A stretch of 64,000 bases of DNA from Tricharina praecox (lineage: Eukaryota). Shown one piece after another: positions 1 through 64,000 of the stretch. Under the pieces are notes generated by a model. That model had not been told where the DNA came from, did no database searches, and saw only the letters and a program-made list of their open reading frames with translations. Made by a program: the position numbers and the translations under genes. Positions within the stretch are counted from its first letter, which is position 1; each line of letters opens with the position of its first letter. Location: contig NW_026250417.1 of assembly GCF_024521635.1 (NCBI RefSeq), positions 434,001-498,000 on the forward strand, in the 5' to 3' direction.

Positions 1-1
1 T

Positions 2-652
2 ATCGACATCGAGATGAGCTTTGAGGCAGTAGGGCCATCGGCACTCACGATTGAGGACATGGCGAACTCCTCACACGCGGGGGGCTACACAGCCACCATC
101 CCCTTCGACCCAGTAACCGGCGACATCATCACGCCGTCACCCGAGGTAACGACTGATCCCTTGGAGCTCGACGAAACCGACAGCGAAGCGTCGCGGCCGC
201 CGTCGCCGCATCCGGGCCCACCCCGCCGCGCGTCATCCCTCGCACAGCACCAACAGCAAGAAGCAGAAGAAGAAGAAGCGGAGAACGAGCGTCGCCGTCA
301 AGAATGGCACAATTACCATGCCAACACAAACCGCATCCAGCACCGCATCACCACGCTCTCCGGCCACCCGGCCGATATCGCCGCCTCCCACGCTACCGAG
401 TGCATCACCACGGCGATAATGCTCGTAACTGAGTCGGTGATGCTAAGGACTCTGGCTAGGGGTGTACTGGCGGCCCGCGGCCTGCACGGTTTCGTCTACC
501 CACCGCTGCAGCTCTTTGGCGCAGGCCAGGGATTGATCGCGAAAGCCCTCGTGGCGGGTGAGTGGGCGGCCATGTGGTTTCTCTTTGAGGTTAGTTGGAT
601 CACTTCGACGGCCGTAGGCGTGAGGTGGTTTGGGTATGCTAGGGCTTGGTAG
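2..652 (+). CDS. Hypothetical protein, 3' part of a gene starting before the window; hydrophobic C-terminus
   Basis: Frame is open from position 2 (IDIEM...) to TAG at 650-652, with coding-like composition. No family recognised. Confidence 0.65.
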   Translation: MDIEMSFEAVGPSALTIEDMANSSHAGGYTATIPFDPVTGDIITPSPEVTTDPLELDETDSEASRPPSPHPGPPRRASSLAQHQQQEAEEEEAENERRRQEWHNYHANTNRIQHRITTLSGHPADIAASHATECITTAIMLVTESVMLRTLARGVLAARGLHGFVYPPLQLFGAGQGLIAKALVAGEWAAMWFLFEVSWITSTAVGVRWFGYARAW

Positions 653-1729
653 GGTTGGTAGTAATGGTAATTGACATTTGATACTGGAGTTTGGAGTTTC
701 TGGAGGGGGGTGATTAAGAATACCTACCTCACTTTTTGTTTTTTTGTTTTGGCAATCCTACTTGTGTACCAGTTGTTACTGTTTTGTGAACATGTCGTGG
801 GAGAGGATGCAGTGTACTTACAATACACTGTAAAGTCGACGCGAATACTATTGGATTATTGACGACCGAGAAGTAGCGGGAAGCGTCAAGCTACTCTACT
901 ACCTACCGGTTCAAGAAGTTGAAGGGCAAACTGATAAGAGAAGGTTGCATGAGTAAGGGAATAATTGGAGACGGAGGGGGAAACGGAGGAGTCTCCAGGA
1001 GAGTAGAACACGGGGATCACGATGCCGCTCTGGACCTCTGGTCGCGCGAATGTCCCAGTTTTGGGGGATAGGAATTGCGGTGTCCTGTATGCTTATCCTG
1101 ACTCCTGTGCGCAGTGTGTACCTACTGGCGGCCCATCCCATGCCAATTGTGCCGGGAGGGTCCTCTGTCTATTGTGTGTGGTGGTTTGGATTGGTATACC
1201 TTAAATTCTATTCATTACTTAGTTACCGCAACCCGTACACATCCCGTACATGGGACTTAACCTCTGGTTATCTACTTCTGAGTACTCCGTGGACCCGTTC
1301 AATTGCATGTCCCACCGCGTTTGTTCTGTGCTCGATTTTGTGGAGATCTGGTTTATGGTTGGATTGGCTTTGGATTTAGATTCAGTGTTCAAGATATTCA
1401 CTAGTCTCCTGAAATCAACGTCTGCTTCCCTCAATTCTCCCTCTAAACGCCAGCAGCCAGCCGTACGTTATCCGTACGGATGAACGACGGAGTGATATGT
1501 AATGAATTCCACATGGTATTCTAAGCTCTTTACTCTAACCCTTCCCATCCAGCCCATTCAATAATGAACCGTACTTGCTCATTGATTCTCCCGTCCGCAC
1601 GACAACCCCCCTCTCGACGTTAACGACCATTCACGTTCACACCTTTAAAACAAAACCCCAAAAAGCCATAAATTCCCAACACGCCCCAGCACCGAACCGA
1701 ATCAAAACAAAACGCCATTACCAGACCCA

Positions 1730-4570
1730 TTACCTCGCAACCTTATCGTACGTACCCTTTTCCAGGTCCTCTATACCTTTCTCCCTCGTCAACACTGTCG
1801 GCTGCACAACCTTCGTACGGGGCATCGGCCGATCGAACCCGAACCTGACCCTCGAAATGCGAGTCATATAGTCGATGCTCGGCGTTTCCATGCGCAGCAC
1901 CGACTCGCGAAAGAGCGTCTGCGTCTTCCAGTCGTACGAGCACAGCACCGCGCGGAGCATTCCCCCCTCGCTGCCGGCGACCAGGGCCATCACTGGTGGG
2001 CGCACGGCGGTGATCATGTGCACGGTCTGTCACTCACTCGTTAGCTTTCTGATTCCACATTCGAAGGATGGGGGTGGAAAAGAGACAGGTATGTAGGTAC
2101 GTACCAGTGAGAGCGTGTCCACGATGGTAAACACCTTTTGCGCGCCGAAGGGGCTGTTCTTTGCCTTGTTGATGATCCTACGTAGTTTCGGGTCGTCGGT
2201 GGGGTCGCGCCCGACCCGCTCCCCGAGCTCGTTGGTCGAGTGCCGCGAGAACTTGCTTCCTGCGGCGCTCCATCGCATGCGGCCGAATGCGTGGCCGAAG
2301 ATGTGCGCCTCGATCGTCTGGATGTCCATGTACCCCTCGAAGCCGAATAGGCGGGCTTCGCACTCCCAGATCTTGCCGCCGTAGACGATCTTGACTAGGT
2401 ACGGCGCCGTGAAAAGGACGAAGATGTTTACGATCAACATGATGATGCAGGCAATGGCGGTGGACTGCAGTTGGAATGTATAGGGGTCCCGGTACCCGGT
2501 TTGGCTCATGGAGGCGCGGAGGTACGGCGCAGTGCTGCTGATTATGACGGCGAAGATCACCAAAGTAACGGGACAGAGGCGGAAGAGGAGGCGGGCGAAG
2601 AAGCGCTTCCACGACCGGACGCGCCGGGTGTACACGACCCGCTTGAAACCGTCCCATTGGATTGCGGCGGCGTGGCAGCCATCGAGGATTGCCGTGTCGT
2701 TGTCGCAGATGCCCGCGATCTGACAGCGCGGTTGGATATCCCAGGGACAAGCGCCCCAGGCATCGTCGCTGGTGAGCCAGTGTCCGCCTTGAAGCCGCGG
2801 GAGAAGGCAGATGAGACGCTCGAAGAGCCGGTCGGTGTCGTTCACCAGAGACAGGCGGGCCGTGGCTTGGAACTCGGTGTCGGTGCTATCGATCTTTGGG
2901 CGGCGCCGGAGGAGTCCCATGAGGGCGTACGCCAGGTCGCCCTGGAAGTAAAGCTCCTTCACTCGTCGGCGATGAAGGCAGCGGAAGGCGATCACCGTCA
3001 GCTCCAGACGGCTGAGAATCTGAGTGCCGAGGTAGTGATCGAGCAGCTGGCGAGCCTCGGCGGCATCGCTCCATGCCCGCCGCGCAAAGTCCCGCTTTGG
3101 AATGATCTCCACATCCAGTGACTTCGACTCCGGCTTCTCACTGGACACATCGGCAAAGTTCTTCTTGTACACGACGATATCCTTGTGCTGGGGACTCAGC
3201 AGTACTTCCGGGAAAGTCCACATCCTCGCCGAGAACTGGACCAGAAGGTCCGTTGACCTGGTGTCCTCCCAGTGTTCGGGGTCGTGGCTCGGCTTGAGAG
3301 CGATGGCGAGGGTCTCCGCCCCGCGGATGATATCGCTCATCCGGTACATATCCTGAGCCAGCACTTTCCTTGAGGGCATGCACATCGCGGAGCACCAGAA
3401 CGCCTTCACGCCCGCCTGTCTTGCCGCAACCTCGCCGATCTCCTGGAGCGCCGCCATATCCGCCTCGTTCCGCTCGTCAAACTGCCTTGTCGAGAATGCG
3501 AGGAAAACGTATGGCGTAGCAGTTGCCCCATTCCGTACTGGATCCTTCGAGCCGACTGCGATCTGGATTCCTGTGCCCTGCTCGTGGAGATAGCACAGAT
3601 ACGACGGCCTCAGCAGCCGCTCCTGCGTCGGGTTCGGAGTGATCGAGTCCGCACTCAGCACCACATCCTCGAGTGTCCGCTCTTCCGAAAAGTCCTGGCG
3701 GTTCTCGCGGACGTTCTTGAATACCTTCGGGTAGCCCCAATATTGGTACGGGAAGGGATCGTACAAGCCTCTGTTCCCTGTCACCGCGAGGCGTGTCGGC
3801 CACGGGAGTACAAAGAACAGTCCCACCACCGATGGTAGCCACTTCAATGCGACCAGCCACACCGCGTCCCCACTGCCTTCTATTGCCGAACCGGAATCTT
3901 CCTCAATATCTTTCAAGGGCCAGTAGGCGAGCCGTACTATCAGGGGCCCGACATTACGCACGTGCGTCCGTCTCCACGAGTTCGCACCCGGCCGGTCGAG
4001 TGTGTAGATATCGTCGGTAGCGGCAACCACGAGCTTCCGCAGCTCGGCCGAGTCCGGCGTCATATACCGATCCATGTCGTCGAGTCCGGTGTACGTGCGG
4101 CCCATCGAGTCCCGGTGGAGCTTCAGCGACGGCAGGTGGCTCTGCACCGTCGGTGGCCGATAGAAGTGGGGCGAGGCTAGGAAACGGTACCGGACGCCGG
4201 TCAGGAACCAGTTTACGGGCCCATTCTGGGGGGTACGCTTGTGTGATGTCTTCTCGAGTGTTGGGTGGAGGTACTTTTTGTTTTCTCACTATCAGTACGG
4301 TTTCCTTTCCGTCTCCCCGAAGAAGGGACGTACACTGTGTGATAACCGCCGGTCAACGGGGACATCCTCAGAAGGTGAGGAGGAAGTGGAGGAAGAGCTG
4401 TCGCCAACCATCCTCCGGCGCATACCCGGCTCCATCACCTCCGGGGCAGTGGAGTACCGAGTGGGGATTTCTGCTGGCTGCTCGGAGGTATAGTATTGGG
4501 GTATCTCATAGCCCTCATCCGTGGCACCGTTCACAGCCAGTTCAAAAGTGGAGACCTGGTCGGGATCCAT
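1730..4570 (-). CDS. Membrane protein with HET-like domain, 3 exons
   Basis: ORFs 4292-4570, 2030-4147 and 1730-2023 join through a 60-nt intron (~4273-4332, GTACGT...CTGAT...AAG) and an intron at ~2030-2104 (GTACGT...GCTAAC...CAG). Motifs FWCSAMCM, DMYRMSDIIRGA and RMWTFPEVLLS resemble HET-domain motifs. Hydrophobic segments flank the domain. Confidence 0.8.
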
Positions 4571-6614
4571 CCTGAGAGAGGGAGAAGAAGTGGGGGGCGG
4601 GGGTATAAAGGAATATCTTTTTCGGTGGATGGTTATGCTCCACGACGGGCTCGGGCAGGTTTATATCCCTTTCTTGAGCCTGCTCAACTCTGGAATTTCT
4701 TCTCTGCACATACATATCGTACCAGCTCGCCGGTTTTGCAAGCCCTCGGAGAAGTCGCCGTGGGGTTGTAATAACCACATGCATCAGGATCCAGGAGGAT
4801 ATATTTTCTTTCCTTCTTTCCCCATCTGCGGAATAACCCACCACTGTCCACCTTAGGCTCTTGCATCCTGTCAGTCTGTGTGCCTAAATTCTACGCTATG
4901 TTGGAGTACCTAGTAGAACATGCGCAGGGCGAAGCACAAGCGCAGAGAAATGATACGCATACCCCATACCCCGAAAAACTTTGCCGCACTATGCTTATTA
5001 TGAAAGGGACCGTTACTGATAGCTGTGCGCTTCAGCACGGTGGAAATAATGAGTGCCCATTGACTGTACCGACTCCACTCACTGAATTGTATCCATCCGA
5101 TCCATTATATCCATCCACTGTCATTCACTTACCCAAGTATATACTTTAGTGCCAATGGTTCTTTTTACCTACATGCTCTATCTGCGCAGCACACCCCGCA
5201 ACGGCCAAGATCAAGATCACTTGAACTACTCTGGGTACATAGGATGAGTATTCTTTGAAGCCTTGGCCGCGATGATGTATTTTTTGGAGAGATTCTGGTT
5301 CACATCTCAGTCCCTTAGCGTGGTGGTGGGTGGCTCACGATTTCACAAAGCAGACATTGTCGCCCAGAACCTGCGAACTGGACCGAAAAAGATACCAAAA
5401 ATACGGTGGAAGGAGGCGAGAATGCGCACACAACTTATTGCCTGTAACTATTTCGAAATGAAAATACCGGGTGGTACCGTGGTAGAGTATGGTAGCGTAT
5501 GCAGTACAACTTCGTTACCAAGTCTGATACATACCGGTAGATTAACTCGGAAGGTGATGCAGACAACCTACTTTCATACTAGAAGTGCCCGTGTTCTATG
5601 GAATATGCAGGGGGCTAGAGATGAGATCTCGTGTTTTTTGGCTGGGTTGGAGCCGGGGAGTTCCATTTCGTTTGATCGTAGTTGGATACTCGCATTGAGT
5701 CTAGAAGTGTGGAGGCGGTAGGGGCTCGGGTGATGAAACGAAATTGTAGGATGCATGCAGAAGCACGAGTGAGAATTGGTGAAGGCATGAGTAACCTTCA
5801 GCCCCATCGTCAGCCTCGCCAATAGTTTGAACCGGTAGATTTCCGGATAGAACTGTACCGATTGGGACTGTTGATGGGTCGTAAATCGGTAATTTGAGCC
5901 AGCTGACTCGCTCTAGGGTTGGTTGACTCGGTGGAACCAGTGGGTGGCGCCTGGGGTAGATTCCAAGCCCGCTGTGACTGACTGACTGCTATTCGTTGCC
6001 AATCGGAGGGGCATCGGTGATGACACTGCCGCTATGGTGTGGGGGTTTGAGTATCTAGCGCCAGCGTCGACATTCTTCCAACCTCCACCACGATATATGG
6101 CGCTTAATCTACCGTTCATTCCTGCCGTGTTCTTCAAGAATTCAGCGGCTTGTTTTCTCGGAACGTGAAATTATCATCGGACCGGTGACGGCGGACGCTC
6201 TCTGGGAAGGAGGCTCTCCGTGGAGGCCCCCGAGAGCAGCAAGCGGTTCAATCGTGGGATGCATTGCCAGTCTGGGGAAATATGATATGTCTCTGGTTCC
6301 ACCGAAGCCTCGTTTTTGCCGCTATGTCTGTAACACAGGGAGGTAGCATTGCGGCTTCCCTGATACAGCATTCGGTTCGCCTGCTATTTACCAGCAACCA
6401 CAGTCCCTGGTCCGAATCGTGTCTGGTTCTTGAATCTTCTCCAAACTGAGCCAGTTCACTCACTTTTCCAAGTTTAACTGCTATCTAACTGTTGGGGGCT
6501 CTGCCCATCGTACATAGCAAAAGACAAAATGAGCTCTATATGACAGCATTGAGAAAAGAACTCAGCGCCTGCGCTGCTGGATGTATTACAGAAGTATCCG
6601 ACAAGCCCACCCTA

Positions 6615-7116
6615 CTACCGCCGCCAGAACGCCCACGACCTGCTCTTCTTCACCGTCTTGTACCCAACCGGCACCTGCGTCTGGCTATACCCGGTAGTAC
6701 CGGTCAAACAGCGCCCCACCTGACCTACCGGCTGTATCCCCGCACTACTGTTCACGGGCATAGTCGCCTACCCAGTCAGCGCCTTCACCACACAACAGCA
6801 CAGAGATACTCACCGTCCTCCTCTGCCCCTGCTCCCTCTCGCACCACACCGGATCTCTATCCCTCTGTTCGATGATGCACTGCGACCCCGCGCTAAAATA
6901 CCCGCCTCCATGCATTGGCCGGCCAATCCTCTCCCTGAGGCATCCAGGACTTATCGGCGGCGGCAGCGTTGGATCCTTGTCGCCGTCCCCGTCTCCATCC
7001 CCGTCTCTATCTCCAGGTGCCAGCAGGATCCGTGAGTTCTGAACGTTGTAGTAGCCATTGCCGTGGACAGCGGTCATAGCCCTGTTCGGGAAGTTGTTGT
7101 TGTTGTTGTTGTTGTT

Positions 7117-7173
<57 letters not shown>

Positions 7174-7263
7174 GCGGATTTCGCGGACGGATATGGGCGC
7201 GGGTTGCGGGAGGTCTGAGATGGAGGCGTGAACGATGTTGAGGATGGGGTGGGTGTTGGCCAT
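6615..7263 (-). CDS. Orphan ~200-aa protein with 27-Asn tract, 2 exons
   Basis: ATG at 7263. A phase-0, 46-nt intron at 6768-6813 (GTGAGT...GCTGAC...TAG) joins a second exon that is open to TAG at 6615-6617. Confidence 0.55.
7093..7173. repeat. (GTT/AAC)27 microsatellite encoding poly-Asn
   Basis: Read directly; one ATT interruption. Confidence 0.95.
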
Positions 7264-8544
7264 GGTTGCTGGTTTAAGGTGACGGGGAAAGGGATGGAGA
7301 TGCGGATGGGGATGCGGATTTTGATATAGAACGGTGTGTGTAAGCTGGGGCCCATGATGTTGAAGTTGCAAATGTTATGATGAATTTCTCGTCTCCGCTC
7401 ACCGGAATACCTAGACCATGGTAGACTCGCACGTTTTAGGTAGGCGAGACGTTATACTGGGCCTTGAGTAACATATCATACCGTACTCTAATAACCCACT
7501 CAGAGGTAACGTCTCAGTTCTGTTTTTGTGGGGGCTTATTATTGCTTGAACAGGAAGTAAAGCAGATACAACTATACAGATACGGTAGGTACTCTGTCTA
7601 TGTAATAGCACAAGCCAGGATAGCTAATTATATGGAAGGCCTATTGCCGGATATGATAATAGAAGTATTACCTCTCAAGTGAGATAACAATTACGGTATG
7701 CAGGGACCAAGTGCATAACCATCCTGAAGGCTGAGATGATCAGGGCTGGCTCGAGGGCGGCAAACACCGTAGGTAGTGTAGGTATCATACATCATAGCAA
7801 TGCAGAGGCCGCCACCACATTCGTATTTACATGTGCGCATACCCAATTCCTCACAGGCCGAAACATCAAGATTTTTCTTCTGTGAGGCTGAATGCTGAAT
7901 GCTGAAGCACCGGGTCATTCTTCTGTGAGGCTGACGATGTCGGCCATCTTGAACGCCGCTTGTTGGTGGCGGTTTCCTAGTGCATAAAAACAGGGGAAAG
8001 GGGCGGAAAGAAGAAAGCTTATCTGCACCCCTGGACGGGACTCACCATGACTGCGCACGTTTGTTTTGCTTTTGGGGAAACACAGGGAGTCGCCATGGTG
8101 AGAGGTAATATGATGACGATGGCAGTGGAGTGCTTGAGGGTTCGGGCCTGACAGGGAGATTTGTTGGAATACCTACCACAATTTGGGTTGAGCTCGTATT
8201 CCCCATGGCCGTGGAAAGGGGCCAGAAGGTTTCATGAGCATATCGCCGACTACCTAGATATTAGTACTGCCTTCCTTCGTATTCTGCATCTCAGTCACAG
8301 CCTCACCACACTACGAAATGTCTTCAAGAGTGACCGCCAAGGCCTGGAGACGCTGGAGGGGCAAGTATTACAAGAATTGCCTTTCAACAACCTGATACAC
8401 CATTAAACACCCGGCAGAGTGGGATTCCAGAGTAGACAGTACCTATATGAAGCACTCGCCATCTTTTCCTTCCGTTGCGGTCGACCTGGAGGCTCGTAAT
8501 TGTAGACGTTTCCCTCAGTGCCCAAAGCTTCGCCCGTTTTCAGC

Positions 8545-10096
8545 ATGTCCAATCACTCGAGCAGTCAACATACAATGTCCTCGCACCTGCTAGAACACCA
8601 GCCGGACCGGGACGCCTACCGAGTTCTCGGCCAGAGAACACCGTCCACCAACAAGCCGGCCTTCAGTCTCCGGGCTCTCCGGGCCTCTCCCACCACCAGC
8701 ACCGCCCCACTGGAAGTTACAGCCGCCGAGATTGCAGCCATCAACACCCCCGTAAGCCAGTTCCATTGCGCCGCCAAATCCCGACCAGGACGGACGGAAA
8801 ATCTGACACCGGATACCTAGGTAGATCGACGTCTGGCTCCCGGGTCTTATCACGCTCAAAAATTCCGCGCAACATCCAGTGGCGGTGTTGTTCACGCCAA
8901 CAGACAGTCCCCACGACGATAACTTCCAGCACCTCGAGTCCCTACACGCCGCCGTGGGGGTACCGAGCGCCTACCTCCTCGAGCGGCACCAGGGAGTAAC
9001 GCACTCCTTCGGCTCGACGCCCATTGCTGCATGGCTCCACTTCCTCTGCAAAGCGATCAAGCTCCAGCAGACACCCACTGGCTACCGGATTGAGGGGTCG
9101 AATGGTAGAGACAATAGCTGGCTGCAGGGCGGGTGGCATCTTTCCTACACCAAGGATGCAGCAACGGGCGGGTATAGGGTTTTGTTACTCACCTCGGGAC
9201 AGTTTCCGGAGCTGGAGAGTCGCCTGCAGGTGTGGTTGCTGGCGGGCGAGAATCTGCAAACAGTCCAGAAGGATCCGTACGCGCTGTGGATTCCGGCGCT
9301 GATGGAGGCGTGGAAGTTTGTTGACGACGTCACTTGGGGGCTGGTTACTGTGTTCGGAGGAATGGAGGCGGTTCGTTGTTCCCTCCTCCTCCCTATCAAA
9401 CCGTCTCCCAGGGAAATGGCTAAGAAGGGCATCATGTAGTCAATCATCACTCACTCCGCCACGACAACTCTGGAAATCGACTACCAGGAACTCCACAACC
9501 TAGCGAAGCATATAATCCACCTCTCGGAGAGCAGCTCCGCAATACTCTGCAGCCTGGAGAGTCTCCTCTCCTCGCACGGCCGGCTATTCCCGTCCAGTCC
9601 ACAGGTGCACGAGGGGATAGAGTACGTCCGCAATCTATTCAAGTCGACGAACCTACGTCTGGCGAGTCTGAGCAAGAAGGTAGAGAACACGATCAACCTG
9701 ACGTTTCACATCGTGGCCCAGCAGGATAGCAAGCGGGGGGTCGAGGCGAATGGGATCATGCTTGATGACTCGGCCACGATGAAGGTTATAGCCTGTGTTA
9801 CTATGTTTTTTTTGCCCGGGACGGCGGTGGCGGTGAGTTCTTCCTCCTCATTCCTAGTGGTCGGGTGTGGAAGGGTGTGCTGATGGGATGGGTGTGTGAA
9901 GACGATTTTCGGAAGTAATTTCTTCTGGATGGAAGACGGCGACTTCTCCATGAGTGGGGAGTTTTGGATGTATTGGCTTGTCGCATTACCCGTGACGCTA
10001 ATGGTGTATATGTTCTGGCGCTGGTCGCTAGACTTGAAAATGATCCCCTCGTGGCCACCGAGGAGGAGGAGGAGAGATTCGAGGTTTGGGGGATAG
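8545..10096 (+). CDS. Fungal CorA-like Mg2+ transporter-family protein, 4 exons
   Basis: Introns 8752-8824, 9371-9439 and 9833-9901 join the ORF pieces. C-terminus DSATMKVIACVTMFFLPGTAVA/TIFGSNFF...FWMYWLVALPVT is the typical two-TM end of fungal CorA-like proteins. Confidence 0.8.
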
Positions 10097-10559
10097 TGAG
10101 ATGCTGTGATTGCTTCGCTTCACAATACCTCACTCGACCCACTCGACCCGCTCGACACTGGCGGTTGTTTTAACTTTTGGGCTGTTCGAGCGCGCTTCTT
10201 TCCATTCACATGTGTTTCCTTTGGAACTCTTGGAACTCTAATCTCTCAAAGGGAAGCAGGATAGAGGGCAATAAGGAAACCTACGTACACCGAGCCGCAA
10301 TGCAGTGGGGATGTACAGAGCGATGATCTACCAAGATCGAATGCCATGATGCCTCAACAAAAACATCCCGCCCAACCTCAGACGTGATCTCCTCTTTGTC
10401 TTTGGACACGAAAACTATCCATTTGGCAAGATACTTCCAAGTTCCCACCTGCAGCATAGACCAAACAAATTGGCAGTATACCTCTCATACCTATATAAAG
10501 AACCAAGTTCCAAGTTCTAAGTTCCAACACATCCCACATCTCACATCCCTCTCTCTCTC

Positions 10560-10580
10560 AAAAAAAAAAAAAAAAAAAAA
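10560..10580. repeat. Poly(A) run of about 21 nt
   Basis: Read directly. Confidence 0.9.
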
Positions 10581-10922
10581 CCATACAAGTTAAGTAAGTT
10601 TCATCATGATATCAAATCAGCACGCAACATAAAATACCTAAGTAAAGTAAACAAGCAAGTAAAAACAGAGTCAAGTAAAAGCCAAAGCCAAAGAACACAT
10701 TAACCATCTTTCAAAACGAATGACACCCACCCACCCACCCACCCGCGCACGTGCGACGTCGTCCAGACCAACCAATCGACCAACCAACCAACCGAAAAAA
10801 TGAGAAGCCACGGAAAAAAACACACGAACTCCAGTAAAAGCCAGCAGGTATCATTCCAACCAAACCAACCCCGCGCATCCAGTGCAATTTCCCCCACCAC
10901 CCCAACCGTGCAATTGTTGTCA

Positions 10923-13900
10923 CTAGTAATCCATCGGCGGGTCTACCAATTCGACACCCCTGGACGGTTCCTCATGGTTCTCACCATCCGCATTACTCAC
11001 GAGCGAATCCCGCTTCCCACCGCGCGTCAGATTGGCGCCCCTCCGCGGGAAGCGACTGCTAGCTGCGTGGCCGCTCCTGCTCAGACTATTCTTCTTCTCC
11101 AGACCTCCCTGGGCCGCCACCTCCTGCACCACCGCCGATGTCGGTGGCGAATTGGCGCCGGAGTCCAGTGCACCGTCCTCGCGTGGAGGCGGTGAGTGGA
11201 CCGTCTCGTTTTCGAGCGGAGTGGTGGGTTCGGCGCCGGGGACCTCTAGGCTATCGCGCTGCTTGTATCCGCGCGAGCTCCGGGGACTACTGCTGGTGGG
11301 CGAGGTGTTGATGGGGAAGCGGGTAACGTCCGAGGATGTGCCCCGTCCGTGCCGGGCAGGCGGTGCCGGACTCGACGATCTGCTCTTAGCAGCACCGATC
11401 ACTGCGCGGTTGCGTGCCTCGACGTGCGCACGACGGTGGCTCTCGTCCGTGGAAACGGCGCGCGGGCGGGCTCCGGCGGAGGAAGCTTTCTTGAGTGCGC
11501 CGAAGATCTGGTCCTTGTATGCAAACAGGTCGCGTACGAGGCGGTAGGTGTGGCGCTCGTTCTGCGTGAGCGAGGACTCGACACGGGGACGGAGGATAAC
11601 ACTGGCGAGAGACTGCGCCAGAGCCTGGACGAAGGCCTCGTCGGCCGAGGTGAGCTCGATCAGTCGGGTAAAGTGCGTGGTGATGGCATCCAGTGTGGCA
11701 ATGTTGGTAAGCGGCAACGAACCGAGAGTGCTCTGGATGACAGTAAGACGGTCCGCCTCCTTGCCTTCGCCGCCGTGCGTGGTGTAGACTGTCTTGATGA
11801 TTTCGTACTTTTGCGAAGACACGATCGAATCTATCCGCCGATCAGATGACACCTCCCCAAAAACAGAGCATCGAGAACTTACCAGGAAGTTCCAGGAGGT
11901 AAAGCTTCAAGACGCTAGCAACGATAGGGATCTCGTAGTTGGCCAGAGTTTCCTTCGTAGGGGCTTTTCCGTCATTGATGGAGTTTCGGAGGTGATGGGT
12001 AGCAGCTAGCGGGACATCGACCAACCAAATACCACGCCTAGCCTCGTCGCCCTCGAGATCGGGGTAGTCTGTTGATCGTTAGTTATCTCCGCTCCCACTT
12101 ACTGCACCTCCCTGTGAACTTACGGTGATCCAGATAAGTCAAGATGCTGGTGATGACGATAGGTACTCGCTTCCGGTCCGCCCTCGCCCTAGCTTCCAGA
12201 TCCACACCGAAGGTTTGCTCTGCATACAGTCAGTATCAGAAACCCGCCGTGAAGCCAATGGGGATGATGATGAACGGACCATCTGGAGAATTGTAATAGC
12301 TCTCGTAGGGGATGACCTTCGGTACAAATGACCCAGTCCGGTAGTTCTCAATCAAGTACCGCAGGTCGGTCGCAGGCAGGATCGACTCTTGGTGCGTCTC
12401 GATCTGTGTCAACGTCTTCTGCAGAGTAGGAATCACATTGGACACGGCTCCAGAGAAGTCTAGGATGACTATGGTGGACCTTCACGTCAGCCTGGACCAA
12501 CTGTCACTCAACTCCCTAAAGACGAACCTGATTTGATGGCCTTTACCCGGTCCAACTCGCACTTCTCCATAAACTTGAGGTGTTCGATCATCGCCTCCTC
12601 CAGTTGACATCTCGTGAGATCTAGAGCCCGGATACCCGCCTTGTACCTCGCGTCGGCCTCCTTTGCTTCCCTCCTCAATCTATCGTTGGGTGTCTCTCCC
12701 GGGTGCTGATTGCTCAGAAGACTCCCGAGATAGTCACCAACATACGCCATGGTTGGGCTGGAAGCATCGTTGCTGACTTCGCCGTTCATGTGGATCGTCG
12801 GTGTCCTGGCGAGCGACTTGTTCACCGGCTTCGGGCTGACCATGGCCCACTGGAACGCCTTCGGTCGGAACTGGTAGTTCATCTTGGGGCTATTGGAGAA
12901 AGTATTCCCCACAGCTCCCACCAGCCGCAAGAAGCCGTGACCGACCAAGTCTTGCCCGACGCGTTCCGCGTAAGAGATGGACGTGGCGGTCCAGTTCTTC
13001 ATGATCCAGTTCACTAGGACATCTCCGGTGGCTATATTTGGGTATGTCCCCAAGATGGCAACCTTGACCTCGCCCAGCGGGATCTCATTCAACATATCCT
13101 CCAGCTTCTTCTTGACTATACTGGGTTGCACGAACTCGTCGCCGATCTCCAGGGGATCCAGATCCTCGTCGTCCTTCTCGAGATCGGATGCAACCTTGAT
13201 GATGGGTGTGATCTTGGCGGTGGTCGGAGTTCCAGCGGACGCGGGCGCATCCGTCGCGACCGGGGCCGGCACGGCAATGAACTTTGTCTCCTCCTCCATG
13301 TCCTCAACCTGGCGACACTTGTTGAAGTAGCTCGACCGCAGCTTCTTGACCTGCTCGTGCTGCTTATCGTATGCCCGGATAAGGTCACGTAGTTCGTCAT
13401 GCGAGTTGTTAACTCGGTCCGCGTGGTCTTCGCACCACCGAGCAAATGGCTGAATCACGAGGCTGCGGATGCTGTCGGCAACTTTGCGATGGGCTTTTCC
13501 CGCCTATGCGTGCCGTCTCCGTCAGCTCACCATCCACCAACCGCCCAGAGTTAGATGGGGAGCGGGGGGAAAACACCCACTTCATCCATCTCATTTCTCA
13601 ACCCTTCAAACGCCTGCAGCACCCATCGTCAGCACGCGACTCTCTCTCCCTTTCCCTTTCCATTTCCCCTTCCCTGGCGACCGATAGCGAGAAACAGACC
13701 TGCCGAGCAGTAGCGCCATCGTCTCTCCCGAACCCGCCGTTCTTGTCGGTAGCGGCCGGTATCGCGCAAAGTTTGGTGCCGTACAGCTCCTCCGCATCGG
13801 CGCGTAGCCGTGCCACCATCAGCACCTGCTGGTTCTCGATGACACCCTGCTGAAGTTTGCTGAACAACACGCCGAGGCCTGCAACATCGGTTCTTATCAG

Positions 13901-13925
13901 CGACCGCTCCTCCTTCTGCTTCTTC

Positions 13926-13956
<31 letters not shown>

Positions 13957-14047
13957 TCCTCCGCAACCGCACCTAGAGCTTCCGCGAGAGGGCGAGCTTA
14001 CCACCGGCGTAGTCGCCCGACCAGAACGAGTCTGCGAATCCGGGCAT
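10923..14047 (-). CDS. RGD2: F-BAR/DEP/RhoGAP protein (Rgd2/Rga8-like), 8 exons
   Basis: Starts MPGFADSFWSGDYAG (FCH start). DEP motif AERVGQDLVGHGFLRLVG. RhoGAP motifs FGVDLE and VASVLKLYLLELP. Seven GT-AG introns keep the frame. Confidence 0.9.
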
Positions 14048-17000
14048 GGCGCACTAGGTAGACGAGAAGACTGGAGGTGGTGATGTTGCGGGAGTGGTTG
14101 ATAGCGAGGTTATTATTCCGGGTGGTGAGGGGGTTGTATGTATCGGATCGTTCGTTGATGAGTGCCGGTAGTAGATGTCTTGGGGGGGAGGTTGATGGGT
14201 GGGAGGGGGTGATGGGCGTGTCTGTTCGTTATACGTGACAGAAGCGGAGTTGTATAGCAGAGTATGTAAGACGCAGGAGGTGGAAAAAAAAGGTGGTAAG
14301 CAGGCGTCAGGGAAGGGTGTGCGCTCAGTTGTGTTGTTTCTTTTTTGAATGGGAAAAGGGTTGTCTGGGGGATGGCACTGGGGGGGGGGAGGGGGGAGGG
14401 GGGAGGGGGGGAGGTTGACCGGCCGGGAAATGAGTGGACACTCGAGGAAGCGGTTGTTCTTCACTGCTGTCTGGGATAGACAGGGCAGCCTGCAGCCTGG
14501 CTCCTGCTTTTCAGCCTCACCTCCCACCCCATGCAAGCCAAAGACAAGAAAGAAAAGCCGCTCCAGGAGAACCAGCATCGCAGAATGGATTTCGTTCCGA
14601 GTCCGGATACGAGACGAGACGACGGACGCCAGTCGCATGGCCGCGCACGGCCGCGTACGGCTAGCTGGTATGTAAACTCACAGTCAACTGGCTGCAGCTT
14701 TCGGTGCACCGGTGTTCTCCTGCTGCGGCCGTATGGAGTGCTGATTATGACTTGGACACCGAGTCGGAGCGGATTAGAGTAGATACATTAACTAATAGCA
14801 ATCGCTCGTCTAAATCGACATCCTCACGTAAATACTTCCTCACTACATACGGTCCATCAAGCCCGAATCTACATAGAGAGGGGTTTGCGGTAACTCTGTC
14901 TGCACACCGCAAGCGAGGTCCATAGGCGCCACGGTTAGCCCGCCATTCACCGGCGAGTATCTACATATGTCCAGCTGCAGTTGCCCCATGGCCATGCCCA
15001 CGGTCAGCGTCCGCAAGCTGGCCCACCCGAGGGCCGGGTAGTTTGCGTGTGAAGTTTTGGATCTCCTAGCGGTTCGCAAGTTGTGCTCTAGTTTACACAG
15101 CTATCTTTAGGCGTTGTGGCGGTAGTGGAGGAGGAATCGAAATTCAAACATCTGGCCCTTCTTCTTCTTCCTTCTTCCAATCACGAAGATTATCATGCGT
15201 CTGTAGCCACTATATAGCACTCTACTGCAACGCCGCACGCCGGAGTCAAACTTCCACAGTCCTTTTTGTATGCAACCAGAGGTTTGCTTGCAGCTCGCAC
15301 GTTACTCTAGGCAACAGGGTTTGTCCGCCGTACTCTACCGTAGTTAGCGGAGCGTAATCGTTTCGCTCGCATGTGAGCACTGCCTCAACAATCTGTATGT
15401 ATCCCTTTCTGACGCTTTCTCGACGCTTTCAGGCCTCCGCCGACGACGACAATGATGGTTAGATAATATGCTTGGCAATAATTCTCCGCCGAGTTCCATT
15501 CCATGATTTCATACGCCTTCGCCTCCTCTCTCTTTCTCCGTTGACCATTCCCCGTCCCCCGGGCACCGTCGCGTCCAACGGCAGCCATCGGAAGCGACGC
15601 GCGTCGACGGCATTAACTTAACTAGCAGTTTTTCTCATTTCTCATTTCTGCCCCCTTGACCGGTCCGGCACGGCGGCACTATATGTAGTATGTATAAACA
15701 TGCACGCCCGCCGCGGCGCCGCCCGGTTGGCTCAGAGAGTCAGAACACTTCCGGGGGGCTTCCGGGGGGTTTCCGGGCGTGGCTTGGCGGGAGCATGCAT
15801 CTCGTATATGCAAATCCATAGTAGTATGTAAGTGGCTGCGGGTAAGATCGAGTGAGAACAACGAGTTACATGGGAAATATGGGTGGTGTTTTCGCTCCGT
15901 TGCGGACCTGTGGTTCCGATGGTTGGTTACAAGTTACAACTTACTGCCGTGGCGCAGAATTACGGTATCGCAGCCCTGGTGGCTTATCCCACATCCCACG
16001 TCCCACAACCCACACCCAGCAGCCCAGCGGCACCACCAAGGTCCCAGACTCCCAGACTCCCAAAGCCCTGGCTCCATGCGCCATGCGCCGTGCGCCTTAC
16101 AGCCGCGTACTTTTGTTACAGGGCCGGGCGAGTCGCGACGCCAGCTGCCGGCAAGCCACTCAAGCCATTCACTCCGCATGCAAGCCTCAAGGAAGAGCTG
16201 CCCTTACTTAAGCCCGCACGTACCGTACCTGCATAACTCCGGTCGGGCGTCGATATCAGTGTTCAGTGTTCAGTGTTCACGATCACGTAAAAATAGACAG
16301 AGTATGAAGTATCCAAACTTTGTTTCCCGAGCAACACAGTTTCGGTTTCGTTTCACCGTTTCAACGGGCGATACCGGTGAGTACATCGGTGCTTGACGTG
16401 AGCGTGGGCGTGGGCGTGGCATTCTCGCGGTGCATGGGGGGGGGATGATTTGAACTTTGAATCCCCGAAATCCTTATGGAGTCTGAACCCCGCATGATGT
16501 CTCGATCACCACTGCGCCGTTCTACTAGTATAGGTACATACATATAATCGTGGTTTGCAGTGACGATCTTGCGATCAACCCTACGTGCGTAGAGTACGTA
16601 CATACGATCGTCGACTTGTCGTCTCCAGATGGGACTCGTCTCTCTCTACCATCGTACACCAGCATCCATCGTACACCAGCATCCATCGCCCACCGACACT
16701 CAACCATCGCAGCGACAGCATCTCCAGCGGAACTGTACGCACCCCAGGCACTCAGCCCGCTCACCCTGCTCATCCCACACTGGGGGTCTGGGGGAATATC
16801 CATAATCAAGCAGTCAAAAGCCCCGTAAAATTATCCAAACTCCAAACCCCATGGCGTGTGTCAACGGGAGATGTGCAACAGGGGTGGTGCGCCTTTGTAA
16901 CTTATGGGCGTTAGGTTAAGCGAGACTTGGCAGGGCGGAGATGGACGTGCCACCAACTAACTTTATGTAGTTATGCCTGGTGTCCAAGTCCAATCATCAC

Positions 17001-19144
17001 GGGCGACGTAATACCTTGCGGCTATATATGTGTATGCCGAAACGAATCGTAAACCTGTCGTCGCTATGGGGGGAAGGGGAAGGGGAAGTGGATGGGGATG
17101 GAGGTGGGGATGGGGTGGTAGCGAGAGAAGAGCGAGAGGAGAATGATGTGGGGTAGGGCAGCGGGTGGGGAAAGGGCAGCGGATGGAGGGGAGGGGGAGG
17201 GGGCGTTTAACTATCGCCCGCCGGCGTCTCGTCGTGACGGTGACACCACAAGGTGAGCTCCCCAAACACTGTGGCGCACGACAGAGAGGATCGCATAATT
17301 GGCTTGCACGGCCAAGAGGGAAGGGGGTTGGAAGAGGACTAAGACTAAGGCTGCGGGTGGGAGAGGATGCCAGCGTTCGGGGTGGGGAGGAGCAGGAGGA
17401 GACGTATGAAGGCGTTGACGGCGAACGAGGATATATATCGGATGCTGAGACAGTCACAAGTTATTATGACGATCTCGTAGGAAACGTTTGAGAGGGAAAG
17501 TCAGCCAGCCATTCGGAAGTCTTTCGGCGGTGGGGAGATGTACTGGTATGGATGAGCTCCTTGGAGTCGTTGGATGGGCTCAGTGCAGAACAACTTCCTG
17601 GATAGGATTATTAGGATCGTCCCCCGCAGATGCGCGTCTGTGAGGGATAGCTACATACCCGCACAACAATTTATGCTGCATGCTGAAATCCTGATATGCA
17701 CCTAAAAGCAATGGCTTTATGCCATCGGATCACGGTACACCACTCGGGATATGAGAGCCCGCGAAGAAGATTCAAGAGCTCGAAAAGTTCTATGGTTCGA
17801 CGTGGGCAGGAAACTATTAGCTCTGCTTGGGCCCATGTGTAGGTAAGAGGCGACAATGTTAATCACAACGGTTTTCTGATACGGAGAGTGGACACAGTGG
17901 CGGGTGATATAGGTAGATGGAGTGATTCGACGTGCTCTTCCATCCCGACAGCCCGACCTACCTACTCATGCCGTCGAGATCTATTAGGTAGCGCAGTTTG
18001 CGAACAGATAGGATGAGGGTGGCTCAGCGTGTGCTGGTCACAAATGTACAAAACATGCATATGGTCCATCAATATCCGCCTGATTCTGAAGAACCTATTC
18101 GAACTTCGAGAGCGACCTTCTCACCGACGTTGGCCAAACATAGCAATGATTCTAAGAGAGACTAGGGCACCGCTCATCTCCAGCGGCCGCTCTTGTTCTC
18201 TGGTCCGGCGGCGATCAGCATCGCCTGGACGTTGGTATGGTTACGGTGGTCACGGCGGTCCTGGAGAAACAGGGGCCTAAAGCTCACCGATAGATGCTCC
18301 CCTTTTTTACACTTCTGGCCAGCACACCCTTCTTATCAATTCCAAGCCACGCTGCCCAATAGATCTTAGCGACATGAATACCCGTTCACCTCGGAGACGT
18401 GCTTCTGCTCGTTCCAAGACGCTTCAAATAGGACTACTAGTAGGTGGCAAGAGATTACAACACCGTCCGTAGGTATAGGTACACGTACCCGCCTGGTAAA
18501 TCTCCAAGTCAACGCGGCTCAGTGTAGCAGTGGAAGAGTGGAGCCGTAGGAAAGAAAGCAAGCGGATAATCAGGGTATAGTGTGACTTCATGGGGGTTCA
18601 GAAGTTATCGTTTATTTTGAACATCATATGGCAGCAGGGTTGTGGATGGGAAGTGGAGAAAGGACTTACTTCGGTTGTTCGCACGCCCTCCGGCAGCGAG
18701 ATGGTGGAGCGAAGTGAACTGAAATGGACGGAGTGAGACGCAGAGATGAAGGCAGGCTTTATATGCCCCACTCTCGAACTTTATTTTATTCTGAGCACTA
18801 ATCATGGAGCCAATCCGGAGTTATGCCGGTGGTTGTACATAGAAGTCGAAGAAGCACAGCAGACGATGAGCAGCCTCCCAAAAACATCATAGCTCACCTC
18901 GGATCCTCATTCTATGTGCGGTATGTGGCGCGGTTGTCGTACTTGACGTGTGATGTAGGTACGAACCCAGCCAGCCAACCAGAGGCCGGCTTGGCGCTGC
19001 CGCTCTTCGGGACCAGCCACAACCCCTCAATTGCCCCACCCTCAGTTTCGCGTGCCCGTACACCTCGTCTCCTACCAACACCAGCCCACCGATACTCCCC
19101 AACACCTCTCTCAAATCGTGATCAGCATACCAAACCCCGTCAAA

Positions 19145-19854
19145 ATGGACAGTGAGTTTTGTTTCCCGGCGGAGGAAGGAGGGAAGGAAGGTCTATGCCG
19201 GTTGCTGATGATTATGCGTGTGTGGCAGCCGTCGCCAGTATTGCTCGTATGTTTTTCGGCTTCAAGGACTGGATGAGGAGGAAAGGGGGTATCTGACAGA
19301 GTGGATAGAGCAATTCACCGACTACTACTACTCCACCTTCGACACGGACCGCGCGGCGCTCGCCCCTCTCTATGTATGAACGCCGTACCATCCGGCTCAC
19401 TAGCCAGCAGGGAGGAGGAACGAGGCTGATGGGGGGTTGAACATAGGCCGAGGAGTCGATGCTCACCTTTGAGACCAACCAGGTCCAAGGTGTCACTGCG
19501 ATTGTCGAGAAGTTGATGGTAAGTTCGGTAGTCCGCGGAGCGATTTACTAGTAGTTGACACACGATCTCGTTCAGAGCCTGCCTTTCCAGAAGGTGAAAC
19601 ACCAAGTCGCCACTCTCGATGCTCAGCCCGCCGGTCCCGACGGTAGCCTTCTCGTCATGGTTACTGGCAAGCTGCTGGTATGACCTCTTTCCCTCTCCCT
19701 CCTCCCGTTGTGGGTGCAGATCGCTAAAACCGTTTCACACCTACAGCTCGACGAGGAACAGAACCCCCAGAACTACTGCCAGTCCTTCCACCTGATCTCC
19801 AGGGCGGGTAGCTACTACGTTCGCAACGACGTCTTCCGTTTGGTGTACGGTTAG
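19145..19854 (+). CDS. NTF2: Nuclear transport factor 2, 6 exons (first two are 7 and 18 nt coding)
   Basis: Spliced translation: MDTVASIAQQFTDYYYSTFDTDRAALAPLY-AEESMLTFE...SLPFQKVKHQVATLDAQP...YYVRNDVFRLVYG. Missed by the ORF track because of 5 introns. Confidence 0.95.
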
Positions 19855-20226
19855 ATATGGATGCGAAGCTGCTTGTTTCCTTTGGGTGGATGAAGAGGGA
19901 GGGGGACCTTTAATGGGGGGCATCACTCAGTTACCATCTTGTTTTTTTGTTTCCTCTGTGGCATCTGTGGTTCGTTCTTGAGAATTGTGACTATTTCTAC
20001 CTCCATCGGATCCGAGGCTCTCGAGTGACCGTGAGTAAACTCGAAAGTAGCCGCCGCAACTTTTCTATGTATCATCGAAGTCACATCCCCCAGCACCCCG
20101 GGTAACCCTCCTTAACCCTTCCCCTCCCCCGCCCGCCCGTCACGTCCCCCAACCCACCCTCAATCCCACCTTGACTCCGACGACCTCACCGGGGCCGCAC
20201 TCCAACGACGACGCAACACCACCACG

Positions 20227-20993
20227 ATGTCGCAGACCAACGCGCCCAACCAAACGCTGTACGTGCGCAACCTCAACGACAAGATCAACAAGCAAGACCT
20301 TCGGCTATCGCTGTACACGCTGTTCACAACGTACGGGGTAGTAATCGACGTGGTCGCCTCAAAGACCGCACAGAACCGCGGACAGGCGTTCATCGCGTTC
20401 CGAGATGTCCCCTCCGCTACTCAGGCGATGCGCGCCCTGGAGGGGTTTAATGTCTTCGGGAGGGAGATGGTTTGTCCCCCCCCCCCCCCCTTCCCCACCC
20501 CCGACAGCCAGGCACGAGCACGGGCTGATGGACCTACGCACACAGAAAATTGCCTACGCGAAAACGAAATCCCACAAGATTGCGAAGTACGACGGCACCT
20601 TCCGGATGCCGGGGACGGCTGCGGCGGCGGCTGCGGCGGCGGGCATAGACGGCGCGGACGGGAAGCCGTTCGTGCCACTGCCTGGATCTGCTCCTACGGC
20701 TGGTGCTGGTGCTGGTGGTGCGACCGTGGCGGCTGGGGGTGCGGCAGCGAGCCCCGCCGCGGACGCGGTCACCGGACAGAAGAGGCTGAGGGAGGAGGAT
20801 AGTGGTATGTTCTCGATTGACTCCCCGATGGATGGGATGGGTGGATGGTGGGGTGATGGTGGGGTGGATGGGGAGAGAGAGAGGGGGGGGGGGTGATGGG
20901 ACGGGTGATTGGAGTGACGGCTAACTGACAATGCAATACACAGATGATGGAGAAGAAGCCGAGATGGAGATGGAGGATGATGACGATGACTGA
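20227..20993 (+). CDS. MSL1: U2 snRNP B''/U1A-family single-RRM protein, 3 exons
   Basis: PNQTLYVRNLNDKINKQDLRLSLYTLFTTYG...RGQAFIAF...KIAYAKTKS. One RRM plus an acidic tail favours U2B'' over the two-RRM U1A. Confidence 0.85.
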
Positions 20994-21538
20994 TTGCATA
21001 TCTATCTATCCCAATCTACCCTCAAATCTACCGAAGGCCGATGGGAATTGGGTGGGTGGGCCGGGAGAGGGTGGATGGCAGACAGACAGACAGACAGACA
21101 GTACAGTGTGGAACTTACGACGACGGCTACTACATATCATACATAACTCTCGGGTAATTTCTATTCTTTCTTTGCATTTGGTTTTTTTATTGGTTCTGCG
21201 ACGGCAATTAAAAACTGGGCTGAGATTTTGAAATGGGGAGACACTTCTGAAGATGATGAAGATGAGATTGTATAGTATCATAGCGTTGCGTGTCCGTGTG
21301 CGAAGTGAATACTATTCCGTTGCCATATGATGAGGATGAGGGTGATGAGTGGATTGAATTGATGAGTTTTGGGCAGTCAATTGCATGCAATGATGATGAT
21401 TATGATGATGGTGGCGATATAGGTATTCCATGCTAGCAACAAGAACAAACTCCTCCTTCGAACAATCGCTATAAAAACAAGAACCATCTTCCACAGGAAA
21501 ATCACACTTCCTTTCCCCATCCCTCATCCCCACCTCCT

Positions 21539-22790
21539 CTACTCGTCAGTAGTGGCCTTAAAGTGCCACTTCTCAGTGCCCTCTTTGAACGGCACACCGA
21601 GCTCAAACAGCTTCTCAATGACTGCGGCAAAGTCCTTAAAGAACTCATCCTGGGACTTGGCGTAGCGCTCTACATGCTTCCGGAAGACCTTGTCCTGGAT
21701 GAGTGCGATATCGGCGGGCAGCATCATCAAGGACTTGGAGCCCTTATCCTCATACTGCTTGGGGCCGTTCCACTTGCGCCAGTTCCACTTCTCGTTCAGC
21801 AGCAGCTGGTAGAAGTCGTTCGTCAACATCGTCGGCGAGAAGGTCCACGGCCCATCGTAGCCACTGCGGTCCTTGTGGCACCGCCCCAAAGCGTGTGCCC
21901 CCGCGAGTGCTACGATCTCTTGGTCGTTGAAGCCCATGCGGTAGAAGATGTTGCGGAGGTGGTCCTGCGTCTTCGAGGCGTCGGGAAGACGTCCATCTGC
22001 GCAGCAATCTTCAGCCCCCATCCATCCATTTTCACCACACCACAACCATCCATCCATCCAGAGTGGGTATACTAACCAGGCGTGCAAGCAGCCACGTCCT
22101 TATCCGAGCGTCCGGGGCGGTATGCAATCTTGGGACCTCCCATCTCCTGCAACGAGCAGACGGCAGCAAGGATCCACAGGTCCGAGTACGAGATCCACGG
22201 GTGCTTCTGCTTGACGGGCTCGAGGCGGTCGCGCGCCACCTTCAGTCCCGCGTTCGCGCCGTGGTCGCTCTCTGGCGCGAACCGCATCGTTGCTCCGTCC
22301 GAGCCGCCGGTCTTCGTTTCTACGTCGTAGGTGCCCGAGGCGTGCCAGCCGAGGCGGACGAGGACCTGGGTATCGGACACTTGCGTTAGCTTGGGCTCGG
22401 GTGGCAATGACGAGGGGGGATGGGGGATGGGGGATGGGGGTGGCATACAGGTCCGAAGGATCCATCATCGTAGTCATTGTCCTCCAACAGCTCGGCGATG
22501 TCATTGTACACCTTCTGGTAGTCCTCCTTTGTAGGCTTCAGAATGGTGGGGGTAGCCTGCTTATTGTTGAGCGGTCCCAGCTGTCCATTGCTGTAGAGGT
22601 AGTAACCGCCACCGGCGGCGGCAGCGGCGGCCGCCAGACCAGCAAACAGTCCTGTCGACGATCCGCCGGCGGAGCCAGAGGCGTTGGCGTAGCTCCGACG
22701 AGCACCCTGGCGGATGGGAGAGGCCAGGAGCTGTGGCCGGGCAGCGGCGCGGGCAGTGCTGCGGAAGAGTGTTCGTGCTACGGATGCCAT
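21539..22790 (-). CDS. CCP1: Mitochondrial cytochrome c peroxidase, 3 exons
   Basis: Presequence, [40 protein letters not shown]. Confidence 0.95.
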
Positions 22791-23821
22791 GGTGATGTGA
22801 TGTGGTGATATGGGTGGGGGATATGGAGATAGGAAGGAATGGCTGCTGGCCGGGGGATATTGGCACCTATATATACGGGTACAAACTACGGTACATACAC
22901 CCCACCCGTCCCTTCCCTCCCTTTCCCCCCACTCCCTGTCCTGGCCTGTCCTGTCCCCACCATCCGATAGATGGTCGAGTCGGAAGCTGTCCGGAGAGGA
23001 ATTACTCAGCTGTGAACGCTAGCCCTGCAGCTAGGGTTCCCCAGCTTCGGCACGTTTCATGGAAGCTTCCTCGTCCTCGTCGTGGTCCCCGTCCCTCCTC
23101 CATCTCCTCCAAAACTCAGCTTCAGATCCATTGAACTCAAGAATCACCTGTTTACGGCTGCTGCGAACACCCGCACACCCCCTGACCGACTGATTGACTG
23201 ATTGATTGATTGATTGATTGATGGATCAAAACGAAACACGAACCAACAGATCATATCAATGGTCCCATATCATAAGTAGAGTAGCGATCGATGCTCGACC
23301 ACTTCGGTAAGGCACGGCCACACCCCGCAAGGCAAAGCTCAGACCAGTACCGTACTCTAGGTAACTCGGTTTATAAGTGCAGCGATCCAGACCCCCCCTT
23401 CCTTCGCCGAAGGCGCAAAGCCGAGGTCAAGCGAGACCAGCCAGACCAGCGAGACCAGCGAGACCAGCAAGCATCCCGTATCTAGGCTGTGTCATCCACC
23501 AAACATACAAGCTCCATAATTGAACGGAACGAAAGAAGATAGAAGAAAATTCTTGTGATTTTTTCACGATCGCTGACTGGAGGTGACGCAGCCAGGGTGG
23601 AAAAAAACGGCAGAAAAAAAGGGTCCAGTCAGTTTCCCGTTCGAAACGGTTTATTATGCTCACTTAATCAACCGCGTCGATCACCGTCCTGGACGGTGAC
23701 CCTCCGCCCCTCCGCGCCAAGCCAATCGCACGCACGCATCCCGCGATCGGATCGATCGTTGCGTTGTGGTGGGGGTTTTGGAGAAAGTTTCAAGAACACT
23801 CACTCACAGCAGCAGCCCCCA

Positions 23822-24439
23822 ATGACCCGCCCCTCCCCCCCACTTCCACCACCATTACCACCACCACCACAAACACAATCAACACACCCGGAAGATGTCA
23901 ACAACAACAACTACTACACGCTCCTGCGCCTGCCGCTGCCACCGGCAGTGCTGCCCGCGGCGGCAATAAAGAAAGCTTACCACGCGGCGCTCCTGCGGCA
24001 CCACCCAGACAAGCACTCGCGCAGCGCCCCCTCCCCCACCCCCACCAGCACCAGCACCAGCAGTAGCACCAGTGCCCCACCCCCGAGCGTCGACCAGATC
24101 ACCACCGCCTACAAAACCCTCTCCTCGCCCGGCCTACGGCAGGAATACAACGCGACGCTCACGCTTTCCTTCACTTCCACTTCCGCTGCCAGAGCGGCGG
24201 GGAGCGAGGTCGTGCAAACGGTGGATCTAGACGAGTTTACGTACGAAGAGGAGGACGAGGATGGGGATGGGGGTGGCGGGAGGTATGTGAAATCGTGTCG
24301 GTGTGGCGAGGAGAAGGGGTTTGTTATCGAAGAGGTGGAGCTGGAGCAGGCGGCGGAGGAGGGCGGGAGGGAGGTCGTCGTGGGCTGTGTAGGCTGCAGT
24401 TTGTGGTGGAGAGTGGGGTTTGAGGTGCTGGATGAGTGA
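23822..24439 (+). CDS. DPH4: Diphthamide biosynthesis protein 4 (J domain + CSL zinc finger)
   Basis: IKKAYHAALLRHHPDK, VDLDEF, CRCG...CVGCSLW. Intronless. Confidence 0.9.
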   Translation: MTRPSPPLPPPLPPPPQTQSTHPEDVNNNNYYTLLRLPLPPAVLPAAAIKKAYHAALLRHHPDKHSRSAPSPTPTSTSTSSSTSAPPPSVDQITTAYKTLSSPGLRQEYNATLTLSFTSTSAARAAGSEVVQTVDLDEFTYEEEDEDGDGGGGRYVKSCRCGEEKGFVIEEVELEQAAEEGGREVVVGCVGCSLWWRVGFEVLDE

Positions 24440-24893
24440 AGGCGTGAAGACTACGGAGGGTAGAGGGCGGAGGGTAGAGGGTGGAGAGGCATAGACACGG
24501 CTCGGAGGACAGCAACGCAATGCGTCTAGTTTCCGGACCCAGCTCGGGCTCGACCGACGCCCTAGGACTGGCTCCGCTCTCACCCAGTTCGCGAAATCTA
24601 CAAGTGGTGATCGGCTTTTGGCATGTAGAACAGCCATCGGCGGTCACAGTTGGTTTTGGTAGTTGGAAACATGTAGTGTACTCTGTAGATCCCGGTTAGA
24701 TCTCGAGTATCTACCCGCCATCCTTGGAGTCAATGCAGGCGGCCGACCTGGACTCGGTAGTTGTGTTGTCTCAATACATACTATTCACAGCGAATAGGCC
24801 AAGAAGTCATAACCATGAAGGAACCACCCCCATCATTGCAATCACATTATCCCGGTATCCTACAGCCCCCTCTCGCCCATCCCATCGCACTGC

Positions 24894-25687
24894 CTATTCC
24901 TCACCCCTTCTCCTCTTAGTCCCTCCCGGACTCGGCGAGCGCGTGACGCTCCTCTTATCCCTTCCGCGCATCTTGAGCCACTTCTTCATACTGAGCTCGA
25001 GCTCGCGCTCAAGGTCCTTACTCGGCTCCTTGCGATGGATGAAATTGCAGAACCCGCCTCGCACACAGCCCTCGCCCGAGTTCAGGCGACAACACGCCTC
25101 GCGGAAATCCGTGACGGGACTGAGCTCGCAGTAAATCGGGCGCGCCGCGTACCATCGCGCATTCAGCGCATCGCACGCCGACTGCGCATCCTCCTCGTAT
25201 TTGAAACGCGCGTACACATTGCCGATGAGATCTACCCGTCCTCAGACCCGTTAGCACACCCTCCCCTCGCCCCCCGCGGAAAAAGTAAGACGTACGGTCG
25301 TTATTGTTATCACAGACGACGACCTCCTCGACCTCGCCGTACTTGCACATCTCGCAGAAGAAGTCCTCATAGAACGCGTCAAAGTGGTTCTGCAGCTGCG
25401 ACGGGTTCATCTTGTTCTTTGGGTCGAACGCTGGGTTCTGGTACAGGTTCGGCAGTAGTATCGTCTGCGAGTACGACGGCTTCACGTGTTTCCGGCTGCA
25501 CCGGTCGCCGTGCCGGCACGCACCGATCTTGTAGTAGAACGAGCCTACATAGGTGCCAGGGGGGGTTAGCCACGGTCACAGGAGGGATTGGAGGGAGGAA
25601 GGACGGAGTGGATGGTGACAGTAAAGGTGGCTTACAGTTGACTTTGTCTTGCTCTGTGCCGAAGATGGAGGCGAGGTAGTTGGCCAT
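24894..25687 (-). CDS. U2AF1: Splicing factor U2AF small subunit, 3 exons
   Basis: MANYLASIFGTEQDKVNC/SFYYKIGACRHGDRCSRKH...ELSPVTDFREACCR...CVRGGFCNFIH. Confidence 0.97.
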
Positions 25688-26001
25688 CGTGGGAGGAGAT
25701 TAGGATACCGCTCGTTCGTGGATCGCTGGGTTGGGTCAGGAGTAAAAGTTAAGGCGAAACGTGAGGTTGAAGTAAGGTGGCGGATGATTGTGGTGTCGTC
25801 TGTCCGAACAACAGTGCTGGTGGTGCTGGGAGTCGCGGCGTCGCTTCTCGCTTCTCGCGACTTCTGGAAATTTACCCGGCACACACGCTAGAAAGATGAC
25901 CAATTCGTCACTCGGATATCGCCGCTAAGCCGCAGTGCTGGGACTGTAAATTCCTGTCTATGTAGGTATGTAGAATAAATTATGTAATCTATCGACCACA
26001 T

Positions 26002-27872
26002 CTACGCTTTCCCTTTCCCTTTCCCCTTCCCGACCACCCGCCTCCTCTCCCAGATCTGCACATAGCTTTCGCTGGTAAACAACAGCTCCCGAGCGACTTC
26101 CTCAACAAACAAGTCCTGAATCTGCATCCACTCGCCTCTCGCCTTCTCGAGCAGCTGCACCTTGAAGACACTCCTCAGCTCGCCCTCCTTCTTCCCCGCC
26201 TCGACGACCGTCTCATGTGTGATATTCGCGATCAGATCATACAGCACCGGCTCACCACCGGGATGTCCCTCCGACGGCTCGATGTACGGACTCATATCTA
26301 GTGCGCGGGGCGAGAACGTCACAATCGTAGGATTCCGCTCCTCGACAAACTTGTTCTTTGCGAAGCGCTTGACGTGGAAAATCAGGTACGGAGGCATTGG
26401 GTGGAGTAGTCTGTATCGTCGTCGCTGTCCGAGCAGCTCCTGCGAGTGTAGCCCGTCGTATTTGCTCAAGATCGTGGTGAGCGGTACTTGTGGGATGATG
26501 TTTTTGTCTTGCTCGTCCTTGAAGATGGGTTTCGGTGGGAGGTCGAGCGTTAGCATTAGGAAGCGCGCAATGTCCGTTTTGATCTCGCCGGCTTCTTCGA
26601 AGCGGAGGCGGTCAGAGGCATCGGCCTTGGCGGTGATCGCTTGCGATTCCATCTTCAGCTTGCCTTGAAACACCTTTTGGATGATGGAGGACCCGGGCCT
26701 CGTCTTGGATCCGCCGAGTGAGAGGTGGAGGTTGTTGAGGAACCAGTGGAGGAAGTCGACTGGGTCGGATTGAGAGAGAAGCGTGAACTTCTTGGATGAG
26801 CGCAGGGAGATCTCTTGTAGCAGTTCGTGCGGCGAGACATGAGATTTGAAGGCGCGGGGATTCCAGATCTTGCGGACGAGAGTGGAGAAACGTTGTGCTG
26901 CATGCCATTAGCATTTACCGTGAGCACAGGACCAGAAGGAGACCAACCGAGCTCAGGCTTGAAAGTGAGATCCTCAAGCATGAGGAAATTCCGTAGTGGT
27001 GGAACATGAGCCAGCGCATGTGCGACAACATTAAGGTAGTCGTTCTGCTTGATATTATTGAGACCGACAAAACCTACCACGAATCAGCCGCACTTCATTC
27101 CCACTGTCACCCCCATTCCAACCTCTAGAGGTATCTTACCGGGTATATATTTCTTCTTCCCCAGATCCCACTTCGTCGCCACCTCTGTATCCAACTTCTT
27201 TACATCGTCCCTCGAGTACGTAGGATTAACTACATACTTGATGTCGTCTAGCGTCTTGTTCATCACCTCGTAGCTCTCGGGTAGGACATACACTCTGAGA
27301 CTGGCCATGTTTATGAAAACGTGGTGGTCCTGGTCGAGCGAGTGAGTGTATGCGTAGCTGCTGCGGCCGCGGCCCTGGAAGTATTTGCCGCAGACGAGAC
27401 ACGCGTAGACATTAATGTTCGAGAGCGATACCGAGCAGAGTTTCTCAAAATCTAAGACAGACACATCAGCATTGATACGGCCGCGGAAAAAAACTGCCTG
27501 GTTGGTGGTAGTTGTTGTCGTACCGAAATCTAGCAGTTTCCTAGGTACTCGCATCCCAAAGGTCAGCAACGAGCACGAAGATTTCCTCCCTCCGGATGGA
27601 TAAGCGCTCCCCCACCTATCAATCGTGTCGAGATACAGATCTGAGAATCCCTCCGCAGGCCCCTGGTGTGAATCCTCCACGAAAGCAGCATACGCGCTAT
27701 CCTCCCCCTCCTCGTCCGTATCCTCGTGCTCCTCCGCCGGCGGTGGAGGTGGTGGAGGTGGTGGATAGCTCTCGTCGTCGGTGTCATCAACGCGGGCTCG
27801 CTTGGGAGTAAGCGGTTGCTCCTGTTGTTCCTCAAGAGTTCCGAGCGGTTCGTCGGCTGGTCGTTTGGACAT
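26002..27872 (-). CDS. SAD1: Tri-snRNP factor Sad1/USP39, 5 exons including a 17-nt micro-exon
   Basis: DLYLDTIDR/KLLDF/DFEKLCSVSLSNINVYACLVCGKYFQGRG, GFVGLNNIKQNDY, ERNPTIVTF, SESYVQIWER. Confidence 0.95.
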
Positions 27873-28381
27873 GATGGGTGTCTGGATGGTGGGTAAACGC
27901 GTTTGATGCGAGTGAGGTCAGAATAGTGCTGCGAACCCGCACATGAGGTACTCGCCCCCACATATGGTTAGCGCGATTGGGTTTCTACTCTAGCTGCTAG
28001 CATACTTCTGGGAAACTCAATATTCTTTTACAGAAATACTTTAATTCTGCATTTCACTAGCAAACCCACAGCGCCGCACATCACAGCATTTTTGGGACAT
28101 CTTCACGATTACGGGTACAAGCAACACAATGAATTCCCCTTGTTTACGCACACAACGATAGGCACAACATCAAAGAAGAAAAAGGGACCAGAAAAGGGGC
28201 GGGGAGCATGTGTATTTTGAGAAGAAACTGTGGTGATGAGAAGGCGGGGTGAATGATGATTGCGGAACAGGGATAGAAACACATTACTAGGAAACAAAGA
28301 ACTACAGGTACAAGGGAAGGCGGCACCCGGGCCAGGCCAACTAGGTGAAGGGCTAGCTTACATAGACGGAAATTCTTTTCT

Positions 28382-30908
28382 TCATGTCTGTGTCGAAGCG
28401 ATCTGGAAGCGACAGTGGACCCGAATCAGAGACGCATTGCTGAGGCTTCCGGCGTGAGACGACTCACCTGGCCGTTTGTTGTGAGAGGGTTTTCGCCTTG
28501 CTGTTGAAAGTACTTGGTATAGGGGTTCTCTCCTCGTCGGATGGCCGCCTCATCGACCTCGACACCGGGGTGGCCATTCTCGAGCATCATTCGGCGGTTT
28601 GTGGTGGTCTCTTTTCCGTCCTCAGCAAGCTTGGCTTTGGCTACAGATTGGACAGAGAAAGGACTGTCGGGGCGAGTTAGCAATGCGACAAACGAAGCCA
28701 TCGGGAGGAACCTGAACATACCCGTTGATTTCTTTGTCCATCAGCAAGAACTCCTTTGCGGCGTCCTTGGAGCCTCGCTCCATCAAGTAAACCATGTAGT
28801 GGTGGCAAAGATCCTTGATGGTAAGCGGCGGCAGGTGGCTCTTCTTGCGGATGTCATCCACGACTTGACGTATCCGCTCGTGGTTCGCCTGCTCTGTCTC
28901 GGCGCTGGTGGGCTGCTCCATCTCAAAGTTGAGATAGTTGATCCAGAAGTACCGACTGTCGAGGTACCAGCTGGTGTTCTTCTGGTACACCTGTCGTGCC
29001 TCCTCAACGCTTCCCTTAACCTTCCACAGCAACCGTGCCCACTCAGCTGTGAGTGCACCCTTAGTGTAGATATCACACTTGTCGCTCTCCAGCTGAGATC
29101 TGTAGACGGCAATCGCTGATTCGAGCCCACCTTGTCTACGCTCGAAATTGGCCCACGCGACGATGATTTCAATGCTACCAGGAACTGCACAGATGTTAGT
29201 ACCAAAACATCGATACTACGTGGGCAATCGACTTACTACATTCCAGGACAGACTCATAGACGGCTCTCGCCATGTCCGGTCTACCCTGCGACTCCTCAAA
29301 TGTGGCGTACTGGATCCGTATTCCCGGGCGGCTGATGGGCACGAAGATCATGCTAGCTCTCTGGTAGATGTTCCGTACCTCCTCCTCCTTACCTTCTTGC
29401 GAATACATCCACCTTGCGAACCTGTACCAAAACTCGTCGTAGAAGGCGCAAGTGACGAGACACCGCTCGTATAGGAAAGAAACCCTTTCGAATCCGCTCT
29501 CAACCTCCTCGAAGTCCAGGTATTTCCGCCAGTTGACCAGCTGTGGCTCATCCAATTCGGTGACGTGGAAGTAGGGTCGTTTTATCTCAGACTCGTACGT
29601 CCATCGCTTTGTAGTTTCGGTCTGTGTGCGCGAGAAGATCTCAAGGTGGAAGTTGTCGATCCGAGACCGGACCTCACGCTCAACCTCGAGCTCACCACGT
29701 TCCATCTTGATCTGCTGCTGGCCAGCTTGCACGGCTGGAGGCGGGTCGGCAAGAACCTCCTGTCTGAACTGAGCCAAAGTGTCCTCAGGAAGAAGCTCTG
29801 TCAGAGGCCGGGTCTGCGCCAGCGTTCTGAAGCGATCGAAGTAGCGGGCATATTGGTGCATCGGAATGTGAACCACCCTCTCTAGGATAGCGAAGATCTT
29901 ATCCTCACATTCGAGACGTTCCTCGAACTCGATGTATTTGTCCCAGAAAGGATGCGACAAGAAGTCAAGACCGACGGCATTGGCTCCACGCTCAAAGAGT
30001 CTGTAGGCACTCGGAGTTAGCTTAATTTCGAGCCAGAGGGGAAGGGGATTGCCGTGAGGGTCGAGCAAGGGAAGAATGGAAAGAAAGAGCAAATACGGGA
30101 AGATTAGCATTCAATGACAAGCTTCCGACCCTCAATCTCGGTGTTCTGTGTGTGCCGACGGTGGAGGCTAAGGAAAGGGCAACGAGTCTGGGACGATGAT
30201 GTGAGACCACATAATGACGGATGGCTGGTTCTGATATAGCAGCTCACCAGTAGATCCCTTTAATTTGGTTTCGTTCGAACGCCGGAGTACATAGCTATGT
30301 GTTTTGGGTGAGATGCAGAGGGAGGGAGAGGAGACAGGCCTGTGGCTGTGGGGAGGGGGTGGAGGGTGGAAGGGAGGAATTAGGAGACGAAGAACTGCAG
30401 CGTAACACGGAGTACGCCATGTCCATGGAATGCTGCAAATTGCTAGCAGATAACACAAAACTTACTCTCTGATAATGTCCGGATCGTGGCTAGTGTCAAC
30501 TTTGAAGCCACAGTAATTGGTCCAGAGGTCGACTGAAATGCCGATGCTGGCGACTCCTCGTTCGTAGACCTAGATCCGTCAGCCCGCTTTTCTTTATCGC
30601 GCGGTCATTCCAGCACTCACCATCTCCGCCGCCTCCGTCCCCGCAATGCTGAACTCCATATCGGCATACTTCTTCCAGTATCCAAACAGCAGCGGGAACT
30701 TGGCTAGAAACCGATCGAAGACGCCACGAGTGAGCGCGATAGCCTGGGGCGAGCTATTCCTGTTCAACCCGCCCTCCAATGTCTCGGCGATCCGTACAAG
30801 CTTCTCCCACGACTCGAAGTCGTCGGGATCCTCAATGACGACGCGATTCGCCTTCTCAAACTCCACGAACTCGGGCTTCATCTCGTCCGCGGGGATAAAG
30901 TCCGTCAT
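28382..30908 (-). CDS. PRP39: U1 snRNP HAT-repeat protein Prp39
   Basis: FDRFLAKFPLLFGYWKKYADMEF, GLDFLSHPFWDKYIEFEE, YESEIKRPYFHV. Intron 2 is 465 nt (30001-30465). A probable last intron at 28403-28467 gives ...NGQIASTQT*; if it is unspliced the stop is at 28426. Confidence 0.93.
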
Positions 30909-31869
30909 TGTCGGATCCGCGTGTTTGATTTTGGCGGGGGAAGAGGCGGTACGTAGGTGGGTCGTTCTTGTCGTGTTGTTGTGAAGGGTGCGTTCTTGGA
31001 GTTGGGATTTTGTTGTGGTGATGTTGGTGAGAAGTGAGTGGTTGGTGTGGATGTGGATGGGGTTGCACAGATGCGGCTGCGCGAAATGGAAAATCAGGGG
31101 ATTGCGCGTAGAAACCGGCACGCTACCAGCAACTAAGTGGAAGTCTAATGCAGAAGTGGCTTCGCTGGCCTTTAGCCACAAAGCGCCACAACCAGTCCTT
31201 CGGCATTTGGGGAGCTTCGAACCGGGCACCTTGGATCCGCCGGTGTCGCGCGCCCCAACCCAATGCGTGAATACAATTCAAACTCAATTCATACGTAAGT
31301 GCGTAACGCTTATGAAACTACCATCTAAGCCCCTCATACAAATTCATGATATCCACTGGTTAGCAGTTCACCTCAAGCTCAACCTGCAAGTCCGAAACTC
31401 TATTTACCCGTACTCGTAGTTCATGGCCAAGAAAACCTCAATCACCAACGATCACTGTGCGGTTTACGTAACCAGTCTATTTTCAGCCCTACACATGCTC
31501 GGTTGAGCCCCACCCTAAGTTACCTCACGCCCCCCCACGGAGAAGTCGACGATCAGGCAAACCGTGAATATGAAATACATACAGAAGCAAGATCTCTGCT
31601 TTGCTTCAGAGATACCAATCTCCATAAAAATATCTTGCGCCCAATGGAACCGCACACTGTGACTCACATAGAATAGAGCATCCAGAGCTCCCTGTCCAGG
31701 CACAGCTCTCGTAAGAGTCACAATCATCGAGCTAGCTGTAACCCTTTGTAGAGTACGTCAGTCAAATCAGGTGGAGGGGTTCCCGTGTCATCTACCTCGC
31801 GTCCCCGCGCGTCTTCCCATCTTCTCTCCACCTCTCTCCACCACCTCTACCTACTACCTCACCACATAT

Positions 31870-33524
31870 ATGGCGACTCCCAACCCCGTCACCACCATGA
31901 CGCCCGACAGTCCTACCAGTCCTACGGGCAGCAAACGCTCCGCATCCTCCACCGCCGAAGAGATGAGCGAGCTGATCCACAAGGCGAAGGCGTCCCGCGT
32001 CAGCCCGCCCTCCCGCAACGACGACGACGACGAGTCTATTGAGGAGCTGCTTGAGAAGCAGCTCAACTGCTCGATCTGTGCGGAGCTGTATCTGGACCCG
32101 GTTTTGGTCTTGCCATGTTCGCACAATTTCTGTGGTAATACCTCCTCGCCCCGCCTCGAGGTTGCTATGGGAGACAGGCTGATTGATGCGGGGGCGGACA
32201 GGATCATGCGCGGCCCGTTGGCTGGAAACGAATAACACCTGTCCGTCGTGCCGTGGAAAGGTCGTTGAGACTCGTCCCAACTCCGGAGCGCAGGAGATGG
32301 TGGGGTTGTTGCTGCGCAAGTTTCCAGAGAAGGCACGGCCGCAGGAGGAGCTTGACGAGCTGAAGGCGATCTACAAGCCAGGCGACAAGGTAGCTACCCC
32401 CCATATCCCCCATATCCCCCATTCGATCTTACTGACATGCCCCGGCTAGATCAACATCTGTTCCGACTCATCCCCCTCATCTGAAGACGAAGAAGAACTC
32501 GATGACGAGCCATGGGACAACCACTTCTGGTGGAGACCGTGTCCCACGTGTGTTACGCCCAACCCGTACGGTTACGTATGCCCGGACCCGATCCCACCCA
32601 TTGACACGTACCACCACGACTACAGCAGCATATTCCATGCACACGTAAAATGCACGTTCTGCGAACGGGCAACGCCAACCGACTGGAAGCCGTACAAATG
32701 TTCCGTCTGCTCCGACATCAGCTGTGGCGCCATGTTCACCTGCATCAACGAGACTTCCTACATCACCGCCGTGCCAGATCAGAGGTTCTTCTCCGTCAGC
32801 GATGATCGTTCATGGCCGTTTTTCAACGCCGTCGAGAAGGCGCGGCTACAGGACCTCCGCGAAACTCACCCCGAAGAGCTGAGCTGGGAAGAGATTGGCA
32901 AGATGATAGTGGATCACATACTCATTCCCTCGAACGAGCTGAGACGGGAACAAACCCTCTGTCGGGGATGCGCGAGGAACATCTTTGAGGGCGCGTTAAT
33001 GCGCTGGTGGATTTGGTATCAGAAGCAGCACGGAATCAAGGATGATAGGGTTAAATGCTGGTACGGGTTTCAGTGTAGGACACAAACGCACAGTCGTAGT
33101 CATGCGGAGAGGTATTTCCCTCTCCTGGTGTGAAGAAGTGCGAACACGAACGGTGGCTGACTGCGAGGATAGGCTCAACCACGCGTGTGAAGCCACCCCG
33201 CTAACGGAAAGGGTCAATGACGCCCCGAGGGTCTCGTCTTCGTCTACGCCTGCCATTGGCGCTCCACCGGCCTCGTCTACGCCTGCTGCTGATGCTCCAC
33301 TGGCCTTGTCTACGCCTGCCAGTGATGCGCCGGTGGCTGCTACGTTCGGCTCCCCCACGCATGACCCCGCAACGCCTATGCCTCTTCCCAACATCGAAGA
33401 ACCACTTCCTTCATCTAGCACCAACGAAGCACAACAAGAACTCGCCGCCGCTTATGCCATAGCGAGTATCACAGGAGGGGGAGAGATGCAAGGTGACGAG
33501 GAGCCTACAGAGGTTAGGGGATAG
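31870..33524 (+). CDS. CHFR-like RING E3 ligase (RING, Cys-rich region, PBZ-like motif; no FHA), 4 exons
   Basis: RING: CSICAELYLDPVLVLPCSHNFC/GSC...CPSCR. Then CxxC pairs and KCWYGFQCRTQTHSRSHAER/LNHACE, matching the CHFR C-terminal PBZ pattern. Confidence 0.8.
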
Positions 33525-33651
33525 TTTGTTGTGAGACACATTTTTAGTAATTGAATGGATATCACTTGGGTAATAAAGTCGCTGGGCACAGGTTGTACCG
33601 CTTTGTTTATTGTTCATTGTGATGACTACAAGTATCAATACGGTGTAAAAT

Positions 33652-36600
33652 CTACAACTTTGGCTGGTACTCCTTAGGAAGGTACTCGTTATCCTTGAGC
33701 CACTTCTCGACATCCTTCTTGTCCCTCGCAATCCAGCTAGCCTTGGCCGCAATGGTATCCAGGGATTGTGCCAGCGCGCGGTCGAAGCCCTTGGTATCCT
33801 TGTTCTTGAAGAAGTCGGAAACCTCACGCGCCTGCTCGTCGGATGTGAAGTTGCTGGTACACATGGAGACCACGCTGCCAAGCATCGAGAGCCCCGGGGG
33901 AAGCTTCTTGATCAACAGCTCGTAGTTCTCCTGGAACCAGGCCCAGATCGCTTCGCTACCCTCACGGTGAGAGCGGACGCCAGAGATGGGTTGGTAGATC
34001 TTTTATGTGTTAGTGGATGATTAGCGGGAGAGCGGGGCGGGGAGGGTGATTACATCTTGGTCCTTGACCTCGGAGCTGAGAGCCAGGGCCAGAGTCTTCT
34101 TGATGTTCTCAGGGTTCTTGGAGCGACCGAGCCATCGGAGCGCAACGTTCTTCTCGTCGTTATTGCGGCCGTTCTTGAAGGCGTTGTAGACGACATCCCA
34201 CTATCCACAATCGTCAGCATAAGGGTCATATCGCCATTAGAAGAAGATAAAAACTCACTTCCTTCTCACCCTGGTTCTCGCCGTACTGCAGAGCAATTCC
34301 GTAGACGGTTCCACGAAGGTTAGGGTGAATAGCGTCGAGGTCGCCAGCAGCAAACTTCTTGAACATGCCCATGGCCGCCTCAATGACCTTGGGGTCGCCA
34401 TTGAGACCGGCAATGCTGAAAGCCAAGGTCTTCAGCTGCTGGGTAAGCTCATCGTCACCTTCCTTGAACTCCCATCCAAGTTTGTGGGCAAGGGGTGCCA
34501 TCAGATCACACTGGAACTGCTTCAGAGCATCCCTCTCCTCCTGAGGAGCGAAAAGCCACGCGCTCTTGATGCTCGAGACACGAGCAGAAATCTCAGCCCA
34601 GACAACGTAGCTCTCCTCCTCCTTGAAGCCGGCAACGAGGTCCAGCAGCGCGGAGGTCTTCTGGTAGCCGCTGGTAGCGAGAGCACCGGCGTCTCCGAGG
34701 ATACCGGCGCGGTCCTCGACAGAGAGGAGACCAGTCTTGGCCGACTCTCCAAGCTTCTTGAGGCGTTCAGGAGAGTACAGTGTGCGGTAGACGGCAGACT
34801 GATCGGCATTGAGCTTGAAGAAGTCGGTGTCAGGGACTTCGATTGTGGTTTCACGAGTCTCGAAGACGATGTCCTCGTCAACTCCGTCCTTGGTCTTGAG
34901 ACCGACGAAAATAGGCCAGAGAGTCTCGTCCTCCTCAGGCTTGACATCAGCGGTCTTGAGGTAGCGGTTCTGCTTCAGGTGGACCTTCTTGCCGTCTTCG
35001 GTGACGGTGATGACGGGGTATCCGATCTTCTTGGTCCATGTTGCCATGGCGCTCTCGACATCCTTTCCACTGGCCTCGCTAAGAGCGGCCCAAAGGTCGG
35101 TAGTCTGCAAGCGATGTCAGCATACATTGTATCAGTGCACATTCTATCAATTTTCACCTGAGTGTTGCCGTAGGCGTGCTTCTTCAAGTAAGCCCTGACA
35201 CCCTTGATGAACACCTCCTCTCCGAGGTACTTGGACACCATGCGGAGAATACTGGATCCCTTGGCGTATGAGATGCTGTCGAAGATCTGGTTGATCTCGG
35301 CGACCCTCTTCACTGGCACCTCGATGGGGTGACTGCTCCTCAGACCATCCAAGTTCAAGGCGGAAGCCAGGTTATCGACAACGTAGTTCTCCCATACCTT
35401 CCAGTTAGGGTAGAACTCGTTCATCGAGTACCAACTCATCCAAGTAGCAAAACCCTCGTTGAGCCACAGACCCTCCCAGAAGTCCATGGTGACCAAGTTA
35501 CCGAACCACTGGTGGGCAAGTTCGTGCTGAACGACCTCAGCGATACGCTGTTTCCGGTCGACGGAGGCAGTCTTGGGATCGTAGAGCAGGTCGACGATAC
35601 GGTAGGTAATCAAACCCCAGTTCTCCATAGCACCGGCGGAGAAGTCAGGAATAGCAACCATGTCCATCTTGGGGAGAGGGTAATCGACGCCAAATTCTTT
35701 CTCGTAGAACGTGAGGGTGCGCGCGGCGATGTCAAGGGAGAAATCGGCGTACTGCTCGTTTCCGGGGGTAGCGTACACACGGATGGGGAGACGGAAGGCA
35801 TTGGTCTCCTTGTATTTGAGGTCACCGACAATGAAAGCCAGAAGCTGGACAATATTAGCTGGTCCGCGCGATCTCAACCGATAGCTTGGTAGATGGGAAG
35901 CTTACGTAGGTGGACATAGGAGGGGTCTTGTTGAAGGAAACAGACTTCTTTCCGTTGTCAAGATCCTTCTCCTCTTTAACGTCCATGTTTGATAGACAGG
36001 TCAATTCCTTGTCGGCGATCAGGGTGACGGACCAGGTCGATTTGAGGTTGGGCTGATCGAAGCAAGGTACGGCCTGCGGATAGTCAGCTCCTCTGCTGCA
36101 GTGGGAAAGCTCGGAACTGCTGTAGCAATACCCGTCTCGCATCTGTAGGCTCCATCTGGGTTGTAGCCATGTACTTGGTCTCTCCATTGGCGTCCTTGTA
36201 GGATGATCGGTAGAAACCGGCCATCTTATCATTGAGGATTCCAACAAACTTGATGGTCAAGGTAGCCTTCGCACCCTCCGGCAGAGTCTCGTCGAAGGTG
36301 AACTTGTTGGTCTGGATGTCCTCATCGTATATGGATGAAGTGGGTGTCAGGGTCTTCCCGTTGATCTCGAGTTTCGTTTCCTTGACTTCGATCTCGAGAG
36401 AATTAACTGAGATCTCTTTGGAGGCTTCTGTAATCTCGATGCTAGGTAATTCCATCAATCGTCAGCTAAGCTCCATCTCCATCACTCCATCACTCCGGCA
36501 TCGCCACAGTGTTCGTAAAAGCAGTCAGACTCACTCAATGGCTACAGTCCCGTTGAAGTTGAAGTCCTTGAAGTTGGGTTCGAGCTCAATGTCGTAGTGG

Positions 36601-37022
36601 AGCGGCTTGACATTGGAGGGGAGCACCTCCCGTCCCTGGGTGATGTCAACGCTCCCAGAAGCTCCGTCCATAGTACGACACATTCTGGCACACGAGCAGT
36701 TTCTCGCAAAGGTTCTGGGTCGGAGGGTTGATGGTCTAGATAGCTGTCGTGATGGTCGTGAGAGAAGTGTGGATGAGGAAGAGATGGAGGATGGTGGAGC
36801 GGGGAAGGTAATCGGTGTTGTATTATTAGTGGACAGGAATGCGGATGTGCTCAACGATCGAACGCTGCCGCAGCCCGGAACTCTCAAGGGTATGGATCTA
36901 AGAAGCAACCGTGGTTGGACAGCTTTCACAGAGCAACAAGCTGAACAGGAATTGAGGCGGGGTAATTGCTGCTGCTGTTGCTGCAGTGGCCGGACAGATC
37001 TTGTGATCTGCGAGCGCAACAT
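33652..37022 (-). CDS. APE2: M1 alanyl aminopeptidase (Ape2/Aap1), multi-exon, with N-terminal extension
   Basis: GAMENWGL exopeptidase motif, [27 protein letters not shown] zinc motif, [13 protein letters not shown]. Confidence 0.95.
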
Positions 37023-38312
37023 CCTCAGAATGTGGGGGGTGGGTAAGGCGGGAAGCGTAGATCTCCGGTCTCCGTCAACGCAATTGAGAGCGAAAGAAAG
37101 CTTGCTTATGGCGGCCGTCGCTATCGTTATATTCCGCTTCGCACCTCAATTCGGTCGGCGTAGAATGAAGCGATGCGAACGAATGGAGGATGAGTACGGG
37201 GGGAAGTCCTATGAGTGGTGGGGGTTCTGCGCGGATGCTGGCACTGATTGACCGAAGCTCACGAGCTGCGGGTGAAGAAAAAATTGACGGCCTCTCGCGG
37301 ATCACCAATCCCTGCGTCCGCTATGCTTCGTTTACCTACCTCCCCCGATCCGATCCCGAGCAGCTCGGTGGCAGCGGCAGTCTCGGACGGGCATACGGGT
37401 TTGGAGATTTTGATGTTTTAGCGGCGATGTAACGTCTTGTTCCCGCCGTCTTCGCCGCGGAGCACCATGCAGAACAGTTCCCACGATGAAAACGAGCTAT
37501 GAACCGTGGAATTTGGTCACTTGTGGGACAATTGCTACACATTCCCACCTGTAAGGCGCACACACCAAATACACAGCTCACACTGGAGAAATAGAGTGCA
37601 GATTTCCGAATCTTCGCAAACTAAACTTTTGCTTCTTCACCAAAATATGTATCCCGTCTATCAGCATCCACAGTCCATCGCCCCAATCAAATGGGACTCA
37701 ACGGACTGCGGACTTCCTATCGGGGAAATAGTATTCGTCTGGAAAACGAGAAAGACGATCCGAGGATCGAACAATCTGGCATCTAAACACCGTGGAGAAA
37801 TCGTGATGTTTGACGTGGCATTGTCTTCGGACTTTTTGATGAAGAAGAAAAAAAAAGAAGAGCAGAAACGGGTGGAAGAGAGCGGGTTTTATTCACGCGA
37901 CGCACAGTGCCAAGCATTAGGTCACCAGCTAGCAGAAATTTTAGCCGACTGGGCATGAATAATCACTCGGGATTCTACCTCGTCCATCGTGATCGGTTTG
38001 GCTGATCTAAAGCAAAGCGAGAATACTCTACATAGCCAAGCATGTCAGCAGCAGACGTTTCTTCTGAGCAAAGGCAAGCTGACCTTATTCTCTTACGATT
38101 TCCATGTACTCGGGTGTAAGGGTAAGTGCTGCCTCACCAGGTTTTCCCCCATACAACTTAATCACAACCACTCACTCATTTCATTGTATCTGGCTTAGTG
38201 TGCTCATAATATAGACTAGTGCTTATAATTCGTAATGGTGAGGCCCACTTATTGGCAGCTCCTGGTACTATCCTTGATTGAATTTGGCCGCTGGTGAGAT
38301 ACTATGAGCCCC

Positions 38313-38331
38313 AAACCCTAGCCACCCTAAC
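38313..38331 (+). promoter_or_regulatory. Two telomere-like (Tbf1-type) motifs, AACCCTAG and ACCCTAAC
   Basis: Sequence read directly. A regulatory role is inferred from Tbf1 sites in yeast snoRNA and ribosomal-protein promoters. Confidence 0.25.
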
Positions 38332-38598
38332 GTAAGCGAGAAGATATTCGCCGCAACCTCCAGGCTCCGTCGCTCAAAACTGCTGCATCATCTCTCTCGA
38401 CATCAACCTCCCCGCTTCACAGCTCGTTTCCCCAACACCCTCGCACGCGTATACTCGCGGTAGCATCTTCGTATCTTCGTTTTCGTTTTTTTACCCCTGT
38501 CCTGTATATTAACTTCAATTCAATGTAAGCCAATTGAACCTGATTTGCGATTGTCCGTGTTCTTTTTTGCGCGTTTCCCCCGTCCCCACACAGCAAGC

Positions 38599-38860
38599 AG
38601 GGCGGTCCTTGGGCAGGTCATTCCTCCACAGCCACAGGTCGTTCAGAGGGGCTTTATCCTTCGGGATGGGTCCCTTATAATTGCAAGATTGATTTTACAT
38701 GCCGTCTCGTTTGAGGAGCATCTTTCTACAAAAGTGGAGATGAATCTATAGGTTATGATCGGTACATTCTATCTTTTCTTGCGTGTTTTATAGACGTTGT
38801 TTGCGACGAAGAATAGAAACAAGTGGTTGTTGAAAAGCTGCGCTGAGACTTCCCCGCCTT
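38599..38860 (+). ncRNA. Candidate structured RNA of unknown class in the DPH6 leader region
   Basis: Nested complementarity: AGGGCGG/CCGCCTT, GCAG/CTGC, ACAGCCAC/GTGGTTGT, enclosing three hairpins, one with a C(UUCG)G loop. Confidence 0.45.
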
Positions 38861-38934
38861 TCGTGTTAGTGAACTGAATCTATTGATCGTGGTGCTTGTC
38901 CAGTGAGAACGAAACCTTACAGACCAAACAAACC

Positions 38935-40929
38935 ATGGAAACTCCACGCCCCGAAGCCGTCGCGCTCATCTCCGGCGGGAAAGACAGTCTCCTAGCACTT
39001 TACCACGCAATCGCGAACGGCTACAACGTCGTCGCTCTGGCAAACCTGCACCCACCAATCACTACCACCTCCAATGTCCCCACATCTTGCTCCACCGATG
39101 CCACTGGCACAAGCATCTATGAGCCGTCCACGACCTCCTCCCTCGGCCCTGCCGCCCTGAAGAGCGATGAGCTCGACTCCTACATGTACCAAACAATCGG
39201 ACACACGCTGCTCCCGCTCTATGCGCAATGCCTCGGTCTTCCGCTGTACCGCCGGGAAATCGCCGGTGGCACCGTGAACACACAGCTAGACTACGGCTTC
39301 TCTAAGGGGAGTGGGGATGAAACAGAGGATCTCACGCTACTCCTATCCTCCGTTCGTGCGCGGCATCCGAACGTTATCGCCGTGACGTCCGGCGCGATAT
39401 TGAGCACCTACCAGCGTACGCGCATCGAGAGCGTGTGTGCGCGGCTTGGGCTCACCAGTCTGGCGTATCTGTGGAGGATGGAGCAGGAGGAGGTGTTGGC
39501 GCAATTGGCGACGTTAGGATTCGACGCCAAGATTGTCAAGGTCGCTGCGTTGGGACTGGATGACGCCTGGCTGTGGAGGAATGTCGCGGATCCGGAGGTG
39601 GTAGCAAGGTTAGGCGCGTTGAAAAGTAGGTGGGGAATCAATCCGGCTGGTGAAGGAGGCGAGTATGAAACGCTCGTTGTGAGTGCGCCCGGCTGGACGG
39701 GAAGGATTGTCGTGCCCGAGGAGGCGAGAGTGGTTAATTCTGAGGGTGGGGGTGCGGCCTGGGTTGGATTCTCGGAGGCGAGCGTCCAGCCAGTGGAGGG
39801 TGGTGAGCGGCGACAGGAGGAGTGGGCGGAGGCATTGCAGCAGCCGTCGATCCTCGACCCCGAGTTTGAATCGCTACTGGAGACACTGCCCACACCTTCA
39901 GTGCCCATTGTACCTCCGCAGACTTTTCAGGAGACCTCCGACGACACCCCGCTGCTCCCCATCACAACAACCACGGCAACCATTCTCCACATCGCCAACC
40001 TCGTCTCCCCATCCGCAAATACCTCCCTCATCGATGAGCTTCACGAAGTCTTCACCACCCTTACCTCCCTAATCGCTCCTCATCCCCTCACTGCCATAAC
40101 ATCTATCACCCTTCTCCTCCGCCACATGTCCGACTTCGCCACAATAAACAGCGCCTACACCACTTACTTCCCGCTCCCTCTTCCACCCAGCCGCGTCTGC
40201 ATTTCTGTACCTGGGCTGCCAGCCTCGCGCAACATAATGCTCTCCGCGACGCTCTCCCTCTCCCCCTCACCTCGCAAGGGGCTGCACGTCCAAAGCCGCT
40301 CCTACTGGGCCCCCGCCAACATCGGCCCCTACAGCCAAGCTGTGCTTTCCTCCGGGTGGTGGGAAGTAGCCGGGCAGATCCCACTGGTGCCTGCGGAGAT
40401 GTCGCTCCATCCCGCCAGCGATGTGCGCGGGCAATGCGTCCTCGCGCTGCAGCATTTACACAAGATTTGGGATGCCGTTGGCGCGGCAGAGACGCTCGCT
40501 GCTATCGCATGGGTGGTGGATGAGGCTACGCTTCCGACTGTCGCAGCGGCGTGGAAAGCTCACTGCCCTGCGAGGCCGCTGATGGTACTGCAGGCTACGG
40601 AGCTACCGAGGGGTGCAGCAGTGGAGTGGGTTGGTTTTGCTTCTGCTGCCGAGGAGGAAGATGAAGACGGTACAGTGAAGAGGGAGGTGGAGATGGTATT
40701 TGCCGATGCGGAAACTGTGGGGGAATCGGTGAGGAAGCTGGCATTGCAGGTGGGTGGGGGTGGGAATGATGTCGTTACGGTGTATTTACCCGTTGCGACG
40801 GGGAGCGTGCAGGCTTTCTTGGGGGCTTGGAGTGGAAGGGGTGGACAAGTGGGTGTGGTGCCTGTGGCTGCTGTGTGGGATGCGGCGGGGATGCGGAGGG
40901 GGGTGGGGTGCGTTATACGGCGGGGTTAG
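38935..40929 (+). CDS. DPH6: Diphthine-ammonia ligase with C-terminal RidA/YjgF domains
   Basis: VALISGGKDS, DELDSYMYQTIG, GAILSTYQRTRIESVC, GEGGEYETLV, LHVQSRSYWAPANIGPYSQA. Intronless CDS. Confidence 0.95.
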   Translation: METPRPEAVALISGGKDSLLALYHAIANGYNVVALANLHPPITTTSNVPTSCSTDATGTSIYEPSTTSSLGPAALKSDELDSYMYQTIGHTLLPLYAQCLGLPLYRREIAGGTVNTQLDYGFSKGSGDETEDLTLLLSSVRARHPNVIAVTSGAILSTYQRTRIESVCARLGLTSLAYLWRMEQEEVLAQLATLGFDAKIVKVAALGLDDAWLWRNVADPEVVARLGALKSRWGINPAGEGGEYETLVVSAPGWTGRIVVPEEARVVNSEGGGAAWVGFSEASVQPVEGGERRQEEWAEALQQPSILDPEFESLLETLPTPSVPIVPPQTFQETSDDTPLLPITTTTATILHIANLVSPSANTSLIDELHEVFTTLTSLIAPHPLTAITSITLLLRHMSDFATINSAYTTYFPLPLPPSRVCISVPGLPASRNIMLSATLSLSPSPRKGLHVQSRSYWAPANIGPYSQAVLSSGWWEVAGQIPLVPAEMSLHPASDVRGQCVLALQHLHKIWDAVGAAETLAAIAWVVDEATLPTVAAAWKAHCPARPLMVLQATELPRGAAVEWVGFASAAEEEDEDGTVKREVEMVFADAETVGESVRKLALQVGGGGNDVVTVYLPVATGSVQAFLGAWSGRGGQVGVVPVAAVWDAAGMRRGVGCVIRRG

Positions 40930-41401
40930 ACCTTTCCCGGGTGGGAGATATTATACCCCTGAGAAGTGTGGCTAAGGAAGGACCCTATGTCTTTCTACAT
41001 TGCAATACACAATGGGCTTGCTACTCCACCATCACACAATCACACTCGAGTGCTACCCATCACTGCATGTCTTTGGAGTGGGTTCTCGCGGAGAAGAGAC
41101 GTTGCAATTGAGGGAGCTATGTAAGTTAAAGGTTAGATAGATCCATTGACGGCTAAGCGCGGATTGGTGGCACGATGTCGATGCGTGAGTGAGTGAGGCT
41201 GTGTGAGGTCATTGATACTACTAGTAATACTGCGATTGCATCACAATGTCTCACCCGAGGGTAGTTATAGATCACGGAATGGGAGATTGAGTATGTAGAA
41301 TATATGTGTGCTTCGAGCGATCATTCAACTCCACCGCCTCTTATCCTCTCCCTTCCCTCCCCTCCCCATCCACCCCACCATCCACCCCTCCACCCACCCC
41401 T

Positions 41402-42142
41402 CTACCCCCCAATCCTATCCAAGACAAACTCCAGCGCCTGCTGATTGTACACCTCGGTGTACCGGAGGTGGACATCAGTATCGCTCCCGGAATCGCAGAA
41501 CGTATCGCCCCGGTCGCAGTAACTCAGCCCGATGCTCGCGAACCCCTCCAGCTTCTGGTCTGTGGCGCGCGGGAACATCCCATCGTTCTTCGCGCTGCCG
41601 ATGTGGTACGGCTCGTCCCGCGTGTGCCGCGGGTCGCCCATCTGGATGAAAGCCACGACTGTGCGGTGTCAGTATATTACCACTGGAATGTATGTGCAGG
41701 TTGGTGGGGGGGTGGGGATGGGGTACCTTTATCCGCGACCTCGCTCGCAACCGCGGGTGTCTTCTTGCCGAGCCCCGTCCCCCCTCCGCCGCCGAGGACA
41801 TCGCCCAAGACGTGGGCGCCCTGACTATACCCCAGCAGCACGATCCTCTGGTCGGGACACTTTTGTGTAGCGTCAGTGAGCTGACGCGGTTAGCGCGGCG
41901 ACTCCCGCTGCTGAAGAGCTGGCGTACGGGAATAGCCGCGCGGGGTACGACACCGACGCCCGTGACACGGTCTGTAAGGACTCCGACTGGATCAAAGCAG
42001 CGAGACGGCCGATTATGCCTTCGCCTGGGGATTCGGTGGATGCTCGCGCGGTGATTATGCCAATCGTGGTGCACCCCGTGCCCGGGATGGCGTGCGCGAG
42101 GGCTGGGAGAAGGGCCAGGAGCTGGAGGGAGATGTGCACCAT
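41402..42142 (-). pseudogene. Secreted CE5 acetylxylan esterase/cutinase with a +1 frameshift near 41884 (pseudogene or sequence error)
   Basis: Signal peptide and ARASTE motif. ACC GCG [T] CAG CTC shifts the frame just before CPDQRIVLLGYSQGAHV. After one intron: MGDPRH and YCDRGDTFCD...H. Confidence 0.8.
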
Positions 42143-43332
42143 TTTTGTTGCGGGGGGGGGGGGGGGTAAAGACCGGGTTGGGTTTCGAAGGGGAAGGAGT
42201 GGATGGGTGAAGGGATTAACTGGTGGCTGTTCGAAGGAAGGTGATGGGAGCGAGGAAAAGAAGCTGGATCGTCCAGAGGATGGATAAGGGGATCTTTATA
42301 TTCCAGCCCGTATGTACCGTACCTATGCTACTCCCACACCTATGTGTGGGGGTGGGAGTAGGCTTTGTCTCGGGCTCTCCGTAGGTCCGTAGCCGTGCAT
42401 CTCGTCTTGAGGTAGGTATTCGCATTGCGCAATGGCGTTGACTCCCGAGCAGCTAGATTCCTGGCCGAGGCCGTTTGTGAGCGAGCTGGTGGGGTCGACG
42501 AACTCGACACCCAGCCGGCACCTCGTTGAAGATCTTCGAAGCTTGTCATATGTACCGACTACCTACTCGCATCCACGTCCCCATATTGGGAATAGAAAGC
42601 CGCAGCCAACTAGATAGTTGGTTAGGAGTTCGCCGTCGCTGCCAATACCAACTGTGCAGGGTGCTGAGCCTCGGTATATGTAGTAACACACAGCCTTGAA
42701 CTTGAACGTCTCCACCGCGCATCACCAGGATTGAAGTCTGAGGCTCGAATTTCCCCACAAAAGTGAATCCATACTAGAGTAGAGTACATATCCGCGTGAT
42801 TCGCTTGCGGACGACAAGGGTGTCAACAGGCCTGAACACTCGCATGCGCAACATAATACATTCGCTGTCAGGCGGAGTTTATGTATGTAGTCGGGTATAG
42901 ATACTATATTGCTGAACATATGAACACAGACATGTGAACGCATCCCTCTGTTTCCACGGGTACGGACCGCGCTGCTGAGCAGCCAGCGCGATGCAGTGCA
43001 CGGGTTCATCTACGGGAGTGGCAGCAATCTCAATGATCGATCGAGCGGACTCCCTGTCGCCATATCACGCGCAGCCACAACCCGCCCTACCCTGCCCCGC
43101 TCACGGAAAAAATTCTGGGGAAATTTCTCGGTGATACATCGCGCCAATCCGCGCTTAGCCGTCCATGGAGCTGTCCAACCTCCAACTTAGCTCCCTTAAT
43201 CGCAACGGCACCCCATCGAAGTTCTCTCTCTCTCTCCTCTCCAGGGCAAGGCTGAAGCAGAGAGCGAATGGGAAGTATAGTAGAGGAAAGGAGATCAGTC
43301 CGCAGGCGAGTGCGACGACGGGAAGACAGCAT

Positions 43333-43370
43333 CACTCACTCACTCACTCACTCACTCACTCACTCACTCA
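43333..43370. repeat. (CACT)n microsatellite
   Basis: Read directly. Confidence 0.9.
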
Positions 43371-43690
43371 AAATCACTCGACGATACCCGTTTAACAACA
43401 AAAACAGAAGATTTCGCGATTTTCCACAACTATCATACATGCAACTGCTTTTCCCCGCCGCCGCCGATCAACAACCGATATACATGCTATGCCATGCTGC
43501 CACGTAAATAACAGTATCATATACAAAGCTTTATATACTCATACACTCTCAGAAAAGAAAAAGAGGCCAGATAAAATCAGATGGAACTAGAAAACAAACA
43601 CAATCCACAAGATCTCAGCCATCAAGCGCAGCAGCTGACGGGCCGACAGTGGGAGCCTCGGGGGCGAGGGAGGGAGGCAGGAAGGTCGGC

Positions 43691-44212
43691 CTACTCCTCC
43701 TTCTTCTCCTCCTCGGCGGCGGCGACGGCGCGCTTCGAGAAGCCCTGGCACTCGCACTCGCAGTCGCAATCATTCAAAAAGTCTGCGAAGTCGCAGTCAT
43801 CCTGGCAGCCGTACTGTCCGAAGGAGCACGGCCTGAAGTTGCGGCACCCATAACCCTGGGAGCGGCAGTCATCCTTGCAGTCGTAGTAGGGCTTGAACTC
43901 GTTCTCAGCGATGACGGTGAAGGACGGGTGGTAGTCGCCGGGGGCGCAGCTGCACGAAGGGCTCTCGCAGTGGTAGTGCTCGTGCCGGTTACCGAGCACC
44001 GGGTGCTGGTTGTTGTAGTACGGCTTCGACGAGTTGCAGCAGTAGGGGCGCGGGCAGTACCGCTCCTGCCGGTAGTATGGCTGCGGCTGGTAACAGTTGC
44101 GTCCGCCACCGTTCAGGCCGAAGCCGCCGTAGGGCTCGGCGATGGGCGCGGCGTGGGCGACGCCGAAGGTGGCGACGAGGCTGACGATACTGAGGATGGT
44201 GGAGGCGTACAT
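43691..44212 (-). CDS. Small secreted Cys/Tyr-rich protein, 173 aa, 17 Cys
   Basis: Signal peptide MYASTILSIVSLVATFGVAHA, strong GC3 bias, intronless, TATA-like ATAAATA upstream (~44368-44374). Confidence 0.85.
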   Translation of the reverse strand: MYASTILSIVSLVATFGVAHAAPIAEPYGGFGLNGGGRNCYQPQPYYRQERYCPRPYCCNSSKPYYNNQHPVLGNRHEHYHCESPSCSCAPGDYHPSFTVIAENEFKPYYDCKDDCRSQGYGCRNFRPCSFGQYGCQDDCDFADFLNDCDCECECQGFSKRAVAAAEEEKKEE

Positions 44213-47200
44213 CTTGCTGGTGGTGGTGGTGGTTGGTTGGTGGAAAGAGTGTGAAGAAGAATAAATGAACGAACGAGTGAATGAATGAATGAACGAGTGT
44301 GTGAATGAGTGAATGAGTGAAGCAGATGAAGCTGATGAGAATGAGACTGGGAGCCGGATCTCGTCCCTATTTATGTGAAGCCGGACGCTCTAGGGACCGT
44401 CCGAAGTCGAAGTTGCGAAGGTTCACCATCCCATGAAGCCGTAGCTCACCATCCCCATAGCCATAGGCGCCGTTAGGAACAACCCTATATCTCCCACCAA
44501 ACCTTCCCCACTGGTGAGCAAAACCTACGGCCCCCAGGAGAGTGTAAAGCACCAGGCAACAGGAACCGAAAGCTTGAGTCTGGAAATATGATATTCTCGA
44601 TCTTGCCTAGAGTCTAGGTCTTATTGAGTTGGCGCAGCTCGGCAAACGAGTGATTGGAGTTGTAAGCCAGTACTGACCTACTCCCACTGGTATGTACATG
44701 CTCTAGGGCTGGGAAGAGAGTCCACCGAGCTACCTTCTTCTACACATCCACAGTGAAGCAAATGAACCTCATTAGAGCTCTGGGGGAGCCCCAGCCTGCC
44801 TGCTGGACATTCGTTTGCCGTATGATATTTCCGCTACATGGGTACAAGGTATCTACATACAGACGCAAGACGTGTGAAGCAGCAGTGTGAAGCAGCAGTG
44901 CATCCAGTCTGTGGCCAGCGGTATGATACCCAGGTCGAAGACCTTTTCACCGACGGTTATGTAGGTGAACCTACACTGCCCCCTACCCCACCCCCACGAA
45001 GCTTTCGGCTTTCGAGGACCCCTCACTCGGCACCATTTCCGACATGTGCAATCCCGTAGTGTGGTCTACGGTGCGTCGGTGCCGAGCTGGTGGATGGGTA
45101 GAGTAAACGAACCTAGACTCTAAGGTTTCGGCGTGTCACTCGCTCGCTCGCTCGCTCGCTCGCCGTGACCGCGTGCCGTGAGAACCCGCTCAGGGTCCGC
45201 TCTTAGCGGCACGACCTCCAGAATCTAGAAATCTTCGCACCCGGTGCCAGTGGAGGCTCGCCGCTCGATTGGCGTCTCGGGAATACGGTACCTACTAACT
45301 AGTAGTTAGGCGCAATGCCAATGCCGATGCCGGAGTCGGGAAGCGACTGGGACTGGGACTAGGACTCGGGATCTTCGCTAACTGCTAACTACCGGTATAC
45401 CGAATAACGGTGGGATGGTAAGGTGCCATATCCTATCCTATCCTACATATCCTACATATCCTATCCCCACCGTCTTCGTCTTCGTCAAGTCGTGCGAGAT
45501 CCACCAGATCCACCAGCTTTACCAGAAAGAAACAGTTATGTACCTAATTTACCTACTACAAAGTAGGAGCTTAATATCCATTGACCTACATGCTAGTAGG
45601 AGCTTAACGTCCATTGAGTGAGTGAGTGTGAGTTTAAACCACCACCACCATCACCACCACCACCACCACCGCCGCCGTCGCCGTCGGGTACTCTACCTTA
45701 AGTACTTTACCGTAGATAAGCCGTTGATCGCGGCAGCGTCGGCGGTACCCTTGAGCTTATAACTCACTCACTCACTTACTCACCCACCCACTCACCCCAT
45801 CTACTCAAAAGCATACAACACCAAACCCAAAAACCAAAAACCGTATATACATCCCAAAACTCAATAAATCTTCAGTGTTTCAATAGGTTAAGTAAGATGT
45901 ATGTACCCCATATTGACTCCCACCCGACAGCCGGTCCCGTCCCTGCAAACCTAGAGCTTCCGTCGGTACTCCACCGTATCTAGCATGTATGTAGCATGTG
46001 TGAGCCGGTGCTTCGGTAGCATATCACAACTCCCAAGAAGGTTGCAGGCCCAAAACCCCCCCACAACCATTCTCCCCCGCCATGGTGACCAAGGGAACCC
46101 AATACATACGCCGAGTGCTTACCCCCTCTCCTCCTCAACCATAGACCCCCTCCCCTCCGAATTCAAAATAAGCTTCGACACCGTACATAGGCTCAAACTG
46201 CTTCCCGGGTTGAAGAGTCCGCAGCTTCGAGTAGTTATAGCTGGAAATTCAAAATGTCAACCTAGATTTGTATATCAGCCCTCTTCACCTCTTCACCTCT
46301 TCACCATCCACCGTCCATCGTCCCGCATCCCGAGTGCTCTGCCATGACTGCCATCTCCCCCTCTACCTCCCCACCAAACTGCCCCTCTAAACTGCCCCTC
46401 CATCCCCCCTCCAGTCACCCCCCCCCCCCCCCCACCTTTCCACTCATCACATCGCCACCACCAAGATAGATCCGCATAGATAGGTAGAAAGTGTACGGTG
46501 TGCCCATGCACGAGTTGGATCATATATTGCCTTGCCTGCCTGCCCCCTCCATGGCCTGCCTGCCCCTCCATGCCCTCCTCCTCCTCCGCTAGGTATCCAA
46601 TCCAATCCAAACCAGCAGCTACCATCTACAAAAATCCCACCAGCACGATTGATTCCCAACTCACGATTCCCAACTAGCACAGAGCAACCAACAACAAGAT
46701 ATCCGCACACAAAAAAGATCCCCTCAATCGGAAAAGAACAAGAAAAGGAAATGAAAGGGAAAAGAGAAAAAACGCCCCCCATAAACACCGGCTTTGCTCT
46801 TGTAAGTTGTTACAAGCAAGAGAAAAGAAAAACAACAAAAAAAACACAAATGAAAAACACAAAATGTAACGAAAGAAAAAAACACCGAGGAATGAATGAA
46901 ACAGAAAACTACTAAAAAAGAAGTACCGAGGGGAGAAATAAAAAAAACTCATCCCACAAACACAAAAGGCCACCCACACACAAGACAGACGCGCAGAGGA
47001 AAAAAATAAATAAAATGAAGCGGCGAGAGAAGACCATTGATTATGACATTCCCATTGGAACAGGAGCGCGAGAAGTCAAAAAACCCAGAGATGAACAAAT
47101 TTCACTTGTTCCTCAATCCTCCCCCCAATCCATCCAAGGTCCGGCAAAACTCCAATCCCGTGGGGAAAAAGCGGGAACAAAAAAAACGCGTACATACAAG

Positions 47201-47334
47201 GGGCCGGGCTCCAGGGGTAAAGAATTATATCGTCTGTGCATGTTGTTGGGCCATCGGTAATGGTGGTGGTATTTCTGTACAAAGAAAAGAAAGGGTCCGT
47301 CGTATTTTTGAAGAGTTCCGAGACGACGACACGT

Positions 47335-47913
47335 CTAATTCTTCCGCACCGCCTTGCTGATGCCGAGTCCGACGGCGACGGCCACGCCGATGATCAGCAT
47401 CGCGATTCCGATCTTGATGAATATCCACATCCGCTTCTTGTCGGCATGTTGCTTCTGCAACAAGCGTCGTGCCGGCCACATGCCGCTCTCGTCCACCTGC
47501 ATACTGATTCGCGATCTATCACCGACGCACGATTTCCGGGGCATGGTTGGCGGGGGTTCGGTCGGCATCGTCACTTGTGATGTCGTGTGGTGCACGGTGA
47601 TGACGACCTCCTTGTCCTTGGGTGTTTGCATCGTCGTCGACGCCATCGGTAGGGACGTGGTCGACACCGTGGCCGTCCTCGCGTTTGCCAGATCGGAAGC
47701 AGGATAGCTCTCCTGCGAGAATCGGGGCGCCTCGGCGATGGTGGTGGTGGTCGAGGGGGATTTGTAAATGGGAGGGCACGAAGCGATGGTCGATGAGAGG
47801 GGCTGCTGCGGTTGCTCTTGCGGCTGGTGCTCCTGTTCGGGTTCGGAGTATTCTTCTGGCGGAGGGAGCATAGAAGCTCTGAAGGGGTTGTTGGACTGGG
47901 GCGGCGATCCCAT
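47335..47913 (-). CDS. Pro/Thr-rich protein with one C-terminal TM helix
   Basis: ESGMWP...KKRMWIFIKIGIAMLIIGVAVAVGLGISKAV. An in-frame stop 7 codons upstream fixes the ATG at 47913. Confidence 0.75.
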   Translation of the reverse strand: MGSPPQSNNPFRASMLPPPEEYSEPEQEHQPQEQPQQPLSSTIASCPPIYKSPSTTTTIAEAPRFSQESYPASDLANARTATVSTTSLPMASTTMQTPKDKEVVITVHHTTSQVTMPTEPPPTMPRKSCVGDRSRISMQVDESGMWPARRLLQKQHADKKRMWIFIKIGIAMLIIGVAVAVGLGISKAVRKN

Positions 47914-48668
47914 GATTGCAGGTGGTTCCGGCGATTACTTAAATGGATATGGGCGGCAAGGAGGTGACTGAGCGTCGCGGGGGGTGCTAGTTGGTTGGCG
48001 GAGGAGGTACGGACGGACGGGGCGTTGTTGTTGTTGTTGTTGTTGTTGTTGTTGGAGCGGACCCACTGAATCGAGGTGGTCGAATTGAACGAATCGACGC
48101 TTGGGCTAGGTTTCAGTTGAGCGAGACCTATAGAAGAAAGCGACCACGAGTCAGCTGCTGGAGACGACCATTTTATTTTCAATTGGAGCGGGCAATGTTC
48201 GGATCCGATGGGGTTCCCGACAGGCGATGGCACGGGGGACGGGGTCGGGGACTAGGAGGGAACCGACCTTCTTCTTGTTTGCACGGGCAGCAAACACGCA
48301 ATGGGAGTGTGAGGTAATGCGAAGGAGGAAGTTGTAGGAGCGAAACCTCAGCAACAAAGTTGTGCCCGCGAGAGGATATTTAGGTGGAGGAGTTGAAGTG
48401 AGGGAGGACGGGGGGAGTATGAGATAAAGGTTCAAGGGCAACCGCTTGGCAATTGTACGTGAGCGGCCACGCGAGTTCTCGTTAGAGTAGGGTATCCGAG
48501 GATGAGGGAAGGCAGCTGCGACTTTTCGCACTTTTCTTTTTTTTTCTTTTCCAGGGGGTGAGGGTGGAGCTGCAAGAGGATCTCTCTCGTCCAAGCGGGA
48601 GGGTTGTGTGGGTGAGTGAGAGAGTGTGGGTGGGTGGGTCGGTGAAATATGAGGAGCCGTTTCCGTGT

Positions 48669-48701
48669 GGTGGTGGTGGTGGTGGTGGTGGTGGTGGTGG
48701 T
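48669..48701. repeat. (GGT)n microsatellite
   Basis: Read directly. Confidence 0.9.
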
Positions 48702-49589
48702 GAGTGGATGAATATAAGGAGCCGTGCCCGTGTGGTGGTGGTGGGTAGAGAGGGTGGGTGGGTGGGTATGCGTGCGTGCGTAAAGTATGGACTGACGGAC
48801 GGACAAGATGGGTTGATTGATGGCTACCAACGATGACCGAGTTCCAACTTCCGGGTATTATCTCAACCACCAGACAGGGTTTTGAGAAGGAAAGAATCGG
48901 AAGGAATTGAGAGTGCAGCCACACCTTCACGATGATGGCATCTGTCGGTGATGGTGGTAGTGGTGGTATAGTTGTTAGTAGGTAGTGGTAGTGGTGGTGG
49001 ATTGCGGTGGATGGTTGGCGGGCTCCCCGGGGAGGAATAGGGGGGTTAAAGGATGCGTGTGTGCTTGCAAGTGCGTAGTGTTCACCGAAAGCAGGAAGCC
49101 GCGTTTATTTACTTTTGGGAACAATCGCGGGCGGCAGCACAACAGCAATAGCAGCAAGTTGAAGCAACAGACAACGGCAACGGCAGGAGATATGTCGCCT
49201 TGGTACTCTGTGTACTGGCACTTCACGAGACACCCACGACAGAGTGAGGGAGCGAGGAGCGAGTTCGAGTGCGAGCTCGCGGCGACGGCGACGGCGGGCG
49301 AACGAATGTTGGGCTGCGCCCAGGGGTCGGCAGGCGTTGGGATGTTAAGGTTAATACCAGCTAGCAGCAAGCATGTAAGGTTACTCTAATGTTGTTTAGC
49401 TTGCTCGAGGGTGTCCCCTGCGCTTGCCTCGATCCGAACTCATGCGCCGCTCAGAAGGGGCTTAGTTGTAACTGACTAGTGGGACCGCAGCCCGGGCAGA
49501 TCGCGATGGACTGAAAGTCTCGGGACTGCACGTCGGTTGCGGCCAAGAGCTCCACAGGCAGGAGCGAACGGACAAATAGAGGACGATAA

Positions 49590-49645
49590 ATGTCGAATAA
49601 TCGTCGAATAACCGTCGAACAATCGTCGAACAATCGTCAAATAAT
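49590..49645. repeat. 11-bp minisatellite, TCGTCGAAYAA x ~5
   Basis: tgtcgaataa tcgtcgaataa ccgtcgaacaa tcgtcgaacaa tcgtcaaataa. Confidence 0.85.
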
Positions 49646-50566
49646 TGACGAATGGAGACATCGACGGCTCAAGATGAAAAGTGCTGCTATCGTGGTACTC
49701 CAGGCACTGTGCTCGTGCTCGTCGCGTCCGTCCGTACCTGCTTCTGCCCATGGGCCCATTTATCCACGACAACGGGAGTGCCAATGAAGATCGATCCCTA
49801 TCTGCAGCGATAGCCTGCACGCCGGCGGCCAGCCTTTGATCCCTGCTCCACATAGATAATCCAGGCCCACTCCACTCTACACTCTACAAGACCGCCTGAA
49901 ATCTCCCGCCGCCGCCGCTCTTCGTCGTTCTCGTCTTCTAGTCATCCTACATAGAGTACGTCGTTTTCGTCTTCTTATCCTTCACTGCCAAAAGAAGCAA
50001 GAGAGAGTGTGCTCCAGTAGATCGAACAATAGACGCCGAGCGCTCATAAATAGACGCCCGCAGGTGCCGTTGGCTCTGTTAGTCTTCGGGTTGGTATAAA
50101 GTATGTTGTATGTAGCGTCTATTACTCGTCGTCATCTTTCTCAATCCGTCCCCATTCGTTCCCATTCCCGTTCTCCGTTCTCCGGCCCAACCGCCCAGCC
50201 GCCGATCACCGGCCGCCGATGAAACTGTTATTTTGGAGCAATTCTGGCCTCGCGTTCAATCGTTTGCTAGTCCTCCACTCCACTCCACTCCACTCTACAT
50301 ACAGTACTGTTCTCAACACCCTTACAGTCAGCGTGGCTGGCTGGCCGGCGCTTCCCTCGCTCAGCAATCCGCGGCAACATGAATTGGAATCCATTAGGTT
50401 CTCCAGTTGCATGTGTGCATTGTGGCAAATCAAAGCGTGCTGTTACCGTAGATATCTAGCCCCCCCTCCCCCCGCCCCCAATCGTAAACTAGGTAAGCAG
50501 GTAGGTATCGCCCCGCAGGTGCATCGCGGTGCATGGCGCCTTTTGCGTTCGTGCAGCTCTTTGCGT

Positions 50567-50567
<1 letters not shown>

Positions 50568-50598
<31 letters not shown>
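50568..50598. repeat. (GCC)n microsatellite
   Basis: Read directly. Confidence 0.9.
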
Positions 50599-50600
<2 letters not shown>

Positions 50601-53600
50601 GAGAGAGAGAGACATGAGAGAGATCGAAGCCGGAGCATTCTTCCACCCACTTAAGCGCGCCCCATTCCAGCGCGGTTTCGTACTCTACACATATTTACGG
50701 TGCAGTGCACACGCACACGCATCCATCGACACATCGTGCTCGCTCGCTCGCTTGAATTCTCGTGTGCTGCTGTGCGATAGGTACCGGTATGTGCAATATG
50801 TGCGATAAGCATTGAAGCAGCATCCGGATTCCAATCCCAATCCCAATCCCAATTGATGGAATCAGTGGGATCCTGCGGGATCCAGTGGGCTGCGGGACGC
50901 AGGATTCGCATCCCATATATCCCATCCATACATTCAGTCAGCCAGGCTGGATTTGAACTTTGCGCACTTCGTCCCGTTCTTCAACCGAAATACTCTACAC
51001 ACTTCCTACTTACAAGTCTTACATACCTTTAGTAGCGCTCCGACTAGATGAGCCACAGAAACCATAGTAACTCTATGCACAAATCGTGAGGTGTTTTCTT
51101 TCCCTTCTTTCGCTGCAGCGCGAGAGTAGAATTCCCCCGCAACTCACTGCTGCTGCTAGTACTCTAGATAGAGTACTAGTTACCGTAGTACCGCCCCCCC
51201 TCCCCCACTTATCCGCGGGGAGAAGTCCAAGTTAAAGTCAAAGCCCAAGAGTCGCGAAACAGTCCAGAGCTCTCAGCACGGCATCTTCCGTGGCGAGGAT
51301 GGCGCCTCCCGTATGTGGGCTAGGTACTCTAGTCTAGTCGATTGGTGCGGTGGATGGGCGCTGCACTGTGCAAACGTACGTACTTCTACATAAGAAGTTG
51401 GCAGAACGAGCACGAATACGTTACATACATACGGTAGAGTACGGGGGAAAGGTCCGTGGACCGTGGACCGGGACCGCGCCCATGGACCATGGTGCTGGCG
51501 TTGGGCGACCGTGATTGATGGTTTATGCAGCATGTAACCCGCAAGATCGTGGCTATCGGGCGACCATAATTCTGGTGGCATGAGGTTTGCACGCACGCCG
51601 GAGCGACGATTGGAGTTGTTTCCCAGCGGCGATTTGCGTGCTCAAGTGCGTTTACACGCCGTGCTGTGCTGTGCCGCGTCGCGTCGCGGCGTCGGTTATC
51701 TACCAGTAGGTAGCCTCCAGTCCAACCACAGCCCCAGCCACAGCCACAGCCATAGTCGTCGTCACTTCCCCGGCCACCACCGACCACGGACAGAGGCCCG
51801 CCGTAATTAGTGGCGCGAGCGGCTACCCCGGGGTGTCAGAAGAGATTTGATCGCCGGACCAAGCCCAAGTCCAAGCCCCGGAGGCTACAGGGCCGCACAA
51901 AGTGGTGGCGCGGCTTCCGACGTCACCGGCTCACTGTCCAACGGATCGCTGAACCACTGGACCACTGATTCGCATTTCGTGATTCGCAATTCACCTCACG
52001 ACTCCGTAGGTACCTTCACGATTGCGACGTCTGTGTTGGGGGTGGACACTGGATGGACGCAGTCAGCTGGAGTAGGTAGGCATTCGCCGCCAGCCGGTCG
52101 GTGAGTCTCGCTCGCTCGCTCGCATGCTCGGCGCACGTCGGTACAAGAAGTATGCATCCATCAGACATCTGCATCGGAAGCGAAAGAGCGGGAGCAGAAA
52201 GCAAGCAAGCAAGCAAGCAGAAAAAAAAACAAAGTGTGGCAAAACGATCAGCTTCACGGCACACAGAGCAGGCCAGACCAGGAAATAGGATGAACGCTCC
52301 GGACGCACCCCCACTTCCAACTCCAACTCCTCACGGGTCACAGCAACTCGCGCAAGCCACTATCGTTAGTAGGTACCGACTAGCAGCCAGCAGCCAGCCA
52401 GACGGCTACTTACCCCGCACTTCGAAGTTCTAGCCGCAACTCCAACTGCTTGGTGTAACTGCTTGGTGTTGGTGTATCTGCATATCTCCACGGGTACTGG
52501 GTACTGGGTACTGGGTACAGGTTCCTATGCATGTATGTATGCAACGGCAGTTTGTCCGACCCCGACACCACCGTCGACACCGCCGCCGCCCCCGCCGCCG
52601 CCGCCCGCACGGCGCACGCACACACGCACGCCAAGTATGTACATGCATGTACGGTAGCCAAGGCCCAGACCCCGATCCCCTGGGAAGCCACCTGCACGAA
52701 CACGAGAGACTTTTTTCCTGCTACTACGCGTGGCGAGTTGCAGCTGTCGGTTGGTCTGTCTGGCTGTCTGTCTGGCTGTCTGTCTGGCTGTCTGTCTGGC
52801 TGTCTGTCTCGCCCGTGGGTACACACCCCACGTGCGTGTGTCGGGTGCCAGGTATTTGAAACTTGACGGGGGCGTGTGGAAGGGACGAACGTCACACGGA
52901 TCGATCGCGGTGGAGTGAATGAGGGAGGGGTGGAGTGACGACGAGTGAGGGCATGGATTGATTGATTGATTAATTGATTATTCATACAGCATGGAACCCT
53001 AAGGTTATGGCCGGTAGAGGTATCTACAATACAACATTTTGATAAAGAAATTCCGCAACCAAATCCATACAGAAGTGACAGCAAATCCCCTCGTCCTCGC
53101 AATATTTTAAAAGTGAGCCTCCGAAGAGGCTCGGATTGTCGGTTTTTGCGCTGTAGCGGCGCTTCGTAGCCCTCCTCTTCTCCAAAAGGTACCTCCACTC
53201 GGTACTACCCTCAACATAACCAGTCTAGTGCACACGGCATGGTGCTCGAAGGGAATAGTCGTCTTGGGGTTTGCGTAGCTGTCAAGGCCGAAGCCCAATG
53301 AATAGCAGCGAAGATATTTGGATCGAAGGCGGGGTTGGCAAAATGCCAGTCGTCGTGGTCAACGTGGTCCTGGGCCAAGCCCTGAGCTCTCCTCCTGGAG
53401 TTCACTCTCCTCCCGCCGTCGCCATATCGCCTGCTGAACAGGCTCTCCTAGAGTGATGAAATCGATGATGATGTGCGGGGAAGCGATGGTGAGACTTCTT
53501 CTGAGGTTCGGACGTAGCACGCGTGGTGGTGCAGTTCTCCGGCCAGGGACCGAGGCTCGATTGATCTCTATCGCTTCATGCTCATCGTCGTCGAATTCGT

Positions 53601-54549
53601 CGGTCGGGGCACTCAATCCGCGGTCGGAAAGAGTCTGGCATGGATGGATGGATGGGTGGGTGTCGGCATCATGTCAGGGCGGAAAAGTTTGAGCGCGAGG
53701 TTTGGGTTCCCACTGCCATCTCGGGCGGGAGTGGGAGCGGGAGCAGAAGGGAGCAAGATGCTGCTGCGTGCTGCGTGCTTGGGGAGTAACCACCGTATGA
53801 ATAGGAAATCGCATCCGTCGTGAGGCTTGGCCGCCTTCGGTCGCCCGTTCTTGTTCCTGCCAGAGTTTCCCGAGCCCTCCCCTCGATCGGTACCGGTATT
53901 CTCACCCCGCGGCGCAGCTGGTGCAGGATTCGAGCCGAAGATAAGCATATACGGTACATTATATACGGTACATACCAAGTATCCATGTTTGTATGTACCC
54001 TTCCCCGCCGAGCTTTCCAGTACCGACCCACCGGTACCACATCGGCGGCTCGTATAACGTCCCACAGCCTGGTACCGGTCTGCGATGGGCAAAAAGACCC
54101 CTTCCCTTCCATCGCTCGCTGCGCATGCAACTTTAACGCGGTTAACGTTTTCGCTTCCTTGGTTGGTTGGTTGGTTGGTAAGCACGCACCGATCGATCTT
54201 CGCCGGGCGATACGGTATCGACGGCACCGGAAGCATCGACATCCGGCCTCCGAAGGAACCAACACCAGTCGTTTTTTTTCCTCCCTCCCTGCCCCTCACC
54301 AAACTATAGATATACTTAGGAATGTGCCTACATACCGGTACCTACATATGTGCGTACTGGCACGCCGACGGCAGCTAGAGCAAGGCCATGGAGACGGAGA
54401 TCGTACATATACCGGTAGATATGTAGAGCAAGCAGTCCCGTCAAAACTCTAACTCGAACTCTATCTCAACCTCTAGCCTGCAAGTCACCTGTTCTCACCC
54501 ACCACCATCACCACCACAATATCCGGTCCATATCTACTACAATCATGGA

Positions 54550-56431
54550 TCAAGCCGCGCACACGAACCCGCCACTCCCCCACTGCCTCGGCTCTCCAAC
54601 AGCCTGCAATGTTCCGTCCGCGCACCGCATAACGCCCTGGGCGGAGGCTATTCCCGGGCGCGCGGGGACGAACGTTACGTTGTGTCCGCGCCGCGCCATG
54701 TCCGCCACCACGGCGGAATCGTAGCCGACCTCGAAGCTGGTCAGATTGGGCCAGAGCTGGTCGTGCAGACGGGGAGACGACAGCGCCGCGCCTGTCGGCG
54801 TCAGCTGGGGTGCGTGAGGGAGGGAAGGGAAGAGAAGGGGTGGGATGGGATGGGGAACGGACGAGCATCTAGGCCTTTCTCGAGGACGCGCCACACATTT
54901 TGCACCGTCGCCGTGATTATGCGACTACCGCCGGCGGCACCGATAACAAAGTACACCTGCCCGTCGGGGGTCTCGACGATCACGGTGGATACAGAGGATA
55001 GTGGGCGTTTGAACGGTCGGATGTAGTTGTTGGGTGTGGGCAGGAACCCGAAGAAGTTGGAGCTGCCCGGAGTGCTGAAGTCGTCCATTTGGTTGTTCAT
55101 TATGATCCCGTCCTGGACGTGTTAACCGTGAAGGCAGCTGGAAGGAGGAAGAAGAGGTGGTTATACGGAGGGTGTCATCACTTGGCTGCCGAAGAAGGTG
55201 TTGATCGTACTGGTGAGAGAAACGGCCATTCCCTCTGCGTCCAGCGTCGCGATATGGGACGTTCCTCCCTTCCTGCACGGATCAGCACTCGCCGTGCAAT
55301 TCCAACACGTCTGAATACCTACGGTGTCGGACTGGCCATTCCCTCCGGATTGTAATACGAAATATTCGGTAGCACTGCGTCATCTCGAATTTGTGTCCTA
55401 ACCCCCGCTGCGACCTCCTCACTCACCATCTGCCTCTGGAACTTCTCCAGGCCGTCCACGAAATCTGGATCCCCCAGCTGTGTCCGCTGGCCATACGCAA
55501 ACTTGATTCCCTCAACGAGTCGATGTGTTTCCAGCCCTCTGTCCCCCGTTCCGTTCCAGCCCTCGAAAATCTTCAGCGCACTCAGCACGACCGCGCCACT
55601 CGACGGCGCACTGCCCGCAGACAACTTATATCCCCTATAATGCGCAGTATTGACCCTCCGATGCTTAACGCGATACCCCTCCAAATCCCGCACCGTCAGT
55701 ATCCCGCCGCGCCTCCGCACCTCACGCACCGTACGTCTCGCCATAGCTCCCTTATAGAACACATCCGCGCCGCCCTTAGCGATAGCCCTGAGCGTTCTCG
55801 CATATCTTTTGCGATACATCACCTCGCCCACCCCAACCCTCTTCCCCCCGGGCGCCCAATCCCTCCGCCACGCCCCATCCCGCAGCAAGAACGGGTATGC
55901 AGTCGTATTCCCCGCCGCATCCAGATCCATATTGACCGTGAACCCACCCTCCGCATACTTAATCGCGGGCCGAAACAGCTGCTCCCACTTCAGCCTTCCC
56001 CAGCGCCGCGATAACTCCTCGAGCCCTCTGAGCTCGCCGGGCACCGCTGCCGCCAGCCCTCCGACAAGCGAGCTGCTGTTGGGAGCCAGGAACATATCCC
56101 CGGTAGCCCCCGCCGGCGCCGCCTCCCGGAAGTCCACGAAGTGCGTCGCTCCGGAGGGGAGACGGACTAGCGCGAAGCTGCCCCCGCCGATCCCGGAGTG
56201 GTGGTGCGCGATCGTGCCGACGCATAGGAGCGTGGCTACCGCGGCGTCTACCGCGTTGCCGCCCGCGCTGTAGATCGAGGCGCTCGCGTTGGAGCATTCG
56301 GCTACTTCGGAGGCCGTAGCACCGCCGCCGTGGCCTGTGAGGGGGCCTGTGAAAGGGTGTGCGACTGCGAGCGGGAATGGGAATGGGAATGCGAATGCGA
56401 ATAGCAGGAGGTTGAGGACTGGGAAACGCAT
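54550..56431 (-). CDS. Gamma-glutamyltranspeptidase, 4 exons
   Basis: Signal peptide, GGNAVDAAVATLLCVG, SGIGGGSF, DFREAAP, nucleophile region GTSHIA, NNQMDDFS, KRPLSS, GAAGGSRI, PRLHDQL. Confidence 0.95.
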
Positions 56432-56969
56432 CTTGCAGAGGTACAGTACACGATGGTAGGTTGGTAGGTGGGCCCGTGGTTAGGCCGCGGGCGGTGATCA
56501 CAGCGGCTTTATATCCTGCACCCAGAGCTGAGAGTTGGCGATTGCATCATCAAGTATGTGACTACCAAGCTGATATCCACCCCGCAGGTAGTCGACCTGA
56601 CACGGGCGGTACACGCCTGCTAAATTGCCAATGGTGATCACGATCAACACTGTAAGTATGTAACTGGTATGATAACATGTACCCTTGCATCCGGGCTACG
56701 TGCATATGTTGTGTTCCCCGAGAGGAATGGATACTCTATGTATGTACGTTGCATCGGTAGTGCAGGAGATGCATCATGCTAGGTACTCCAGATGGGGAGT
56801 TGAAACTTGAAACTTGAGTGAGGGGCGGTGTTAAGGTAGGGGAGAGAGGTGAGAGAGAGAGACAGAGCGTGCGGACACAGAGTGCGCGCGCAGCGAGCGA
56901 GCGCTGGGCAGGATGAATTCCCTCGATGCTTCGGCCTCACAGAGCACCCAAGCCATCAATGGAAACCTC

Positions 56970-57117
56970 GTCTTTCAAGTTTTGAGACAATCAAAAATTA
57001 TGACGCCGAAAGATCCAAAGATCCTTCGCCGAGACTCCGACCCTCGCTGTGCAATGAAGGTGTTGTCTCTGGACTTCGGTGATTTGTGAGCCACCAAAGT
57101 CGCATCAAGGTAAGTAT
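56970..57117 (-). ncRNA. U1: U1 snRNA, copy A (canonical 5' end)
   Basis: 5' ATACTTACCT; helix H TGATGC/GCGTCA; SL1 GACTTTGGTG-10nt-CACCGAAGTC; SL2 loop ATTGCACAGC; SL3 CGAAGGATC-TTTG-GATCTTTCG; Sm site AATTTTTG (56992-56999); small 3' hairpin. The 3' end is approximate. Confidence 0.93.
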
Positions 57118-57151
57118 GAAGAAGAAAAAAGGAGAGAGGTGGGATGGGGGG

Positions 57152-57159
57152 TTTTTATA
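57152..57159 (-). promoter_or_regulatory. TATA box of U1 copy A
   Basis: TATAAAAA 35-42 nt upstream of the U1 5' end, followed by a pyrimidine tract; conserved in copy B. Confidence 0.75.
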
Positions 57160-57193
57160 GCGGTTTTTGGAGGGCGGCTTGGCACACACGACG

Positions 57194-57289
57194 TCACTCG
57201 GATAGAAAGTCGGCGGTGCTGGATGCATTCAAGCTTGACACATGAGGCCTCACTCGGATCTAAAGGTCGGCGGAGCTGGATGCATTCAA
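57194..57289. repeat. Two ~40-bp direct repeats in the divergent U1/secreted-gene promoter
   Basis: TCACTCGGAT...TCGGCGGwGCTGGATGCATTCAA at 57194-57232 and 57250-57289; a single copy at 59144-59183. Confidence 0.85.
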
Positions 57290-57419
57290 TCTTGGCAGCA
57301 CTGTGGTTCTGCCGCCTGCTCTTCTTACTTCTTCTTCGTTCCTCTTCCTTCTCCCTTCTCCTCCCACTTCGGTACTTCCTTAAACTCATCAACCCCTTCA
57401 GAATATCATCATCAGCATC

Positions 57420-58046
57420 ATGCATATCCATATCATCCCCACAGTCCTGTCAGCGATTATCGCGGTCATCTTGGCCGCTCCGCCCGGCACCTCCTCCTCC
57501 TCCCCCTCTTCAACCGTCACCCACAGACCCAACGAGCCCCCGAAGAACACGATCGCCTTCCCGCACCTCGTCATCCCGGGCATCGACTCCTCCACGGCCG
57601 CCGCACTGCAACGCACCGTTGTCCGTCCCTCATCCCGCACCAACGACACGTACGACGTCTACGTCTCGACCGGGCCCGGTACGATCCCCGGCAAAGAGGC
57701 TTGGAAGGGCGGGAAGCTTTGGTTGGGCGAAGTGATCTGCGAGACGTCGCTAGCCTCCCCCACGTTCTCGGAGATCGACGGGCTTAGGGCGAAGCTATCC
57801 AAGCGGCCGCCCATATGCTGGCAGAAGAACGGTGGCGGCTCGAAGTGCACCCGGCTCGTGTCCCACTACGGCGGCGTCGTGTCGTTGTGCGGCACCCCTA
57901 GCAAGCAGGTCGAGTGCGCAGCTGTATCGTGGGCAACGATATTGATTAGGCTTATTTGTGGCAATAGTGAGTGGGGCAAGGCCGGTGGAATGTATAAGTT
58001 TGCCCTCGAAGACGAAGAGTACAATTTGAGGGCGGTGCTTCATTAA
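57420..58046 (+). CDS. Small secreted 6-Cys protein, paralog A
   Basis: Signal peptide; CETSLASPTFSEID...CWQKNGGGSKCTRL...SLCG...ECAA...C...AGGMYKF. Confidence 0.88.
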   Translation: MHIHIIPTVLSAIIAVILAAPPGTSSSSPSSTVTHRPNEPPKNTIAFPHLVIPGIDSSTAAALQRTVVRPSSRTNDTYDVYVSTGPGTIPGKEAWKGGKLWLGEVICETSLASPTFSEIDGLRAKLSKRPPICWQKNGGGSKCTRLVSHYGGVVSLCGTPSKQVECAAVSWATILIRLICGNSEWGKAGGMYKFALEDEEYNLRAVLH

Positions 58047-58397
58047 TTTGCTCTTGGCCGCTTGGGAAAACTGGCAATGGAATTTGGATGCGTTATGGAA
58101 ATGAAAATCAGGTTCGAGTGAGACATACTTCTTTTGCGTGTGATATCTCGTGTCGTTACCGAGCCGATCTCTTCAGAAGTTCTTAGGTCACCCCCCCCTC
58201 CCACTGGGGGTTTGTTGTTGTTGAGATCAAGAGCCCTCGCACTGCATCTCGTTCGCCTTGCTGTGGGGGGGGGAGGGGGGGTGAGAGAGAGACAGAGCGT
58301 GCGGATACAGAGTGCGCGCGCAGCGGGAGAGCACTGGGAAGGATGCTTCCCTCGACACTTCGGTCTCATAGACCACCCAAGTCATCAATGGAAACCT

Positions 58398-58537
58398 CGT
58401 GGTTCGTAGTAATCAAAAATTGAGACGCCGAAAGATCCGAAGATCCGTCGCCGAGACTCCCTCGCCGTGCAATGGAGGTATTGTCCCGGGAACTTTGGTG
58501 ATGGTTGAGCCACCAAAGTTACATCATGGTACGTAAT
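58398..58537 (-). ncRNA. U1: U1 snRNA variant, copy B (5' end ATTACGTACCA)
   Basis: SL1 AACTTTGGTG-10nt-CACCAAAGTT; SL2 CCGGGAC/GTCTCGG with ATTGCAC loop; SL3 with C(TTCG)G loop; Sm site AATTTTTG (58414-58421); TATA at 58580-58587. Helix H is weaker and SL4 is unclear. Confidence 0.85.
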
Positions 58538-58588
58538 TGAAGAAGAAAGAAAAGATGGAGAGCGGTGGGGGGAGGGGGGTTTTTATAG

Positions 58589-59110
58589 TGTGGGACAGTG
58601 GAAACGGCGGGCATGGCAGATGCACGAGCGGCGAAATTTCGCCGACCTGGCTAGACCAGATTCAGAGGGCTTGAAAGGTTCAGAGGGCTTGAAAGGTTCA
58701 GAGTGCTCTTGTTTACTTTGCCGGCGGGTCTGTCTGTCTGTTTTATTGTTCTCATCATTGCTTTCATCGTCCTTTTTTTTTTTTGTTTCATCAGTAATTC
58801 CATGCGGCCTATCTAGATCATGGCAATATCACCCCGTTCACCCCCCGTTTCCACGCCACTGTCCAACCCAGCTTTCACTGAGCGGCCCAATTTGGCTGCT
58901 TTCATTGTCCTTGTTAGCAGTTATTGTTCTCATCGTGTGCTTTTCGTTGTTATTTGTCCTGAGCTCGACTCGTGAGGTTCTACGATCTCTTGAATAACAC
59001 AGGAAGGTTTTCTCTACTTTAAGATTCCTCTCTTGTGAACTACATACAGTCGGCCCCCTATCTATTATCAAATTTGCCAAAAGGTCTTTCCAGTCCTAGT
59101 GCTTCAATAG
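58589..59110. mobile_element. ~520-bp insertion in the copy B promoter, unclassified
   Basis: Absent from the aligned copy A. ATAG occurs at both junctions. Contains an 18-bp tandem repeat (58661-58703) and a T run. Confidence 0.5.
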
Positions 59111-59194
59111 CTGTTTTTGGATAGCGGCTTGGTACATGAGGCCTCACTCGGTTAGAGAGGTTGGCGGTGTTGGATGCATTCAATTTCGGCTGCA

Positions 59195-59852
59195 GACAAG
59201 GAGGAGGAGAGGGGAGTCGGGCCACCTGATGAAAACTGGGTTGGAGGAAACGGGGTGTACGGGTAGACATTGCGATGATCTAGACATGTTGCATGCAATC
59301 AATGATTAAACAAAAAAAAAAGCAGGCAAGGAGGGACAAGGACCGATTCCAAGTCCGGGACCTCTTCGCTGACGATTGGTGCAGCCAGGCCATCCTGGAC
59401 TTCCTTTCCTTCACTACTGTGGGTAGGCGGAACTCAAAGGCGGATGAGGAAGATGCAGCAAGTGAGGTGTCTGAGTGGGAGCTAAGGGAACGGGAAGAGA
59501 GGGGGAGCTGCAGTGACTGCAGGAAGACTCTGAGGGGGCGCGGTAAGGCAGATTAGAGGCCCGTGGTGGGGTAGTGACGAACCGAGGGAGCGGATGGTGT
59601 CTTTTTGTGTTTGTTTTGATTTCTTTGGTGCGCTCATACATCGTCGGGACAGGCCAGGGAGGAGGGCAGGAAAAGTCACATCGGGCAAATCAGTGAAAGT
59701 CGAGTCAGACAGTTTCTTGGAACAGGGGGAGAGGGGGAAAGGGAGGGAGAAAGGGAGGGAGTGTCGATCTGGGTAGACATTGCTATCATCTAGACAGGTC
59801 GCATGCAATTAATGGTTGAACATAAAAATAAAAATAAAACGAAACATAAAAA
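59195..59852 (+). mobile_element. 5'-truncated non-LTR retrotransposon (LINE-like) 3' ends, two in tandem
   Basis: RDLFADDWCSQAILDFLSFTTVGRR resembles fungal LINE ORF2 C-termini (from memory). Two ~52-bp similar termini (59261-59312, 59771-59822), each followed by an A-rich tail. Degenerate 15-bp flanking duplication at 59180-59194 and 59853-59867. Confidence 0.7.
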
Positions 59853-59964
59853 TCAATTTTGGCCGTATGCTCTCCTTCCTCCTTCTTCCTTCCTCCTTCT
59901 TCCTCCTCCCTTCACTCTCCATCAATCCCCCCTCATTAATCCCCCTCAGAACATCTTGATCATC

Positions 59965-60627
59965 ATGCGTATCCATCTTCTCATCCCCACACTCATCTCA
60001 GCGATAGTTAGGTTCACCATGGCCGCTCCTTCCAGCTCCTCCTCCTCTTCCGCGGTCGTCATCATTAGGCCCTCCGAGCTCCCAGAGAGCACGATCGAGT
60101 TCCCAGCCTTTGACATCCCGGGCCTCGACTACGCCATCCTCGGCATCGACTACGACGGCACGGCCGGTGCCTCGCAGCCTTACGCCCCGCCCACCTTCGA
60201 GGTTCATCCGTCCACCACCGTCAAGGGTGCTTACGACGTCTACGTCTCGACCGGCAACGGAAAAAACCCGGGCGAGAAGGAAGTGGAGTGGATAAATGGG
60301 AAGGTATGGGCGGGCCAAGTCGTCTGCGAGACTTCGAATGCCTCGCCCACGTTCACGGAGATCGACGATCTGAGATACAAGCTGCTCAAGCGCCCTCCCT
60401 GGTGCGTGCAGAGGAACGGCGGCGGATCGCAGTGCACGAGGCTCGAGTCCTCCAAAGGCGGCGACGTCTCGCTGTGCGGATCCCCCAGCAGGGCTGTCGA
60501 GTGCGCGGCTATCTCGTGGGGTTTGATGTGGATCAAGCTCATGTGTCCCAATAATGAGTTCAATAGGGCCGGTGGAATGTACAAGTTTCTCATCAAGAAA
60601 CACAAGTTGAGGGTGGCGCTTCATTGA
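59965..60627 (+). CDS. Small secreted 6-Cys protein, paralog B
   Basis: MRIHLLIPTLISAIVRFTMA signal peptide. Same Cys spacing and motifs as 57420-58046. The 3' flank is also homologous. Confidence 0.88.
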   Translation: MRIHLLIPTLISAIVRFTMAAPSSSSSSSAVVIIRPSELPESTIEFPAFDIPGLDYAILGIDYDGTAGASQPYAPPTFEVHPSTTVKGAYDVYVSTGNGKNPGEKEVEWINGKVWAGQVVCETSNASPTFTEIDDLRYKLLKRPPWCVQRNGGGSQCTRLESSKGGDVSLCGSPSRAVECAAISWGLMWIKLMCPNNEFNRAGGMYKFLIKKHKLRVALH

Positions 60628-61437
60628 TGGTTGATGGTTGGATTGTACACTGTTGGGCGCTTGGGACGGATGTAACTATGCGCCATGAAAATTGAGAACG
60701 GGTTTGGGAGGAACATATTCTTCTGTGCGTGTGATATCTCGTGATGTGACCGAGCCATGTATGTGTTGGGACCCGAAGTGACTGGTGAACCGGGTTCTTC
60801 CTCACCAGTTTCCTGGACAGGCCCGTTTCGTGCCGTCTCCACCCTGAGCGTAGTTCCATTACATTGGTTTGGAAAAACGTCGACTAATGGATCTGAACGA
60901 GCTGGTCTGGGAGGGCTGCGAGTTAGATGTTGGCGGTAGACATCTTTACTGACAGTTGACACCGGAGGACTCTGATCATGCATCCTCACTCCCCCGGCTT
61001 CATTGTTACCATTGGATGGCGATAGATCTTACAATGGCCCAACTTATTATTCACGTGCCTACCGGCACCTTTGATCTTGGGTCATAGGCTGGCGGTAAGG
61101 GTGGATGGCAGACAGTGCTGATTCAGGAGAACGGCATCCTCACGCAAAAGCAGTCGGCATTACGCATTTGATCCTTTACGAACACTTCATCAGCCTGGCA
61201 TGCACCATCGTCTAATAATCAAAACATATTCTATATTCCAATTTTCAAGAGCGAGCAGGAGCTGAGAGGGTATCTTTATATAAAAACAATCCATCCATTC
61301 TTCCATCCATCCATCCAGCCCTTCGTCAATAAAAAAAACCAGAAACGCCCGCAGCCTCAGAAAAGGAAAAGAAAAAAAAGGAAACACCCATGATCCATCT
61401 GGTATTACGATTACTGTGGTACTCGTCACATCATGTC

Positions 61438-63488
<2,051 letters not shown>

Positions 63489-64000
63489 TTCGGGGGTGAT
63501 GTAATGTCGTAGTCGTTGAAGGGTTGATAGTTCTCGCGCAGAGTGACGGAGGTAAGGAAGGAAGGAAAACTCAAACCGTGAAGTCGAGCGGGTAGTAGTG
63601 CCTTTTGAATGAACGGTGGGAGGTCTTGATGTAGATACCGTAGGGTTTGAGAGCGGGAAGGTGGTGGCGGTTGAGGCTTTCTCTTCGACGACGGCTATCC
63701 AACGGACTGGATGGTGGATCGGTTGAGTGTTGACCGACGGAATCCCGTAGTCCAGCTGGAGTAAGATTGGTTCTGCGGAAAGAGTGCAGCGGGAGAAGTG
63801 GAGGTAGGTAATGGCAGGAATGAGTGAGAGGGGGAGCTTTTCTTTTCTTTCGTCGTTCTTTGCCGGACCGCTGGCGCCGATCCAAACAACACCACTCACA
63901 CCCACACATCGCACTACCCACCTCCATACATCGGATCTATGGACTTGGGAGATTTTTATTTCCGCAGTCATTCGAGGCCCGAGTTCATGCAGGCCCCTAC

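Follow-up and report, generated by a model that had tools for sequence, protein, structure and literature searches.

Does copy B, the second of two neighbouring U1 snRNA genes in Tricharina praecox, encode a U1 of different donor preference, or is it a duplicate that has lost its role? The question arises from base changes in its 5' arm, a segment conserved across eukaryotes to a degree that few other RNA sequences reach, even in organisms where most donor sites mismatch it. The initial annotation of this locus had described a U1 variant reading UG|GUACGU in place of AG|GUAAGU. The window analysed here is the whole 64,000-nucleotide stretch of DNA, within which two tandem U1 genes, the canonical copy A and the variant copy B, lie 1.4 kb apart on the minus strand.

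56920..57117, minus strand: copy A, canonical U1 gene (Rfam U1, 62.8 bits)
57117-57108, minus strand: copy A 5' arm, AUACUUACCU, canonical by sequence reading
56999-56991, minus strand: copy A Sm site (alignment)
56962-56920, minus strand: copy A terminal stem-loop (consensus fold)
58341..58538, minus strand: copy B, variant U1-like RNA-coding unit (Rfam, 31.1 bits at 58385-58536; nhmmer; alignments)
58262..58340, minus strand: copy B 3' flank, homologous to the copy A 3' flank (7 differences in 66 aligned positions)

On its coding (minus) strand, copy A opens with ATACTTACCT at 57117-57108. The homology between the two copies takes in an upstream unit, the TATA box, the RNA and approximately 70 nt of 3' flank. 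A U1-specific pattern matched these two sites only in the window and had no match in 100 shuffles, a search with nhmmer --max detected no third U1 copy in the window, and an nhmmer profile of the clade scored copy B at 156.9 over 58535-58350. Both ends of copy B carry some uncertainty, the 5' end falling between 58536 and 58538, and the 3' end lying where a terminal stem-loop stops at 58349 or at a conserved ATCC box at 58341. The unit itself as first annotated stands, though not its limit at 58398, as it reaches to about 58341 and includes a conserved terminal stem-loop at 58391-58349. Judged by its homology, copy B is a DNA-level tandem duplicate of a U1 snRNA gene, and a true U1 paralogue.

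Both copies matched the full length of the Rfam U1 model (RF00003), copy A at 62.8 bits and copy B at 31.1 bits (E-value 1.6e-5), each below the gathering score of 69.5 bits, such that no U1 was called at the gathering threshold in the entire window. Seven copies from relatives scored between 39.2 and 56.0 bits, hence copy B was the lowest of the nine copies scored; as the entire clade falls under the Rfam cut-off, however, this low score says little about copy B alone.

The changes for which the locus was singled out, U5>G and U10>A relative to copy A, were reproduced by minus-strand reading of the arm.

58527..58538, minus strand: copy B 5' arm, (A)AUUACGUACCA (sequence and alignments)

Copy B reads TTACGTACCA at 58536-58527, and the longer stretch from 58536 is UUACGUACCA. 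Position 1 is also altered, either by an A>U substitution or, as preferred by MAFFT, by a 2-nt insertion past the conserved C|A start; with initiation at that CA, the RNA would start AAUUACGUACCA and would have one or two additional 5' nucleotides. Nucleotides 16-17 read UA where copy A has CG. Copy B thus carries the arm ACGUACCA and not the canonical, GUAAGU-complementary ACUUACCU, with positions 2-4 and 6-9 unchanged. In the pairing of U1 with donors, arm positions 3, 4 and 6-9 face U+6, G+5, A+3, U+2, G+1 and G-1, respectively, whilst position 5 (G5 in copy B) faces intron +4 and position 10 (A10) faces exon -2.

Changes at columns otherwise invariant in the family were concentrated at the 5' end of copy B, with 5 of 17 such columns changed within nt 1-17 and 3 of 52 in the remainder (P = 0.018), although the density of change in nt 1-17 was not significantly above copy B's own average of 16% (P = 0.13). 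Four of these five changes, at positions 1, 5, 16 and 17, jointly create a small inverted repeat, and nt 1-18 of copy B could form a 6-bp hairpin (-2.3 kcal/mol) that has no equivalent in copy A. In the computed ensemble, arm positions 2-6 of copy B are approximately 50-70% unpaired. This hairpin is one of the points in favour of copy B being an expressed U1-like RNA with a job other than a new donor specificity, be it a regulated minor isoform, a competitor for U1 proteins or an RNA with an arm partly masked by its own 5' hairpin, an alternative that we regard as quite improbable. The hairpin observation is post hoc, the minimum-energy fold of copy B is an ordinary cloverleaf in which the arm is free, and the sequence indicates no specific alternative target.

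Outside the arm, the U1 hallmarks of copy B were assessed by folding and by an alignment of 12 sequences.

58491..58520, minus strand: copy B stem-loop 1 (SL1), perfect 10-bp stem, loop GCUCAACCAU (fold and alignment)
58451..58489, minus strand: copy B stem-loop 2 (SL2), AUUGCAC loop at 58473-58467
58429..58450, minus strand: copy B stem-loop 3 (SL3), C(UUCG)G loop (fold and alignment)
58413..58421, minus strand: copy B Sm site, AAUUUUUGA, identical in all 12 aligned sequences
58349..58391, minus strand: copy B 3' terminal stem-loop (RNAalifold, pair counts)

The four-way junction formed by helix H and SL1-3 was recovered in an unaided minimum-free-energy fold of copy B, and 26 of the 31 consensus body pairs are standard, three having been lost through a single deletion and two being mismatches. 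The annotated description of this body proved accurate in most respects. Fold and alignment agree on a perfect 10-bp stem in SL1 with G-C>A-U and U.G>U-A replacements; the first of these involves G17>A, in a column where the other 11 sequences do not vary, for which the 3' strand compensates to give an A-U pair. In the SL1 loop, GCUCAACCAU, where U1-70K would bind, the GCUC common to the whole clade is retained, as is an A at loop position 9; column 34 has a C, where 10 of the 11 others have A, and loop positions 6-8 are variable across the clade. In SL2 a 5-nt deletion has left 4 of the 6 bp of the upper stem, and the AUUGCAC loop with its closing C-G pair, the U1A site, is intact. Also as described, copy B has the AUUGCAC loop, an Sm site (AAUUUUUGA), a TATA box (TATAAAAA) and, in SL3, a C(UUCG)G loop, and its helix H is indeed weaker (U-A>U.U and C-G>U.G).

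One caveat, that SL4 was unclear, could be settled. The alignment of 12 sequences contained, in addition to helix H and SL1-3, an extra stem-loop 30-45 nt past the Sm site, and all 13 of its consensus pairs are standard in copy B. In the consensus structure as a whole, 92.7% of cells were paired, as opposed to 39-52.5% in slid controls, and there were 17 double-changed pairs, seven of them in the terminal stem-loop, versus 3-6 in the slid controls. This terminal stem-loop would be either the equivalent of SL4 or a 3'-processing hairpin.

The relatives in this alignment were retrieved by a metagenome scan whose pattern placed no constraint on arm positions 5 and 6 but demanded a match at arm positions 2-4 and 7-9, in helix H, in the U1A loop and in the Sm site, requirements under which more deviant copies would escape. 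A total of 15 matches at 11 loci were obtained, representing 10 distinct sequences. The canonical first 17 nt were found in 15 of 15 matches, including the tandem second copies of loci L004 and L006/L007/L010, hence amongst the 17 U1 copies in total (two from the window and 15 matches) these nucleotides are invariant except in copy B, which departs at five positions. Conservation of G5 was not supported by these tabulated 5' ends. No orthologue of copy B was found among the metagenome relatives, and nhmmer searches of all 2-kb flanks added a single partial copy, the third at the edge of L004. A tblastx comparison of window positions 53000-64000 with the 11 loci matched the U1 genes only and revealed no protein-level synteny by which an orthologue of copy B might be recognised among the relatives' tandem copies. 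Homologues of a diphthine-ammonia ligase encoded elsewhere in the window place the fungus in Pezizales, the best named one being that of Sphaerosporella brunnea (70%) and others reaching 81-83%. A gamma-glutamyltranspeptidase gene occupies 55319-56431.

In a maximum-likelihood tree, copies A and B were sisters with 98% bootstrap support, which implies that the duplication, or its homogenisation, is lineage-specific. Most of the differences between the two fall on the branch of copy B, which at 0.19 is approximately five times that of copy A (0.039). Tandem second copies in the relatives, denoted 'b' (L004b and L006b), are likewise fast paralogues beside a conservative copy, with branches of 0.21-0.28 versus 0.07-0.09 for the conservative copies. 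In these 'b' copies all 17 canonical 5' nucleotides are kept and the terminal stem-loop is gone, 7-8 of its 13 pairs being broken, whereas copy B shows the reverse.

Whether copy B is maintained or decaying was addressed through the 30 substitutions that separate it from copy A in 187 aligned columns. Comprising 18 transitions and 12 transversions, these do not fit a RIP-like mutation of copy B, which was rejected. Changes were fewer in paired columns (7 of 85) than in unpaired columns (23 of 102; P = 0.009), and only 2 of 40 gap-free pairs were broken, compared with 7.3-9.3 expected when as many substitutions are placed at random (P = 0.0006-0.008). The test was calibrated with the relatives' 'b' copies, which served as positive controls for substitution that ignores base pairing. 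In this calibrated form the A-B comparison gave 2 broken pairs against 8.4 expected (P = 0.0028), whilst L004a-L004b gave 7 against 10.3 (P = 0.12) and L006a-L006b gave 11 against 11.6 (P = 0.48). Where no 'b' copy was involved, six comparisons (five of canonical copies with one another and one of copy B with L006a) had 0-3 pairs broken where 2.0-13 were expected, with P = 0.0034 or less in five; L001-L008, with 7 substitutions, gave 0 against 2.0 (P = 0.09). Pairs have thus been spared between copies A and B as they are between orthologues, unlike in the relatives' 'b' copies, which upholds the earlier impression of a body maintained rather than decayed. A neutrally decaying pseudogene was rejected on the same result, in that the substitutions respect pairing (2 broken against 8.4, P = 0.0028).

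The rate of change does not of itself point to constraint. The RNA was not found to have evolved more slowly than the 3' flank (A-B divergence of 15.7% versus 10.6%, P = 0.42; unpaired columns versus flank, P = 0.063), and the case for selection is consequently one of the pattern of change and not of its rate. In leave-one-out comparisons, copy B violated 8 of 69 otherwise invariant body columns, other copies violating 0-4, and since the split of the two copies changes at invariant columns number eight in copy B and one in copy A (P = 0.039). Taken on this pattern of substitution, selection has kept copy B foldable as U1, from which it would follow that copy B is, or until recently was, made into an RNA that matters.

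The words 'until recently' admit another reading, that copy B is a recently disabled relic, comparable to the class I type of U1 pseudogene, which was an ordinary second copy for most of its history and in which decay has just begun. Its preserved pairs would then reflect long service as an ordinary U1 copy, and a repeat insertion in the promoter (described below), a clustered mutation of the 5' arm, or both, would have silenced or crippled it. We consider this possible but doubtful. It accords with the fivefold longer branch, the eight invariant-column violations against 0-4 in other copies, the SL2 deletion and weaker helix H, the lowest Rfam score and the presence of G5 in 0 of 15 matches in relatives, and the inverted repeat made by positions 1, 5, 16 and 17 could be the product of a single complex mutational event. 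Neutral decay at the pace of 5 changes in 17 nt should, however, have disrupted many stem pairs, and the count is no more than 2 of 40; none of the arm changes falls on a position facing G+1, U+2, A+3, G+5 or U+6; and copy B has kept its TATA box, C|A start, Sm site, U1A loop and terminal stem-loop undamaged.

The promoters of the two copies bear most directly on whether copy B could be expressed.

57152..57300, minus strand: copy A promoter, TATA box and two tandem upstream units
57159-57152, minus strand: copy A TATA box, TATAAAAA (sequence)
57200-57193 (CGAGTGAC) and 57256-57249 (CGAGTGAG), minus strand: motifs carried by the two copy A upstream units (sequence)
58580..58587, minus strand: copy B TATA box, TATAAAAA, approximately 50 nt upstream of the arm
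58589..59106, no strand assigned: 518-bp repeat-family insertion (blastn, alignment, repeats, depth)
59107..59194, minus strand: displaced copy B promoter unit, 82% identical to the copy A upstream unit (blastn and alignment), with CGAGTGAG at 59150-59143

Across the clade the TATA box lies at -41 to -56 relative to the start, a range that includes copy B. An element of the form CGAGTGA(C/G/T) is present in copy A, L001, L004a/b, L006a/b and L008, where it precedes the TATA box by approximately 27-48 nt, with CGAGTGA exact in five of these seven and one letter off in L001 (CCAGTGAC) and L004a (CGAGCGAC). Copy B lacks the element at the clade spacing, its own now preceding the TATA box by about 555 nt, a displacement of approximately 520 bp. 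Homology with copy A extends as far as GCTAT on the distal side and starts again at CTAT|AAAAACC on the proximal side, and CTAT is duplicated at 58585-58588 and 59107-59110, indicating an insertion of 518 bp at the TATA box, accompanied by a 4-bp duplication of CTAT; the duplication rebuilds the TATA box of copy B. An insertion just upstream of the TATA box, mentioned in the initial annotation as a caveat, is therefore real and weightier than had been supposed, given that a 518-bp repeat separates the TATA box from the upstream element. A 'degenerate' upstream element close to the copy B TATA box was considered and rejected, as that stretch lies inside the insertion.

The inserted sequence belongs to a repeat family, with contig depths in soil runs of 267-401 against 5-8 in the neighbouring DNA. 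Other copies of the repeat differ from it by approximately 5-10% (3 of 64 to 9 of 94 letters), which, set against the flank divergence of 10.6%, offers a weak hint that the insertion probably did not happen very recently. This weak dating counts against a recently disabled relic, whilst the splitting of the promoter by the 518-bp insertion and its CTAT duplication counts in its favour, and is the strongest argument against normal expression of copy B. The same insertion, in supplying a new upstream context, would change regulation, which together with the maintained structure is also what an expressed RNA with another job might be expected to display.

A quite different account would make copy B an assembly artefact or a mixed-organism chimera, belonging to another strain or species and misjoined to the contig of copy A. 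The only sequencing runs that contain copy B are soil metagenomes, and the Logan contigs of one such run (X1, possibly from the source sample) end on either side of a homopolymer tract at 58234-58264; as neither these nor the contigs of a second run (X2) bridge this tract, the linkage of A and B rests on the window assembly. The sequence of copy B was nevertheless matched by an independent Logan contig from X1, covering 58265-58624 at a depth of 5.9 with 0 differences, and by X2 over 58302-58459, a stretch that does not clearly take in the arm, also with zero differences. The one RNA run of that study (X3) gave no matching contig. Depths were similar (5.1-8.3) over copy A, the spacer and copy B, copy A is the nearest sequence to copy B (98% bootstrap), and the homology between them extends to flanks specific to this species and to the promoter unit beyond the insertion. 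A chimeric origin is hardly credible in view of these results.

If copy B is transcribed, the donors available to it become relevant, and counts were obtained with a stricter ORF-joining scan, itself a crude heuristic; a looser scan was swamped by false positives.

GTGAGT: 9 intron-like of 57 in the window
GTACGT: 5 intron-like of 32 in the window
GTATGT: 5 intron-like of 58 in the window
GTAAGT: 4 intron-like of 24 in the window

The TG|GTACGTAC site to which the variant arm had been matched exists at 2106-2097 on the minus strand, and the GTACGT donors previously noted at 4333 and 2104 (minus strand, the second being CTG|GTACGTAC) were both intron-like in the scan, a weak heuristic by which GUACGU donors may be in use in the window. 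U at -2 was present in only one of the five GTACGT intron-like candidates, and ten-mers complementary to either copy's arm showed no excess over shuffles (4 versus 1.9 and 4 versus 1.6). Donors of the GUACGU type occur across fungi that have canonical U1 alone. As such donors are served elsewhere by canonical U1, and one of five has U at -2, a second U1 is not required by them.

We tentatively favour, somewhat short of holding it probable, the reading in which copy B specifies a variant U1 snRNP with a shifted donor preference. The RNA would be transcribed from the retained TATA box and C|A start and be assembled into a minor U1-type snRNP; its arm, ACGUACCA, would be fully complementary to UG|GUACGU donors and able to form a G.U wobble with GUAUGU; and it would thereby favour donors with C or U at +4, which the canonical ACUUACCU arm pairs less well. 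Transcription, snRNP assembly and an effect on donor choice are the steps that we infer. A fuller version, in which the fungus would operate two U1 snRNPs, a universal one with ACUUACCU and a maintained paralogue with ACGUACCA suited to UG|GUACGU and GUAUGU donors, its transcription rewired by the repeat insertion, appears unlikely.

Variant U1 genes with altered arms are known from animals and amoebozoans, and by the likeness of its sequence copy B is a fungal member of this class, as yet unproven. [quoted passage not shown] In the portions available of that paper and of PMC8457000, the human vU1 genes, formerly class I U1 pseudogenes at 1q12-21, resemble copy B in being DNA-mediated duplicates with homology in flank and promoter, in combining base changes with small deletions, and in a disputed status between pseudogene and minor functional snRNA. 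They differ, as far as those portions go, in that their expression has been shown, whereas copy B is known from sequence and has a promoter split by a repeat insertion. Human variant U1s are described in the available part of PMC8457000 as assembling poorly into snRNPs in cells, and variant snRNA copies elsewhere as mostly poorly functional, the latter in keeping with a disabled relic; vU1.8, in the corresponding part of PMC3561869, affects 3'-end processing and not splice-site choice, a precedent for an RNA with another job.

Natural arm changes are also listed in the consulted part of a preprint (bioRxiv 10.1101/2022.06.08.495308), in which the U1 candidate of Mastigamoeba balamuthi has the arm ACGUAC and that of Entamoeba has ACAAAC. 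The Mastigamoeba arm shares with copy B the identical U5>G change and Watson-Crick pairing to C at +4, but belongs to a clear U1 candidate that matches the donor consensus of its species, whereas copy B has a canonical U1 1.4 kb away and donors in the window appear mixed; on these grounds, copy B as a co-evolved sole U1 of the Mastigamoeba or Entamoeba type was rejected. The same part of the preprint reports Physarum polycephalum with standard and ACAUAC variants of U1, and this organism, like the present fungus, would harbour standard and arm-modified U1 genes in a single genome, although it has A at position 5 and is of another kingdom. For Saccharomycotina the preprint records the standard arm in 69 of the 69 species from which U1 candidates were obtained. 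No fungal variant U1 was found in the literature, though the species lists of the preprint and the U1 catalogue of Davila Lopez might hold some.

Engineered suppressor U1 snRNAs with compensatory changes in the 5' arm are reportedly redirected by the altered positions to pair with mutant donors. The mechanism is the same as that proposed for copy B, but those were laboratory constructs and copy B is a natural gene.

The architecture of U1 in this clade, with a covarying terminal stem-loop, a CGAGTGA upstream element and genes that fall under the Rfam threshold, holds whatever copy B turns out to be. Should copy B have been freshly disabled, it would illustrate the ordinary birth and death of snRNA genes, and would caution that an intact fold is no proof of present-day function. 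If the fuller version with its two U1 snRNPs is true, fungi would have their first natural dual-specificity U1 system, and copy B would serve as a natural experiment on what keeps the U1 arm frozen elsewhere. As a paralogue with its scaffold kept and its arm changed at positions 5 and 10, it would allow one to probe whether donor variation at +4 and -2 is served by a second snRNP, and how real the specificity of minor U1 isoforms may be.

The U1 snRNA genes of this Pezizales clade were found to carry a covarying terminal stem-loop, located 30-45 nt 3' of the Sm site, with a conserved short box, (C)ATCC, on its 3' side. The stem-loop was recognized by alignment and covariation in both genes of the window, copy A (canonical) and copy B (the diverged tandem paralogue), and in loci L001-L009 from metagenomes of Pezizales relatives:

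56920-56962, minus strand: terminal stem-loop of copy A
58349-58391, minus strand: terminal stem-loop of copy B

Alignment covariation revealed two-sided changes at seven pairs of this stem. Judged from sequence, the element would be either part of a U1 RNA of approximately 200 nt, or else a 3'-processing hairpin.

Tandem arrays of U1 genes were also present in the relatives:

L004, positions 1-72, 422 and 1322: U1 copies in tandem array
L006, L007 and L010: two U1 copies per locus, 650 bp apart, in tandem array

The second copies of L004 and L006 clustered together and are fast-evolving (branches of 0.21-0.28), with all 17 of 17 canonical 5' nucleotides retained and 7-8 of the 13 terminal stem-loop pairs broken. 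These second copies are the mirror image of copy B, in which it is the 5' arm that is altered. The 5' end of copy B can form a 6-bp hairpin, UUACGU/AUGUAA (58519-58536, minus strand; -2.3 kcal/mol), whereas copy A forms none (0.0). Of the five positions changed within the first 17 nt, four (1, 5, 16 and 17) jointly create this hairpin. This post hoc observation could reflect either an arm that masks itself or the trace of a single complex mutational event.

Copy A has the motif CGAGTGA(C/G/T) twice 5' of its TATA box, once in each of two tandem units of approximately 57 nt:

57193-57200, minus strand: CGAGTGA(C/G/T) motif
57249-57256, minus strand: CGAGTGA(C/G/T) motif

The motif lies approximately 27-48 nt 5' of the U1 TATA box, with the same spacing in L001, L004, L006 and L008, though one letter off in L001 and in the first copy of L004. 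This conserved motif is a candidate promoter element for snRNA genes of the clade. The DNA upstream of copy B contains members of a repeat family, including a 518-bp insertion:

58589-59106: repeat-family DNA (the insertion)
59230-59321: repeat-family DNA
59771-59831: repeat-family DNA

Inverted arms (58775-58844 and 59252-59321) share 81% identity, with a direct copy at 59771-59831 (85%), and depth in the soil metagenome runs, measured to 58900, reached 267-401 in the repeats as compared with 5-8 for single-copy DNA. These repeats are probably a non-autonomous transposon family. Within the insertion are a tandem 18-nt unit, AGATTCAGAGGGCTTGAA (58658-58693), and a 16-bp perfect palindrome, CGG-N10-CCG (58629-58644). 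The palindrome lies 92-107 nt 5' of the copy B start, approximately the usual position of the upstream element, and by our own arithmetic about one such palindrome per 64 kb is expected by chance.

Across the whole window, the sole Rfam match at the gathering threshold was an snR34-like H/ACA snoRNA (37643-37841, minus strand), with a score of 40.0 bits (cut-off, 39). Over the canonical 5' end of copy A (57062-57138), contig depth rose to 99 and 21.6 in the soil runs X1 and X2, respectively, as compared with 5-10 alongside. The first ~40 nt of U1 are apparently common to many fungi in the sample.
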